This document shows positions 1 to 64,000 of a stretch of 64,000 nt of DNA, piece after piece. The notes beneath the pieces are model-generated. The model worked only from the letters and a program-made list of their open reading frames with translations. It was not told the origin of the DNA and did no database searches. Within the stretch, counting starts at the first letter, position 1, and each line of letters opens with the position of its first letter. The translations under genes and the position numbers were made by a program. The DNA is from Planctomycetota bacterium. Its GTDB lineage: Bacteria > Planctomycetota > SZUA-567 > H5-PLA8. Location of the stretch: positions 35,923 to 99,922 of the forward strand of contig JBBRPR010000030.1 in assembly GCA_038227875.1 (NCBI GenBank). The letters run 5' to 3'.

Positions 1-1051
1 TCATGTCCGAGATGGCATCGAGCGAGAGGTATCGGCGAAAAATGAAGGGCGTGAGCTGATCGAGAAATTCGACGCCAACCGGTTTGTCGCCCGCAACAGG
101 CCGCGCCTTCAGCCACGCCTGGCGCTCCCATGTACGGCCTTCGGTCTGGAAATAATTCAGCGTCTCATCGACGCTGCGGACCAGCGCACCGGCCGAGCCG
201 TGCGGACGAAGACGCATGTCGACGCGGTAGACGCGGCCATCTTCGGTCACTTTGTCGAGCGCCGCGATGAGTTCTTCGGCCAGCGCCGTAAAGTATTGCA
301 CGCTCGCGGAAATTTCTCCGGCGTCTTCCGGCCGCCGTTGGTAGGCAAAGACCAGGTCGATGTCGGAGCTATAGTTGAGCTCTCGCCCGCCCAGTTTCCC
401 CAGCGCGAAAACGACAAAACGCTGGCCGGAATTGGAATCGTCGTGACTCTCGTCCAAATGAACTGGCGCGACACGGCGGCTGCTACGCCCGGCGCGCACA
501 CGTCCCGCCGCGTATCGGAGCGCCGACTCGATGCAGGCATCGGCCAAGTCGCTGAGCGCGCGCACGGTGTCGGTCACCGGCGAAATTCCGGTGAGATCCA
601 GCGCCGCGATCTGCAGCATCGATTCCACGCGCACGCGGCGGAGGGTTGAAATCTGCTGCGCGGGCGTCAGCGCCAGCTTCATGCGTTCGTCGAGCTGGTT
701 GCGCCACGCCGTGCCGCCCGTGACCTGGCGGCGGAGTACCGGCTCCAGCACGATGCGCGGCCGGTCCGGGAAGCGGATGAAGTATTCGCTGAGAGCGGGC
801 GTTCCGGCAAAGAGCATCGCGAGCAATTTCAGGAACTGCCCTTCATTGCCATCCGCGATAAGCAGGCCGCCGGCGTCGAGCCAGCGTTCAAACAGCGCCG
901 CCGCCGTATCGGGATCGCACGAGTCGGCAAACGCGCTCAGCGCATCAGTTTTGACGCCAGCGAATTCAGGGGGAATTTTATTGAGCGCCTGCCGCGCACG
1001 CGACGGATCGCGGAATCCCAGTTTTCGCCAATCGGGCTCGGGCTCGTTCAT
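1..1051 (-). CDS. glnE: Glutamine synthetase adenylyltransferase, 5' part (runs off the left edge)
   Basis: Manual minus-strand translation from ATG 1051 (MNEPEPDWRKLGFRDP...) stays open to the window edge and has GlnE nucleotidyltransferase motifs ALGKLGGRELNYSSDIDLVF, RVDMRLRPHG and EGRTWERQAWLKARPVAGD. Not in the ORF track because no stop is in the window. Confidence 0.93.
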   Translation of the reverse strand, partial: MNEPEPDWRKLGFRDPSRARQALNKIPPEFAGVKTDALSAFADSCDPDTAAALFERWLDAGGLLIADGNEGQFLKLLAMLFAGTPALSEYFIRFPDRPRIVLEPVLRRQVTGGTAWRNQLDERMKLALTPAQQISTLRRVRVESMLQIAALDLTGISPVTDTVRALSDLADACIESALRYAAGRVRAGRSSRRVAPVHLDESHDDSNSGQRFVVFALGKLGGRELNYSSDIDLVFAYQRRPEDAGEISASVQYFTALAEELIAALDKVTEDGRVYRVDMRLRPHGSAGALVRSVDETLNYFQTEGRTWERQAWLKARPVAGDKPVGVEFLDQLTPFIFRRYLSLDAISDM

Positions 1052-1116
1052 ACATGCAGTCTAGGGGATGAGGATTGGGGTGTCGAATGTCGGGACGGGG
1101 CGCCGGGATTCAGATC

Positions 1117-1185
1117 AAAAAAGGTAGGCAGGCGCCGGCGCACCAGCGTAGTGAAAGCCGATGCGCCAGCCAGCTCTGCCCTTCC
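1117..1185 (-). terminator. Long hairpin plus U6 tract (intrinsic terminator or attenuator) upstream of glnE
   Basis: Minus-strand RNA stem UGGCGCAUCGGC/GCUGGUGCGCCG has three G-U pairs that form only on this strand; outer GGCAG/CUGCC stem; then UUUUUU. Confidence 0.55.
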
Positions 1186-1288
1186 CCCCCGTTGGCTTGC
1201 AGGACGTATTTGGTAATAAAATAGATCGGCACAAAGCGGCGGGAAGATGAAGAGAAATCGGCAGAGATATTTTTTCGTGAAAACACAG

Positions 1289-1314
1289 ACCCCCAGGCCA
1301 CGTGGCCTGGGGGT
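1289..1314 (-). terminator. Perfect 26-bp palindrome, probable terminator of glmM
   Basis: ACCCCCAGGCCACGTGGCCTGGGGGT is self-complementary, lies about 30 bp past the glmM stop and is followed by CTGTGTTTT on the minus strand. Confidence 0.6.
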
Positions 1315-1343
1315 TCCACACTTATTACAAGTCGTATGGGTAA

Positions 1344-2729
1344 TTACTCGCCGGTGGTCTCGAGCGCCTTGCGGATATGGGCCGTGTATTCGTCGACCAG
1401 CGCCTGCGCGGCTTCCTGCGTTCGGGCTTCGGCGATGATGCGCATGACCGGTTCCGTGTTGCTGGCGCGGAGATGGACCCAGCGATCGTCCCAATCGAGG
1501 CGCAGTCCGTCTTCCGTGTTTGCGCGCGCGGATTGAGCGTCGGCTTTCAGCGTGCGGATCATCTCGCGGCTCTTGGCGGCCGGGCAGTCGATCTTGGTCT
1601 TGATCATGTGGTACTTCGGCAGCGCGTTCGCCAGCTGGCTGCAGCGCTTTCCACTGCGTGCCATCGATTCCAGGATCAGACCCATGCCGACAATCGCGTC
1701 GCGGCCGTAATGAATGCGCGGATCCATCACACCGCCGTTGCCTTCGCCGCCGATGATGGCTTTCAGTTCTTCCATCTTCTCCGCGACGTTCACTTCGCCC
1801 ACGGCCGTGCGCACCACTTCGCAGCCCGCGGCGCGCGCGACGTCTTCGCTCACGCGGCTGGTCGACATGTTGATCACCACTGGGCCGCTGCGATTAGTAG
1901 TGCGCGACAGCACGTACTGCGCGGCCAGCGCCAGCGAAAGTTCTTCGCCGAGGAATTCGCCGTCTTCGGAGACCACCGCGATGCGGTCGGCGTCCGGATC
2001 GGTCGCGAAGCCGATGTCCGCCCCGCGCTCCTTGGTGAAGCGGCAGAGGTCCTGCAGATTGATGAAATTCGGTTCCGGCGTGTGCGGGAAAAGTCCGTCG
2101 GGCGTGCAGTGAATCGGCTCGACCTGGCAGCCCAGCGCTCGCAGCAGTCGCAGGCTCACGCCAACGCCCGCGCCGTTGCAGCAGTCCAGCGCCACGCGGA
2201 ACTTCTTCGACTTGATCAGCGGCACGTCGAGAATCGAGAGCACCGTGTCGACGTGGTGCGCTTCGGCGTCGGGAACCAGTTCGATGGTCTTCAGCGCGTC
2301 CCACGGCTTGCGGACGAAATCGCCGGAGTAATAAATGTTGAGCAGGTCGCGGCCTTCGTCGGCGTTGAGGTAAACGCCGTCGGCGCGGAAAAATTTGAGC
2401 GCGTTCCATTCGACCGGATTGTGGCTGGCGGAGATCACTACTCCGCCATCGGCGTGAAGCTGCTCGATCATCAGCGTCGCCGTCGGCGTGGCCACGACGC
2501 CGACGTCAATGATGGAGCAGCCGGTCGACAGCAGTCCGCTGAAGACGGCGCACTTCACCATTTCGCCAGAGACGCGCGTGTCGCGCCCGACCACCACGCG
2601 CCCGGAGTGCATATATGTTCCAAACGCCTCACCCAGCCGCACCAGCAATTCCGGCGTCAAACTTCGTCCTACAATCCCACGCACTCCGGAGATGGAAATC
2701 ATCAAGTCGCTGGTCTTGGGATGGCTCAT
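1344..2729 (-). CDS. glmM: Phosphoglucosamine mutase / phosphomannomutase (alpha-D-phosphohexomutase)
   Basis: SISGVRG start, catalytic SASHNP, metal loop DPDADR, GGEGNGG, RASNTEP. Confidence 0.88.
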   Translation of the reverse strand: MSHPKTSDLMISISGVRGIVGRSLTPELLVRLGEAFGTYMHSGRVVVGRDTRVSGEMVKCAVFSGLLSTGCSIIDVGVVATPTATLMIEQLHADGGVVISASHNPVEWNALKFFRADGVYLNADEGRDLLNIYYSGDFVRKPWDALKTIELVPDAEAHHVDTVLSILDVPLIKSKKFRVALDCCNGAGVGVSLRLLRALGCQVEPIHCTPDGLFPHTPEPNFINLQDLCRFTKERGADIGFATDPDADRIAVVSEDGEFLGEELSLALAAQYVLSRTTNRSGPVVINMSTSRVSEDVARAAGCEVVRTAVGEVNVAEKMEELKAIIGGEGNGGVMDPRIHYGRDAIVGMGLILESMARSGKRCSQLANALPKYHMIKTKIDCPAAKSREMIRTLKADAQSARANTEDGLRLDWDDRWVHLRASNTEPVMRIIAEARTQEAAQALVDEYTAHIRKALETTGE

Positions 2730-2853
2730 CGTTTGAACGTGTCCTTACGCGTTAGTCATGGTGCGGGTGAAAACTTCAACGGCCGTAAACTTAGTGCGAA
2801 GCCCGCGTCGTTGCGACTGCCAAAATCGCAAACTCCCAGGATGTTTCCTTGCC

Positions 2854-3810
2854 CTACTGTTTGATGATTGGCGGCGCGAGCCGTTTGATGCGGTACTGGA
2901 CGCGGACCTGCCGCGCGGCGCTCTCTTTGCCGTACGCCACCGTGACATCCGTGGTGAATTCCTCGTTGAGCGTATCGAGCATCGAGAGCCGGTTGTCCAT
3001 CACCGCGCTGCCGTCGACGGTCTCAACCGCATTAAGCGTGGCGGTCATCTGTCCCGGCGCGCTCAGGTCGGGAATGACATATGGTGTTCCACCGTCCTGG
3101 GGCGCCACGCGCGAAAACGAGTAGCGCGTCTTCTCGCCCCCGTCAGTTGAAGCGGGGGCCGCCACGGGCTTTGTGCGGACGGGGCGCAGCGCAGATTCGG
3201 CCTTGGCCGTCGCAGCGGCCGGTTCAGCCAGGCAGAGAAAAATGTCCTGATCGTCGGCCTGCACTTTCAATCCCAGATCGTTATCGATCAAGGACGCCAG
3301 ACTCTTGAATGACTTTTTGCGCCAACCACCGGCGGTCTCGACTTCCTTCGCCCATTCAATGAAATTGCCCGGCTTGCGGTCACGGATGTGCAGCGCGCCA
3401 TCGGCGCCGAGCTGCACGTCCCACCGCGCGGCCTTCAGCGCACCCTCAATCGCCTTGCCGATCACGCGGCTCTTTTCCTTCTGCGTTTCGGGGTCATCGG
3501 ATTGCGATGAATAGATGATTACTTCCGGCAGCGTTACGCGCGGCGAATCAAAGCGCATCGTGGCCTTGCCTTCGGATGCGACTTCGAAAATCAGGATGCC
3601 GGCGACTTCAGTTTTGCGCTGGTCGGCCGGCTCTTTCAAATTGGGCGCCAGGGTAATTGCTTTGTAATAATCGAAGCGGTAGACGTCGCCCGCTTTCCAT
3701 GCGTAGGTGCCGCCCGCATTCGGGGCCGGTGCCGGCGCCACGTCCGTCGCCCGGACGGCAAGTGTGACCAACACCACACTCAGCGCCGCAAGGCGCGCAA
3801 ACTTCATCAT
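2854..3810 (-). CDS. Exported hypothetical protein
   Basis: ORF with signal-peptide-like MMKFARLAALSVVLVTLAVRA after an AAAGGGA RBS; start moved from 3927 to 3810. Confidence 0.75.
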   Translation of the reverse strand: MMKFARLAALSVVLVTLAVRATDVAPAPAPNAGGTYAWKAGDVYRFDYYKAITLAPNLKEPADQRKTEVAGILIFEVASEGKATMRFDSPRVTLPEVIIYSSQSDDPETQKEKSRVIGKAIEGALKAARWDVQLGADGALHIRDRKPGNFIEWAKEVETAGGWRKKSFKSLASLIDNDLGLKVQADDQDIFLCLAEPAAATAKAESALRPVRTKPVAAPASTDGGEKTRYSFSRVAPQDGGTPYVIPDLSAPGQMTATLNAVETVDGSAVMDNRLSMLDTLNEEFTTDVTVAYGKESAARQVRVQYRIKRLAPPIIKQ

Positions 3811-4011
3811 CAATCCCTTTCGATTCAATTTCATAAGCGGCAAATCTATGCCACGATTGACGGCTCGAACAGTCGAGACTTCATGAAAAAGTGGCAGCTC
3901 TTGGGACGTGAAGCGGACGCGGCCCACAATAATTCCATTTAATGTAACTCAAGCACCGGCGGCCCACGTCTTTTCGGCGCGCGTGTCTCGCCCCTAAAGA
4001 GCCCAGAGCCG

Positions 4012-5613
4012 TCAGATATTCTTCGACGGCCGCTCGATGCCCAGCTTCGAGACGCGGTAACGGATCGAGCGGAAGGTCATGTTGAGCAATTTCGCCGCCT
4101 CCGTCAGATTCCAATTGGAACGCTCCAGCGCTTGAAGAATGTACGCGCGCTCACGGTCGAGCAGGTGTTTTTCCAGATCGATGCCGTTGGGAGGCAGCAA
4201 CAGGTCGGCTTCCGCGGAGGTAATCGACGCGGTGGAACTGAGGCCCGACATGTGGGTGTCATTGATCGAATGACTCTGCTGCGGCGCATGCTGTTGCGGT
4301 GGATGATTCGTGGCGTAGCTGTGCGGCTGTGCGGAATAGGCCGGCGGAGACATGCGTGCCGACGGATGCGATTCGGACGCGAAGCGGCCGCTCGTCGCCG
4401 CCGACCCGCCGAGCACCGGACCGGCCAGATCGGCCAGTGTGATGCGATCGCCACGGGACAACGCCACGGCACGCTCAATTGTGTTTTCCAGCTGCCGCAC
4501 ATTGCCGGGCCAGGCGTACGCAACCAGGCGCTCGATCACGGCGTCGTCAATCTTGGCGATCTGCTTGCCCATGCGCTTGGCAAACTTGGCCAGGAAGTGT
4601 CCCGCCAGCAGCGGCACATCTTCCTTGCGTTCGCGCAGGGGCGGCAGCTCGATGGGAATGACATTGAGCCGGTAGTAAAGGTCTTCGCGGAACTGGCCTT
4701 CGATCGCCATCTGCGCCAGGTTGCGGTTGGTCGCGGCGATGATGCGCACGTCGACCTTTGTTTCCTTCGTACCACCGACGGGCTTGAAGCTGCGCGTTTC
4801 CAGCACTCGCAGCAGTTTGACCTGCGTGGGCATGGTTAGTTCGCCCACTTCGTCGAGGAAGAGCGTGCCGCGGTCGGCGCTTTCGAAGACACCCTTGCGG
4901 TCGGCGATGGCGTTGGTGAACGAGCCCTTGATGTGGCCGAAGAGTTCCGATTCGAGCAGCGTTTCGGCGAACGCACCGCAGTTGACCGGCACGAACGGCT
5001 GCTCAGCGCGCAGCGAGCCAAGATGAATCGCGCGCGCGATCAATTCCTTGCCGGTGCCACTTTCACCGGTGATGAGAATCGTCGAATCGGTCGGCGCGAC
5101 GCGGTCCACGAGACTGGAGACTTGCGCCATCACCGAGGTATTGCTGACCATGTCGAGGTACTGCAAACCCGAGCGCGGCGTCTTTCGGCCGAATGCATGA
5201 CGTTCCAGCGCGCGGGCCACGGCCTCGCGAATTTCAATCGTATCGAACGGTTTTGGTAGATGCGTGTACGCGCCCAGACGCATCGCTTCGACTGCGCTTT
5301 CGTTAGTTCCGAATGCAGTGAGAACGATCGATGGCGTGTCGGGAAAGCGCTCCTTTACTGCTTTCAGGAACTTCAGCCCATCCATCTTGGGCATTTTCAA
5401 ATCCTGGATAATCAAGTCCACGTGTTCCTTGGCCATCATCTCCAAGGCCTGCTCCCCATCATCCGTATCCAACACCAAATAGCCTTCACCTTCAAGGATC
5501 CCCTTGAGGAGGCTCCGGAGGGAATTTTCGTCATCGAGCACGAGGATGCGCCGACGCGTGGCCGTTCGCGTCGCTCCACTGGTGCCCGAAGATGTCGAAT
5601 GCTCTGTCGCCAT
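4012..5613 (-). CDS. pilR: Sigma-54-dependent response regulator (PilR/NtrC family)
   Basis: REC domain (LVLDDE...DLKMP), AAA+ with GESGTGKE, GSFTNA (GAFTGA variant), LFLDEVGE, WPGNVRQL, Fis-type HTH. Symbol assigned from the pil-cluster context. Confidence 0.85.
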   Translation of the reverse strand: MATEHSTSSGTSGATRTATRRRILVLDDENSLRSLLKGILEGEGYLVLDTDDGEQALEMMAKEHVDLIIQDLKMPKMDGLKFLKAVKERFPDTPSIVLTAFGTNESAVEAMRLGAYTHLPKPFDTIEIREAVARALERHAFGRKTPRSGLQYLDMVSNTSVMAQVSSLVDRVAPTDSTILITGESGTGKELIARAIHLGSLRAEQPFVPVNCGAFAETLLESELFGHIKGSFTNAIADRKGVFESADRGTLFLDEVGELTMPTQVKLLRVLETRSFKPVGGTKETKVDVRIIAATNRNLAQMAIEGQFREDLYYRLNVIPIELPPLRERKEDVPLLAGHFLAKFAKRMGKQIAKIDDAVIERLVAYAWPGNVRQLENTIERAVALSRGDRITLADLAGPVLGGSAATSGRFASESHPSARMSPPAYSAQPHSYATNHPPQQHAPQQSHSINDTHMSGLSSTASITSAEADLLLPPNGIDLEKHLLDRERAYILQALERSNWNLTEAAKLLNMTFRSIRYRVSKLGIERPSKNI

Positions 5614-5626
5614 GCTCGCCCTGATT

Positions 5627-7408
5627 TTAAACGGTTGCCGCCCGCGGTCCACTCGTGGATGCGCTGGGCTTTAAATCGACCGGCAGCCAGACGCGGAACG
5701 TCGTCCCCTGCCCCTGGCGGCTCTCCACCGTCACCAGTCCCTCGTGTGTCTGCATGATACGCTCAACGATAGCCAAACCCAACCCCGTACCCGCATTTTT
5801 TGTGGTATAAAACGGCTCGAAAATCTGCGCGCAGACTTGCGGCGTCATGCCGCATCCTGTATCGGAAATTTCGACCAACACGCCCGGACGGTTGACGCGC
5901 CCGCCGATCTGGTCGGGGTTGATTTCCTTGATCGAATGCAGCGCCGCCACCTTCACGACCATGCTCAATTCTTTTTTCGGTGAGGTCGCCATTGCGTGCA
6001 TGGCGTTGACGCCGAGATTCAAAAAGACCTGCCGGAGTTGCTCCGAATCGGCCAGAAACGGTTCGCCTTCGTCGCCGCTGAGCGTGATGGCAATGTCTTT
6101 CGCTTCGGGCCGCGCGGAGAGGAGGATCTTGACATCAGAAAGTACGCGACCCATGTCGGTCTCGGCCAGCTTCGGCGCGCGCATGCGGGCAAAACGCAGA
6201 AAGTCGGTGATGATCTGGTCGAGGCGGTCGGACTCCGACAGCACAATGTCCAGCAGGACTTTCTTCGAATCCGGAATCTGCACCGCGCGCCCGATTTCCT
6301 GAACCGCGCCGCGGATCGACGCCAGCGGATTGCGGATTTCGTGGGCGATCGTCGCGGAAATCTGTCCCATCGTCTCGATGCGCTGACGGTGCTTCAGGAA
6401 TTCTTCCATCTTCTTTTCAGCAGTGATGTCGTCGAGCACCACCATCAGGCCGCGCAGGTCCTTGCTGTCACCTTCCAAAATCGGCACCAGACGGATGCCC
6501 AACGGAACGGAGGTGTTGTCGGCGCGCTTGAAATTCAAGTCCATGCGCCTTGGGCTGCGCTCGGAAAGCGCCTCCTTGGCCAGATCATCGATGCTCGAAC
6601 CCAATACCTGAAGCAGGTTGGGCGGGCGCGAGGCCGGATCGAATTTCAATAAGCGCTGGAACTCGCGGTTGAAGTACAGCGTGTTGCGTTGCCGGTCGAG
6701 GACCAGCACGCCCTCGCCGATGCCTTCCAGAATTTCGTCGTGCAGCAGCCGCGCCACTGCCAGGCGCTCAGCCAGCGTACCGGCCAGCAGGCCCGTCAGA
6801 AAGAACGCACAGACGGGCAACAGGAGCAGGCGTACGAAGTCCAGAATGGACAGATGTTGGTACTTGGCAATCTGCGCCGCGAGCGCCTGGACTTTGAAGT
6901 TGTCGGGAATGACGTTGATGCTATAGAGCAGGGTGACGAGGCTAAACAGAGTTGCCGACACAGCTGCCGCCATGATCGAGACATTCCACTTTAAAACGAA
7001 TGCTGCCGAACAAATGGAGATGAGGTAGAGCACGACAAACTGGCTGTCGACGCCGCCGGTGTTCCAGATCAGCGCGGAGATCAGAAAAATGTCCACAAAG
7101 ATCTGCACAAACGCCAGTTTCGGCGCGTGCCCGCGGTTGGTCTCGGAGATGCGCGCGATCGGCACGTAGATCAGCGTCAGCGCGCAGATGATGATCGCAA
7201 CCAGGCCCGGCGGACGGAAATACAACGGCGGTTCGGCGGGATCGCTGAGCGCCGAGTGTCCGGTGCGCGGACCGTGCGTCTGAGCGAGCTGAAATTCGTG
7301 GATGATCAACACCGTCAGCGCCAGCGTCGCCAGCAATAGACGGATGCCAATAAGAATCTGATTGCCGCGGAGGGTGCGGGTCTGGCGTTCAACGAAAGTA
7401 TCGAGCAC
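5627..7408 (-). CDS. pilS: Membrane sensor histidine kinase, PilS-like (multi-TM, PAS, HisKA, HATPase)
   Basis: N-terminal TM segments with NTGGVDSQF, H-box AHEIRNPL, N-box, DTGCGM, FEPFYTTK, GTGLGL; directly upstream of the pilR-like gene. Confidence 0.85.
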   Translation of the reverse strand: MLDTFVERQTRTLRGNQILIGIRLLLATLALTVLIIHEFQLAQTHGPRTGHSALSDPAEPPLYFRPPGLVAIIICALTLIYVPIARISETNRGHAPKLAFVQIFVDIFLISALIWNTGGVDSQFVVLYLISICSAAFVLKWNVSIMAAAVSATLFSLVTLLYSINVIPDNFKVQALAAQIAKYQHLSILDFVRLLLLPVCAFFLTGLLAGTLAERLAVARLLHDEILEGIGEGVLVLDRQRNTLYFNREFQRLLKFDPASRPPNLLQVLGSSIDDLAKEALSERSPRRMDLNFKRADNTSVPLGIRLVPILEGDSKDLRGLMVVLDDITAEKKMEEFLKHRQRIETMGQISATIAHEIRNPLASIRGAVQEIGRAVQIPDSKKVLLDIVLSESDRLDQIITDFLRFARMRAPKLAETDMGRVLSDVKILLSARPEAKDIAITLSGDEGEPFLADSEQLRQVFLNLGVNAMHAMATSPKKELSMVVKVAALHSIKEINPDQIGGRVNRPGVLVEISDTGCGMTPQVCAQIFEPFYTTKNAGTGLGLAIVERIMQTHEGLVTVESRQGQGTTFRVWLPVDLKPSASTSGPRAATV

Positions 7409-7433
7409 GACGGCCCCTCAGGGAATCACGAAC

Positions 7434-7459
7434 GCACGGCCTGCTGCTTAAAGCCGTGC
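7434..7459. terminator. Intergenic hairpin between pilC and pilS
   Basis: GCACGGC...GCCGTGC inverted repeat. Confidence 0.35.
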
Positions 7460-7509
7460 GGTAATCGGAACCCCCCGTTCCGTTTTTTGTATTCTGTCGA
7501 GCCGGAATT

Positions 7510-8775
7510 TTACTTCTTACGCAACTGATCCTGAATCTTGAAGATCGGCAGGAAGACGGACAACACGATGCCGCCCACCATGACGCCCATCACGCCGATC
7601 ATGATCGGTTCGATCAACGCGGTCAGCGATTCGACGGTGGCTTCGACCTGCTGGTCGTAGAATTCCGAGATCTTCTCGAGCAACTGTTCGAGCGCGCCGG
7701 ACTTTTCACCGATCGCGATCATGCGCACCACCATCGGCGGGAAGACCACCGATTCCGAAAGCGGCTTGGCCAGATTTTCGCCCTGCCGGATTGATTCGCG
7801 GGCATTGTTCACGGCTTCTTCAACGACGCGGTTGCCGGCCGTCGAGGCCACGATTTCCAGCGCGCCGAGGATCGGCACGCCGGAGCGCAGCAGCGTGGCG
7901 AATGTTTTCGAGAAGCGCGAGAGCGCGACCTTCTGCAACAGGTCGCCGAAGACTGGCAGCTTCAACATCAAGCGGTCCCACGTGTAACCGCCGGAATCTG
8001 TGGAGCGCCACCACTGGATGATCAGTCCGATGCCCAACAGAATGATCGCCGTCTGGAGCGCGTAGTTGGTCATGATCTTGGAAATGCCAAGCACGATTTT
8101 CGTCGGCAGAGGCAATTCAACGCGCAGCGATTTGAAGATGTCCTGGAACTTCGGGATGATGAACACGAGCAGGAAGGTGGTGATGCCGGTGATCATCACC
8201 ATTGAGATGATCGGGTAGGTCATCGCGCCCTTGATTTCGCGCTTCAGCTTTTCGCTGCTTTCAAGGTACTCGGCGAGACGCTGCAAGATGGTGTCGAGCT
8301 GTCCGGATGCTTCACCAGCCTTGATCATGTTCACGTAAATGCGTTCGAAGACGCGGGGGTGCTTGCCCAGGGACTGGCTGAGGTCGCTACCGCCACGGAC
8401 GTCGTCGACAATCTGGCCCAGGGCTTTGTGGAAGCCGGGGTCTTCGGCCTGTTCCTGGAGAATGTTCAAACATTCCAAGACGGGAATACCGGCGCCGATC
8501 ATCGTCGAAAATTGGCGCGTGAAGATCACCAGCATTTCGCCGGTTACTTTCGGATGCTGCGGTCCCAACGAGATGTTGAAGTTGAAACCCTTCTTTTCGG
8601 CCTTCTCGCCGGGCTTGCCTGGAGCCCCGCCGCCGCCGGCCTCTTCTGAGACCGACAACACCTGCAGGTTCTCCTTACGGAGATTGTTCAGCACCTCGTC
8701 TTTGGTGGCGCCCTCAACCGTCTGCGAGACGCGCTTACCAGCCGCATCGCGTGCCACGTACTTGAACTTGGGCAT
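7510..8775 (-). CDS. pilC: Type IV pilus inner-membrane platform protein (GspF/PilC)
   Basis: MPKFKYVARD start behind AGGAGA RBS; FTRQFSTMIGAGIP, AGEASGQLD, GEKSGALEQLL, IEPIMI. Confidence 0.93.
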   Translation of the reverse strand: MPKFKYVARDAAGKRVSQTVEGATKDEVLNNLRKENLQVLSVSEEAGGGGAPGKPGEKAEKKGFNFNISLGPQHPKVTGEMLVIFTRQFSTMIGAGIPVLECLNILQEQAEDPGFHKALGQIVDDVRGGSDLSQSLGKHPRVFERIYVNMIKAGEASGQLDTILQRLAEYLESSEKLKREIKGAMTYPIISMVMITGITTFLLVFIIPKFQDIFKSLRVELPLPTKIVLGISKIMTNYALQTAIILLGIGLIIQWWRSTDSGGYTWDRLMLKLPVFGDLLQKVALSRFSKTFATLLRSGVPILGALEIVASTAGNRVVEEAVNNARESIRQGENLAKPLSESVVFPPMVVRMIAIGEKSGALEQLLEKISEFYDQQVEATVESLTALIEPIMIGVMGVMVGGIVLSVFLPIFKIQDQLRKK

Positions 8776-8899
8776 AACGCTTCTCCTAAGCCCCAAACAG
8801 GCTTTTAATGCAACTGCCGCTTCTGACTTGACCGCATCAATGTAACCAAACGTTCCCAACTTTCACATGAATTATTGTGCAGCACCTTGCAGCACAACC

Positions 8900-10624
8900 T
8901 TAAATTATTGTATCGTCCGGCCGCGCGGTGCCGATGGCTTCCGGCAACGAAGTCAGGCCCTGTTTCACCTTCTCCATGCAGTCTTCGAACATGGTGCGCA
9001 TTCCGGCTCGGCGGGCAGCGCCCTTCAACTCATCCGCGGTCGCGTGCTTGTTGATCAAGGTGCGTAGTTCGTCGGACATCTTCAGCAGCTCGTGGATACC
9101 GACGCGACCCTTGTAGCCGGAGCCCGAGCATTTCGGACAGCCACCTGGCCGCATGATTTTACCGATCGGCGCATCATCTTTGGCGCGCCGGAGCAAAGCC
9201 ATCTCGTCTTCGGTCGGATCTCCTGCAACTTTACAGGCGCAGAGTCGGCGCAACAGACGCTGGGCGCAGATGCAGACCATGCAGGTCGAGACCATGAACG
9301 GTTCGATGTCCATTTCACCGAAGCGATTGATCGTCGATGGCGCATCATTGGTGTGGAGCGTGGAGAACAGCACGTGTCCGGTGAGCGCCGCTTCGATCGC
9401 GATTTCCGCCGTTTCCGTATCGCGGATTTCGCCCACGAGGATGATGTCCGGGTCTTGTCGCAGGTAGCAGCGCAACGCGGCGGCGAAGGTCAGACCGATA
9501 TCCTTTTTCATCTGCATCTGATTCAGGCGCGGCAGCGTGTATTCGATCGGGTCTTCGGCCGTCGAGATGTTCCATTCCGGCGTGTTGATTTCATTGAGCG
9601 CGGCGTAGAGCGTCATTGACTTGCCCGAACCAGTCGGGCCGCAATGCAGGATCATGCCGTAGGGCACCTGGATCAAATCGCGGTACATCGTCAGGTTGTA
9701 GGAAGAGAAACCGAGCTTCTCCAGCGGCAAGCAGGACTTGGTCTTGTCAAGGATACGCGCGCAGACCTTTTCGCCGTGATTCATCGGCGCCGTGGAAACG
9801 CGCAAGTCGAGGTCGAATTTCGGATTGAACTTCTTGAAGACAATACGACCGTCCTGCGGCAACCGGCGTTCGGAGATGTTCAAGTCGCTCATGATCTTGA
9901 TGCGGCTGATCAGCGCGCGGTGCGAGGACTTGGGCAGCTGCATCTGGTCTTTCAGAATACCGTCGATGCGGTACCGCACGTAGACGCGGTCTTCCGCCGG
10001 TTCGATGTGAATATCGGATGCGCCCTGCAGGTATGCGTCTTCGACGATGCGGTTGCCGAGCTTCACGATCGGCGCGGAGTTTTCATTTTCTTCTTCCTGA
10101 TTGACCGACGGGCCGTTCATCGAGTCCTGCAGGCCCATCTGGTCTTCGAGCATCTTGGCCGTGGCGGCCAGTTCGCCGGCAACATCGACGGTCTTCTTGA
10201 AGGCCTTGTCGATCGCTTTCTTGATCGCGACTTCCGTGGCCAGCACCGGCACGATTTCGCACCCGGTGACCAGTTTCACGTCGTCCAGCAGCAGCACGTC
10301 GAAAGGATTGGCGATAGCCAGCGTCAGCATCTTCCCCAGCTTGGCCACGGGAAAGACCTGGTAGTTGTTCGCCTGCTCTTCGCTGAGCAGCTCCAGCGCT
10401 TCCGGCGAGGCATCGATCTTGGAGAGATTGATCGGGTAGTAGTTCATCTCTTCGGCGACGGACGTGATGATCGTGCCTTCGTCGCAGAAATTCTTATCGA
10501 TGAGCGTCTGGGTCAGGGAGGCGTTGTTTTTTTCGCAATCCGCGAGTGCTTCGTCGCGCTGCTGCTCGGTCAGCACCTTTGTCTTGGTTAGAATCGCCGC
10601 CAGCTTTTTGTCGAACTTGGCCAT
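8900..10624 (-). CDS. pilB: Type IV pilus assembly ATPase (PilB/GspE)
   Basis: ASDIHIEP, RLPQDGR, Walker A GPTGSGKS, EDPIEY, RQDPDIILVGEIRD, TGHVLFSTLHTND, Cys Zn motif. Confidence 0.93.
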   Translation of the reverse strand: MAKFDKKLAAILTKTKVLTEQQRDEALADCEKNNASLTQTLIDKNFCDEGTIITSVAEEMNYYPINLSKIDASPEALELLSEEQANNYQVFPVAKLGKMLTLAIANPFDVLLLDDVKLVTGCEIVPVLATEVAIKKAIDKAFKKTVDVAGELAATAKMLEDQMGLQDSMNGPSVNQEEENENSAPIVKLGNRIVEDAYLQGASDIHIEPAEDRVYVRYRIDGILKDQMQLPKSSHRALISRIKIMSDLNISERRLPQDGRIVFKKFNPKFDLDLRVSTAPMNHGEKVCARILDKTKSCLPLEKLGFSSYNLTMYRDLIQVPYGMILHCGPTGSGKSMTLYAALNEINTPEWNISTAEDPIEYTLPRLNQMQMKKDIGLTFAAALRCYLRQDPDIILVGEIRDTETAEIAIEAALTGHVLFSTLHTNDAPSTINRFGEMDIEPFMVSTCMVCICAQRLLRRLCACKVAGDPTEDEMALLRRAKDDAPIGKIMRPGGCPKCSGSGYKGRVGIHELLKMSDELRTLINKHATADELKGAARRAGMRTMFEDCMEKVKQGLTSLPEAIGTARPDDTII

Positions 10625-10710
10625 GCGTCAGAACCTTTTTATCGCACTGTTTCGCGTCTATCGTGAAGTTGAGCTACCTGCGCAGCGCCCGATGGCGCAG
10701 CGGCGACCCG

Positions 10711-11799
10711 CTACGATTTCTTGAACAAGCCCAGCAACCCGGTGCCGGACTTGGGAGCCGGCGGACTGCCGGTCTTGGTCTGCCCGGCGGGAGCCGGCGT
10801 TTCGTTTTTCTCCTGACCTTGTGGAGGAGGAGGCGGCGGCGTGGCATTGGCCGGCTTGAATCCCGCCAGCGCCGACAACTTCTGCGATCCGGCCGACGAC
10901 TTCGACGCGGAGGGCACCTGCTGATTCATGCCACTGATCGCCGCCGGCGGCTTGGCGCCCAGCGGTCCGGAAGGAAGAGGCGGAACCGGCGTCTGCGTCG
11001 CTTTGAACATGCTTGACGCCGAAGCTGCCGCCGGTGCGGCAGGCGGTCCCGACTTGAAAACATTCGAAGACGTCACTGCCGGAGCTCCGCCGGACTTGGT
11101 CGCAAATCCCGGTGCCGGAGGTTTGGGCGGCGCATTGACCGCAACGGCCGCGCCGGACTTTCCGGCGTTCTTCATGAACGATGGCACGGCAGGAGCCGCC
11201 GCCGCTGGAGCCGGTGGCGGCGGAACGCCGGGCACCGCTTTCGCGCCCGCGGGCGCACCCATCGGCGTGGTCGGAGCCGCGACGGCTCCGGGCTGCGGCG
11301 TCATGTCCAGCAGCATCGTGCCCAGGCTGGTGAGCTCCGACTGTTCCTTCTTGAAGTCCTTGGCGTACTTTTCCAGCGCCGTGCGAATGTCCTTCCACGT
11401 GCTCACAAACTGATGAACCTTGCAGCCGCTGCAGCGTTCCAGTTCGTCCAGCACGTCGTGGTTCATCAGGCCGGCACCGACGATCACCAGCACCCTTCCG
11501 ATCTTGTCACAGGCCAGGAACTGGTATTCGTAGTACATGCGTTCGGGGAAAATATTCAGAACTTCAGGGGTGACGTGAAACTGCAGCGCCGAGGCAAAGG
11601 GAAGATTGAACTGCTGCACAATCGTCTGCGCGATCACTTCTTCGGTGACAAAGCCGAGTTTGACCAGCGCTTCGCCCAGGAACAGATTGCTCTTGCGCTG
11701 TTCTTCCAGCGCTGCGCGAATCTGGTCGTCGGAGACCAAGCCTTCTGCCTGGAGCAACTCTCCCAGGCGGCGTTTTGTCATTCGCGTGATTCGGGCCAC
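10711..11799 (-). CDS. Stand-alone MshEN/T2SSE-N domain protein with long Pro/Ala tail, no ATPase
   Basis: RLGELLQAEGLVSDDQIRAALEEQ followed by FLGEALVKLGFVTEEVIAQTIVQQ (tandem MshEN motif), GspE-N-like domain, about 200 aa low-complexity P/A/G/S/K region, C-terminal GLLGLFKKS. Confidence 0.8.
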   Translation of the reverse strand: MARITRMTKRRLGELLQAEGLVSDDQIRAALEEQRKSNLFLGEALVKLGFVTEEVIAQTIVQQFNLPFASALQFHVTPEVLNIFPERMYYEYQFLACDKIGRVLVIVGAGLMNHDVLDELERCSGCKVHQFVSTWKDIRTALEKYAKDFKKEQSELTSLGTMLLDMTPQPGAVAAPTTPMGAPAGAKAVPGVPPPPAPAAAAPAVPSFMKNAGKSGAAVAVNAPPKPPAPGFATKSGGAPAVTSSNVFKSGPPAAPAAASASSMFKATQTPVPPLPSGPLGAKPPAAISGMNQQVPSASKSSAGSQKLSALAGFKPANATPPPPPPQGQEKNETPAPAGQTKTGSPPAPKSGTGLLGLFKKS

Positions 11800-11867
11800 A
11801 GGTCACTCCCACACAGTTCTGTTGCGAAGCGTTGTTGCCGTTACTGTCCGACCTTGGCGTTTCGGTA

Positions 11868-12932
11868 CTACGCCACCTGGAACGTCTTCTTCAAGTCTTC
11901 CAGATTGTGCGTGTACTGCAGGGCGATGTCGTACGTGATCTTGCCGGATTTGTAGAGCTCCAGCAGCGACTGATTCATCGTGCGCATGCCCGTCTTGTTT
12001 CCGGTCTGGATCGTCGAGTAGATCTGATGCACCTTGTCGTCGCGGATGTTGGCCCGGATGGCGTCGTTGGGAATCATGATTTCCGGGCACAGGCAGCGGC
12101 CCTTGCCCACCGCCAGCGGGAGCAACTGCTGACAGAACACGCCTTCCAGCACGAACGACAACTGCGTGCGGATCTGATTCTGCTGCTCGGCCGGGAAGAC
12201 GTCGATGATACGATTGATGGTCTGCACGCAATTGGACGTATGCAGTGTGGCGAAGGTCAAATGGCCCGTCTCGGCCAGCGTCAATCCCAGTTCGATGGTT
12301 TCCTTATCTCGCATTTCACCGATCAGCACCACGTCCGGGTCCTGACGCAGCACGTGCTTCAGGGCCTGCGCAAAACTCTTCGTGTCCGGTCCGACTTCAC
12401 GCTGATTGACCAGGCACTGTTTGTTGCGATGGACGAATTCGATCGGGTCTTCAATCGTGATGATGTGGTACTGGCCGTTGATGTTGATGTAGTCGATCAT
12501 CGCCGCCAGCGTGGTCGACTTTCCCGAACCGGTCGCGCCGGTCACGAGGATCAGCCCTTTGGGCAGGTCGCAGAGTTTCTGGCAGACCTGCGCGGGCACG
12601 CCCAGCTTCTCGAACGTCGCGATTTCATAGGGAATCACGCGAATGGCCGTGCCGACTGCGCCGCGCTGATAGAACACGTTCACGCGGAATCGTCCGATGC
12701 CGGCGATGCCGAAACTCATGTCCAATTCTTTCTCGGATTCGAATTTCGCGATCTGTTCGTTGTCGAGAATCGAGTAGATGATTTTCTGTGTGGTATCGGC
12801 GTCCATCATGTCGTGCTCAGTCGGCACCAGCGCGCCGTCGATGCGAATGCGCGGAGCGGAACCGGCGGTGATGTGCAAGTCGGATGACTTGCGTTCCATC
12901 ATGACACGAAGCAATTCTTCAAGCGTAACCAT
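11868..12932 (-). CDS. pilT: Type IV pilus retraction ATPase
   Basis: SDLHITAG, GATGSGKSTT, EDPIEF, LRQDPDV, ETGHLTFATLHT, AIRANIRD (AIRNLIRE variant). Confidence 0.95.
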   Translation of the reverse strand: MVTLEELLRVMMERKSSDLHITAGSAPRIRIDGALVPTEHDMMDADTTQKIIYSILDNEQIAKFESEKELDMSFGIAGIGRFRVNVFYQRGAVGTAIRVIPYEIATFEKLGVPAQVCQKLCDLPKGLILVTGATGSGKSTTLAAMIDYININGQYHIITIEDPIEFVHRNKQCLVNQREVGPDTKSFAQALKHVLRQDPDVVLIGEMRDKETIELGLTLAETGHLTFATLHTSNCVQTINRIIDVFPAEQQNQIRTQLSFVLEGVFCQQLLPLAVGKGRCLCPEIMIPNDAIRANIRDDKVHQIYSTIQTGNKTGMRTMNQSLLELYKSGKITYDIALQYTHNLEDLKKTFQVA

Positions 12933-13177
12933 TGCTTAGGAAAGTCTCCGTAACCCTTTCAGAAACGCAAGAAAACATCACAGGTGCACTTTGTTCATTA
13001 GGACTCCATGTTAGTAGCATTTCTTGCCGCGTATGTCAACAGGTAGACGCCGCGCAAGCGCGGATTCTGAAGGATTTAAATTGCGAAATGGCTGGGATTT
13101 CGGTCGTTTTAGCGCGCCGCCTGTCCCGAAGTCGCTGACGTCGCTGCACTCTGCGTCAACAACCTGCGGTACGGCAC

Positions 13178-13795
13178 TTACTTCTGTTGTACTTTCACGG
13201 TCCGGCCTTCAATTTTCAACCGCCCTTGCGCGACCAGTTGAATCGCCTCCGGATAAATCTCCCGCTCCGCAGCCTGAACCCGCGCGGCCAGCGATTCCAC
13301 CGTATCGTCGTCCAGCACCGGCACACTGCGCTGCGCCACGATCGGACCCTGATCGTATTCGTTGTCGACGAAGTGGACCGTGCAGCCCGTGATCTTGCAG
13401 CCGGCCTTCAAGACCGATTCGTGAACCTTGTTTCCGTAGTAGCCCTTTCCGCCAAACGCCGGGAGCAGCGCCGGGTGAATATTGATCACGCGGTGCGCGT
13501 ACGCGTCGGGAATTTTCAAGAGCGACATGAACCCCGCCAGGCAGATCAGGTCCGGCTTGTACGGCGCCAGCGTCTCGAAAATCGCCGCGGAGAAATCTTC
13601 GGGCAGCACGAACTTCTTCCGTTCAACCACGTGCGCCGGAATGCCCCGCTTGCGCGCGCGCTCCAGGCCAAACGCGTCGGCGCGGCTGGACAACACCGCG
13701 ACAATCTCCACGTCCAGCGCGCCCGCATCGCGCTTCTGGAAGAGATTTTCCAGCGTCGTACCCGAACCCGTCAACAACACCGCTATGCGCATCAT
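13178..13795 (-). CDS. purN: Phosphoribosylglycinamide formyltransferase
   Basis: RIAVLLTGSGTTL, LAGFM, INIHPALLPAFGG, GCTVHFVDNEYDQGPIV. Confidence 0.95.
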   Translation of the reverse strand: MMRIAVLLTGSGTTLENLFQKRDAGALDVEIVAVLSSRADAFGLERARKRGIPAHVVERKKFVLPEDFSAAIFETLAPYKPDLICLAGFMSLLKIPDAYAHRVINIHPALLPAFGGKGYYGNKVHESVLKAGCKITGCTVHFVDNEYDQGPIVAQRSVPVLDDDTVESLAARVQAAEREIYPEAIQLVAQGRLKIEGRTVKVQQK

Positions 13796-13811
13796 CGAAT
13801 TTTTCCCGACA

Positions 13812-14807
13812 CTAGTCTTTTCGTTTCCACTCATCCCTGCCCTTCAAGTGGGACGAAAAGTCTACTTTGCGCGATGAAAATTGCAGGTCATATTCCAACT
13901 CTGCGCCCGTCAACGCCAGTGTGCGGATATCGCGCGTCAACCTTCCATGGATCGCGATTTTCACACTGGCCTCCGCGATGGGGATTCCGCCCCACGTAAA
14001 GCCGGTTGGAATCTCCTCGCTGCTTTCGCCGGTAAACCTGATCTCGGCCGTGCGATTGGAGTCCAGACGATCGACGCGATACGTGAATTTCACCAGCGCC
14101 TCGCCGTGCAGCGGTGCGGGACTCGGAGCACGCGCCGTCTGGTGGAAGGTCGCACCGTCGTACAGCGTGGTGGGAATCGGCGGCAGCAGCAGTTCCACCT
14201 GGCGGTCGAACATCACCGCTTCGGCGAGGGGCTCCAGAAGCCCGTCCGCTGTGATCGCCGCACGGGAATTGCCCTCGGCATCCCACGTCAGTTCGGCGAG
14301 AGGAGTGGCCGCCGCGCGTTGCAGCACGTCGCGGTCGCCGGGCTTGCCATCGCGCAGAAACTCGCGCAACTTTTTCTCGCCGCGCGATTCGGTGTAGCCG
14401 TCCTTGTCGAACTTGAAATCCCAGCGCGTTCCGTCTGCGTTCTTGATGAATCCTTCAGCGCCCAACGGTCTGGCAAGCGTCCTGGCGGCGGACGCGTCGT
14501 CTTCAAGTTTCACACGCAGCGTCAATTCCGCGGCGCCCCGGTCTTTGTAATCCACGCGCCGTCCGGCAAAGATCGTTTCGCTCACAGCTGTATGAGTAAT
14601 GTCAAATTTCTCCGGCCGGCGAAAGAGCCAGGCGGGAGCGCCATGCGATGAATCGGGGGTTGTGGGCGTGACGGAAATCGCAGGAGACGTCGGGAGCAGC
14701 GGGTGTGCGGTTTCGGGCTTCTCTTCAGCGCTCGCAGACAGGGACGCGATTGAAAAAATCGCGGCCATCAACACGATGGCCGCACACAAATCCGAAGCGA
14801 CGCGCAT
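13812..14807 (-). CDS. Exported hypothetical protein
   Basis: 331-aa ORF with signal peptide (...FSIASLSASA-EE) and coding-like composition. Confidence 0.7.
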   Translation of the reverse strand: MRVASDLCAAIVLMAAIFSIASLSASAEEKPETAHPLLPTSPAISVTPTTPDSSHGAPAWLFRRPEKFDITHTAVSETIFAGRRVDYKDRGAAELTLRVKLEDDASAARTLARPLGAEGFIKNADGTRWDFKFDKDGYTESRGEKKLREFLRDGKPGDRDVLQRAAATPLAELTWDAEGNSRAAITADGLLEPLAEAVMFDRQVELLLPPIPTTLYDGATFHQTARAPSPAPLHGEALVKFTYRVDRLDSNRTAEIRFTGESSEEIPTGFTWGGIPIAEASVKIAIHGRLTRDIRTLALTGAELEYDLQFSSRKVDFSSHLKGRDEWKRKD

Positions 14808-14873
14808 GAACTGTCTCCCGTGATCTCGGCAAGACGCTTCGCGCTCCGCCGCTCTTCACGGATAAACAGGCAT

Positions 14874-15149
14874 TTATTTCACGGGTGTGGCGAAATCGAG
14901 TTCGCGCACAACCGTTGCGGTGTCGGCCGGCGTCAATTCCAGGTATTTGAGAGACAACCACGCGCGCATTGTGATCGGTTGAGCCCCGTCCGATAGCACA
15001 GGCAACAAACCGCCCAGATAACGCACTATCAGCGCTTTCGAGACAAGGTACCGCTGGTCACACAGCGGGCAGACCACAATAGCATTCTTCAGGACCTTCT
15101 GATACGGAACGTCCAAGCTGGCTTCACACGACTTGCATTCGATACGCAT
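14874..15149 (-). CDS. Small zinc-ribbon protein
   Basis: MRIECKSC...VVCPLCDQRY (two CxxC) behind a GGAGA RBS. Confidence 0.6.
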   Translation of the reverse strand: MRIECKSCEASLDVPYQKVLKNAIVVCPLCDQRYLVSKALIVRYLGGLLPVLSDGAQPITMRAWLSLKYLELTPADTATVVRELDFATPVK

Positions 15150-15353
15150 AGTTATCTCCAATTCGTTTCGTCCGGAGACGTAGAACGCAAGTCAAAGTCC
15201 AACCCATAACCCTCACGACCACGTGGGACGAGGATTATTTGCTGAGTGAAAATGAGTCAGAATGCAGCTGAAAATTGAATGCGCGCACGCGGATGCTTCG
15301 CGCGGAGCGGACATGGCAAAATGTGCAGTCTGCGTAAATTCCAGCAATTATTT

Positions 15354-18300
15354 TTACGGGAACGTCAGCGCCGGCGCCGCGCGGTTGACGGCGCCCGCAT
15401 TGTCGACATAGATCAACTGCGACTGTCCGGTCGGCACATTGATCGCACGTCCATTGATGGACGTGATCGCGAACCCTGTGGAATTTTTGATCGCCACCAT
15501 CTGGCCGTTGGCCATTCCATTAAGCGTCAGAGTGAATGTCGCCGCCACACCGCCGGCGGTCAGATCCACTTCCGATACGCCAGCAGCCGTAGCCACCGTG
15601 TTACCCGCCACCGCGATCGGCAGCGTCGACGCCAGCAGCGCTGTGCCGGTCGCATCCGGCAGCGTCACCGTGCGATTGGCCGTGACCGCCGCCGGCTTCA
15701 GACCCACGGTGAACGTCGCCGCCGGATTCTGCACCAGCAAACCCGCGTTGTTGACCGTCACGCCCGCGCTGAACGTCTTCGCGCCTGTGAACGTCTGCGC
15801 CGTGCCCAAAGTCGCGACCGTATCATTCGCGCCGAGCAGCGGAACGCTCAACACCCGGTTGGCCGTCTCCGCCGCCGGACGGACATTGACCGTAAACGTG
15901 CCCGCCGGATTCTGCACCAGCAGTCCCGTGTTTGAGAACGTCTTGGCGCCCGTGAACGTCTGCGCCGTGCCCAAGGTCGCGAGCGTGTCATTGGCGCCGA
16001 GCAACGGAACGCTCAACACCCGATTGGCCGTCTCCGCCGCCGGACGGACATTGACTGTGAACGTACCTGCGGGATTCTGCACCAGCAGTCCTGTGTTCGT
16101 AAACGTATTCGTATTCAAAAAGACATTCGCGCCATTCTTCAGCGGAATGTTCACCGACAGCGCCGTATCCGCCACGGACGTGTTCGGCAGAGTCAGTGCT
16201 CCCGCGACCGTCAATCCGCCGCTGGCCGTGGTCAGCGCGTTGAATGTCTTTGCGCCCGTGAATGTCTGCGCCGTGCCCAACGTCGCGATCGTGTCATTCG
16301 CGCCCAGCAACGGCACGCTCAAGACCCGGCTGGCCGTCTCGGCTGCCGGTCGCACATTGACCGTAAATGTGCCCGCCGGATTCTGCACCAGAAGCCCCGT
16401 GTTCGTAAACGTCGCATTGTTCGAGAAGACGTTGGCGTTGGTAAACGTGTTCGCCCCGTTCTTCAACGCCACGTTCGCCGACAACGCCGTATCCGCCACG
16501 GACGTGTTCGGCAGAGTCAGTGCTCCCGCCACCGTCAATCCGCCGCTGGCCGTGGTCAGCGCGCTGAACGTCTTCGCGCCCGTGAACGTCTGCGCCGTGC
16601 CCAACGTGGCGACCGTATCGTTCGCGCCGAGCAGCGGAACGCTCAGCACCCGGTTAGCAGTCTCGGCCGCCGGACGGACATTGACCGTGAACGTGCCGGC
16701 CGGATTCTGCACCAGCAAACCGGTGTTGTTGAACGTGTTCGTGCTGGTGAAAACATTTGCGCCATTCTTCAACGCCACGTTGACCGAAAGCGCCGTATCA
16801 GCCACCGACGTATTCGGCAGCGTCAGTGCTCCAGTCACCGTCAGCCCATTACTGGCCTTCAACAGTCCCGCCGAAGTAATCGTGCCCGCGCCCGTAGTCG
16901 CAATGTTTCCTGTCGTGCTGATGGCAATGTTCGCCGCCAGATTCGTGCCGGCGATCGTGGCGTTCGCGATCTTTGCGCCTGTCACCGCGCCTGCGGCAAT
17001 CGTGTTCGCATTGCCCGGACCCGTCACATCACCCGCCAAGATAACGCCGGAAGCCACCGCGCTGATCACGCCGCCCGCAATGGTGATCGAAACGCCGTCC
17101 GGCCGCACCGCGCCCACCGCTGCGCCTGTAGCCAACGGCAGACGCGCCACGGGGACTGTGCCATTCGTAAGTTGCGTGGCGTTAAGCGCAGTAAGCAGCG
17201 ACCCGTTTCCCGTCGCCGTTCCGCTGAAGGTCAAGTTGCCCGCGTTGTTGACGCTGAAATACTTCGTCGCGCCGCCGGAGTTTGTAACCGAAAACACATC
17301 CTGAGCCGGAGCTCCTGCCGACGTCTGCCGCACGCTCAGGCCTGTCACATTCGTCGCACCCGGATTGACCACATTTGCGTTCGTGAACGTCTGCGCCGCA
17401 TTCAGCAGCGCCACATTGCCCGACAAGGCCGTATCCGCCACCGACGTGTTCGGCAGCGTCACCGCGCCGGTCACCGTCAGCCCATTGCTCGCCTTGAGCA
17501 GCCCCGCCGACGTAATCGTGCCCGCGCCGGTCGTCGCAATGTTGCCTGTCGTACTGATCGAAATCCCCGACGCCAGATTCGCGCCAGTCACCTTCCCCGC
17601 CCCAATCGTGTTCGCGTTAGCCGGTCCGGAAACATCGCCCGACAAGTTGATGCCCGCCGCCGACGCACTGATCACGCCGCCGGCCACCGTGATCGTCGTG
17701 CCGTCCGCCTGCAACGCTCCCGGAGCCGCGGTCGTACCCAGCGGCAACCGTGCCACTGGCACCAGGCCAGACGCCAGCGCCGCAGCATCCAGCGACGTCA
17801 ACCCTGAACCGTTGCCGCTCAACACACCGCTCACCGACGTGTTGCCAGACTTGTCGACATTCAAGTACTTCGTCGCGCCGGTCGTATCGGTCACCGAGAA
17901 CACATTCAGCGACGGCGTCGCCGCCGACGTCTGCTTCACCACGACGCTCGATAGATCCGCCACGCCCGGGTCGAACGTGTTGGTCTTCGAGAACGTCTGT
18001 GCCGCGTCCAGCAGCGCCACATTCGCCGACAACGCGCTGTCCGCCACGGAATTGTTCGGCAGCGTCAAGCTTCCGCCGCTGAGCGTGAGGCCGTTGCTCG
18101 CCGTCAGCAAGCCCGTCGACGTCGTGGATCCAGCGACAGCCAGACTGCCGCTGGCTGACGTGTTGCCGGACTTGTCGACGTTCAAGTATTTCGTCGCGCC
18201 GGTCGTATCGGTCACCGAAAACACATCCAGCGACGGCGTCACCGCCGAGGTCTGCTTCACCACGACGCTCGACAGATCCGCCGCACCGGGATCGAACGTA

Positions 18301-19628
18301 TTGGTCATCGAGAACGTCTGCGCCGCATTCAGCAGAGCCACATTCGCCGACAGCGCGCTATCCGCCACGGAACTGTTCGGCAGCGTCAAGCTTCCGCCGC
18401 TGAGCGTCAGCCCATTACTGGCCGTCAACAATCCCGCCGACGTGACCTTGCCTGCACCGGTCGTGCTCACATCGCCGGTGGTGCTGATGGAAATGTTGGG
18501 ATCAAGATTGCCACCTGTAATCGTGCCGGCCGCGATCTTCGTGCCTGTCACCGCTCCCGCTGTGATCGAGTTCGCGTTCGCTGCGCCGGTCACGTCGCCA
18601 TTTAAATTGATGCCAGCCGGGTTGGCCGTAATCACGCTGCCTGCGATGGTAATCGATGTCCCGTCCGGCTGGACCACACCGTTGCTCGCCGTCGTCGCCA
18701 CCGGCAACCGCGCGCTGGCCACAGTTCCTGACGCGATCGCCGATCCATTCAGATTCGCCAGACCTGAACCGTCGCCGCTGAGCACCCCGCTGACCGACGC
18801 ATTGCCCGCTTTGTCGATGCTGAAATACTTCGTCGCGCCCGTGCTGTTCGTGACTGAGAACACATCGCTTGCCGGCGCGCCCGCCGACGTCTGCTTCACC
18901 ACCAGGCCCGTCACGTTGCCGCTGCCCGGGTTGATCACATTGGCGTTGGTGAATGTTTGCGCCGCGTTGAGCAGCGCCACGTTGCTGGACAACGCCACGT
19001 CCGGAATCGATCCCGAAAGCGGTGTCAGGTATGACCACTGCGCGCCGCCGTTGCCGTCGGCCACCAGGCTCATCCCCGGAGAGGCCTGCTGCGATCCGAC
19101 CTTGGCCGTCGTCACCGCGTTGTCCGCCAGTTTCGGCGTCGTCACTGAGCCGTCGGCCAGCGTCAGCGTGCCTACCGCACCGTTGCCGATCTTCGGGCCC
19201 GTCACCGCGCCGTCGACAATGTCGCCGGTGGCAATCGCCGTTGGCGGTGTCGCGCCTGCGCCCACCGTTGCGGGAAGATTCAACACGCTGAACTGCTGCA
19301 ACGTGTACATGACTTCAATGCGAAACGAATCGCTCGGTACCGAGCCAATGCCCGGCGTGTCGGACGCAATCAGCTTCTGATCGGCAAGCACGCGCAAAAT
19401 CGCGCCGCGGACCGCCGCCGTCGGAGGCCGAATGCGCCCCACCACGCCCACGACCGTCGCGATCTTGAACTCGCTGAGGATCATTGCCACCTGCCCCTGC
19501 AGCCGTACGTTCACACGGGTGGGCAGCACGATCATCGGTGGCTTGGTTGCATCCGCCCCTAAGAGGGGCGCACACGATCCGGCGATTCCTGCCAGACTCA
19601 TTGTCAAAATTGCGACTGCGACACGCAT
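15354..19628 (-). CDS. Large exported repetitive fibre/adhesin-like protein (~1,424 aa)
   Basis: Signal-peptide-like N-terminus after GAAGGAGA RBS; T/A/G/S/N-rich; three classes of internal repeats; GAVTxxKIA motifs. Confidence 0.85.
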   Translation of the reverse strand: MRVAVAILTMSLAGIAGSCAPLLGADATKPPMIVLPTRVNVRLQGQVAMILSEFKIATVVGVVGRIRPPTAAVRGAILRVLADQKLIASDTPGIGSVPSDSFRIEVMYTLQQFSVLNLPATVGAGATPPTAIATGDIVDGAVTGPKIGNGAVGTLTLADGSVTTPKLADNAVTTAKVGSQQASPGMSLVADGNGGAQWSYLTPLSGSIPDVALSSNVALLNAAQTFTNANVINPGSGNVTGLVVKQTSAGAPASDVFSVTNSTGATKYFSIDKAGNASVSGVLSGDGSGLANLNGSAIASGTVASARLPVATTASNGVVQPDGTSITIAGSVITANPAGINLNGDVTGAANANSITAGAVTGTKIAAGTITGGNLDPNISISTTGDVSTTGAGKVTSAGLLTASNGLTLSGGSLTLPNSSVADSALSANVALLNAAQTFSMTNTFDPGAADLSSVVVKQTSAVTPSLDVFSVTDTTGATKYLNVDKSGNTSASGSLAVAGSTTSTGLLTASNGLTLSGGSLTLPNNSVADSALSANVALLDAAQTFSKTNTFDPGVADLSSVVVKQTSAATPSLNVFSVTDTTGATKYLNVDKSGNTSVSGVLSGNGSGLTSLDAAALASGLVPVARLPLGTTAAPGALQADGTTITVAGGVISASAAGINLSGDVSGPANANTIGAGKVTGANLASGISISTTGNIATTGAGTITSAGLLKASNGLTVTGAVTLPNTSVADTALSGNVALLNAAQTFTNANVVNPGATNVTGLSVRQTSAGAPAQDVFSVTNSGGATKYFSVNNAGNLTFSGTATGNGSLLTALNATQLTNGTVPVARLPLATGAAVGAVRPDGVSITIAGGVISAVASGVILAGDVTGPGNANTIAAGAVTGAKIANATIAGTNLAANIAISTTGNIATTGAGTITSAGLLKASNGLTVTGALTLPNTSVADTALSVNVALKNGANVFTSTNTFNNTGLLVQNPAGTFTVNVRPAAETANRVLSVPLLGANDTVATLGTAQTFTGAKTFSALTTASGGLTVAGALTLPNTSVADTALSANVALKNGANTFTNANVFSNNATFTNTGLLVQNPAGTFTVNVRPAAETASRVLSVPLLGANDTIATLGTAQTFTGAKTFNALTTASGGLTVAGALTLPNTSVADTALSVNIPLKNGANVFLNTNTFTNTGLLVQNPAGTFTVNVRPAAETANRVLSVPLLGANDTLATLGTAQTFTGAKTFSNTGLLVQNPAGTFTVNVRPAAETANRVLSVPLLGANDTVATLGTAQTFTGAKTFSAGVTVNNAGLLVQNPAATFTVGLKPAAVTANRTVTLPDATGTALLASTLPIAVAGNTVATAAGVSEVDLTAGGVAATFTLTLNGMANGQMVAIKNSTGFAITSINGRAINVPTGQSQLIYVDNAGAVNRAAPALTFP

Positions 19629-19763
19629 GACCGTCTCCTTCAAACTGACCCGCCGAACTTTCCGGTTTACGGAAACTTCGACTGCTAACGCATGAGCTTG
19701 GTTGCTAAATGAATCAATTGCGCGGGTGCAAGCGGCGCAAAAATCGACTATGTATTGGATATC

Positions 19764-19779
19764 TGCAATTTCACGGCCA
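19764..19779 (-). promoter_or_regulatory. Sigma-54 (-24/-12) promoter of the adhesin gene
   Basis: Minus strand TGGCCGTGAAATTGCA gives GG-N10-GC with TTGCA, about 135 bp upstream of the start codon. Confidence 0.6.
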
Positions 19780-19873
19780 AGCTTGAGGGATCAGTTAAGT
19801 GACAGCCCTTGCGGGAGTTACTAGCGCGCCTAGTGCAGTAAGGTTTACTCTAAAAACAAAAATCTCCGGTTGA

Positions 19874-19895
19874 TTCCCAATTATGGAATTGGGAA
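19874..19895. promoter_or_regulatory. Inverted repeat, candidate enhancer (UAS) or operator
   Basis: TTCCCAATT-ATGG-AATTGGGAA, about 100 bp upstream of the sigma-54 box. Confidence 0.4.
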
Positions 19896-19939
19896 GAGCA
19901 CAGTTGGCCAACTTGGACATCGTCAACCTTGTCGGTTCA

Positions 19940-19987
19940 AATCTATATATTGTGGTGGTATTTAAAGAGTGTTCCCAGCTATTGTGG
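19940..19987. promoter_or_regulatory. Candidate tandem NrdR-like boxes
   Basis: AATCTATATATTGTGG (19940-19955) matches the CwATATATwGTG core; a weaker TTCCCAGCTATTGTGG starts 32 bp later. Confidence 0.35.
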
Positions 19988-20128
19988 ATAAGGAAAATTT
20001 TCCTTAAGCTACGGCTGTGCGATGATATTTGAGCGGTTGATTTGCCGCGCCGTCGTCCGATTTCAATCGTATCAGCGCGGCGTCGGTGCTATTCTTCGCG
20101 AAGCATCCGTGTGAACAAGGAATCAATC

Positions 20129-20650
20129 ATGCGAACCGCCCTCACCCTGACCCTGACTCTGCTCCTCAGCGCTGTGACGCTCAACGCCAGCGCCGCGCAG
20201 GACGCGCCGGCGAAAGTCATCAGCCACGGCCAGGCCGTTGATCTCAAAAGTGTGCTCGCCGCCGACAAGAACACCGTCTTCGAATTCTACGCCGATTGGT
20301 GAGGCGCCTGCCGCGTCATGGGGCCTCAGTTTGAGGCCGCCGCCAAAAAACGGAGCGATCTGACGCTCGTCCGCGTCGACATCAACAACTGGGACAGCGC
20401 CGTCGCGCGCCAGTTCTCGATTCAATCGCTGCCGAATCTGATTCTCTATAACCCGCAGGGTGAGGTGCTCAAGCGCGGCCGAGCGGCCGTGGGCCACGAA
20501 CTGATGCCCGCCCAGATCGCCGACGGGAGCGATGAAAGTTCAGGCGGCGATTTCAACGGCTGGCTGATCGTCATCCCCGCGCTGGCCGGATTCCTGCTGC
20601 TGCTGTTCGTGCTCACCAAAGCCTTGGGACCGAAGCGCCGCACGCTATAA
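20129..20650 (+). CDS. Exported, C-terminally membrane-anchored thioredoxin with in-frame UGA (selenocysteine, UxxC)
   Basis: ORFs 20042..20302 and 20318..20650 are in one frame and join as ...VFEFYADW-TGA-GACRVMGPQF...VRVDIN...FSIQSLP (thioredoxin fold); signal peptide and C-terminal TM plus KRR. Confidence 0.85.
20303..20344 (+). promoter_or_regulatory. Bacterial SECIS-like stem-loop
   Basis: GGCCTCA-GTT-TGAGGCC (20322-20338) with G as first loop base 27 nt after the UGA; GGCG (20303) can pair with CGCC (20341). Confidence 0.65.
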
Positions 20651-21772
20651 TCACGGCTTGAGCCGGATGCGATCCGCGCCGACCCATTCATCCCATTCCT
20701 TGCCGTAACCGTCGTAGGTGATGAAGTATTTCTTCTCCTCGGCGTTCACTTTCAACACTTTCGCCGGCCACCAGCGGTGGTGCCATTCCACCTGCGCCTT
20801 CGAACCGACTTTCAGTTCCGTCGGGGCCTTCCCCGCGGCAAACGCGCGCACGTCCTTCTCCGCGACCCAATCTTCCTCACGCGCCACGGTCGTGGCGTAG
20901 CGGACGTGCAGTTTGCCATCCTTCACGTCTTCCACCAGCGCCCGGTACCAGTCGCCTTCGTACAACACCTCGACATGCTCGCCGATGCGCTTGTCGCTCT
21001 TTTTCTCAGCGACCGCGAGCTTGAACTCCGGCGGCAACTTCCCACCGCGCGACGCCGCCGCCGTCTGCTCATCAAAAAACCGCATCTCCCCGCGGATGTA
21101 CTTCGCCGCCTCGTCAAACGTGACCGCACCGTCGCCATCCAGATCCGCCTGCGGCTTGCCTTCCAGCACATCCAGGAGGCTGTCGCTGAAGGTCCAGTTG
21201 CCCGTCGACGTCGCACCGCCGGTCACCGACGTCAATACCGCGTAATCGATCGGGCCCTTCTGAGTCTTCGCGAGGTCGGCCATCACGCCCGATTCGCAGC
21301 AATCCGCCAGCAGCACCGCGCGCTTGCCGTGAAAATTCTCCTCCAGCGACTCAAAGATCGACGGAATGCCCCACGCCGTATCGTAAGCGTCGTACGTCGC
21401 GAAGTACGTCACGCCATTGTCGCCCTTGTACCCATGCCCGCAGAAATACAGAAAGAGCGTGTCGCCCTTCTCCGCTTTGGCCGCGAAGGTCTTCAGTGCC
21501 GCCTCGACCGCCGCCGTGGTTGCGGCGCGGTCCTGGAGCAGTTTCACATGATCCGCCGGCACGCCGAGCGTCTTGAACTCTTCCACTAAAAGCGAATCCC
21601 GCCGCCCCGCCTTGGGAAATGAGTGAAGAAAATCCGGATGCTTCCACTCGAGCAACCCCACCACAAACACCCACGATTTCGCAGGCGCCCAATCCGTTTC
21701 CGCCGCCCGAACCGCGTCAATCGAACACGACAGCGCCATCAGCGCGCAGAGCATCAGCATGATTTTTTTCAT
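20651..21772 (-). CDS. Secreted caspase-like (peptidase C14) protein with EF-hand-like loop and two Tudor/Agenet-like domains
   Basis: Signal peptide; FLYFCGHG and LLADCCESG catalytic dyad; DLDGDGAVTFDE; VEVLYEGDWYRA and VEWHHRWWPAKV...YDGYGKEWDEWV. Confidence 0.8.
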   Translation of the reverse strand: MKKIMLMLCALMALSCSIDAVRAAETDWAPAKSWVFVVGLLEWKHPDFLHSFPKAGRRDSLLVEEFKTLGVPADHVKLLQDRAATTAAVEAALKTFAAKAEKGDTLFLYFCGHGYKGDNGVTYFATYDAYDTAWGIPSIFESLEENFHGKRAVLLADCCESGVMADLAKTQKGPIDYAVLTSVTGGATSTGNWTFSDSLLDVLEGKPQADLDGDGAVTFDEAAKYIRGEMRFFDEQTAAASRGGKLPPEFKLAVAEKKSDKRIGEHVEVLYEGDWYRALVEDVKDGKLHVRYATTVAREEDWVAEKDVRAFAAGKAPTELKVGSKAQVEWHHRWWPAKVLKVNAEEKKYFITYDGYGKEWDEWVGADRIRLKP

Positions 21773-21953
21773 GCAGCCGTTCTCAGGGAAGTGAGCGAAT
21801 TTTTCAACAGGGAAGTAGTCATCACAAAAAAATTGACAAACCCAATTCCGCAGGGTTAGTTACTTTCGAAACCATTGCGGTCCCGAATCTATCTGAACAA
21901 CAGTGATTCTGAAGTGTTCGGCACGACCCAGATACAAAAACGAAAGCACGATC

Positions 21954-22505
21954 ATGACCGACTATAAGTCCGTCCTCGATTCCATTCAGCGCGACGCGCG
22001 TTACCAGACGAATCTCGACTGGGGCCAGCCCCGGTCCGGGCATCCGGAAGGCACCGTCCGCGCACATATTGAAGAACTCGAACGTAACTTGAAGCGCTTG
22101 CGGCCCAAGCTCTCCGGCACGGATCACGACAAATTGAAAGTCCTGATCCACGTCCACGACACGTTCAAGGCGGAAGCCAAGGCCGGATGCCCGATCACCG
22201 ATTCGCGCAGCCACGCTTCGCTGGCCAAAAACTTCCTCGCGGAATTCTGCGCCGAGCCCGATCTGCTCGCGATGGTCCAGTACCACGACGAGCCCTACGC
22301 GCTCTGGCGACAGAACCAGCACGGCCGGCTGAAAGAAGAACGCGTCGATGCGCTCGTCGCCGCGATCGCCGACTGGAATCTCTTCCTCGCCTTCCTGCTG
22401 ATCGACGGCAACTGCGCCGGCAAGGATCGCGGCCCGCTGAAATGGATCTTCATGAAGATGGCCGGCCGCGTGAAGACGGTGTTCTCGGCTGAAGACATTG
22501 TGTGA
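21954..22505 (+). CDS. HD-domain protein
   Basis: GHPEGTVRAH...LIHVHDTFK...SHA...YHD...D metal-binding pattern. Confidence 0.75.
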   Translation: MTDYKSVLDSIQRDARYQTNLDWGQPRSGHPEGTVRAHIEELERNLKRLRPKLSGTDHDKLKVLIHVHDTFKAEAKAGCPITDSRSHASLAKNFLAEFCAEPDLLAMVQYHDEPYALWRQNQHGRLKEERVDALVAAIADWNLFLAFLLIDGNCAGKDRGPLKWIFMKMAGRVKTVFSAEDIV

Positions 22506-22509
22506 TTAT

Positions 22510-22590
22510 GAGCAGCGGGAATCGGGAATTGGGATTCGGGATTCGTAACTGCGGCGTGCAGCGAATCCCGATTCCCGACTCCCGCTGTTC
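22510..22590. terminator. Inverted repeat built of heptamers between convergent genes (bidirectional terminator/REP-like)
   Basis: GAGCAGCGGGAATCGGGAATTGGGATTCG ... CGAATCCCGATTCCCGACTCCCGCTGTTC. Confidence 0.6.
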
Positions 22591-22594
22591 AGTA

Positions 22595-23278
22595 CTACTT
22601 CTTCTCGGGCAGATCGCAGCGCTTTAAGAATGCTCCGTCCTTGCCCAGGAACAGAACCTTGTGAGCACCGCCGCCGAAGGCCACTTCCTGGCCGGCGATC
22701 TTCATCACAGATTTCTCGACCGTCCACTTCAGCTTGCGAAAGGTGATCTCCGTCGTGCCCCCGGAGCTCTTTACGCCAAAGGATCCGGCCTGGATCGACG
22801 AACTTCCGCCGCCCATTGCCGTGAACGAGCCGCTCGACATGCCGTTGTACGGCGTCTGTTCGACGACCACGCGGATGTTGCCAAAATCGCAGACGAAGTC
22901 GCCGCCATGGCCATAGTTCTTGAACGAAATATTCTTACCGTCTTCCGAGACCGTCGATTCAAACGGCAGACCGGCCAATTCCTTCTGATCGGCCGAGAGC
23001 GCGAGCATGTCCTTGGGCGTGTTGAGCGTGCGCAGAATTTCGGCCGCGCGCTCGCGCACTTCCGTGTCTTCGGACTTGGCGAGTTTCTCCGCCAGTCCGC
23101 GGGCCGATTCCCCCGCCGCGATCAGCGCCTTGCTGGCCACTTCGCGCTTGGCAAAGTCGTCGCTGCCCAGATCCTTGCCGAACTTTTCCAGATCCGCTTT
23201 CGCCGGCGCCTCCGCGGCAAACGCCGCGCAACCCAAACACATCACAATGAGCATCCCGGCCACATTCATTTTCGACAT
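22595..23278 (-). CDS. Exported hypothetical protein with N-terminal HEAT-like helices
   Basis: Signal peptide; DLGSDDFAKREVASKAL...DTEVRERAAEIL. Confidence 0.7.
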   Translation of the reverse strand: MSKMNVAGMLIVMCLGCAAFAAEAPAKADLEKFGKDLGSDDFAKREVASKALIAAGESARGLAEKLAKSEDTEVRERAAEILRTLNTPKDMLALSADQKELAGLPFESTVSEDGKNISFKNYGHGGDFVCDFGNIRVVVEQTPYNGMSSGSFTAMGGGSSSIQAGSFGVKSSGGTTEITFRKLKWTVEKSVMKIAGQEVAFGGGAHKVLFLGKDGAFLKRCDLPEKK

Positions 23279-23394
23279 GCAAAATCTCCCATGAGTACAC
23301 TATATGACGATCCAACGATGAAAGTGCAACACGGGAGAGGACGGAATGTCATCGAATAAATTTTGAGAATCTTCGATAGGGCGAACGGGACTGA

Positions 23395-23934
23395 TCACTT
23401 GCGAACGATCTGCATCAATATGTCGTGCATGTAATTCATGCGCCGTTCGCTCAGGAGGGAGCCGAACAGAAATTCCTGCCTGCCTTTGATTGCAATATGC
23501 GTCGTCTTTTTTCCGTCTCTACGCGGCTTGTCAAAATACCCTACACTTTCAATTTCGCTCAGCTTAAACCGGTCAGTGATTCCAACTAACCACACGCCTT
23601 CAAAGATTTCTACGTCGTCACCGCGCGTCCGTATTTCGACTTTACCGCAGACTAACATCATTGCGTACATAACGGAAGGTATGCCGGCAAAAATGCAGAT
23701 GATCGAGTACACAAGATAAAAGAGTGGGTATTGAGAAAATTTTCCTTCTACGATTAAGTCTCGATAAAGAATGTAAACTACGACTTGAGCCCAAGCAGTA
23801 ATAAATGGTGTAATTAAGCAACCAACGGATGAGCGCGTTGTAGCAGAAACTGTCAATCCCGATTCCGCCTGCCGACATCGAACTCCATCAGGCGGATACT
23901 TTAAATCAATCTCGCCGACAGAACCATCGCTCAC
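23395..23934 (-). CDS. Low-GC membrane protein (2 TM plus bPH-like C-terminus)
   Basis: 179-aa ORF whose GTG start overlaps the nuoI stop; two hydrophobic segments; visibly AT-rich. Confidence 0.65.
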   Translation of the reverse strand: MSDGSVGEIDLKYPPDGVRCRQAESGLTVSATTRSSVGCLITPFITAWAQVVVYILYRDLIVEGKFSQYPLFYLVYSIICIFAGIPSVMYAMMLVCGKVEIRTRGDDVEIFEGVWLVGITDRFKLSEIESVGYFDKPRRDGKKTTHIAIKGRQEFLFGSLLSERRMNYMHDILMQIVRK

Positions 23935-24674
23935 GCCTTCGGCGGCTCATCCGGCTTCTTCGCTTCTGGCGCCGGAGCGACAGGCGCGGCAGGAGCCGCA
24001 GGCGGTGTCGCAGGCTTCGGTGTAGCAGGCGCAGCCGGCGGCGGTGTTCCCGCGGCGGGCGCGGCGCCTCCTGCAGCGGCGGCAGCCGCAGCTTCGGCCT
24101 TCTTCTTCGCTTCGGCGGCAGCCTTCGCGGCGGCGGCGGCAGCGGCGGCTTTCTTCTTCGCTTCGGCAGCTTCGAAGCGCTTCTTTTCAATCACGGCCTT
24201 CTGATCGGCGGTGAAATACCCCACGCCGAAGCGGCGCAGCTGGCCGTGCAGGTTCGTGCCGTCCGATTCGTTGAACGTCGCGCCCCACCATTCCTTGGTC
24301 ATCGTCAGGCAGCCCGTCGGGCAGGCGAAGACGCACAGTCCGCAGTACATGCACTTCAGCAGGTCGATGTCAAAGCGGCTGGGGCGCAGCTTGTTCGATT
24401 CGGTCTTCTCTCCGTCGATCCAGAAACAGTCGATCGGGCAGGCGTTCGCGCAGGCCTTGCAGACGATGCAGCGTTCAATGTCGTTGTGCAGATGTCCGCG
24501 GAAGCGGTCGGCCACCTTCACGTCGCGAGCCATGGTCATCGAGCCGTCGTAGTCGATGGTCGTCACGGTTTCTTTCTCGTGGAGATTGGAATCCTTGAGA
24601 TAACCGCCGGTGACTTTCATGCCCACCATGAACGTCTTCATGCCATCGTAGATGTCCTGCATGAACTGAATCAT
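23931..24674 (-). CDS. nuoI: NADH-quinone oxidoreductase subunit I with Ala/Pro tail
   Basis: RFRG; CIVCKACANACP and CMYCGLCVFACP 2x[4Fe-4S] motifs. Confidence 0.9.
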   Translation of the reverse strand: MIQFMQDIYDGMKTFMVGMKVTGGYLKDSNLHEKETVTTIDYDGSMTMARDVKVADRFRGHLHNDIERCIVCKACANACPIDCFWIDGEKTESNKLRPSRFDIDLLKCMYCGLCVFACPTGCLTMTKEWWGATFNESDGTNLHGQLRRFGVGYFTADQKAVIEKKRFEAAEAKKKAAAAAAAAKAAAEAKKKAEAAAAAAAGGAAPAAGTPPPAAPATPKPATPPAAPAAPVAPAPEAKKPDEPPKA

Positions 24675-24715
24675 TCAACCACTCCAATTTTTCGCCTGCT
24701 TCACGACCGTGAACG

Positions 24716-26230
24716 TTACTGAGCGACCGACGTGCCCTGCAATCCCGACTTCTCCAGCATCTCGCGCTGCGCCCGCTGTTCGGCCGTGAGCGGCTTGGCG
24801 AAGAACCAGCCGATAAACCCGAGCACGCCAAACGCAAACAACAGCCGCAGCACAAACGTAACGTGGAACAGCGATTCCTCGCTGAACCGCAGCACGATCT
24901 GCATGCGCACCAGCATCCACAGCGCCACACCAAAGAAACACGCCATGCCCATCGGAATTAGTTTCTTCCAGCACAGCGTCATCATCTGGTCGACGCGGTA
25001 GCGCGGCAACGTCCAGCGGATCCACATCATCAGCAGCACCAATCCGTACGTCTTGGTGCCGAACACAATCAGATGGAGCAGCGTGCCGTACCAGTGGAAC
25101 GCGGGCGTCCAGTGGTTGGCGGCCGTGGCCACATCGTTGGTCATCAAGGCGCTCTCGAGCGGCCCGATGCCCGTCGACCAGCCGCCCAGGAAAATCGTCA
25201 CCGCCAGCGCCGAAGTCACGCACATCATTGCGTATTCAGCCATGAAAAAGAAGGCGAAGCGCATCCCCGTGTATTCCGTGTGGTAACCGGCGACGAGTTC
25301 CGATTCCGCTTCAGGAATGTCGAACGGCGTGCGGTTACATTCGGCCAGCGCCGCCAGGAAATACACCGGGGCGAGCACGAACATCGCCGGGTGGAAGAGA
25401 TTCCACTGCCAGAACCAGCCGGTCGTCATCCCGTTGCCGCCGTCGTGGAATCCGAACTGATCGTAAATCATGCCCTGCAGCGAGAGCGTGCCGGCGATCA
25501 TCGCGCCCGTCACCAGCGCCAGTCCCACCGGCAATTCGTAGGAGACAATCTGCGCCGCCGAGCGCATGCCGCCCAGCAACGCCCATTTATTGTTGCTGGC
25601 CCAGCCGGCCATCAGGATGCCCAGCACTTCCATCGAGGTAATCGCAGCGATGTAGAGTACGCCGGTTTCAAAGTTCGCCACGTACCACGCGTCCGAGAAC
25701 GGCAGCGCCGCGCAGGCGCCAAAAGCGGAAGCCAGCACAATCGTCGGCGCCATCTTGAACATCGGCTTGTCGACGGCGTCGGGAATGATGTCTTCCTTCA
25801 TGATCAGCTTGATGCCGTCGGCGAGGAAAATCAAAATGCCGGGCGCCAGCTTGATCACCAGTTTGTCGACCAGATCGATGACGGGAACCAGCGGCCCGAC
25901 CAGCGCCGCCATCAGCTTGCCGCCGGCTCCAGCGTTGGGTGACTTGCCGTTGCTGACCGTCGCGCGCGCAAATTCGCCAAAGAACGCGCCAATGTTACAT
26001 TTGTTCGGACCGACACGGCGTTGAATGTCCGCCGCCAGTTTGCGCTCGATGTACGTGCTGATCCCGGCCACCGCCTGCACCAGCAGAAAGATGATCAAGC
26101 AGGGCACAATGATCGCAATCAGGCTCGCCACGCCCGGGTTGGACAGGATATCGATCAGCTTTTGCACCAGCGTGCTGTGCGGGCCTTCCAGCTGGCCGAG
26201 ACTGATGAGCAGTGTGTAGATCGCAGACAT
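24716..26230 (-). CDS. nuoH: NADH-quinone oxidoreductase subunit H (enlarged)
   Basis: ERKLAADIQRRVGP, ADGIKLIMKED, GGMRSAAQIVSYE, AECNRTPFDIPEAESELVAGYHTEY, RWTLPRYRVDQ. Confidence 0.93.
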   Translation of the reverse strand: MSAIYTLLISLGQLEGPHSTLVQKLIDILSNPGVASLIAIIVPCLIIFLLVQAVAGISTYIERKLAADIQRRVGPNKCNIGAFFGEFARATVSNGKSPNAGAGGKLMAALVGPLVPVIDLVDKLVIKLAPGILIFLADGIKLIMKEDIIPDAVDKPMFKMAPTIVLASAFGACAALPFSDAWYVANFETGVLYIAAITSMEVLGILMAGWASNNKWALLGGMRSAAQIVSYELPVGLALVTGAMIAGTLSLQGMIYDQFGFHDGGNGMTTGWFWQWNLFHPAMFVLAPVYFLAALAECNRTPFDIPEAESELVAGYHTEYTGMRFAFFFMAEYAMMCVTSALAVTIFLGGWSTGIGPLESALMTNDVATAANHWTPAFHWYGTLLHLIVFGTKTYGLVLLMMWIRWTLPRYRVDQMMTLCWKKLIPMGMACFFGVALWMLVRMQIVLRFSEESLFHVTFVLRLLFAFGVLGFIGWFFAKPLTAEQRAQREMLEKSGLQGTSVAQ

Positions 26231-26253
26231 GTCGCTTTTTTCGTCCTCTGTTT

Positions 26254-26547
26254 TTAGCGCCGCTTCTCGTCGCTACCGGTCGCCTTCATCACGATCTTGT
26301 CGTTCCAGAACTGAAAAACCACTTCTCCATCCGAACACTTGTACGTCCACGTTTCCGTCGAGCCCAGCATCGGCACGTCCATCATCTGCAGATCGTCCGG
26401 CTTGCCCAGCGCATCGCGCAGCTTATCCTTCTTCTTGATGCCATTGGCCTTCGCAATCAGATCCTGTTTCGTCGGCGTCCCGCAGCCGCTGAGCAGCAGC
26501 AGAGACAACACTGTCACAACTCCGCCCGCGCGCCTCCGCATAATCAA
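26254..26547 (-). CDS. Small lipoprotein inside the nuo operon
   Basis: Basic N-terminus, lipobox LLSGC, LGKPD...ETWTY (BamE/SmpA-like pattern). Confidence 0.7.
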   Translation of the reverse strand: MIMRRRAGGVVTVLSLLLLSGCGTPTKQDLIAKANGIKKKDKLRDALGKPDDLQMMDVPMLGSTETWTYKCSDGEVVFQFWNDKIVMKATGSDEKRR

Positions 26548-26552
26548 CTCCG

Positions 26553-27770
26553 TTACCGGTCCACTTCCGGCAGCACGATGTCAAAGCACCCGATCACCGC
26601 AATCACGTCGCCGATCAGCAATCCGCGCGTGACTTCTTCGAAGCAATTGAGCGCCGTGTACGATCCCGTGCGGATCTTGATGCGCACCGGCTTGTCCGAA
26701 CCGTCGCTGATGATGTAGTAGCCCGTCTCGCCGCGCGGATTTTCGCTGCGCACGTACACTTCGCCGCGCTTCACCTTCAGGCGACCCGGCAAGCGCGCCT
26801 GGTACTGGCGGTCAGGATGATCGGCCGGCAACTTCTCGTTCTCGCGCATCATCGCCGCGATCTGTTTGACGATCTTGATCGATTCGAAGACTTCCTTCAC
26901 GCGCACCACATAGCGGTCGTAACAGTCGCCCAGCGTCCCGTGGGGATTGCTGCCGCCCGGGAGGCCGCCGTCGCCGATCGGCACTTCAAACTTGAGCTGC
27001 GGGTAAATCGAGTACGGATCGTCGCGGCGCACGTCGAACTTCACGCCCGAACCGCGCAGATTCGGTCCGACCAGGCCCCAGTTGATCGCTTGCTCCGGCG
27101 AGACGATGCCGACGTTGCAGAGTCGTTCCTTGAAGATTGAATTGCCGGTGATCAGTTCGTTGAATTCGACCATGCGCGGCCAGAGGTAATCGGCGAACTG
27201 GTCGCACTTGTCGATGAATCCCGGAGGCGCGTCGTACGAGACGCCGCCGACGGTCATGTAATTGTAGGTCAGGCGCGCACCGCAGACTTCTTCGAAGATA
27301 TCGTTGACCAGTTCGCGGTGGCAGATGCCGTGCAAAAACGGCGTGTATGCGCCCATGTCCATCGCCAGCGCGCCGACGCAGATCATGTGGCTGCTGATGC
27401 GGTTGAGCTCCGCGACCATCACGCGCATCAGTTCCGCGCGCAGCGGCACCTTGATGTTGCCCAGCTTCTCCGCTCCCAGCGCGTACGCGTGGTTGGAATT
27501 CATCGAGCAGAGGTAATCGACGCGATCGGTGTACGGCATGAACTGACGGTAGTCGACGTACTCGCCGATCTTCTCGATCGCGCGGTGCAGGTAGCCAATG
27601 TCCGGGCGCGCCGCGACGACGACTTCGCCGTCGGTGACGACTTCCAGGCGCAGCACGCCGTGCGTCGACGGGTGATGCGGTCCCATCGACAGGACCATCT
27701 CTTCCGACTGCATGCGGCCCTTCTCGTCTTTCACGTCGGTCTCGAGAAGATTTTGCGCAACCATGGGCAT
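26553..27770 (-). CDS. nuoD: NADH-quinone oxidoreductase subunit D
   Basis: MGPHHPSTHGVLRL, GYLHRAIEK, DRVDY, ENPRGE, DIVLPEVDR; no Ni-binding CxxC. Confidence 0.93.
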   Translation of the reverse strand: MPMVAQNLLETDVKDEKGRMQSEEMVLSMGPHHPSTHGVLRLEVVTDGEVVVAARPDIGYLHRAIEKIGEYVDYRQFMPYTDRVDYLCSMNSNHAYALGAEKLGNIKVPLRAELMRVMVAELNRISSHMICVGALAMDMGAYTPFLHGICHRELVNDIFEEVCGARLTYNYMTVGGVSYDAPPGFIDKCDQFADYLWPRMVEFNELITGNSIFKERLCNVGIVSPEQAINWGLVGPNLRGSGVKFDVRRDDPYSIYPQLKFEVPIGDGGLPGGSNPHGTLGDCYDRYVVRVKEVFESIKIVKQIAAMMRENEKLPADHPDRQYQARLPGRLKVKRGEVYVRSENPRGETGYYIISDGSDKPVRIKIRTGSYTALNCFEEVTRGLLIGDVIAVIGCFDIVLPEVDR

Positions 27771-27799
27771 GGGTCAGTACCTCGTGTTGTCTTTCGGAG

Positions 27800-28369
27800 T
27801 TATTTCTTCTCGGCCAGGCCGAGCTTTTCGAGCAACTGCTTCTCTTGCAGTTCGCGTTCGGCGATGCCGCGTTCGACTTCGTCGGCAAAGAACTGATCGG
27901 CGCGGACCGTCGGGATGCCGTGGTAATCCATCGGGTACTCGTAATCCTTGCGGCCCGGCCAGCCTACCCAGTCCGGCGGATTGATGATTCGCCGCAGGTC
28001 GGGATGGTTCTTGAAGATGATGCCGTAAAGATCGTACGCTTCGCGTTCGAAGAAATTCGCGACCATCCACAAGTCGACGACCGAGGCCACTTCCGGCGTC
28101 TCGCGTCCGAGCACCACCTTGACCATGAACTTGTGATTGAACTTGAAGCTGTGCAGCGGATAGACGACCCACAACTCGCGCCCGGTGTCGGCGCTATTGA
28201 GGCTCATCAGACTGTCGAAGTACAGTTCCGGATCATCTTTGAGAAACTTTAAGATTTCATACGCCTGCTCCGTCGGCAGAATCGCGAACCGGTCGCCCGA
28301 GTCCACCTTCGGCGCGTCGACGCCCGGAAACTTCGCTTTCACTTTTGCTACGATGGCATCGAAATCCAT
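27800..28369 (-). CDS. nuoC: NADH-quinone oxidoreductase subunit C
   Basis: SVVDLWMVANFFEREAYDLYGIIFKNHPDLRRI...RKDY. Confidence 0.92.
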   Translation of the reverse strand: MDFDAIVAKVKAKFPGVDAPKVDSGDRFAILPTEQAYEILKFLKDDPELYFDSLMSLNSADTGRELWVVYPLHSFKFNHKFMVKVVLGRETPEVASVVDLWMVANFFEREAYDLYGIIFKNHPDLRRIINPPDWVGWPGRKDYEYPMDYHGIPTVRADQFFADEVERGIAERELQEKQLLEKLGLAEKK

Positions 28370-28419
28370 GCACGTCGCTTCCTGTGTTTTGAATCGAATC
28401 GTTCGAATTTTAAATCAGA

Positions 28420-28458
28420 CACTGACTGACCGAATCGGTTCGATTCGGCCAGTCAGTG
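28420..28458. other. Intra-operonic stem-loop between nuoB and nuoC
   Basis: CACTGACTGACCGAATCG-GTT-CGATTCGGCCAGTCAGTG, 18-bp stem with one non-Watson-Crick pair. Confidence 0.55.
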
Positions 28459-28470
28459 CAACTATTGTCG

Positions 28471-29028
28471 TTAGTGCGCGCCCGCCACCGCCGGAGCCCC
28501 TTCACCGATTACAATCGGCTCACGCTTCGGCAGTACTTTCCCTTCCTTGCGCAGCACGTGCTCGAGATGGATCTTCTCGCGCAGCTTGAACACGCCTTCA
28601 ATCAACGCCTCCGGGCGCGGCGGACAGCCGGGCACGTAAACGTCGACAGGAATATACTTGTCAATGCCCTTCAACACCGAGTAGCTGTACTTGCAGAACG
28701 GGCCGCCCGCGTTCGCGCACGAACCCATCGAGATCACCCACTTCGGTTCCGGCATCTGTTCGTACAAGCGCTTCACGCGGCTGGCCATTTTGTGCGTGAT
28801 GGTTCCGGCGACGATCATCAAGTCCGCCTGGCGCGGCGTCGAACGTGGAATCATGCCGAAGCGGTCGACGTCGAATTTGCTCGCACCCGTCTGCATCAAT
28901 TCAATACCACAACAGGCCGTGGCAAAGAGCAGGTACCAGAGCGAGTGTTCCTTGCCGAGATTCAGCAGCGTATCGACGTTCGCGAAGATGATGCTGTTTT
29001 CATCGGCCTTGTGTTGAAGAATACCCAT
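28471..29028 (-). CDS. nuoB: NADH-quinone oxidoreductase subunit B
   Basis: [39 protein letters not shown]. Confidence 0.95.
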
Positions 29029-29071
29029 GGTTGTTCCTCAGACCAGCAACATGCATTGCAATACGAAAGCG

Positions 29072-29566
29072 TTACACCGCTTCCGCTTTTTCCGACGGCG
29101 CGATCGGAGCGGCTGAAATGGTCTGCCACGAACGCAGTCCCACGTCGGTCGGCTTCCGGTACGTGCGGATCCAGCCGAGGTCGCCCTTCCTCCAGATGTA
29201 GATCAAACCCAGGAACAGCACGACGATGAAGAAAAACATTTCCGAGAACACCACCAGCGCCGCATTCCAGTTTCTGGGATCCTGAGTCAACCCTTTGAAA
29301 ATCACCGCGACCGGATAAATCAGCGCCATTTCCACATCGAACAGCACGAACACCAGCGCCACGACATAGAAGCGAATGTTGAACCGCAGCCACGCCGTAC
29401 CCACGGGATCTTCACCGCACTCGTACGATAACTGCTTTTCCTTGGTGGGGTTATGAGGGCTGACGAGATGCGACAAGGTCATCAGCGTATTGGTTAGAAC
29501 GCCCGCCAGAATCAACAGCAGCAGCGCCGTTCCGTACTGCATCACTTCAAGATTTGGATCCATCAC
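29072..29566 (-). CDS. nuoA: NADH-quinone oxidoreductase subunit A
   Basis: YECGEDP, RFYVVALVFVLFDVE, YIWRKGDL. Confidence 0.94.
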   Translation of the reverse strand: MMDPNLEVMQYGTALLLLILAGVLTNTLMTLSHLVSPHNPTKEKQLSYECGEDPVGTAWLRFNIRFYVVALVFVLFDVEMALIYPVAVIFKGLTQDPRNWNAALVVFSEMFFFIVVLFLGLIYIWRKGDLGWIRTYRKPTDVGLRSWQTISAAPIAPSEKAEAV

Positions 29567-29744
29567 CTACCTCTTGCCTAAGTCCGGTCGAACCTGTTGC
29601 ATTCATTTATAGTTGCGCCGAGCAAAGCTGTCAAACGCGGGCGTGCCTTTACTTTTAAGGTGTGAAGACTCTAACAACGGCCGAAAAGCCGTCGAATTCC
29701 CACCTCTTAGAAAGCGCTCGGGGCTTGGAGGAAAAACGTTCCGC

Positions 29745-32462
29745 CTACTTGATCATTGCCTTGATCAATCCCGCCACGCCGTCCAGCGCCTCCTGCACTT
29801 TCGCGGTGTCCGTGCCCCCGCCCTGCGCCATGTCCGGCTTGCCGCCGCCTTTGCCGCCGACTTTTGGCGCGACGTCCTTCAGCAGATTTCCCGCATGCAA
29901 GCCGCGCGCGACCAATTCCGGTGGAATGCTCACCAGCAGCGCCACCTTGCCGTCCTTCGCGCCGGCCAGAAACACGCCGCCCTCTTTGAAATTCTTGCGA
30001 ATGCCGTCGAGCGTCGTGCGCAGGCCGCCCGCGTCGTTGCCTTCCACGTTCGCGATCAGGAACTTAGCGCCGCCGATCTCCTGGACCTTGCTGAGCAGAT
30101 CGCCGGCCGCCGCGTTCGCCGCTTTCTTGCGCAGGCTTTCCAGTTCGCGGTCGAGTCCTGCCTTCTCGCTCTGCAGCGCCGTGAAGCGTTCGAAGACCGC
30201 TTCCTTCTTCGTCTTCAGCAGCAACGCGAGTTTATTGAGCAGCTCATCCGTGCGCCGCGCGTCTGCGACGGCGTTCAAGCCCGTCAGCGCTTCGATGCGC
30301 CGCACACCCGCCGCGACCGAACTTTCCGACACGATGCGGAAGTACCCGATCTCACCGGTGCGGTGGCAGTGCGTGCCGCCGCAGAGTTCCACCGACGGCC
30401 CCATCTGGACCACGCGCACGCGTTCGCCGTACTTTTCGCCAAACAGCGCCATCGCGCCCTTCGCCTTCGCGTCAGCGATGCCCATTTCCTGCGTGTCGAT
30501 CGGGAAGTCCTGCGTGATCATCCCGTTGACCCGCGTTTCGATTTCCGCCAGCTGCTCCGGCTTGATCTGCTCGAAATGCGTGAAGTCGAAGCGCAACCGT
30601 TCCGGCGAGACCAGCGATCCGCGCTGCTCGACATGCGTGCCGAGAATCGCGCGCAGCGCGTTATGCAGCAAATGCGTGCCGGAATGATTTTTGATCGTCG
30701 GCACGCGATGCGCCGTCGCCACTTCCAGCTCGTAGACCTCGCCGACTTTCAACGGCGCTTTCACTTCGAGCTGATGCAGAAACAGCCCTTCCTTCTTGAG
30801 CGTCGTGAGCACCTCCGCGCTCGCTTGCTTAGATCCCGCCTTCAACACCACGCCGCGATCGCCGACCTGCCCGCCGCTCTCGCCATAGAAGGGAGTACGA
30901 TCAAACAACGCCAGTGCCTCGCCGTGCTCCGCGCGGTCGACGAGCTTGTTGTTCTGAATCAGCGCGAGCACCTTTGCTTCGCTCACGACCAGGCTTTCGT
31001 AGCCTTCGAACGACGTCTTCTTGCCCGCGAAATTCGCTTTCAGTTCTTCCACCGGGCCCGATTCGAAAATATCGCGCTTGATCGACGAACCTTCCTGGCT
31101 GCGCTTGATTGCCTCATCAAACGCCTTGTCGAATCCCGCCTTGTCCACCGTGAGCTGCAGCGGCTGCGCCAGTTCCATCGTCAGTTCCAGCGGGAAGCCA
31201 AACGTGTCCCACAACCGGAACGCATCCGCGCCGGGAATCACGGTCTGCTTTTTCTTCTGCAGGTCTTCGACCAAATCTTTGAACACTTCGCGGCCTTGCG
31301 CCAGCGTGCGGCTGAACGCGCTCTCTTCCTCTTCCAGCAGCCGCACCAGCAGATCCGTGCGCGGCAGCAATTCCGGATAGCCCACGCCCATCTGCTTGAT
31401 CACCACCTTCGCCACCGATCCCAACAGCGGACCGGTAATGCCCAGCTCGCGTCCGTCCAGGATCGCGCGACGAATCAAGCGCCGCACGACATAGTTGCGC
31501 CCTTCGTTCTTCGGCGCGATTCCATCCGCAATGCAGAAGACCGCCGCGCGCGTGTGGTCGGTGATGCGCCGCATGCGCCGGTCGTCCTCGAACGCCTTCC
31601 CGTATGTTTTCCCCGACAGTCGTGCCACTTCCTCGACGATCGGTACGAACAAGTCCGTATCGAAGTTGCTGCTCTTGCCCTGAACCACGCGCGCCAGGCG
31701 CTCCAGACCGCCGCCCATGTCGATGTTCTTCTGGCTTAGCGGCTCCAGCTTCGCGACGTCCAACCGATTGAACTGCGTGAAGACCTGGTTGCCCACTTCG
31801 ACGTAGCGGAATTTATCCTTGCTCTGCCCGACTGGCTCCGGCGCGCCCTGTTCGGGCTTGTTGTCGTAGTACATTTCGCTGCACGGACCGCACGGACCGT
31901 TGGGCCCCTGCGACGGCGCGTTGGCCGGCCAGAAATTTTCGTCTTCGCCGTACTCGTAGATGCGCCACGAACCGTCCGGGTTCTGCAGTTCCGGCGCCGT
32001 CTTCTGCCACGCTTCCATCGCTTCGATGTCTTTGGAGATGCCGAGCTTCGGATCGCCGCCGAAAATCGTGACGCTCAGGCGCGACTTCTCCAGTCCGACG
32101 CCGACGTCCGGATCGGTCAGGAATTTCCAGTTGAACGCGATCGATTCCTTCTTGAAGTAGTCGCCGAACGAAAAATGCCCCACCATTTCAAAAAACGTGT
32201 GATGGCTGGGCGTGCGGCCCACGTTGTCGATGTCCGCTGCGCGGATGCACTTCTGCACCGTGACCGCGCGCTGCCGCGTGAAGTCCAGCTTGGCGCGCCC
32301 GAGGAAGTGATCCTTGAACTGATTCATTCCGGCGCCCGTGAAGAGCAGACTCGGATCGTTCTGCGGCACCAGCGAATCGGACGCGACCTGCAGGTGCCCT
32401 TCGCTCACAAAAAACGCAAACCAGCGGCGGCGGATTTCATCGACGGAAAGAAATTTCGGCAT
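29745..32462 (-). CDS. alaS: Alanine--tRNA ligase
   Basis: DPSLLFTGAGMNQFK, HHTFFEM, GPCGPCSE, TPFYGESGGQVGD, editing NHSGTHLL / ELCGGTH, GGKGGG. Confidence 0.98.
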   Translation of the reverse strand: MPKFLSVDEIRRRWFAFFVSEGHLQVASDSLVPQNDPSLLFTGAGMNQFKDHFLGRAKLDFTRQRAVTVQKCIRAADIDNVGRTPSHHTFFEMVGHFSFGDYFKKESIAFNWKFLTDPDVGVGLEKSRLSVTIFGGDPKLGISKDIEAMEAWQKTAPELQNPDGSWRIYEYGEDENFWPANAPSQGPNGPCGPCSEMYYDNKPEQGAPEPVGQSKDKFRYVEVGNQVFTQFNRLDVAKLEPLSQKNIDMGGGLERLARVVQGKSSNFDTDLFVPIVEEVARLSGKTYGKAFEDDRRMRRITDHTRAAVFCIADGIAPKNEGRNYVVRRLIRRAILDGRELGITGPLLGSVAKVVIKQMGVGYPELLPRTDLLVRLLEEEESAFSRTLAQGREVFKDLVEDLQKKKQTVIPGADAFRLWDTFGFPLELTMELAQPLQLTVDKAGFDKAFDEAIKRSQEGSSIKRDIFESGPVEELKANFAGKKTSFEGYESLVVSEAKVLALIQNNKLVDRAEHGEALALFDRTPFYGESGGQVGDRGVVLKAGSKQASAEVLTTLKKEGLFLHQLEVKAPLKVGEVYELEVATAHRVPTIKNHSGTHLLHNALRAILGTHVEQRGSLVSPERLRFDFTHFEQIKPEQLAEIETRVNGMITQDFPIDTQEMGIADAKAKGAMALFGEKYGERVRVVQMGPSVELCGGTHCHRTGEIGYFRIVSESSVAAGVRRIEALTGLNAVADARRTDELLNKLALLLKTKKEAVFERFTALQSEKAGLDRELESLRKKAANAAAGDLLSKVQEIGGAKFLIANVEGNDAGGLRTTLDGIRKNFKEGGVFLAGAKDGKVALLVSIPPELVARGLHAGNLLKDVAPKVGGKGGGKPDMAQGGGTDTAKVQEALDGVAGLIKAMIK

Positions 32463-32711
32463 GACGGCTCACGACTCCTCTAAAGACTTTTCAGGCCCAA
32501 AAAATCGAGGATAAGCCTCCGCGCACACTTTCGCAAGCCGCGCACGCGGCGAGGGGCTGAACCAGAGATCGGCGAAGCTACGACTGCGTGATGGGTTTGA
32601 GCGGGGCGTGATCCGAAGAATTCAGAACTATGAATGATGAACGCCAACAGGCAGAACTCGGATTCTCCGCCCCGGATTCATCACCCATCAATCATCGTTC
32701 GGAATTCGCAG

Positions 32712-33416
32712 TTAGTCCCTGCTGCGATTCCCCAAAATCCGCAGCAGATATAAAAACAGATTCAAGATGTCCAGGTACAAATTCAGCACCGCGCCCACTA
32801 CATTATCATCCTGGTAATACTGCCGCGTCACTGCCGACGTATCGTACAAAATCCACCCGCTGAACAACGCCGCGCCGAACCACGACATCCAGTAGTTGAC
32901 GTTGGGCATCGGATAAAAAATCGAAACCAGCCCGACGACAATCGCCCCGAGCAGCCCCATCCATAGAAACCCGTACATCCACGAAAAATCCTTGCCGCTG
33001 TAGCGCACGTAAGCCGTCAGCGTCAAAAAAATCGTCGCCGTCAACCCCAACGCCGCTGCGATGGTGCCGATGCCGGCGAACTTTTCATAAATGATCATCA
33101 CCGGTGCGAGCGTAATTCCCGTCACCGCCACAAAGGCAGTCAGAAAGATCCAGCCAAACGGCCCCCTCATGCGCATGAATCCCGCCGCCAGCGCCATCAC
33201 CAATTCCAGTACCAGAAACCCCGTCTGAATCGGCCGCATTTGCGCGTACGGCATCTGCCGGAAAACCAAAATCGACGCGACGCACGCCACCGTCGCCACG
33301 ACCAGCGAATACGTCAACCCGCTATACACCTTCGAAACAAACCGCGCCTGATCTACCGTGAGCGGACTGAAGCGATCTTCAAAACTCAGATTACTATTCG
33401 CAAACGCCATGTTCAT
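32712..33416 (-). CDS. Bax inhibitor-1/YccA family membrane protein
   Basis: About 7 TM; FVSKVY, KDFSWM, ILYDT, NLYLDILNLFLYLLRIL. Confidence 0.9.
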   Translation of the reverse strand: MNMAFANSNLSFEDRFSPLTVDQARFVSKVYSGLTYSLVVATVACVASILVFRQMPYAQMRPIQTGFLVLELVMALAAGFMRMRGPFGWIFLTAFVAVTGITLAPVMIIYEKFAGIGTIAAALGLTATIFLTLTAYVRYSGKDFSWMYGFLWMGLLGAIVVGLVSIFYPMPNVNYWMSWFGAALFSGWILYDTSAVTRQYYQDDNVVGAVLNLYLDILNLFLYLLRILGNRSRD

Positions 33417-33632
33417 TTCTCCACATAAGAAGGCTTGATTGTATTCCGAGCAACGCTCAGTTCATGTAAAGATCGGGAACCGAAATTCATATTGATGAAT
33501 GCTGACCAGCAGGCACGCACCCTCACATTGTGCGCGAAACCGTGGTCGCAAATTTGCGACCACCAAAAACCAAAGGGTAACGGCTCATCAAACTGCTGCG
33601 GCGCGTATCTTGCCTTAAAACCACTCGAACAC

Positions 33633-34955
33633 TCAATTCCCCTTCTGCCCCGCTCCACCCTTCGCTTGCAGCAATTCCACCACTCGGTCCGACCCTTCTG
33701 TACGAGCCAACTCCAGCGGAGTCTGGCCGCTCATGTTCTTGATCGCCGGATCCGCTCCGTGTGCAAGCAGGAACTCCACCGCCGACCGGGCGTGTACGCG
33801 CACCGCTGCATGCAACGGCGTATCCTTCCGAAAATTCAAGGCATTGACATCCGCGCCCTTCTTCTGCAGCAGTTCAATCATTTCGTCGTTCTTCTTTTCA
33901 ATCGCCTTGAACAAGGGCGTCCCGGATAGCGAACTACCACCGCCGTTCACATCCGCTCCTTTTTCAATCAGCAGCAGCGCCACGTCGCTGCTGTCCCGCT
34001 CAGCCGCCGCAGCCAGCGGCGTTTCACCGAACGAATCGGCGAGATTGACATTCGCATCGCGCGCCAGCAACCATTCCACCTGTTCCTTGTTGCCGTACTT
34101 GACCGCTTGCATCAGCATCGTGTCGCCCAGTTCATCGCGGTCCTTGATGGCTGTCGGATTCGTCTTCACGAATTGCGCCAGCTCATCCGTCTTGCCCGAC
34201 GACCACCCGTAAAACCGCGCGTGCCCGTGGCCAACCGCCAGCGTCGCCAACACCAGTACCGCGCCAGGCACAATCGCGCACAAACCCAGCCGCGTGAGAC
34301 GCCAAGTTGAGTAGGGAGAACCGGCAGCGACCGCCGGCCCTTCAGCCGCGCCCGCCACCGCACTGTCCAAGCCCCATTCCAGCCCGAGAAAAACGTGAAA
34401 TGCGATGAAATAGAACACCGGAATTGCCACAACCAGCGGCAGCATCCACAGGCTGCCGATCGCACCCGTATCAGACAGCACCATCCGATACGTCAGTGCC
34501 TTACACAAACCAATCGCCCCGGACGCGATCGTAAACCAGGCCTTGCGTCCTTCCTGGACGCCAATAAAAAGCCCCGCTCCCACAAACGCCGCCACGGTCG
34601 CGACGAGCGTCGGCAGATAGGCAAGTGTCACGGATGCAAGCAGCAGGTCAGGGCGGCCCGTAATCAGCCGCGTCGCGCAGCCCGTCACCGCGCTCAGGCC
34701 AATGCTGGCCAGCGCCAGTTGCCACACGCGTTGCGGCCGCTGGATCGTCCACCCCTGCAACCCCACCGAAAGCGATAGCACGCCGCCCGTGCAGATTCCA
34801 AATACGAGATCAGCCAGGTAATTCGACTGCGTCAAAACCGACGACATGCCGACCGCGAGCAACGCGACAAAGCCCACAATCATCCACACAAATGCAGCCG
34901 CGAAACCAATGATCGTGGCAATCACCAACCGCCGGCGACGATCCTGAAAATCCAT
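33633..34955 (-). CDS. Multi-TM protein with C-terminal ankyrin repeats
   Basis: Hydrophobic N-terminal half; GDTMLMQA, GETPLAAA, GTPLFKA, DTPLHAA, GQTPLELA. Confidence 0.85.
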   Translation of the reverse strand: MDFQDRRRRLVIATIIGFAAAFVWMIVGFVALLAVGMSSVLTQSNYLADLVFGICTGGVLSLSVGLQGWTIQRPQRVWQLALASIGLSAVTGCATRLITGRPDLLLASVTLAYLPTLVATVAAFVGAGLFIGVQEGRKAWFTIASGAIGLCKALTYRMVLSDTGAIGSLWMLPLVVAIPVFYFIAFHVFLGLEWGLDSAVAGAAEGPAVAAGSPYSTWRLTRLGLCAIVPGAVLVLATLAVGHGHARFYGWSSGKTDELAQFVKTNPTAIKDRDELGDTMLMQAVKYGNKEQVEWLLARDANVNLADSFGETPLAAAAERDSSDVALLLIEKGADVNGGGSSLSGTPLFKAIEKKNDEMIELLQKKGADVNALNFRKDTPLHAAVRVHARSAVEFLLAHGADPAIKNMSGQTPLELARTEGSDRVVELLQAKGGAGQKGN

Positions 34956-35166
34956 ATTTTCGGATTCCTTTATGAGTCTTTACGAGTGATCGAATAACCT
35001 TGCGCATACTAAGCAACTGACCATTTCTTCACAACTCGCTTCCAAGTGGGCCGGCAGCTCCCTCCGACTCTACTCGTGCGCAAATCGCGTCGTGAATTTG
35101 CAAAACTCATGGCCGAATTCTGCGTCGATAGTGAGGTGAATTGAATCTTCATGGAGGGAGCCCATC

Positions 35167-35593
35167 ATGAATCAAACCGTCAGGACGTCGTATTTTATCT
35201 TTGCCGCCATAGCAGTTGTTGCGGCTTTAGGCATTGGCACGTCGGTTTTCGGCGCACGACAATGTGCTTCCGCCCAAGCAAGGGGTGCAAGGTCACGCAA
35301 CCATGAGGTTCATCAGCGGCGTTCCTCGCCCGCCAGAAGCACGCTCAGGGGATTCCGAGAGTCCCTTTTCCGGCACGATCTACGTATTTAAGGGACATTT
35401 CAATGGCAGCAGACCCGACCTGAACAGTGCGTACGTCGTTGCCTCAGCGACGAACGGAACTTTCAAAATTGCGTTGGAGCCCGGTGATTATAGTCTGGTG
35501 ATGCAGAGTGACAATCGGTCGCCCACGAACATAACGGTCACTCCAAACGTTTGGCTGCAGGTCACCCTGTCAGGCGAAATCATGGGCTGTTAA
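35167..35593 (+). pseudogene. Exported carboxypeptidase-regulatory-like protein split by a frameshift
   Basis: Signal peptide in one frame (35167, GGAGGGAG RBS); mature domain QGVQG...TNGTFKIALEPGDYSL in the +1 frame; switch near 35245-35260. Confidence 0.55.
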
Positions 35594-35614
35594 TCCGCCG
35601 CCGAACGTGTGGCT

Positions 35615-36076
35615 TCATTTTGCAGGCCACGTCTTCTGCAACGCTTCATCCGACACGCCATCGAATTCCCGCAGCGCGTACTTGGCCTTGAACGCCGCCA
35701 GATCCGCCGCCTGCGGTTCAACATGCAGCGTAATGTTGTTCTGGCAGAAGTGAAACGTGGAGTAATACCATTTCCCGTCCGAAGCCTTGCCCACAAAGAT
35801 ATCGTTGAACCCAGGGTCGTGGTACTTTCCCTCGCCCACGATCCACTCGCCATTCTTCATCACCGCGATCTGCGCGGAAGTCCAGTCTGGCGCCTCAATC
35901 CCCGCAATTTCCTGAGCACGCCACGCCGGATCATCCGCAAACCGCGCGACCCTCACGACCGCCGCATCCTTCCACGCCCGCCGCGCCGCCCACGGGGCAT
36001 ACCGCGCCCGCACCACCACCGCGACGAACGTCAGCGAGGTGAGCACGAGGACTGCGATGATCAGCTTTCGTTTCAT
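35615..36076 (-). CDS. Hypothetical protein with N-terminal membrane anchor
   Basis: MKRKLIIAVLVLTSLTFVAVVV; 153 aa, coding-like. Confidence 0.7.
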   Translation of the reverse strand: MKRKLIIAVLVLTSLTFVAVVVRARYAPWAARRAWKDAAVVRVARFADDPAWRAQEIAGIEAPDWTSAQIAVMKNGEWIVGEGKYHDPGFNDIFVGKASDGKWYYSTFHFCQNNITLHVEPQAADLAAFKAKYALREFDGVSDEALQKTWPAK

Positions 36077-36283
36077 TTCGCGCCTTCTTGAACGCGAGCA
36101 TAGCTCACAACGAGGCGGACCGACTACTTTTAGCCGGACGTATAATGCGTGCAGAGATTCTGGATTGGAATCGCGGATCTAGCCTCTGCGGGAGCGGCCC
36201 CAACCGACCACCGACGACTTTAAGCCGGACTGAAATAGAATGCGGTGTTTCATCGTCGGCCAAAGAAGCCGAGCCGCCGACTA

Positions 36284-37366
36284 CTAAGCACTCCACCCCG
36301 CCTCAATCCGCCGCACCAACTCACCCCGCACCCCCGCCTCCAAAAACCCCGCCTCCGCCGCCGTCAGCGTACACCGCCGCAGTTCCTCAAAAGTCACGCC
36401 ACACTCGTCCGCCAGCCGCGCGTACTCGTCGCTGAGCGTGATCTGGCTAATCGCCGGGTCGTCCGTGTTGACTGTCACCCGCACGCCCGCGTCCAGAAAG
36501 CGTTTCAGCGGGTACACCGACGCCGATGCGCAGGCCTGCGTCTGCAAATTGGAGGTCGGACACATCTCGAGCACGATTTTCTTTTCGGCCAGGCGTGCCA
36601 CCAGCGCCGCGTCTTCCGCCGCGCGCACGCCATGGCCGATGCGCGTGGCGTGCAGCTCGTCGATCGCCTCACTCACGTTGGCCGGGCCGGGCCCGTGCGG
36701 ATCTTCGCCGGCGTGGATTGTGATCCCACTCCCGCGCGCGCGGCTCGCATCGAAGATCGCGCGAAACTCCGCCGCGGGAATCGCTTCGAAACCCGCGAGG
36801 TCCACACCGCAAAACTGTTTCCCGATGGGCCGGTCGAGCAGCTCCGCCTGCGGCAAATTCCCCGCGAGCTTGAAATGGCGGCCGAGCGTCAGAATAAATC
36901 CGACCTGTATCCCACGCCGCCGCGCCTCACCCTGAGCGGCCGCGATCATTGCTTCCGCCACTTCCTCGGCAATCTCCCGCGGCTCCGGCGGCTGTCCCAG
37001 CCAACCACCCCCGGGCCCGGCGACTGGATTCTCCTTCATCCGCCGAGCGAAGAACGCCGGGCTGAAGCGCATCTCGATGTAGATGACGTTGTCGTCGGCC
37101 GCGTCGGCGATGTACTCCACCGCCAACCGTTCCATTTCCTTGATCCCGCCGTAGCGAAAATAAAGCGCATTGAACCGCGACAAGAACGCCGGAAATCCCG
37201 GACACTCCCCGCGCGGAATCGTGACCGCCGCCTTCATCTCCTCAAACGTAGAGTAAAGCGCCTGCCCTGCACGCCGATGAAACTCCCACAGCGTCTCCGC
37301 CCGCAATGAACCTTCCGCGTGCCGATGCAACTCTACCTTGGGAAGCTTCCGAAACCGATGCGGCAT
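36284..37366 (-). CDS. add: Adenosine/adenine deaminase
   Basis: ELHRHAEGS, IHAGE, RIGHG, CPTSN, NTDDP. Confidence 0.9.
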   Translation of the reverse strand: MPHRFRKLPKVELHRHAEGSLRAETLWEFHRRAGQALYSTFEEMKAAVTIPRGECPGFPAFLSRFNALYFRYGGIKEMERLAVEYIADAADDNVIYIEMRFSPAFFARRMKENPVAGPGGGWLGQPPEPREIAEEVAEAMIAAAQGEARRRGIQVGFILTLGRHFKLAGNLPQAELLDRPIGKQFCGVDLAGFEAIPAAEFRAIFDASRARGSGITIHAGEDPHGPGPANVSEAIDELHATRIGHGVRAAEDAALVARLAEKKIVLEMCPTSNLQTQACASASVYPLKRFLDAGVRVTVNTDDPAISQITLSDEYARLADECGVTFEELRRCTLTAAEAGFLEAGVRGELVRRIEAGWSA

Positions 37367-37507
37367 GCCACGTCCTCAAATCATCGCGCCGACCCAACTC
37401 ACGGTCATTGTCGTATGATTCGCGTCGCCCTGCCACCTAACTTTCCAACTCGAACCGACTCGTTCTTCGCAGTTCTTGTCGACATTGCGTGCGATAAAAA
37501 TGCCGCG

Positions 37508-38065
37508 CTACTCTCCGCTGCTGAATTTCGCGGTCGCGCCTTCGCCGCGGTCGACGAAAGAGATCGACGCCTTGTCAGCGTTGAGCGTCGTGCCGTCGGC
37601 GAATTTCAGCGTGACCTTGGCATCGAATTCCCAGGGCGTCAGCGCCTTCGTGTTCGCCGCCGGTTCCTGCCAGATCTTGACGGTGAAGCCTTTACAGTTC
37701 GCGCGTTCCTCGCCAAACGCAGGAACGTCGAGCGCCAATTTGTGATCGCTGCTTTTGGTGTAACGCAACCGCGTCTGATCCTTCAACTCGCTGCAGGCCG
37801 CGTTGGCGACACGCGCCAGGACTTTGCCGTCCTTCGATTCGATCGTCAGAAACAGACACGTGTCGAGCCGCTTTTCGCCGCCCGAGGTATGAATCGCGAC
37901 CTCCGCGCTTTTCAGCGTCGGCTTATCCGAGAGCGGTTCCACCTTCTTAGGCGTCTGTCCTGAGTTGGTCGACGGGTCCTTCTCAGACTTCTGCACATCC
38001 GCCGCGCGACCTTGGAGCATCGCGAGCAGAAATGTGATCACGAAAAAACGGCAAACCCAAACCAT
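37508..38065 (-). CDS. Exported hypothetical protein
   Basis: GGAGG RBS, signal peptide, beta-rich mature part. Confidence 0.65.
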   Translation of the reverse strand: MVWVCRFFVITFLLAMLQGRAADVQKSEKDPSTNSGQTPKKVEPLSDKPTLKSAEVAIHTSGGEKRLDTCLFLTIESKDGKVLARVANAACSELKDQTRLRYTKSSDHKLALDVPAFGEERANCKGFTVKIWQEPAANTKALTPWEFDAKVTLKFADGTTLNADKASISFVDRGEGATAKFSSGE

Positions 38066-38199
38066 GACGCCTCCGCGCAACGAAGTTGGAGCATCGTTGC
38101 GCGGAGGTCCGCGGATATTCCGAATTCATAAAAATCAGCGCACAAAAGACGCGTGATACGGAACCGTTGCGCGACACAGAAACGACAGGCTGGCAATGC

Positions 38200-38499
38200 T
38201 CACAGATTTCGTCGCGCCAGCCGCTCTGTCAATTCCGCTTCACGAATCAAAATCAGCGAGCCGAACGTCGCCGTCGCCAGACCTTCCTCACGCCAGCGGG
38301 CGATGACGGCATTGGTCAAGTTGTACTTCTTCTTAATGTCACCAATCGACAGCATCCCTTCAGGACGTTCCACTTTTCCCTTGGGCCGGCCGGTGTGTTT
38401 GGAAATAAAATGCGGGCTGTGCACAAAATGCCACTGCGCGATTTTGTCCAACGCGATTCCCGTCATGCGCGAAATCTTGCGAAGCTTCTTCGATTGCAT
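38200..38499 (-). CDS. Small basic DNA-binding protein (HTH/excisionase-like)
   Basis: GGGAGG RBS; LSIGDIKKKYNLTNAVIARWREEGL resembles a MerR/Xis-type HTH; GRPKGK. Confidence 0.55.
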   Translation of the reverse strand: MQSKKLRKISRMTGIALDKIAQWHFVHSPHFISKHTGRPKGKVERPEGMLSIGDIKKKYNLTNAVIARWREEGLATATFGSLILIREAELTERLARRNL

Positions 38500-38557
38500 C
38501 AAATCCACAGCAGTCCTCCCGGATTCATCACGCATCGTTCATCACTCATCGTTAAGT

Positions 38558-39877
38558 TCAGGGCCTGACACGCCGCGCATCCGGAATCGGATTCGGCGGC
38601 ACGGGCGGTCCCGGCGGCAAACGCGTCGCCTCAGTCTCGCCGTCGATTACCATCGCTTTCGCGCGTCCCACTGTCGCCGAACCGACGGCATGGGAAATCG
38701 CGCGCGTCCCCGCCACCAGCGTGATCTCCACGTTCTGAACGTCCGGACACGACGTCAGCACCAGCGATCCCACCTGCTGCAATTCCGCCGCGATCTCCGT
38801 CTTGTCCGGTTCAGCCACCGCGGAAAGCACGCTCACCTTCAGCACGCCATCCGCGGTCCCTAACGCCGTCAACCGCGCATGGCCGTCGTTTGTGTTCAGC
38901 TGTCGCAGCAGCGCATCCGCGGCGCGCATGTCTTCGGGCGTGAGCTGCCCAAAGTTGTCGTGGATCCAAGTCTGAATCAGGTTCTGCGACTGCGTCAGCG
39001 CCGCTTCCGCCACGCCCAGGCTCATGCCGGATTGAGCCGCTGCCGCCATGCGCGTTTGCAGTTTCAGATTGTGATTCTGCGCCTCGCCGTACTTTCCGTC
39101 GCGCAGTAACTCCGTGATCGCCGCGACCTCCGCACTCGAATCCGCGCCTGCGCGAGCCTGCGCGTGGTATGAAATCCAGACCTGCAATCCGCCGAGGCAT
39201 AGCGCCGTCGCAGCCAGACCGGAGACGACGAGCTTCGTCTGCCGCCTCTGTTTCGCCGCATCCCCCCACAAACCCACCGCGACAGCCGCCAGCGATGCGA
39301 GCATCAGCACCATCAGCCCGAGCGGCGGAAAGACCACCAGCGAAATCAACGTCGCCACACCGGCCGCGATCAGCATGCGTCGCCGGTTCCGGACACGCTG
39401 CAGAGCCTCGGCTTCCTTGTTCGCGCAGCCCGCACAAACAAGAATGCCGTCCTTCAACTCCGCTTCGCCGGCAACCACCGCTTCGCGCGCGAGCGGAATC
39501 TCGCACTTCGAGCAGCGCCAGATCGATGTGCGCGTCGTGACCGACGTCGGCCGAGGCGCCGCGCGCTGACTCATCGCCGCTCGCGCTGGAATTCCCGTCT
39601 GCGCCGGATTCTTTTGCCCACCCGACGGAGTGACCGAGCTCATTACCGAAACAGGCCGGACAACAAGCGGCGGCCCCCCAACAGGAACCGCCTGCAAACG
39701 TCCTGGCGTCAGCGTCGGTACGATTCGAGTGGAAGGCCGCGGAGTTGGAATCGCATTGGTGATGACCGTCGACTGCGATGCGCGCGGCGGTGACTTGACT
39801 GTAGCGACAGGCTTGCCCACTACGGGTGTCACCACCGAGATCGGTTTGCGCTTTCCCAATATTTTCTCTTCCGTCAT
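38558..39877 (-). CDS. Membrane protein with Pro/Thr-rich N-terminus and Zn ribbon
   Basis: Start MTEEKIL after GGAGAGG; CSKC...CAGC; 2-3 TM helices. Confidence 0.7.
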   Translation of the reverse strand: MTEEKILGKRKPISVVTPVVGKPVATVKSPPRASQSTVITNAIPTPRPSTRIVPTLTPGRLQAVPVGGPPLVVRPVSVMSSVTPSGGQKNPAQTGIPARAAMSQRAAPRPTSVTTRTSIWRCSKCEIPLAREAVVAGEAELKDGILVCAGCANKEAEALQRVRNRRRMLIAAGVATLISLVVFPPLGLMVLMLASLAAVAVGLWGDAAKQRRQTKLVVSGLAATALCLGGLQVWISYHAQARAGADSSAEVAAITELLRDGKYGEAQNHNLKLQTRMAAAAQSGMSLGVAEAALTQSQNLIQTWIHDNFGQLTPEDMRAADALLRQLNTNDGHARLTALGTADGVLKVSVLSAVAEPDKTEIAAELQQVGSLVLTSCPDVQNVEITLVAGTRAISHAVGSATVGRAKAMVIDGETEATRLPPGPPVPPNPIPDARRVRP

Positions 39878-39963
39878 CGTCCTCTCCGTCCCCTTCCCAC
39901 CGTGCTCGCCCCCAACTCTGACCCCTGGCCCCTGACCCCTGACCCCTCGCGCTTTAGCGCGCT

Positions 39964-42591
39964 TTACTTCACGCCTTGGTTCAGGCACCAGATCGAACGC
40001 ACGCGAATATTCTTCGTCGTCGAATTGCTGCCGTACTGCGCGGCACGTTCGGCCGGAACATCCTCGACGCCGCGCCAATCAATCCATTCCCGAGCAGCAG
40101 TCGGGCAGCGCAGGTCCATCGTGTTGCTGATCCCCGCGTTGATCGGTTCGCTCAGGATCTCCGGCTGCTGGCGCGTCGTTTCGAGTTGCTCGTTGGTCAG
40201 ATCGCCGTCGGGCATATCGTTGGAGTTCACCTTCCGCAGCAGGCTCGCGTTCTTATCCATGCAGTAGAAGTCGTTGGGATCGTGCTCGGTCTTGACGCGG
40301 CGCGGCATGTCGCTGGCGTACCAGCTGTCGTTGTCACGCGAGATGTCCGGCGCGATCTCCAGCACCGTGCCCCACTGCGACGAGAGCAGCACGCGCGGGT
40401 TGAGCGGATCGGCGATGACCGATTGCGCGTCGACAAGCTGAACATTGATGATCAGCGTGAACGTCGTCGTCGCGGTCGTCAGCTCCGTCGAAAACCAGTC
40501 CGGCCCGAAGACCTGCTGCCGCCACGCGGAATCGGCGCGCTTTTCGTACGGACCGTCGGGCGCGGTGTTCAGCGCCAGGTCCATGCCTTTTGGCCTCAGA
40601 TAGAGTGGCTTGTTGTCGAGCGGATCGGCGACGCCGTCGGGATGTTTGTGGTAGCTGCGGTAACCGGGATCGACGTGCGTCAGCGCATCATCAAAGTAGT
40701 TGTAGACGTTCGCGTGCGAGCCGAGCTTGGTGGCGTCGGTCATGTCGGAGTTGTTCGGCTCGTTCTCCGCTCGAGCCAGGCGTAGGTCGTAGAGTTCCTT
40801 GCACGGAAAGCTGCCCCAGATCGTCGCCGGGCCGGGCACGAGGTTATCGTAGACCGCATCGGCCGTGCGCATGTCGAGTTTTCCCTGCGCCACCGACGGC
40901 ACATCCGACGTGTTGAAATTCACCAGCGCCGCGACGCCAGCGGAGATTGTCATCAGGTCCTGCTTGACGTGATTGCGGAAGCTGATCACGCCTTCGGGAA
41001 AGCGCGTCTTCGCGTACGTGTTGTCGGAGCAGCCGATGTTGACGCCGTAAACCTGCGCGAACGTGCCGTCGTCGGAGTAATCGATCGGCTTGTCGATGGT
41101 CTTGTTGTAATACGGCGGGAACTTGCGGTTCATCGGGTGGCGGTAGGTGCCGGTGAAGTAGCGGCAGAGCGTTTCCTGATATTGGTACGCCAGCTTTGTG
41201 CGCAATTCTTCGTGCTTCTGCCACGCCAACGCGCGTTCGTTGGGATTGGGAATCGCGGCGATGTTCGCCGCGGCGGGGCTTGCCACTGCGTGCGCGACGC
41301 CGCCGGCATCCTTGTAGGTCATCGTGCCGACGGTGATGATGCGCCGCAGCGATTCAACGTTGAACACGGCTTCCATTGCATACGCCGGCGAGCCGTTCGC
41401 ATACGGTTTGTTGTAGAAGGCGACGTTGGTCGGAATCCGTTCGTCGGAATTCGGGCAGGTATTCACGTTGATCGGACAGCGACCCGTGTCGGGATCGGTG
41501 TACGCGAGAAGACTGAACGGAATGTTCTGCGGCAGCCCGCCGACGCACGCGTTGCTTTTGTACGCGAAGTAAAGTCCGGTGCTGGGATTCGATGTGTCGT
41601 AATCGTAGCCATTTTTCGGAATCAGCGGCACGCCCGACGCGGTGCTCGCATAACCAGAACCATAGCCCAGCGGCGGTAGATAGTTGCCGCTCAGCAGCCC
41701 GCTCGAAAAAAGATTCGCCTGCGCGATGCCGTCGGACTGGATCAGCGGCTTGAGCGCGCACATATCCGGACCGTACAGGCCCATCCACATCGTGTTGGTC
41801 GTCACCCAATTCGGCGAGACCTGGCCCTCGTGGCCGTTGTACTGATTGCCGATCGGCCAGTACATGTAGCGCGTCGAGCGCGTGACGACGCGCCACGCTT
41901 CGTGATAACGGATCGGCGCAAAGTTTCGCGCGGTCGCTAGATTCGTCGCCGACGGCTCGATCGCCATCGCGTTGAACGTGCCGGTGTCGCGCCATTCGCG
42001 GTAGGCTTCGAGCTGCTGCTCCCCCAGCCCATCCATGAACATATGAGCGGCCTGGCACTGCGTCGGGTTGCCGTCCTCCAGCCAGTCGTTGACACACGGG
42101 ACGGAATTCGGATCGAGCACCAGCACGCTGAAGCGCGCACGCATCCCGCCTTCGGGGAAATAATCGGCCGGCAGATAGACCCACGGCGCTTCGTCTTGCA
42201 GTTTCACTTCGCAGCACGTCGGATCGGAACTGCCGGTGCGGACGTTGGTGACCTTCGCGTTGATCCAGGAACTCATCCCCGGTTCGCACGAACGGTACCA
42301 CCACGTGCTGTTGTCGCGGGCGCGCGAGACGTACTTCGTCGCGTCAAACTTGCCGCCGCTGATGAGGCTGTCGACCATGTTTCCGGCCATCCAATCGACG
42401 GCCGAATAGTAGAGATTGACGCCGTCCATTTTGTCGCGCAGCGTCGAGACGGCTTCCGTTTCCGAGCGCGTAACCGAGAGCAGCCCCAGGCAGACGGAGA
42501 GCAGCACCGCCAGCAAACCGATCACGACCAGCAGCAGAAATCCGCGGCGTGGCGTGATCAGGGCAGAAATTTTCCGGGGCATCGCGCTCAT
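39964..42591 (-). CDS. Large GspK/PilX-like minor pilin (875 aa)
   Basis: PRRG-FLLLVVIGLLAVLL prepilin site without Glu5, as in GspK/PilX; last gene of the pilin cassette. Confidence 0.75.
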   Translation of the reverse strand: MSAMPRKISALITPRRGFLLLVVIGLLAVLLSVCLGLLSVTRSETEAVSTLRDKMDGVNLYYSAVDWMAGNMVDSLISGGKFDATKYVSRARDNSTWWYRSCEPGMSSWINAKVTNVRTGSSDPTCCEVKLQDEAPWVYLPADYFPEGGMRARFSVLVLDPNSVPCVNDWLEDGNPTQCQAAHMFMDGLGEQQLEAYREWRDTGTFNAMAIEPSATNLATARNFAPIRYHEAWRVVTRSTRYMYWPIGNQYNGHEGQVSPNWVTTNTMWMGLYGPDMCALKPLIQSDGIAQANLFSSGLLSGNYLPPLGYGSGYASTASGVPLIPKNGYDYDTSNPSTGLYFAYKSNACVGGLPQNIPFSLLAYTDPDTGRCPINVNTCPNSDERIPTNVAFYNKPYANGSPAYAMEAVFNVESLRRIITVGTMTYKDAGGVAHAVASPAAANIAAIPNPNERALAWQKHEELRTKLAYQYQETLCRYFTGTYRHPMNRKFPPYYNKTIDKPIDYSDDGTFAQVYGVNIGCSDNTYAKTRFPEGVISFRNHVKQDLMTISAGVAALVNFNTSDVPSVAQGKLDMRTADAVYDNLVPGPATIWGSFPCKELYDLRLARAENEPNNSDMTDATKLGSHANVYNYFDDALTHVDPGYRSYHKHPDGVADPLDNKPLYLRPKGMDLALNTAPDGPYEKRADSAWRQQVFGPDWFSTELTTATTTFTLIINVQLVDAQSVIADPLNPRVLLSSQWGTVLEIAPDISRDNDSWYASDMPRRVKTEHDPNDFYCMDKNASLLRKVNSNDMPDGDLTNEQLETTRQQPEILSEPINAGISNTMDLRCPTAAREWIDWRGVEDVPAERAAQYGSNSTTKNIRVRSIWCLNQGVK

Positions 42592-42609
42592 CGACAGTTC
42601 CTCTTTCCG

Positions 42610-43878
42610 CTACCAATTCAGCGGCAGCGGGGGCCGCGGCCAGAGCCGGTATGTTCCAAACACGCCCAGATCGTTGACGGGACTGACCGGCGCTTCCGAA
42701 TAGCGCGTGTTCACGTGCGGGCTCGCGTCGCCCCATTCCCAGAGGTAATCGCCGTTGTACATCGGCGGCAGATTCTTGAGGCGCTTGGTGCGATTGAAGA
42801 CGGTGCCCTTGTTCGGATTGGTCGGCGCTGTTCCGCCCGATGTGAATGCGTAGTAGGTCGCGTCACTGGTGTTGGCGACAGTGCCTTTGAAGCTTCCAGT
42901 CGGTAGATAGACGATGCGCTGCACGGTCAGCGAACCCACGCGCTTGTCGCGGTCGCAGACACTGATGGTGAAGCGCAGCGCCTTCGGCGGTCGCGAGAAA
43001 TACACCGCGTGGCTGTCCGGCGGGTTGACGAACGCATTCAGCGTTGCGTCCCAGTACGCAATGTCCAGGTCCATCACGCGGATGCCGGAAATACCGCGGT
43101 AGTGCTGCCGGCCGGGAAGATATTCTTCCGTCTGCACGCGCCGCGCATTCCGCGGCTCCTTGCCGGGTCCGAGCATGTCGTAGTTTTCGTCGTACATCCG
43201 AATTGCACTGGCGTAGCCGCCATCGGTGACGTTGTCCTTGTGATAGTTCGAAATCGCGTAAGCGTGCACCGGCGTGGTGATCTGCGCGACGTCGGCGAGC
43301 TGATCGGTGGCGTCGATGGAACTGTGACCTTCCATCTGATCGACGTCGACCACCGACGGCGTCTGATACGAGAGCGTCGACGTGAGCTGCACGCGCCAGC
43401 CTTCCGCGTAGCGTCCCCAGTTCGTCGGGTACGCGAGCGGATGGCCTTGCGAGCCGGGAATCAGCGGCACGGTTTTGCCGCCGACGACGTTGATGTAATC
43501 GTAGCCGCCGGGCTGCAGTTCCATCATGTTGAGACAATCGGCTTCGCGGCGCGAGGCGTGGTACTTGATCGTGTCCGGGTTGGCGTACTGCGGCGTGAAC
43601 GGATCGGTGTCTTGAAAGGCCAGGCTCTTCAGCGAAAAGTGACCGCCGCGTTCGTTCATCACCGCCAGGCGCGATTCGGATTCGAACGTGTCGAGAATAT
43701 TGCGCGCCGCCGCGTACAGGGCGAGTTTCCGCTCCACGGAACTGACCGTCTGCGTCGAGACGCGGAAGACCGGCACGGTAATCGTGACCACCAGCAGACA
43801 GATGGTCGCCACGACCATCATTTCCACCAGGGTGAATCCAGCACGACGCGGCCGATTGGTCATTGGACGAGTTCCCAT
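42610..43878 (-). CDS. Prepilin-type protein (GspJ/PilW-like)
   Basis: RRAG-FTLVEMMVV; TAATG-coupled to the upstream gene. Confidence 0.85.
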   Translation of the reverse strand: MGTRPMTNRPRRAGFTLVEMMVVATICLLVVTITVPVFRVSTQTVSSVERKLALYAAARNILDTFESESRLAVMNERGGHFSLKSLAFQDTDPFTPQYANPDTIKYHASRREADCLNMMELQPGGYDYINVVGGKTVPLIPGSQGHPLAYPTNWGRYAEGWRVQLTSTLSYQTPSVVDVDQMEGHSSIDATDQLADVAQITTPVHAYAISNYHKDNVTDGGYASAIRMYDENYDMLGPGKEPRNARRVQTEEYLPGRQHYRGISGIRVMDLDIAYWDATLNAFVNPPDSHAVYFSRPPKALRFTISVCDRDKRVGSLTVQRIVYLPTGSFKGTVANTSDATYYAFTSGGTAPTNPNKGTVFNRTKRLKNLPPMYNGDYLWEWGDASPHVNTRYSEAPVSPVNDLGVFGTYRLWPRPPLPLNW

Positions 43879-44375
43879 TATTGATACGGCAGCATGTACT
43901 GTGTGAAGCGGAACGATCGCGACGTGTTGACGTGGCGCACGACGATCGTGACTTGCGTCAGTCCAGAGTTGCTCGCGCCGGCGACGGGCGCTTTATATCC
44001 ATTGGGCGGCGCCGGTGACGCGGAACCCGACGCGGCAATGCCGCAGAGCCGGCCCAGGTTGTTCTCGACTTTCCATTCGTACGCATCGATGTCGTCGTAG
44101 TTCTCGTACGGCTCGCCCGATGCGTGTTTGAATTTCTGGAACGTGGTGTACGCACTCAGGGACGACGGATCGATGCGGTCGCGGCGGAATTCGGTGAACT
44201 TCGACGCCGAAAGATTCATCGCCGCGTCCTGCAGAATCACCCACTCCGCCGAATTCACGCCGGTGGGCAGTGCCGCGAGCACGCCGAGAATGCCGAAGAG
44301 CAGAATGAAGAGCGCGATCAGCACTTCCAGCAGCGTGAGGCCGCGCGCGCGGCGGAATTGAAGCGGAGTTCTCAT
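43878..44375 (-). CDS. Prepilin-type protein (GspI/PilV-like)
   Basis: RARG-LTLLEVLIALFILLFGILGV. Confidence 0.85.
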   Translation of the reverse strand: MRTPLQFRRARGLTLLEVLIALFILLFGILGVLAALPTGVNSAEWVILQDAAMNLSASKFTEFRRDRIDPSSLSAYTTFQKFKHASGEPYENYDDIDAYEWKVENNLGRLCGIAASGSASPAPPNGYKAPVAGASNSGLTQVTIVVRHVNTSRSFRFTQYMLPYQ

Positions 44376-45301
44376 CAGAACGTCCCTGCCGCGCCGGGGA
44401 TTGCGTCGAGTTTCGGTTCGATGTCCTTGAAGCTCTTCAGCGTCGTCGCGGGATTCACCGGGATCATGTAGCCCGCCGACGGCCCGACGGCGTTCAGGAA
44501 GATCGGCTGCTTGCCGCTGGTGTTCAGACTGCCGTAGTTGACGACATACGGCCGCGTGCTGCCGTAGGTGTAATCGCCGGTGTGGACGATACGGTGCTCG
44601 CCGGTCGTCGTGTCGAGGACCAGCAGGTACGCGAACGAATTGTTGTTCATGAAGCCGGCGATGCGGCCGGACTTGTCGTAGACGATCTGGTGCGTCTTGA
44701 TCTGCCCGATCGGGCCGCGGCTCAAGTTCTCAAACCCAAATGCGCGCTGCGGCGGCAAGCCCTGTGCGTCCCAGTAGCCAGGCTGGTTCTGATAGTTGGT
44801 CGTGTAGACGCCGGCAAAAATGCGGATGCCGTCTGGCAGCGTCAGCGGTTCAGTTGAAAGTGGCGCGATCTTGACCCAGAACGGATACCCCGCCGTACCG
44901 CCCCACGACGCGCTGTACGGATTTCCCGGCTCGTACGGCACGGTCATGTTCTCGACAGCCGAACCGTTGGAGACATCGCGGACCGTCCAGATTTCGATCT
45001 CGCCGTTTTTCGGGAGAACTCCGGCCATCGGCGATGGTTTCAACTTCACCGGATCGTCGCCGAAGAAAACCGAGACCGTCGCACGCTCGCGCTGCGCCGA
45101 AGCGCGCGCCCGCATCAATACTGAGAGCACCGTCTGCGTCGCCTGATCGATCCGCGACGTCCGCAACAGCCGCGACATCGACGCCACCGCCATGCTCGTC
45201 AGCAGCAGCATGATCGCCAGCACCAGGATCAACTCAATGACCGTGAAGCCGCGGCCAAAGCGATGACGAACGGAAGCAGTGTGCATCGTGCCGTTTTTCA
45301 T
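44375..45301 (-). CDS. Prepilin-type protein (GspH/FimT-like)
   Basis: FGRG-FTVIELILVLAI...LMRARASA. Confidence 0.85.
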   Translation of the reverse strand: MKNGTMHTASVRHRFGRGFTVIELILVLAIMLLLTSMAVASMSRLLRTSRIDQATQTVLSVLMRARASAQRERATVSVFFGDDPVKLKPSPMAGVLPKNGEIEIWTVRDVSNGSAVENMTVPYEPGNPYSASWGGTAGYPFWVKIAPLSTEPLTLPDGIRIFAGVYTTNYQNQPGYWDAQGLPPQRAFGFENLSRGPIGQIKTHQIVYDKSGRIAGFMNNNSFAYLLVLDTTTGEHRIVHTGDYTYGSTRPYVVNYGSLNTSGKQPIFLNAVGPSAGYMIPVNPATTLKSFKDIEPKLDAIPGAAGTF

Positions 45302-45876
45302 TTATCGAGAATGTCGTCGCCGGTGCCGCCGTCGTCAGTGCGGTTGACGCCGAACGAGTAGGCCTTCGGCACCAGGATCTTGCGCGTCTGGCCGATCACC
45401 ACTGGGTCCGGAAAGTCGACCGGCGAACATGCGAAGGAATACGGCGAACCCCAGACGTCGATGATCACCGTCTTGCCGCCGACGTCTTTGAGCTCATTGG
45501 TTTCGAACGTACAGAACGGCCCGACATCGACGGTCGCCTGAATCTCCCCTTTAGAAGGATCCGGCGCGACACGGAACGACGCCGTCAGCCACACATACAG
45601 TTCGTGATTGTTCTCCAGAAGATCCGCGGGTGCGAGAATGCCGGAGGCCGGGCGCGCGTGCGCAGAAGTTGGATACGTGCGGAACTGGAGATTGTACGAA
45701 CCGAGGGCGTTGCGGATTTTTTCGAGCACCGCGCGCGTCCGGTTTTCCTGAGCACGCGCACGTGCACGGCCCAGCATCGGAAAAAGTGCCGCCATCAGGA
45801 ACGCAATGATCGCGATGACGATCAGCAGTTCAATCAGCGTCATGCCGCGCGGGGAGTTGATCGTAAAGCGATGCAT
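45298..45876 (-). CDS. Prepilin-type protein (GspG-like major pseudopilin)
   Basis: PRG-MTLIELLIVIAII; IIDVWGSPY and YSFGVNRTDDGGTGDDI, GspG-like C-terminus. Confidence 0.85.
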   Translation of the reverse strand: MHRFTINSPRGMTLIELLIVIAIIAFLMAALFPMLGRARARAQENRTRAVLEKIRNALGSYNLQFRTYPTSAHARPASGILAPADLLENNHELYVWLTASFRVAPDPSKGEIQATVDVGPFCTFETNELKDVGGKTVIIDVWGSPYSFACSPVDFPDPVVIGQTRKILVPKAYSFGVNRTDDGGTGDDILDK

Positions 45877-46000
45877 CGCCTTCCTCCCTCTCGCGAGTCA
45901 TAGGGTTACACTGCTTCCGTATCCTCCTTCCGTGGAGTGTTCCACTGGTGGACATCAAAATGAAAGAATTGTCAAAATTGGAGCGCGCGGGCAATCCGAA

Positions 46001-46702
46001 TTACGAATCGGTGCGCAGCCGGTAGCCCACGCCGGTTTCCGTCAGCAGGTATTTCGGGCGCGCGGGGTCTTCTTCGATTTTCTGGCGCAGCTGGTGGACG
46101 TAGACGCGGAGGTAGTTGCCCTCGTCGGCGGTGACCGGCCCCCACACTTCCCGCAGCAGCTGATGATGCGTCAACACGCGGCCGGCGTGTTTGACGAACG
46201 CGACGAGCAGGCGGAATTCGATCGGCGTCAGGCGCACTTCCTTGCCCTGCAGCGTCACGATGCGCCGCACCAGGTCGATGGTCAGCGCGCCGGTTTTGAA
46301 AATCGATTCGTGCGTCTCCCCGGAAATGCGCGCGGCCTCGCGCAACGCGACGCGGATACGCGCCATCAGTTCCGGCGCGCTGAACGGCTTGGTCAGGTAA
46401 TCGTTGGCGCCGGAATCCAGCGCCGCGACTTTGTCCTGCTCCTGCCCGCGCGCGGAGAGCACGATCACCGGCACGGCGCTCCACGTCCGCAGCTGGCGGA
46501 TCACTTCCAGGCCGTCGATGTCGGGAAGCCCGAGATCCAGCAGCACCACGTCCGGCGGATGCGACGCGGCCTCCTGCACGCCGGTTGTTCCGTTCACGGC
46601 TTCGATCAACGTGTAGCCTTCGTGGCCCAGCGTCGCGCGGAGGAATCGGCGGATCTGTGGCTCGTCTTCGATGACCAGAACTGTCCCCGGATGATCGCTC
46701 AT
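46001..46702 (-). CDS. kdpE: KDP operon response regulator
   Basis: LLDLGLPDIDG, DYLTKPF, LTPIEF, YLRVYVHQLRQKIE, TETGVGYR. Confidence 0.95.
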   Translation of the reverse strand: MSDHPGTVLVIEDEPQIRRFLRATLGHEGYTLIEAVNGTTGVQEAASHPPDVVLLDLGLPDIDGLEVIRQLRTWSAVPVIVLSARGQEQDKVAALDSGANDYLTKPFSAPELMARIRVALREAARISGETHESIFKTGALTIDLVRRIVTLQGKEVRLTPIEFRLLVAFVKHAGRVLTHHQLLREVWGPVTADEGNYLRVYVHQLRQKIEEDPARPKYLLTETGVGYRLRTDS

Positions 46703-49419
46703 GATGATATTGCTCCCGTCTCGGCGGCGACCTGCGGCTGCTGCGTCTCGGCCGTCAGTGGCAGCGTGAAATTGAAGATCGCGCCGCCGCCGGGGCGGTT
46801 CTCAGCCCAGATTTTCCCGCCGTGCGCTTCAATGATCGCGCGGCAGATCGGCAGGCCCAATCCCGCGCCGGAAGCATTGCCGACCGATTTCCCGCGGTAG
46901 AACTTCTCGAAAATCTTCTTCTCGTCACCGGCGACCAACCCCGCCCCGCGATCGGCAATGCGCACGGTCAGTTGCTCGGGGGAACTGAGCGCGGAGATCT
47001 CGATCGGCGATCCCGCCGGCGTGTACTTCGCGGCATTCTCGAGCAGATTGATGATCACTTGCTCGACCATCACCACGTCCATCGGCACCATCGGCAGGTC
47101 GTTGGCGATTGCCGTGGAGACCGGGCGGCCCTGGAGCGACTTGTCGACGCGGGTCAGCGCGGTGCTCACGATCTCGACCAGTGGACACCATTCCTTCTTC
47201 GCTTTTGCGCCGGAATCGAGCTTGGTCATCTCAAGCAGGTTGTTGACCAGCCGCGAGAGGCGGTCGGCCTCTTCGGAGACCGTCTGGACCAGTTCGCGCA
47301 TCACGTTGCGGTCGATCGTGTCGAGCGACGAGAGCAGCCCGCTGGCCGCGCCACAGATTGAAGCCAGCGGTGTGCGCAGATCGTGCGAGACGGAGCTCAG
47401 CAGCGCGCTGCGCGACTTTTCCGTCTCGATCTGGATGTGCGCGTCGCGGGCTTCGTTGGCAAGGCGGTCGCCATCGATCGATAGGCCGGCCTGGCTGGCG
47501 AAGGCTTCGAGCAGCTGCATCTGTTCAGGCGTGAAAACGCGCGCGGCGTGAGCAGGATGAACGCCGAGCACGCCGACGGGGCCGCTCGCCGCGTTGAGCG
47601 GCACATACGACGCCTCCGCTGCGGAGAGCGTGTCGGTGCCCAATCCCGCCGGCCGGCCGAGATCGTAAACCCACTGCGCCACGCCGCGCTCGCGGGGCGT
47701 GTACGGAAACGTGCCCTCGTTGCCGGCCTTGACGACGAGGCGGCCTTCCGCGTCGGGGAGCAGGCCGACGACGTTGCTCTCGAAGACATCGGCCACGTGT
47801 CGCACGACCACTTCGATCAACTGCTCGGGCCCGCGCGTGCGGGCCAGCTCGCGGCTCATCGAGTACAGCGCGGCGGTGCGCCGTTCGCGCGAGGTCGTTG
47901 TGGAAACCTGGAGCTGAATCTTGGACGTGAACGAACTGATGATCAGCGTGACGATCAGCATGATCGCAAACGTCAGCAGGTAGCGGCTGTCGGAGACCGC
48001 GAACGAGAAGTATGGCGGGATGAACAGAAAGTCGAACGCGGCGACGCTTAACACGGAGCTCAAGATCGCCGGCCAGCGGCCCAGCCGCGCAGCGATGATC
48101 ACCACGCCGAGAAGATAGACCATGATGATGTTGGCCGGATCAAAGACCGGGAACATCATCCGACCGATGACCGTGCAGATGCCGACGATGCCCAGCGCCA
48201 AACCGTACGGCGTCCAGTCGACGTTCGTGTCGGTGACGAGTTTGAGCGGCGAGACGCCCTCGTCCGGATCGCCCTTGATCACGTAGACATCAATGTCGCC
48301 ACTGCGCCGGATCAGGTCGTCGACCAGCGAGCCAAAGATGCGCTCGCGCCAGGTTGCCAGCGTCGGCTTGCCGATGATGATGCGCGTGATGTGGCGGCTC
48401 TGCGCGAATTCCAGAATTTCGCGGACGGGCGCCGCGCTGTTGAGCACGATGGTTTCCGCGCCGAGCTGTTCGGCCAGACGCAGGTTCTGTTTCACCTGCT
48501 CGCGGCCTTTTTCCGTCAGGCTCGCCAGCGACGGCGGCTCGACGTACACGGCGATCCATTCCGCGCGCAACCCCGACGCCATGCGCCGCGCCGCGCGGAT
48601 CAGGCGCGCGGAGAAGGGACTCGGCCCGATGCAGACGAGAATCCGGTCGGTCGTGCCCCAGGTTCCGGCGATCGACTTTTCCTGGCGGTACGACTGGACC
48701 TGCTTGTTGACGCGATCGGCGGTCGCGCGCAGCGCCAGTTCGCGCAGCGCGGTCAGGTTGCCTTTGCGAAAGAAATTGACCGCGGCGCGTTCGGCCTGCT
48801 CGGAAAGATAGACCTTGCCTTCCTTCATGCGTTTCAGGAGATCATCGGGCGCCAAGTCAATCAGCTCGATCTCCGTCGCTTCTTCGATGATCGAATCGGG
48901 AATCGTTTCACGCACGACGATGCCGGTGATCTGCGCGACGACGTCGTTGAGCGATTCGATGTGCTGGACGTTGACGGTGGTGAAGACGTCGATGCCGGCC
49001 TTGAGCAGTTCCTGAACGTCCTGCCAGCGCTTGCTGTTTCGCGATCCCGGCGCGTTGGTGTGTGCGAGTTCGTCGATCAGGATCAATTGTGGATGACGCG
49101 CGATCGCCGCGTCGAGATCGAACTCGCGCAGCTTCGAGCCTTTGTATTCCAGGAAGCGCGGCGGAAGCAGTTCGAAGCCGTGAACGAGCGCCTCGGTCTC
49201 CTTGCGGCGGTGCGTCTCGACGATGCCGATGATCACCTCGCCACCCTCGTTCTTGCGCGCACGGGCGGCTTCAAGCATCGCGTACGTCTTGCCGACGCCG
49301 GCCGACGCACCGAAGAAGACCTTCAACTTGCCGAGCTTGGCCTGCTGCTCTTCGGCCTTCACGCGCGCGAGAAGCTGATCGGGATCGGGGCGGTGTTCGA
49401 GAATGTCTTCGGTGCTCAT
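46699..49419 (-). CDS. kdpD: Sensor histidine kinase KdpD
   Basis: GASAGVGKTYAML, DELAHTN, KRWQDV, Usp domain, 4 TM, SHDLRTPL. Confidence 0.97.
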   Translation of the reverse strand: MSTEDILEHRPDPDQLLARVKAEEQQAKLGKLKVFFGASAGVGKTYAMLEAARARKNEGGEVIIGIVETHRRKETEALVHGFELLPPRFLEYKGSKLREFDLDAAIARHPQLILIDELAHTNAPGSRNSKRWQDVQELLKAGIDVFTTVNVQHIESLNDVVAQITGIVVRETIPDSIIEEATEIELIDLAPDDLLKRMKEGKVYLSEQAERAAVNFFRKGNLTALRELALRATADRVNKQVQSYRQEKSIAGTWGTTDRILVCIGPSPFSARLIRAARRMASGLRAEWIAVYVEPPSLASLTEKGREQVKQNLRLAEQLGAETIVLNSAAPVREILEFAQSRHITRIIIGKPTLATWRERIFGSLVDDLIRRSGDIDVYVIKGDPDEGVSPLKLVTDTNVDWTPYGLALGIVGICTVIGRMMFPVFDPANIIMVYLLGVVIIAARLGRWPAILSSVLSVAAFDFLFIPPYFSFAVSDSRYLLTFAIMLIVTLIISSFTSKIQLQVSTTTSRERRTAALYSMSRELARTRGPEQLIEVVVRHVADVFESNVVGLLPDAEGRLVVKAGNEGTFPYTPRERGVAQWVYDLGRPAGLGTDTLSAAEASYVPLNAASGPVGVLGVHPAHAARVFTPEQMQLLEAFASQAGLSIDGDRLANEARDAHIQIETEKSRSALLSSVSHDLRTPLASICGAASGLLSSLDTIDRNVMRELVQTVSEEADRLSRLVNNLLEMTKLDSGAKAKKEWCPLVEIVSTALTRVDKSLQGRPVSTAIANDLPMVPMDVVMVEQVIINLLENAAKYTPAGSPIEISALSSPEQLTVRIADRGAGLVAGDEKKIFEKFYRGKSVGNASGAGLGLPICRAIIEAHGGKIWAENRPGGGAIFNFTLPLTAETQQPQVAAETGAISS

Positions 49420-49476
49420 GATTGAGAACGCTTTCGAGCGAAAGTGGATTCGCCTGAATACATTTAGCCCGGCACA

Positions 49477-49526
49477 GCGTTAAAAATCCGTTTAAACGGC
49501 GGGGGCGGGTATCAAGAAGTTATTAA
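49477..49526 (-). promoter_or_regulatory. Putative KdpE operator array upstream of kdpD
   Basis: GTTA/GTTT/ATCA/ATTA half-sites at 49479, 49490, 49511 and 49522 (11-21-11 spacing), the same geometry as upstream of kdpF. Confidence 0.55.
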
Positions 49527-49541
49527 GAAGGGAGAAATGTC

Positions 49542-49569
49542 CGCAGCTCCCGCCCGCACGGGAGCTGCG
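49542..49569 (-). terminator. Hairpin after kdpC
   Basis: CGCAGCTCCCG-N6-CGGGAGCTGCG. Confidence 0.6.
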
Positions 49570-49587
49570 TGAAACTGGATGCGGAGC

Positions 49588-50172
49588 TTAGTGCGCCGCG
49601 TCGAGCGCCATGTTGAGACTCAAGACATTGACGCGCGCTTCGCCGAACAACCCAAGCTGACGCTGCTGCGTATTCTGTGCAACAAGGTCGCGGACTTTCG
49701 ACTCATCCAGCTTCCGCGCTTTGGCCACGCGCTTGACCTGGTACTCCGCAGCGGCGGGACTGATTTCCGGATCCAGGCCGCTACCTGAGGCCGTGACCAG
49801 GTCGACGGGAATCGGCGCAGCGTTATCGGGATCAGCGTCCTTCAGATCCTTGATGCGCGCGTTGACGTTGTCCATCAGCGACGAGTTAGTCGGCCCGAGA
49901 TTCGATCCGGTGGAGCCGGTGGGATCGTACGGCTTTGGGCTGGTCGCCGAGAGCCGACCCCAGAAGTACTTCGGATCGCTGAAGGGCTGACCGATCAGCG
50001 CCGAGCCCATCGGCTTGCCGTCCTTTTCCACGATGCTGCCGTTGGCCTGCTTCGGAAAAACGGTCTGCGACACGGCCGTCACCACCAACGGGTAGGCCAG
50101 TCCCGTCACCAGCGTCAGCACCAGAATGGACAGGATGGTGGGGCGAAGTTGTCGAACGATTTCAGTAAGCAT
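49588..50172 (-). CDS. kdpC: K+-transporting ATPase subunit C
   Basis: [37 protein letters not shown]. Confidence 0.96.
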
Positions 50173-50260
50173 GGATGGTTCCTCTCTTTTCTCAATTTTT
50201 CAAACTTTCAACTTTCAGTTCTCGACATTCGACATTCGACATTCCGCGTTCCGCATTCCA

Positions 50261-52336
<2,076 letters not shown>

Positions 52337-52354
52337 GTGTGTCAAAGTCCTTGA

Positions 52355-54205
52355 TTATTGAACCATGTTCAGATGTTCGACGATCGGCCCCAGCGCGATC
52401 GCGGGGAAGTGGAGCAACGCGGTAAAGATCACAATGACGCCGAGCAGGAAGGCCACGAACAGCGGCGTGTGCGTCGGCAGCGTTCCGGCCGAGACGGGCA
52501 CCGACTTCTTCCGCGCCAGCGAACCGGCGATGGCGAGAATCGGAACCGCCAGCCAGAAGCGGCCGATCAACATCGCCGCGCCGAGAATGATGTTGTAGAA
52601 GAGCGTGTTGGCGCTCAAGCCGGCGAACGCGCTGCCGTTGTTATTCGTCGCGGAAGTAAACGCATAAAGGATCTCCGTGAAACCGTGCGCGCCCATGTTG
52701 GCCCGCCCTGCCAGTCCGGCATCCGACGTCACGCCGATGGCGGTGCCGATGAGTTGGATCACCGGTGGCACGAGCAGAATCAGCGAAGCCATTTTCATCT
52801 CGTAGGCTTCGATCTTCTTGCCCAGGTATTCCGGCGTGCGTCCCACCATCAGGCCGGCGATGAAGACGGTGACGAGCACGTAGATCAGCATGCCGTACAG
52901 TCCGCAGCCGACGCCGCCGTAGATGATCTCGCTGTACTGAATGTTGAGCAGCGGAACCATCCCGCCCAGCGGCGTGAACGAATCGTGCATCGAATTCACC
53001 GCGCCGCAGGAGGTGCCGGTCGTCGCAGTGGCGAAGAACGCCGAGTTGACGATGCCAAAACGCGTCTCCTTGCCTTCCATGTTGCCGCCGGGATTGGTCG
53101 CGGATGCAACCTGGTCGACGCCCACTTTGGTGAACGCAGGGTTGCCGCTCTGTTCGGCCGCCGTACAGATGGAAAGCATGCCGATGAAGAGGACGGTCAT
53201 CGTCACGAAGATGGCCCAGCCCTGGCGCTTGTCTTTGACCATTTCTCCAAACGTGAAGCACAACGACGCGGGAATCAGAAGCAGGCCGATCATTTCCATC
53301 AAGTTCGTCAGCGGTGTCGGATTCTCGAACGGATGCGCGGAGTTGGCGTTGAAGAAGCCACCGCCATTTGTACCAAGTTCCTTAATTGCTTCTTGCGAGG
53401 CCACGGGGCCCAGCGCAATCGACTGTTCCTTCAGCGGCAGCGTTTCCATTTTCTGCTGCGTCTTGGGCTGCTGGTTTTCATCGAGCACCGAGTTGCCCTT
53501 CTCGTCCTTGACCGGTTCCATCACGGGGTTGCCGTCTTTGTCCTTCACCGGATTGGAGTAGGTCTGTTCCTGGACCAGCGACGTCGTCTTGTACTCGCTC
53601 AACGTCTGCGGCACGCCCTGCGCGACCAGGAACATCGCCAGCACGAACGACAGCGGCATCAGGATGTAGAGCGTGACCTTGGTCAGGTCGATCCAGAAGT
53701 TGCCAAGCTGCTTGGTCTCCTTGCGCGTGAGCGCACGAATCAGCGCCATCAAGATCGCGACGCCGGTGGCGGCCGAGACGAAGTTGTGGACGGTCATCCC
53801 CATCATCTGCGTGAGGTAGCTCATGGTGGATTCGCCGGCATAGCCCTGCCAGTTGGTGTTGGTGGTGAAACTCGCCGCCGTGTTGAACGACGAGTCGGGA
53901 CTGACGCCGGCCATCCCCGCGGGATTGAGCGGCAGCACGCCCTGCACACGCTGCAAGACGTACAGCGTGACCATGGCCGCGAGGTTGAACAGCAGCATGG
54001 CGATGGCGTATTGTTTCCAGTCCATCTCATCACCTTCGCGCACGCCGAAGATGCGGTAGAACAGCCGTTCGATCGGTCCGAGAATCTTCTGCGCGACCGT
54101 CGCGCGGCCTTCAAAAACGCGAGCGATGTAAGCCCCCAGCGGCACCGCGAGGCCCACCAGCAGCAGCATGTACACGCCGATTTGAATGTATCCGTTGGTC
54201 ATCAT
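52355..54205 (-). CDS. kdpA: K+-transporting ATPase subunit A
   Basis: SFTTNTNWQGY, LGTNGGGFF, NMEGKE, GRTPEYLGKKIE, NNGSAF. Confidence 0.98.
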   Translation of the reverse strand: MMTNGYIQIGVYMLLLVGLAVPLGAYIARVFEGRATVAQKILGPIERLFYRIFGVREGDEMDWKQYAIAMLLFNLAAMVTLYVLQRVQGVLPLNPAGMAGVSPDSSFNTAASFTTNTNWQGYAGESTMSYLTQMMGMTVHNFVSAATGVAILMALIRALTRKETKQLGNFWIDLTKVTLYILMPLSFVLAMFLVAQGVPQTLSEYKTTSLVQEQTYSNPVKDKDGNPVMEPVKDEKGNSVLDENQQPKTQQKMETLPLKEQSIALGPVASQEAIKELGTNGGGFFNANSAHPFENPTPLTNLMEMIGLLLIPASLCFTFGEMVKDKRQGWAIFVTMTVLFIGMLSICTAAEQSGNPAFTKVGVDQVASATNPGGNMEGKETRFGIVNSAFFATATTGTSCGAVNSMHDSFTPLGGMVPLLNIQYSEIIYGGVGCGLYGMLIYVLVTVFIAGLMVGRTPEYLGKKIEAYEMKMASLILLVPPVIQLIGTAIGVTSDAGLAGRANMGAHGFTEILYAFTSATNNNGSAFAGLSANTLFYNIILGAAMLIGRFWLAVPILAIAGSLARKKSVPVSAGTLPTHTPLFVAFLLGVIVIFTALLHFPAIALGPIVEHLNMVQ

Positions 54206-54207
54206 GT

Positions 54208-54297
54208 TTAGAAAAGCTCCGGCTTGAGAAGCGCCACCAGCAGGTAAATGGAGAGCGCGACAGCGACGACGAGTCCGATGATGTAAATGGCTGACAC
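54208..54297 (-). CDS. kdpF: K+-transporting ATPase subunit F
   Basis: GTG start after AAAGGAG; MSAIYIIGLVVAVALSIYLLVALLKPELF (YLxxALxxPExF motif). Confidence 0.9.
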   Translation of the reverse strand: MSAIYIIGLVVAVALSIYLLVALLKPELF

Positions 54298-54310
54298 GGG
54301 TTTGCTCCTT

Positions 54311-54403
54311 TTAATGACCGCGCAACTTCTCGCAGAAGTGAACCGCGGCGAAGGTGACGGCGAAGAAAACGACGGTGAGTACGACGAACATGAGATCCTG
54401 CAT
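54311..54403 (-). CDS. 30-aa hydrophobic peptide upstream of kdpF
   Basis: GGGAGGAG RBS; MQDLMFVVLTVVFFAVTFAAVHFCEKLRGH-stop; single TM. Confidence 0.75.
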   Translation of the reverse strand: MQDLMFVVLTVVFFAVTFAAVHFCEKLRGH

Positions 54404-54451
54404 GGCGCTCCTCCCTGTGAGTCAGACTGCACAGGTAAAATACAAGGAGCC

Positions 54452-54500
54452 GCGTTAGGAAGTCGTTAAATCGAAGGTGGGCGGTGTCAAAAGGGTGTTA
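54452..54500 (-). promoter_or_regulatory. Putative KdpE operator array / kdp promoter
   Basis: GTTA, GTTA, GTCA, GTTA at 54454, 54465, 54486 and 54497 (11-21-11 spacing). Confidence 0.55.
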
Positions 54501-54539
54501 CGGAGTCAGGAATATATAATTAGGAATTCGCAATAGTGA

Positions 54540-54575
54540 AAATGACCCTATGGCAAATTTGCCATAGGGTCATTT
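54540..54575 (-). terminator. Perfect 36-bp palindrome, probable terminator of the oxidoreductase gene
   Basis: AAATGACCCTATGGCAAATTTGCCATAGGGTCATTT. Confidence 0.6.
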
Positions 54576-54596
54576 AGGCTAATTCATACTATTACA

Positions 54597-55583
54597 TCAA
54601 AGTGCAACCGGCTTGCCCGTCGCCGCGGAGGCGTTCGCAGCGCAACAGACGGCCAGGGTCTTGACTGCGTCTTCATACGTGGAGCGCACCGGCGCCATAC
54701 TCTTCTCGCGCACGGCTTGCAGGAAGCGCTTGAGTTCGGTCTGGTAGCAATCGTCGCCGGGCTTGAACTCCACCTTCATATTGCGAACAACGCCCGTCAG
54801 CGAGTTTTCGAACAGATCGATGTTCAAGCGCGCGTCGCGGCAAAGGACTTCGATCACGGCCAGTCCCGGCGCCGAGGCCCACGAGTGGTTGTGCGTACCG
54901 GTCAGGCCACTGCTGAACGAGAAGGCCATGCTGATCGTGTCGTTGACGGTGACGTCCGGCGCTTTCGGCACGACGCGGTTGCTGCCGTACGCGGTGATGG
55001 CGTTGATGTCGCCGACGAGATAACGGATCAAGTCCAACGCGTGGATGGCTTGGTCGAGCAGCGGGCCGCCGGACTTGTCCTGCATCTTGAACCACGCGGG
55101 AAAATCCGGATTCAAAATCGCGCCGCAGACGAACGTGCTGCGAATCGCGAGGATCGTCTGGCCTTGCAGCAATTCCTTCGCGCGGTCGGTGGTTTCCTTA
55201 TGTCGGTACATGAAGCCGACGGAGTGGATGAGATTGGATTTGGCGACGACGGCGTTGACGCGGACGGCGTCTTCGACGGAGAACGCCGGCGGCTTTTCGC
55301 AGAAGAAAGGAATGCCGCGCTCGCAGGCGGCCTTGACCGGGTCCATGCGCGCGAAGGGCGGTGTGCAGATCAGCACCAGTTCCGGCTTCTGGGTGTCGAG
55401 CATCTCTTCGATGTTGCCGAAGCCCGTGCCGCCGAATTCCTTGGCCAGCACGTCGGCGCGCGGCTTTTCAATGTCGCAGAGGCCGACGATGGCCGTGCCG
55501 CCGATCTTCTTGAGATTGTTGAGATGGTGCTTGGCGATACCGCCCGTGCCGATGACGCCGACGCGAAGTGGCTGTGTGCTCAT
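54597..55583 (-). CDS. Gfo/Idh/MocA family oxidoreductase
   Basis: VGVIGTGGIA, CEKPPA, SGGPLLDQAIHALD. Confidence 0.92.
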   Translation of the reverse strand: MSTQPLRVGVIGTGGIAKHHLNNLKKIGGTAIVGLCDIEKPRADVLAKEFGGTGFGNIEEMLDTQKPELVLICTPPFARMDPVKAACERGIPFFCEKPPAFSVEDAVRVNAVVAKSNLIHSVGFMYRHKETTDRAKELLQGQTILAIRSTFVCGAILNPDFPAWFKMQDKSGGPLLDQAIHALDLIRYLVGDINAITAYGSNRVVPKAPDVTVNDTISMAFSFSSGLTGTHNHSWASAPGLAVIEVLCRDARLNIDLFENSLTGVVRNMKVEFKPGDDCYQTELKRFLQAVREKSMAPVRSTYEDAVKTLAVCCAANASAATGKPVAL

Positions 55584-55695
55584 TGCTACAAGTCTCCATG
55601 AAGTTCTGCCTACCGGTAAAGTCCGGTTGATGCGGAGAAATTACAGTGTCTGATCCCGTATTGCGTTCAATTCCAACCCAAATACAATTTCAAAC

Positions 55696-56628
55696 ATGAA
55701 CCATGTGACCAAGGAGCTCCTCAGCGGCGGCGCCGCGATGAAACAGATGAACCTGGCCGACGTCGGTCTGCCGGAGATCAAGCTGCTGGGCGCGCACAAA
55801 CTGCGCCGCGCCAGCCCGGGCCTGGCGATGCACCGGCATCCGGGGTTCATGGAATTCTGTTACCTGGCCAAGGGCGAGCGCGTCTTTCACGTCAACGGCG
55901 TCGACTATACTTTGAAAGGCAACGACGTCTTCTGGACCGATTCCGAAGAACCGCACGGCTCCGGATTCAACGCCGACGGCAAGGGACTGCAGTACTGGAT
56001 TCAGCTCCGCGTCCCGAAGACGCCGCAGCGCTTTTTAACGCTCTCGGCGCAGGACGCCTGGCCGCTGGTGCGCGGACTGCGCTCACTTCCGGCGCGCTGC
56101 TTTCCCGGCACACTGCGGATGAAGGAGCTTTTTGAAGGCGCGTTTCGCGCCTGCGAACGGGCCTCGAAACCGGTGACGCCAACCGAGCGACTGAGCATCG
56201 CCACGCGCATGGTCGAGTGGCTCTGCGTGGTCGTCGACTGTGCGCACCGCAAGGGCCCCCCGCCCCATTCGCCGCCGATTCGCGATGCGCTGGCGTGGCT
56301 GGAAAGCCAGGACGAGTTGCCCTCGATCGCGGAACTGGCCGGGCGCGTCCATCTTTCCGAATCGCGGTTCAAGGCGCGCTTTCGCGCGGAAGTCGGTGTG
56401 CCGCCGGGCGAGTACATCCTGCGGCTGCGCATCCGCCGTGCGACGGCATTGCTGCGGAAGTCGGACAAGCCGGTGACGGAGATTGCCTACGCGCTGGGAT
56501 TTTCCTCCTCTCAATATTTTGCCACGACCTTCAAGCGTTTTACGAATCATTCGCCGTCGGAGGTCCGCGACGGCGCACTCGAAGCTACTCGCCGGTCTTC
56601 AAAATCAACAGACGTCCAGCTGTGGTAG
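55696..56628 (+). CDS. AraC family transcriptional regulator (cupin plus HTH)
   Basis: HRH...E...PHG cupin; LSESRFKARF, EIAYALGFSSSQYFATTFKR. Confidence 0.92.
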   Translation: MNHVTKELLSGGAAMKQMNLADVGLPEIKLLGAHKLRRASPGLAMHRHPGFMEFCYLAKGERVFHVNGVDYTLKGNDVFWTDSEEPHGSGFNADGKGLQYWIQLRVPKTPQRFLTLSAQDAWPLVRGLRSLPARCFPGTLRMKELFEGAFRACERASKPVTPTERLSIATRMVEWLCVVVDCAHRKGPPPHSPPIRDALAWLESQDELPSIAELAGRVHLSESRFKARFRAEVGVPPGEYILRLRIRRATALLRKSDKPVTEIAYALGFSSSQYFATTFKRFTNHSPSEVRDGALEATRRSSKSTDVQLW

Positions 56629-59600
56629 TGACATAGAGCAGATCGCCGATGACGCTGATCTGCGTGACTTCCTCCTCCGTGCGGTACTGCCATAAATTCT
56701 TTCCAGCCGTCGGCGAGAGACTCCAGATCGTGCCCGCATCGGTAGCCACAAAGATGGCCGAGCCGACGAGGAACGGAATCTTCGAATCGCCGTCGAGGGG
56801 GTGGGACCAGATCGACTTCGCCTGGCCGCTCATCGGTGCGCGGTCAAATTTCTTGAGGACGCCGCGGCGCGTCAGCACGTAGATGCCATCGGCGGCGACC
56901 ACGGCGTGCGACGCTTCTTCCGTCGGGACGGCGGGGATTTCCCAGAGCAGTTGATGGTCTTTGACATCGACGACCACGACGCGGCCGTCTTTCATCACGA
57001 TCGGCGCGATGGTTTCGCTGCCGGACGGGAGGAAATTGTCGGGGCCGACTTCGCCTTTCAGATCCAGTTCCCAAATCAGCGTGCCGTCGTGAATTTTCGA
57101 GCAGCGCAGCCAGCCGCTGGAGCTCAGCGAAACGAAACTGCCCGGGCTGAAGGAAACCAGGCCTGTCGCCAGGGACGTTTTCCGTTCCTTGCGTGGATCG
57201 GAGGAAACCGGGCTGCCCTTTTCCAGCATCTTGCCGGTCTCGAGATCGATGATGTAGATCAGTCCGTCCTCACAACCCACCGCCAGCAGCGGCTTGCCGG
57301 CCAGATAGGACGCCGTTTCGAGGTACGGCTTCCCCACCGGCGCGGTGGGAAGCGAGGCGAGCTTCTCGGTTTTCAGCGTGACGAGGTCCAGGCTGAGGAC
57401 GTCGCGCGTGCGGAAGATCAGGAACGCTTTACCCGCCTTGAATGGTTCTGGCGGCGTGCGGGGATACCACCAGTTCTTCTCAACGAGAATCGGCATTCCT
57501 ACACCGTCGGGATTGGGACGGTTTGGCGCCTGGTCGCTGAAGAGATTCTTCAGCGTTGACTTCACCTCCTTGCCGAGCGGGTCGAGCACGGTCAAGGAGG
57601 TGCCGTGAAGCACGAACAGCGAACCGTCGATCAGCCGCGGCGGCGCGAAGATGGGGCCGCCGAGTTCAATCACCGCGAGCGGTTTGCGTTTGAGCGTGGT
57701 GTGGCGTTCGTTGAGTTCGTCGGGCATCAGGCGGTTGAAGCGCTGTTCGTACGGTTCGTAGCCGTCGTGCTCGACGCGCAGCACTGCCGCGCCGGAGACG
57801 GGGATATCGACCTCCAGCGGCGTTTTGCCGACTTCCTTGCCGTCCATGATCACAACCGAGCCGCTGGGCGTGGAACTGATCTTGATTGGAATTTTGACGT
57901 TCTTGACGGCCAGGAATGCGAACTCTTTCCGCAGCAGATCCTTGTAGAGTTCCATGCCGCGGACGCGGTCGGATTTGAGTGCGTCCTGGGCTTCCGTCAG
58001 CAGCTTGTTGAGGTCGCCGAGTTTGCCGTTGAGCGCTTCGATTTCCTTGCGCAGTTCCCTGGTGAGTTCGAAATCCGGATAGTCGCCTTCGGCGCGGCGC
58101 AGGATTTCCAGCGCGGCGACGACACCGCCTTCGGCGTCGGCCTGCTTCCTGCCGCGCTTGAGTTCGCTCTGGAGCTTTTCCAGATTCAACTGGAGGCTCT
58201 GGCGCTCCTTCTTGGCCGTATCGTAGCCCGGCGCGTCGGGGCCTTCCTTGATCACCTGGTCGTACGCTTCGATCGCGCGTTCGCCGTGCTTGGCCAGCAC
58301 TTCGTTCTTGGCACTGGAGAGCGCCTGCTGTGCGCGGTCGTCGCGGTCCTGGAGCAGCTTCAGGCCGGCTTCGATTTCGGGCCGCAACTCCGAACCGTCG
58401 GAGAGTTCCTTCAGCACTTCTTCCAGCGCCTTGCGCGCAGCGACGAACTGCTTCTGATCCAGCAGTGCCAGCGCGGCCTTCGCTCGCGAAACCTGGGCGG
58501 CATGGGCCTTGGCCTCGTCGTCGGTCTTCCTGGCCTGCTTGACCCGGTCGATGCCTTCCTGAGCCAGCGGCACCTGGGAGCTGGTGGGAAATCCGGTGGC
58601 CACGCTTTCGTAGATCTTGATCGCCTCGTCGTAATTTTTGGCCTTCTCCGCGTTGCGTGCGGTGACCATCTGCGATTCGATGTACGAATCGAGTTTCTTG
58701 ATGATGGTGCTTTCGCGTTCGCGGACAAAGTTGGCGGTGTCGCTGCCCTTGTCGGGGATGGAGTTGTAGAAGTCGTGCCAGAGTTTGATCGCCGCGTCGA
58801 AATTCTTCTCGTCGACGAACTTGTCGGAGGCCTTGATGGCCTTCTGGTAGTCTTCCGAGATGGCGGCCTTTGGCGCGATCTTCTGCAGGAGCATGAAGAC
58901 CACGAGGAAGACGGCCGCGAAGCCGAAGACAATCAGCGCGATGCGGCGGACTTTCTGGCGGCGCTTGTAGCGTTCGGCCGCTTCTTTGAAGCTGACGACT
59001 TCGGAGCCTTCGGGCGTGTCGCCGGAGGCGGCCGCGGCGTGAATGGCGTCGATGGTGTCTTGAATCTGCTTGCGCAGTTCAGCCTGTTCGGATTCGACGG
59101 TCGAGGTGTCCAGCAGGCGCCGGTAGATATAGAGCGCATCGAGGAAGCGCTTTTTGAAGCGGTGTTCGGAGGCGAGGAAGCGCAGTTCGTTGCCGGGGAT
59201 GGGGAAGATCCACGCGTCGTCGAGCATCTTCATCACCGTCGTGCAGACGTTGAAGCGCCCCAGGCAGCTCTTCTTGATCGTGGTTTCGAGCGTGCGGCCT
59301 TCCTTCAGCAGCTTGACGATCATCTGCGTGGCGCGCGGCGCCTTGGTGACCAGTTCTTCTCCCTTGGGCGCGAGTTTAAAGCACAGATACGGCGTGGGAA
59401 TGCGCTGCTGGATCTGCTTCCACGTGTCGTTGCGCTTGGCGGCTTCGGCGAGCATGGGCTGCGTATTGACGCTCAGTCGCTGCACGGGATTGCCGGTGCC
59501 GTCGGGATCGTAGACGTCGTCGACGTTCTTGTCGGAATCGAATTCGAAGGTCGCTTCCTTCCAGGTGAAGAGGTCGATGATCTGTTCTTCGACCTGGAAG

Positions 59601-59926
59601 CGGATGGCTTCGGCGATCAGTTCGGTGGTGACGAGGCCCTGCTTGACCAGGACGTCGCCGAGCTTGCTGCGGGGGTCGAGGCGCTGGGCTTTGAGGGCGT
59701 GGACCAGCTGCTCGTCGGTGAGCTTGCCACGGGCGACGAGGAGGTCGCCGAGGCGGGTGCGTTCGGAGAGGTTGTCGGCGCAGACGGCGATTTCGCCATG
59801 GGAGAGCGCGATGGTCTTTTCACCCATCGGGCTGACCACGGCAAGAACACCGGTGGCGCGCTGGTCGGCCAGCGTCTTGAACAGCTCGGTGACACCAATG
59901 CTGTCGAGCTCGCCTTTCAACTTCAT
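56585..59926 (-). CDS. DUF4388/MshEN - TM - TPR-like - PEGA - PQQ-like beta-propeller protein
   Basis: MKLKGEL...ATGVL (DUF4388-like); RLGDLLVARG...KLGDVLVKQG; DLFTWKEATFEF; one TM; SSTPSGSVVIMDGKEVGKTPL (PEGA); W-docking blades (GTLIWEL, QLLWEI, GKNLWQY). Confidence 0.8.
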   Translation of the reverse strand: MKLKGELDSIGVTELFKTLADQRATGVLAVVSPMGEKTIALSHGEIAVCADNLSERTRLGDLLVARGKLTDEQLVHALKAQRLDPRSKLGDVLVKQGLVTTELIAEAIRFQVEEQIIDLFTWKEATFEFDSDKNVDDVYDPDGTGNPVQRLSVNTQPMLAEAAKRNDTWKQIQQRIPTPYLCFKLAPKGEELVTKAPRATQMIVKLLKEGRTLETTIKKSCLGRFNVCTTVMKMLDDAWIFPIPGNELRFLASEHRFKKRFLDALYIYRRLLDTSTVESEQAELRKQIQDTIDAIHAAAASGDTPEGSEVVSFKEAAERYKRRQKVRRIALIVFGFAAVFLVVFMLLQKIAPKAAISEDYQKAIKASDKFVDEKNFDAAIKLWHDFYNSIPDKGSDTANFVRERESTIIKKLDSYIESQMVTARNAEKAKNYDEAIKIYESVATGFPTSSQVPLAQEGIDRVKQARKTDDEAKAHAAQVSRAKAALALLDQKQFVAARKALEEVLKELSDGSELRPEIEAGLKLLQDRDDRAQQALSSAKNEVLAKHGERAIEAYDQVIKEGPDAPGYDTAKKERQSLQLNLEKLQSELKRGRKQADAEGGVVAALEILRRAEGDYPDFELTRELRKEIEALNGKLGDLNKLLTEAQDALKSDRVRGMELYKDLLRKEFAFLAVKNVKIPIKISSTPSGSVVIMDGKEVGKTPLEVDIPVSGAAVLRVEHDGYEPYEQRFNRLMPDELNERHTTLKRKPLAVIELGGPIFAPPRLIDGSLFVLHGTSLTVLDPLGKEVKSTLKNLFSDQAPNRPNPDGVGMPILVEKNWWYPRTPPEPFKAGKAFLIFRTRDVLSLDLVTLKTEKLASLPTAPVGKPYLETASYLAGKPLLAVGCEDGLIYIIDLETGKMLEKGSPVSSDPRKERKTSLATGLVSFSPGSFVSLSSSGWLRCSKIHDGTLIWELDLKGEVGPDNFLPSGSETIAPIVMKDGRVVVVDVKDHQLLWEIPAVPTEEASHAVVAADGIYVLTRRGVLKKFDRAPMSGQAKSIWSHPLDGDSKIPFLVGSAIFVATDAGTIWSLSPTAGKNLWQYRTEEEVTQISVIGDLLYVTTTAGRLLILKTGE

Positions 59927-60010
59927 ACGGTTTAGAATACCTCCAAAGCGTTAGAGCCTATCAAACTTTACACAAATTGGAAATTACAGAAGCGCGCGTG
60001 GTGCGTGGGC

Positions 60011-60040
60011 GATGTTACGGAATGTTACGAAATGTTACAT
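60011..60040. repeat. 3 x 10-bp tandem repeat (ATGTTAC core)
   Basis: GATGTTACGG AATGTTACGA AATGTTACAT. Confidence 0.7.
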
Positions 60041-60650
60041 GGGCTGGGGTCTCCTTCCTAGGTGCGCTTGGTGCGTCTACGGGGGCTTCTTATTGCGGAT
60101 TTCGGATTGCGGATTGCGGATTAGACTGGTGGACGTAGAGGCTTGGAATCGAGTTGGCCATTGTGGGGAAGTCTCCTTGGGGTGCGGGGATTTTCTTGAA
60201 TCTCGGTTTGCCCTCAAATTTGCGGTCTGGGCGGCTGTGGATGAGTCGCGGGGCTTGTTGGCATTTCTATCGGGTTGAGACTGTGGAGGCCGTTAGAGGC
60301 TGCTGCTGACGGTTTTTTTGGCATGCCTGACGGGGTTGATGGTCGCGGAGCGGGGTTTGGGGCATTCAGGTCACCATCGCGAGTTTTCCTACTATATCTA
60401 AGCGGTCGAGAAACGCAAAAGTCAAGTAATATCTTGAAATTATGTGTATAGAACATATTTTTTTTTCGAGACGTAAGGAGTTACGAGAATTCGGGCGCTC
60501 AGGTTTGCATGGTGCCTGTCCATTTTCCGTTTTCCAATTTGATTTTCGCATTTCAATTTTCCATAGGCGTGCGGGCGCGTTGCGGTGGTGAAGAATGTCC
60601 GTATATATAAAGCAACCCTCGACCCCGAAAATCAAGGGAAATCTGGCGCG

Positions 60651-60780
60651 TGAGCTAAAATGAGCTGAAATGAGCGTGTTTGATAGCAAATGATAGCGAA
60701 TGAGCAGGAATGAGCGCGTTTGAGCGTAAATGAGCAGGTTTGAGCACGAATGAGCAGGAATGAGCGAGAATGAGCGGGTG
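60651..60780. repeat. 13 x 10-bp phased tandem array (TGAGC-N5)
   Basis: TGA begins at every 10th base from 60651 to 60771; 11 of 13 units start TGAGC and 2 start TGATA. Confidence 0.9.
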
Positions 60781-60863
60781 GCACGAAGATACATAATCGT
60801 GTTACGCGGGGACATGATGCGTGATAAAATCGGCACGGTTGGATTGCGGGGGGCGATTGCAGT

Positions 60864-60924
60864 CGCGAAACCCGGAGGGTTTCGAGACGGTAGCCGGTGG
60901 TTGAGCGCGAGCGACACCATCGGA
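60864..60924. repeat. REP-like palindromic element, type 2, copy 1
   Basis: CGAAACCC-GGA-GGGTTTCG hairpin, plus CGGTGGTTGAGCGCGAGCGACAC (60895-60917) identical to 62467-62489. Confidence 0.7.
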
Positions 60925-61036
60925 CCGGCGTTGTTTGGAGTTCGGCACCCTGGCAGGGGTGCTGGACGATACGCGGTCTCGTCAGGTCTGGGTCTACCTT
61001 GCGTGGTCTAGTCAGCAATAATAGAATCAGTCGCCT

Positions 61037-61219
61037 ATGGGCTGGAAAGCGGCAACTCTATTTATTTGCGACGACGATCCGGCCTACCTGGCCACCCGCC
61101 CGAAAATTGATCACGAGAAGCTGGTGCAAACGCAAGACATGGAGAGACGCAAATTGGACGACGCATACGGCGAGCCGCTAGTCTTCAAAATCACGAAGAA
61201 GTTTCTGGGCACCAATTGA
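61037..61219 (+). pseudogene. Short ORF, probable internally deleted gene remnant
   Basis: MGWKAATLFICDDDPAYL...DAYGEPLVF..FLG reads like fused N- and C-terminal parts of a longer protein (recall only, not searched). Confidence 0.4.
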
Positions 61220-61237
61220 ATTTAAATTAATAGGTTA

Positions 61238-61346
61238 CAGGGTTGCTCCGCGCGGAAGTGACTCTCGCCCAGGGTAGCGCTGCGGCGCAACCCTGGGCTT
61301 TGTAGCCGTTAGCCCGTTGGGCTAAGGGGCCTGCGCTGCGCTCGGC
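61238..61346. repeat. REP-like multi-hairpin element, type 1, copy 1
   Basis: CCCAGGGTAGCGCTGCGGCGCAACCCTGGG and TTAGCCCGTTGGGCTAA hairpins; aligns with 62533-62640. Confidence 0.8.
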
Positions 61347-61458
61347 GCATTGACAAACAAGAACTGGAACCAGCGCCATTGATCGGCTACGTAGAATGCC
61401 CAGATTGCAATCGTTCACGACGTCTAACGACTCGGCGATAGAATAGTAGAAATTCACC

Positions 61459-62016
61459 ATGACTATATTAGATCATCTCGAACATCATTTGGGTGCCATG
61501 TCTGTCGGCTGGAAGGGCCTTGAGAGCGGCAACACATGCCCATTTATTGTGGCAAAGTTCGATCGAGGCCCTACTAGCGATTCATTGATATTCAGCACTA
61601 TCGGATTGAGTGACGATCCACTGGTTAGTCCTGTTTCTCAGAAACTTATTCGGCACGAACTGGTTTTGATGATTCGTGGTGACAATCCCAAAAATGTGCC
61701 TTCACTATTGCAGCAAGTCGGAATGCAATCGCTTGCCACACGAACCCCATTGCTTCGTGGTGATGTGATCCATCGAGCAGGGACTGTATTTGCTAATACT
61801 GCGATGGTTGCGCTGTACGTAACGATCCCGGTTTATTTTCCCGAGGCATTTCGTACGTGCAACATCGATGATAGCAGCATAATTTTTGCGTGGCTTGTTC
61901 CCATTACGCACGACGAGGTTCATTACATTCAGAAGTTTGGATGGGATTCCTTCGAAGATAAGCTTGAACAGTGTGACCAGGATCTAATTGATATTAACAG
62001 AGTGTCTATTGTGTAA
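61459..62016 (+). CDS. Suppressor-of-fused (SUFU)-like domain protein, low GC
   Basis: HLEHHLG, FSTIGLSD, RHELV, LLRGDVI, FAWLVPITHDEVHYIQKFGWDSFEDKL...DLIDINRVSIV. Confidence 0.8.
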   Translation: MTILDHLEHHLGAMSVGWKGLESGNTCPFIVAKFDRGPTSDSLIFSTIGLSDDPLVSPVSQKLIRHELVLMIRGDNPKNVPSLLQQVGMQSLATRTPLLRGDVIHRAGTVFANTAMVALYVTIPVYFPEAFRTCNIDDSSIIFAWLVPITHDEVHYIQKFGWDSFEDKLEQCDQDLIDINRVSIV

Positions 62017-62095
62017 ACGCCAAGGGCTGCGCGGACGGCAGCATAGCTAATACCAGCATCAACGCACGCACGGCAATTGATTGGAAGGTCAAAAC

Positions 62096-62443
62096 GTGGC
62101 CGACAGCATTGAACGGTGGGATGATTGCGCCTCGCGCTATCGCGAGTGGGCGGCGAACGACTCAAAACACGAATACATGATGAATATGGTGAGACTGATC
62201 GAGCATCTAAAATTGAGCGGTGACGTCTCAGCTCTTTGGCATTCAACATCCGTAAGCTGGCTCTGTGTTTCGAAGGCTCCCAACTGGGACGCCAAAGAAC
62301 GCTTCTTCAGCATTGGCGCGTATGAAGATGGATCCTTTCAGATCCAGTCCTATAAGCGGATAGCGCGACCTTCCGGAAGACAATTGCGTCGAAATTTTGA
62401 ACAAACGGTTGAGGTGTTCTGGCAATTTGCCGAGGCGCTATGA
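62096..62443 (+). CDS. Hypothetical protein, low GC
   Basis: GTG start after GGAAGG; 115 aa. Confidence 0.6.
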   Translation: MADSIERWDDCASRYREWAANDSKHEYMMNMVRLIEHLKLSGDVSALWHSTSVSWLCVSKAPNWDAKERFFSIGAYEDGSFQIQSYKRIARPSGRQLRRNFEQTVEVFWQFAEAL

Positions 62444-62466
62444 GCGCGGAGAATTTCTGCCGGAGA

Positions 62467-62489
62467 CGGTGGTTGAGCGCGAGCGACAC
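62467..62489. repeat. REP-like element, type 2, partial copy 2
   Basis: 23-bp exact match to 60895-60917. Confidence 0.7.
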
Positions 62490-62522
62490 TACGCCGCCGT
62501 GATGCGCGCAGCGCATGATGCC

Positions 62523-62640
62523 GCAACCCCTTCAGGGTTGCTTCGCGCGGGGGGACGTTTTCCCAGGGGAGCGCTGCGGCGCAACCCTGGGCTTTGTTGC
62601 TGTTAGCCCGTTGGGCTAAGTGAACTGCGCTGCGCTCGGC
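62523..62640. repeat. REP-like multi-hairpin element, type 1, copy 2
   Basis: GCAACCCCTTCAGGGTTGC, CCCAGGG...CCCTGGG and TTAGCCCGTTGGGCTAA hairpins. Confidence 0.8.
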
Positions 62641-62973
62641 ACGGCACGGTACGGCGCCTGTCAACGGCTTGACCGTTCCGCTCGAATTTCGCTTCCCGCA
62701 TCGCGGCGCGCCATGGCAACTGCCGGAAAGACCGGCTGAAGCCGGCTGCCGGCAACGGCATCAACACTCTCCACCGTCTGAAGGCGATGGTAAGCAACGG
62801 CATGAACAGCAAACAGCAATGGCATGGCCGCTCCTTGTGCCGAATCAGACATTTCGGTCATTCGCTCGCGCTTGGTTTGCTGCCTCCAGGAGGCGGATGA
62901 GGTACTCGCTGAATATTCCACTCGCCTAGCCTTGGCAAGGGTGAGATACCCCCGATATTTGGTCCAGTAAGAG

Positions 62974-63864
62974 TTAGAGGATTTGCTCCTGCACCGGTTG
63001 TGTTCGCGTGTGACTTGCTGAGGCCGTAGACCGAAGCAAGTTACACGCGCGGCGCGCAAATTCGGCCGGGGCCACATACCCCAGCGCGCTGTGCGGCCGC
63101 TCTTCATTGTATTCTTTGCGCCAGCGTTCTATCACCAGCCGCGCTTCCTGTCCGTTGTTAAAGACTTCACGATTCAGACATTCGTCGCGTAGTTTGCCGT
63201 TGAAGCTTTCGATGTATGCATTCTGCCAGGGGCTGCCGGGTTCAATGTACAGCGTCTGACAGCCATTCTTTTCCAGCCACTCTTTCAGGGCCGCTGCAAT
63301 GAACTCCGGCCCATTGTCGCTGCGCAGATATTCCGGCGCTCCTCGTGTCAGGAATAGCCACTCCAGCGTTTCGATCACTTCACGGCTCCCCAGGGACTTC
63401 TCGACCCGGATCTGCAGACATTCTCGCGTGTATTCATCCAGCACGCACAGCAGTCTCAGCCTTCCGCCGCGTTGCGTCCGGTCTTCCACAAAATCGTACG
63501 TCCACACTTCATTGGGCCGTTGAGGCACTTTCACTGTCGCTCCGCGAGTTCCCCTTCGCCGCCTCCTGGGCCTGCGACGAGGCAGACTTAACCCTTCCTC
63601 TTTCCAGATGCGGTGAACGCGTTTCTTGTTGATTGCGCACTCCCGTCGAATCAACGCAGTGATGCGCCGGCAGCCGTACCGCGCATGCCGCCGCGACAGT
63701 CCTCGGATCTTTTCTCGCAGCGGTTCTTCGTCCGCCCGCTCGCGGCGCTCATAGCGCAGCCCTGTTCGCGAAACTCCGACCACCTGGCAAGCGCGGCGTT
63801 CTGACAACTCATGCTCGGTTTTCAGATGCTCCACGCACGCCTTACGCGCGAAAGGGCCTACCAT
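62974..63864 (-). CDS. IS3 transposase OrfB (DDE/rve)
   Basis: YGCRRI, WTYDF, LDEYTRE, RSDNGPEF, PWQNAYIESFNGKLRDECLN, RPHSALGY. Confidence 0.95.
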   Translation of the reverse strand: MVGPFARKACVEHLKTEHELSERRACQVVGVSRTGLRYERRERADEEPLREKIRGLSRRHARYGCRRITALIRRECAINKKRVHRIWKEEGLSLPRRRPRRRRRGTRGATVKVPQRPNEVWTYDFVEDRTQRGGRLRLLCVLDEYTRECLQIRVEKSLGSREVIETLEWLFLTRGAPEYLRSDNGPEFIAAALKEWLEKNGCQTLYIEPGSPWQNAYIESFNGKLRDECLNREVFNNGQEARLVIERWRKEYNEERPHSALGYVAPAEFARRACNLLRSTASASHTRTQPVQEQIL

Positions 63865-64000
63865 TTTTTTGTGAGCAGATCCTTCAGCGCATCGTTGTCC
63901 AGCATCTGCTGCGCCACGATCTTTTTCAGCCGCGCGTTCTCGCTCTCCAGCTCTCGCAACCGCCGCGCATCTGAGACGTCCATCCCGCCGAACTTCTTTC
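63858..64000 (-). CDS. IS3 transposase OrfA, 3' part
   Basis: KKFGGMDVSDARRLRELESENARLKKIVAQQMLDNDALKDLLTKKW-stop. Confidence 0.9.
   Translation of the reverse strand, partial: KKFGGMDVSDARRLRELESENARLKKIVAQQMLDNDALKDLLTKKW

Follow-up and report, generated by a model that had tools for sequence, protein, structure and literature searches.

Does a thioredoxin-like reading frame that is cut by an in-frame TGA in a planctomycete genome represent two short genes, a decaying gene, or one gene that reads the TGA as selenocysteine (Sec)? We asked this for positions 20129 to 20650 of a contiguous 64,000-nucleotide stretch of Planctomycetota DNA (hereafter the window, to which all coordinates refer). 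Comparing sequences, profiles and structure predictions, we find that the locus is very probably one intact, unannotated gene for a 173-residue selenoprotein.

Results

A thioredoxin frame with one internal TGA

The region 20129-20650 (+) is a single 173-codon frame running from an ATG to a TAA at 20648-20650, and its sole in-frame internal stop is the TGA at 20300-20302 (codon 58). The context, ...EFYADW-U-GAC-R, puts this codon at position 1 of the thioredoxin W-C-x-x-C motif. The ORF list breaks the gene into 20042..20302 and 20318..20650. The initial annotation had described this division by the ORF caller, with the TGA as codon 58 at the nucleophile position, and its coordinates and counts are all correct. 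The PF00085 Thioredoxin profile matched residues 41-112 of the read-through protein (60.2 bits against a cut-off of 23.5), spanning the TGA without a break. The features of the locus are as follows.

20117-20122 (+): putative Shine-Dalgarno-like AAGGAA, 6 nt upstream of the ATG, by sequence reading.
20129-20650 (+): complete coding sequence of 173 codons and a TAA stop, in which TGA codon 58 is predicted to encode selenocysteine; frame reading and the PF00085 match (E 2.1e-16).
20129-20194 (+): predicted signal peptide, residues 1-22 (MR, a hydrophobic core, A-S-A and then AQD); hydropathy (KD) 1.58, model helix 2-22, putative cleavage at its end.
20210-20503 (+): thioredoxin-fold domain, residues 28-125; AlphaFold (block-mean pLDDT 93-98 over residues 31-120) and Foldseek.
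20300-20302 (+): TGA, predicted Sec58, which would be the attacking residue in the active site U-G-A-C; of the examined relatives, 17 have TGA here and 12 have TGY, and an independent contig keeps the TGA.
20309-20311 (+): TGC, Cys61, the resolving cysteine; nearly invariant in alignment A4.
20322-20338 (+): SECIS-type hairpin, stem GGCCUCA/UGAGGCC and loop GUU, over the codons G-P-Q-F-E-A; Sec-only conservation and covariation, and a rare CCU Pro codon.
20426-20434 (+): S-L-P, by sequence reading.
20432-20434 (+): CCG, Pro102, the cis-proline of S-L-P; invariant in the 45-sequence alignment A4 and directly before strand 103-107.
20504-20557 (+): flexible linker rich in Gly, Ser and Asp (residues 126-143); pLDDT is low, with a block mean of 49 over residues 131-140.
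20558-20626 (+): predicted C-terminal transmembrane (TM) helix, residues 144-166; mean KD 2.63 over 144-162, model helix 144-166.
20633-20641 (+): K-R-R, predicted cytoplasmic tail and positive-inside stop-transfer signal, by sequence reading; Cys homologues run on into a cytoplasmic GYF_2 domain here.

The ORF list could be taken at face value, with the TGA closing a gene for a 57-residue exported peptide and the ATG at 20318 opening another for a membrane protein of 110 residues. This ATG lies only 5 codons past the TGA, and the downstream ORF is the one that pipelines call. However, both the PF00085 match and the predicted fold cross the TGA, the downstream piece alone has no strand 48-54, nucleophile or export signal, and the Cys forms of the family, the paralogue in the same genome included, are single uninterrupted proteins. 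We consider two separate small genes extremely improbable, and a single gene with a recoded TGA remains our preferred reading.

The TGA is retained in an independent contig

Could the TGA be an error of assembly, or a one-base change of an active-site TGC that left a dead, decaying thioredoxin gene? The initial annotation had itself named a read error as grounds for doubt. A pseudogene would agree with the two ORFs seen by gene callers and with the close database entries, which are all truncated proteins. We compared contigs of four other sequencing runs over 19950-20750. One (X2 record 2, 20086-20379) is identical to the window; its run and the possible source belong to a single study. Another, a 294-nt contig from a different study (X3 record 7), spans 20190-20474 with 14 differences (~95% identical), none of which falls at the TGA or within 20322-20338. 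Its five listed differences 3′ of the TGA comprise four synonymous third-position changes and the conservative S97A (Ala is also present in the truncated relative P0002). Since these changes are mostly synonymous, the sequence past the ‘stop’ is under purifying selection, which speaks against decay. The X4 and X5 contigs had no useful span across the TGA, and the DNA-level comparison with the nearest relatives that share the C-terminal anchor consists of the short X2 and X3 contigs. The TGA is thus no assembly error, and the doubt about a read error falls away, because the independent X3 contig and 17 relatives carry the same codon.

Sec and Cys forms interchange at the active site among relatives

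We searched 401 genomes of the phylum in six frames, the window's own genome included. At E 1e-12 or better, this gave 37 matches outside the own genome, 21 of them flagged as having one TGA and 16 as having none. Our counts refer to 29 examined loci of these 37; the remaining 8, four of them flagged with one TGA, lie outside the count. The TGA stood exactly at the first active-site position in 17 of 17 flagged loci and was followed by conserved thioredoxin sequence (variants include ADW-U-GAC, -U-PAC and -U-PGC), while the other 12 of the 29 carried TGY in that column. The homologue alignment therefore looks as the initial annotation had expected: the column is TGA or TGY, and both flanks are conserved. 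The 17 loci represent 17 genomes in 10 other taxonomic families, and Sec forms as a whole spread over 11 families. Such recurrence of the TGA in the equivalent column, with conserved protein sequence beyond it, also argues against a pseudogene.

At least two homologues with an aligned Cys are expected of a selenoprotein; here there are 13 Cys forms with TGY, including the own-genome paralogue. This paralogue, on contig C11, is 41% identical, has W-C-A-S-C at the active site and shows the same signal-Trx-TM layout. A tree of 31 domains mixes the Sec and Cys forms, with about six changes between them, at least two of which are forced by well-supported branches; the tree does not resolve where the window's protein and its paralogue belong.

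A word-indexed protein search returned three relatives (99, 91 and 71% identical; 106-110 residues), all of which start at MGPQFEAA, that is, at the first ATG past the TGA. An exhaustive protein search added truncated P0134 and P0154 with the same start point, each having a C-terminal anchor. P0002, P0003, P0004, P0134 and P0154 all begin at the first start codon past the TGA and so are cut at the same place. The exhaustive search also gave many full-length Cys forms, with 919 proteins at E 1e-10 or better. The order (19 other genomes) and the class (61 others) yielded no orthologue, though many of these genomes are incomplete, so that this is no proof of absence; the distribution of the gene is patchy. 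Scans of genome contigs and metagenome contigs yielded distant thioredoxins only (26-38%). Two matches were set aside as irrelevant: L076 (57% over 30 residues) is an ordinary zinc-finger Trx2 with WCGPC, and the one-TGA flag of G003 marks the normal stop of a cytoplasmic thioredoxin.

A hairpin downstream of the TGA is conserved in Sec forms only

The window shows a perfect 7-bp inverted repeat, GGCCTCA/TGAGGCC, at 20322-20328 and 20332-20338 with the loop GTT. The stem begins 19 nt past the TGA, and the loop G at 20329 is the 27th nt past it; the stem noted in the initial annotation is thus present as described, the distance of 27 nt given there being that of the loop G. Folded by itself, the 64-nt sequence reaches z = -0.86, a stability that 36 of 200 shuffles match or exceed. 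The window is GC-rich, and among its 2066 TGA trinucleotides (both strands), 42 (2.0%) are followed by a comparable Watson-Crick stem of at least 7 bp with the loop starting 16-37 nt downstream of the TGA, and 17 (0.8%) have in addition a G in the first two loop positions. The loop distance of 16-37 nt past the UGA and the G in the first two loop bases are what we take to be the limits of the bSECISearch model. The hairpin of the window is uncommon but not decisive by itself. Because it stands weakly above chance as a single sequence, the case rests on the comparison with relatives.

For this comparison, the Cys forms serve as a direct control, since they encode the same peptide region without the need for a SECIS. 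The Sec (n = 18) and Cys (n = 13) sets each align ungapped over 54 nt from the TGA/TGY codon. In the Sec forms, stem columns 22-28 pair with 34-40 around the loop 29-33, 86.5% of the cells being paired, a value reached by 0 of 500 shuffles. The identical columns of the Cys forms are 36.3% paired, and 444 of 500 shuffles score as high. The covariation score in the Sec stem is 0.232 versus 0.101. Sliding the stem partner by 1-3 columns lowered pairing in the Sec forms to 32-57%. Pair 23-39 occurs there as five standard types (GC in seven, AU in four, CG in two, GU in two and UA in one), and pair 24-38 as two standard types. At loop column 30, where a Gln or Arg codon has its third base, every Sec form carries G, and the Cys forms vary.

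Codon choice follows the same division. Of the 18 Sec forms, 15 use CCT for the Pro codon in the stem, compared with 2 of 9 Cys forms at the equivalent site; CCT makes up 7 of 53 Pro codons elsewhere in the Sec forms' domains and is the rarest Pro codon (6.3%) in the long ORFs of the genome. Pairing fails in the remaining 13.5% of the Sec-form stem cells; L079 and L081 have weak stems, and L094 has Glu changed to Arg and keeps the hairpin only in a register shifted by one. Rfam gave no match at E up to 1 over 20100-20700.

The hairpin is thus conserved, with compensatory changes, in the Sec forms only. The initial annotation had taken it for a Sec-insertion element, and this proposal, which the single-sequence fold would hardly carry, gains its support from the family. 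As far as the working criteria for selenoproteins are set out in PMC1976440, they ask for Cys homologues, for a TGA conserved in at least two sequences, and for a hairpin directly downstream with apical guanosines. All of these are found for the present gene, the numerical limits on the hairpin being those given above. The specificity of the hairpin and of the rare CCU codon for the TGA forms bears once more on a pseudogene, which, together with the retained and widely shared TGA, we judge very unlikely.

The genome encodes the selenocysteine machinery

We checked whether the genome (9.3 Mb, 176 contigs, 88% complete) could decode UGA as Sec, a check that the initial annotation had recommended for selA, selB, selC and selD. 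All four exceed their curated cut-offs in the own genome: the tRNA-Sec (selC) scores 71.5 bits against 47 and is called SeC with anticodon TCA by ARAGORN, selB reaches 343 bits summed against 242 with its C-terminal part included, selA 530.7 bits against 267.9, and selD 301.6 bits against 125. TGA terminates 9 of 27 long ORFs in the window, the gene directly downstream among them, and it also terminates the Cys paralogue of the own genome; a reassigned code is thereby excluded. A Sec-type formate dehydrogenase was not found in the genome, the best TIGR01553 match scoring 107.5 bits against a cut-off of 814.2 and having no internal TGA. A complete Sec system with no such enzyme needs clients of the kind described here.

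A deliberately strict and crude genome-wide Sec scan gave 7 hits, which do not amount to a selenoproteome. They include the window's gene; the other six were taken through Pfam, which offered no support for four of them. One hit, L114, was rejected, as it shows an ordinary stop after the C-terminal GG of ThiS. L116 is a candidate among the hits followed up with Pfam. Besides the window's gene, the own genome has at least one exported Trx-fold candidate (C32).

The TGA might also be read through without selenium. A near-cognate tRNA could insert Cys, Trp or another residue, or the Sec machinery could deliver Cys when selenium is scarce, and the mature protein would then mostly be an ordinary thioredoxin. 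Downstream RNA structures can promote read-through generally, the selenium content of the protein is a prediction, and Sec and Cys interchange readily in this family, as the tree changes above indicate. On the other side, the genome retains complete selA, selB, selC and selD yet has no Sec-type formate dehydrogenase, and the hairpin position and invariant apical G fit the bacterial SECIS as described in the relevant part of PMC1976440. We regard selenium-free read-through as unlikely. Under the preferred reading, the hairpin at 20322-20338 would recruit SelB carrying Sec-tRNA(Sec) to the UGA at 20300-20302, and selenocysteine would be inserted at position 58 as the nucleophile of the thioredoxin U-G-A-C active site.

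The protein is a predicted membrane-anchored thioredoxin outside the cytoplasm

The AlphaFold model, built on the 45-sequence family alignment (A4), has a mean pLDDT of 86.5 and shows a Trx core (28-125) between two helices, 2-22 and 144-166, with a linker of low confidence before the second. The core elements follow the order E-H-E-H-E-H-E-E-H. The active-site helix 59-73 starts directly after residue 58, and Pro102 precedes the strand 103-107. The best PDB matches by Foldseek are classical thioredoxins (E. coli TrxA and others) with TM 0.6-0.7 on the target, and the nearest solved chains by sequence are PDI a-domains and thioredoxins.

Mean KD is 2.63 over residues 144-162, 1.58 over the 19-residue window 5-23 and at most 0.41 in the core. 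The hydropathy of the signal peptide is modest at this value of 1.58. Of the 18 Sec forms, 16 have an N-side hydrophobic segment with KD of at least 1.6, as have 12 of the 13 Cys forms, and the other three have 1.45-1.55; in this count, the window's own row took a stretch that lies before the start codon, and KD 1.58 is therefore the basis for the gene itself. The signal peptide and C-terminal TM helix of the initial annotation are in keeping with the hydropathy and with the two terminal AlphaFold helices. Among the genome loci, a C-terminal helix occurs only in the window's gene and its paralogue. Longer Cys homologues have a GYF_2 domain after the TM helix, and this continuation argues that the helix is a genuine anchor rather than a sorting tag that is cleaved off. 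Consistently, no NCBIfam sorting-signal model (PEP-CTERM and similar) matches the C-terminus at E up to 0.01. The MR at the N-terminus, the A-S-A before AQD and the KRR past the last helix would, by the positive-inside rule, place the Trx domain outside. Cleavage probably follows Ala22. The signal peptide would route the unfolded chain through the general secretion pathway, and the C-terminal helix and KRR tail would stop transfer, leaving a classical Trx domain outside the cytoplasmic membrane on a flexible tether.

Assignment to a domain class favours PF00085, the UxxC family of which asks for a domain above the gathering score; in addition to that score, W-U-G-A-C lies at the N-terminus of the active-site helix, and a cis-Pro loop is present. 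Orthology to TrxA is not indicated by the TIGR01068 equivalog (60.4 bits, cut-off 96.8). Redoxin/TlpA-type models fall below their cut-offs (PF08534, 22.8 versus 26.6; PF00578, 22.1 versus 26), as do Thioredoxin_2 (PF13098, 17.6 versus 27) and the NCBIfam models for TlpA, ResA, DsbE and StoA (StoA 33.3 versus 210) and for DsbD (32.5 versus 330). No curated NCBIfam model reaches its cut-off for the read-through protein.

The gene stands alone

The gene lies between two unrelated opposite-strand genes, one for a 1429-residue protein without a family and one for a caspase-Tudor/Agenet protein. No neighbour is conserved, for among 78 flanking ORFs at 29 loci the only shared family is TruB/DUF4388, in two genomes of one genus. 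A sigma-70 promoter and terminator scan of 19650-20800 gave nothing useful upstream of the gene.

On the best reading, the protein would act as an envelope thiol-disulfide oxidoreductase that uses a selenenylsulfide, most likely on envelope proteins or small oxidants. The genome has a DsbD_TM gene (101.6 bits versus a cut-off of 27.1), which makes reducing power available to the envelope, and this DsbD/CcdA-type membrane electron conduit may keep the protein reduced. The substrate and the link to DsbD are guesses, because no neighbouring gene is conserved.

Discussion

How does this protein relate to selenoproteins already on record? Table 1 of a 2026 review (PMC13188914) lists ‘Thioredoxin (Trx), PF00085, UxxC’ as experimentally verified (its ref. 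84, Kim et al. 2015). By the rule given in that review, equal domain and equal Sec position make one family, and the window's protein would fall within the Trx selenoprotein family, though it is no TrxA orthologue. The two agree in a PF00085 score above gathering, Sec as the first residue of CxxC, a cis-Pro and an in-ORF SECIS just past the UGA. They differ in that the window's protein has a predicted signal peptide and C-terminal TM anchor and a predicted extracytoplasmic position, and in the active-site dipeptide, which is G-A here and not G-P (G-P occurs in 0 of 18 Sec forms). The organism of the Sec-thioredoxin of Kim and colleagues is reportedly Treponema denticola.

DsbA, DsbG and TlpA are located outside the cytoplasm. 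Table 1 of PMC13188914 includes, as predicted families, thiol:disulfide interchange (PF13098), DsbA-like, DsbG-like, thiol-disulfide isomerase-like (cd02966), UGC-containing TlpA and Redoxin selenoproteins, and it further names ABC substrate-binding and outer-membrane selenoproteins. The catalytic subunits of E. coli Fdh-N and Fdh-O are likewise periplasmic, as stated in PMC3160892. The initial annotation had called the extracytoplasmic location the unusual part, which was overstated, as these catalogued exported families and Fdh-N/O show. The window's protein shares with the exported Trx-fold selenoproteins (DsbA-, DsbG- and TlpA-like) a UxxC on a thioredoxin fold, a predicted extracytoplasmic location and routine truncation by gene callers; unlike them, it has a domain of the classical Trx/PDI-a type.

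Also on record are two ‘thiol-disulfide isomerase-like thioredoxin’ Sec candidates of planctomycete P1 in supplementary Table S9 of PMC4807772 (2016). Judged by the description in that table, they are also thioredoxin-like, annotated as two genes, and matched by a Cys homologue in another planctomycete; in contrast, their bSECISearch entry is ‘no’, whereas a conserved hairpin is present here. A literature search, beyond which lay BSepDB contents and bioRxiv supplements that could hold one, found no description of the exact clade.

Two further comparisons help to place the gene. The insertion signal resembles the E. coli fdhF type in being an in-ORF stem-loop with an apical G. The fdhF stem-loop lies directly 3′ of the UGA and requires selA, selB, selC and selD, all of which are present here. 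The present signal differs in that its hairpin CCUCAG-loop-GAGG on P-Q-x-E codons is specific to the window's family, its binding by the own SelB being putative. A general description of bacterial SelB/SECIS recoding is available in PMC12013277. For the architecture, human TMX (PDB 1x5e, Foldseek rank 12) offers a parallel, with one Trx domain on the other side of the membrane, held by a single C-terminal TM helix. TMX, however, is a eukaryotic ER protein with a Cys active site, and common descent is not evident beyond the Trx fold. Its signal peptide-Trx-TM layout is like that predicted for the window's protein.

Sec-thioredoxins of the PF00085, UxxC family and exported Trx-fold selenoproteins were already known, and the novelty is modest; the gene leaves unchanged what is known of how selenoproteins are made or where they are located. 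Its practical value lies in annotation. The close database entries of the protein are all truncated fragments, and since no NCBIfam model reaches its cut-off, pipelines will go on splitting such genes or calling them pseudogenes. A Sec-specific hairpin over a conserved peptide, with the Cys forms as an internal control, is moreover a clean natural case of RNA-level selection at synonymous sites.

We put forward a wider reading tentatively, holding it possible though doubtful: the gene may be a member of a phylum-wide clade, as yet uncatalogued, of Sec-thioredoxins that lie outside the cytoplasm on a membrane anchor. They would have their own SECIS type, CCUCAG-loop-GAGG over P-Q-x-E, and Sec and Cys would have switched among them at least twice and probably about six times. 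This clade would seemingly include tandem multi-domain proteins with several Sec codons and would form part of an envelope-directed selenoproteome. Given the full Sec system, the missing Sec-type formate dehydrogenase and the C32 candidate, envelope redox proteins may be the main reason why this organism keeps selenocysteine. The finding raises the question of why an oxidising compartment favours a selenenylsulfide over a disulfide, and with matched Sec and Cys paralogues in one genome, the family could be used to test it.

The active-site dipeptide in Sec and Cys forms

We aligned 31 active sites, comprising 18 Sec forms (the main gene, window 20129-20650 (+), included) and 13 Cys forms (including the paralogue from the same genome, G000). 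The two residues that separate the redox positions were never the classical G-P in the 18 Sec forms; instead, they were GA (9), PG (3), PA (2), GG, NI, MG and HG (1 each). In contrast, G-P was present in 7 of the 13 Cys forms.

Genomic background of the main gene

The G000 genome, which is 88% complete, possesses a complete Sec system. Its selD probably encodes a fusion with another domain, because it sits inside a longer open frame:

G000:C10:153331-154248 (locus L018), selD, inside a 750-residue open frame

A Sec-type formate dehydrogenase was not found in this 88% complete genome. The top TIGR01553 match scored 107.5 bits, where the cut-off is 814.2, and it has no internal TGA.

The main gene is flanked in the window by two genes on the opposite strand:

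15354-19643 (-), upstream neighbour, 1429-residue ORF
20651-21772 (-), downstream neighbour, encodes a caspase domain (Peptidase_C14, E 1.1e-7) and Agenet/Tudor-knot domains

No Pfam family scored above threshold in the upstream ORF, the sole match being a sub-threshold hit to DUF7598. In the downstream product, the Agenet/Tudor-knot domains lie at the C-terminus, and their pairing with a caspase domain is unusual in bacteria.

Another candidate for an exported selenoprotein in G000

Outside the window, G000 contains another gene of the thioredoxin fold:

L116:1-849 (-) = G000:C32:79501-80349, candidate exported selenoprotein gene with signal peptide, AhpC/TSA domain, in-frame TGA and hairpin

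In its product, the signal peptide is followed by the AhpC/TSA domain (PF00578, E 2.5e-7, residues 45-169). The in-frame TGA is codon 83, inside the PF00578 match in the motif FWNADVA-C-U-GGP, and a 9-bp hairpin lies about 25 nt downstream of it. These sequence features make the gene a second candidate for an exported selenoprotein in this genome.

Thioredoxin relatives in other architectures

In relatives from family f28, one fused protein carries a lipoprotein-type signal, an HMA domain and, after these, a Cys-form thioredoxin domain:

L084:1477-2136 (-), HMA-thioredoxin fusion; likewise L086, L099 and L100

The HMA domain (Pfam HMA, E 5.3e-6) shows the motif VEGMT-U-PVG-U-G with two in-frame TGAs, both kept in the four genomes. 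The closest NCBIfam model, NF041115 ('UxxU metal-binding (seleno)protein'), matched at 47.1 bits, below its cut-off of 95. L084 adjoins a P-type ATPase gene, and L099 a MerR regulator gene. The HMA protein looks like a variant, spaced U-x-x-x-U, of a known double-Sec metal-binding protein.

Among the related database proteins, P0015 begins partway through a thioredoxin domain and ends at ...EFYADW, while P0020 and P0023 start immediately past an active site. Judged from these ends, the three look like pieces of tandem multi-thioredoxin proteins cut at successive Sec-TGAs. P0006-P0013 are 800-1400 residues long, with 6-9 matched thioredoxin stretches.

In many Cys homologues (P0028, P0031, P0033, P0046, P0081, P0090 and others), the signal peptide and thioredoxin domain are followed by a TM helix, beyond which lies a cytoplasmic GYF_2 domain (PF14237, matched at E 1.3e-6 in P0031). 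With such a layout, these proteins might signal, or bind other proteins, across the membrane.
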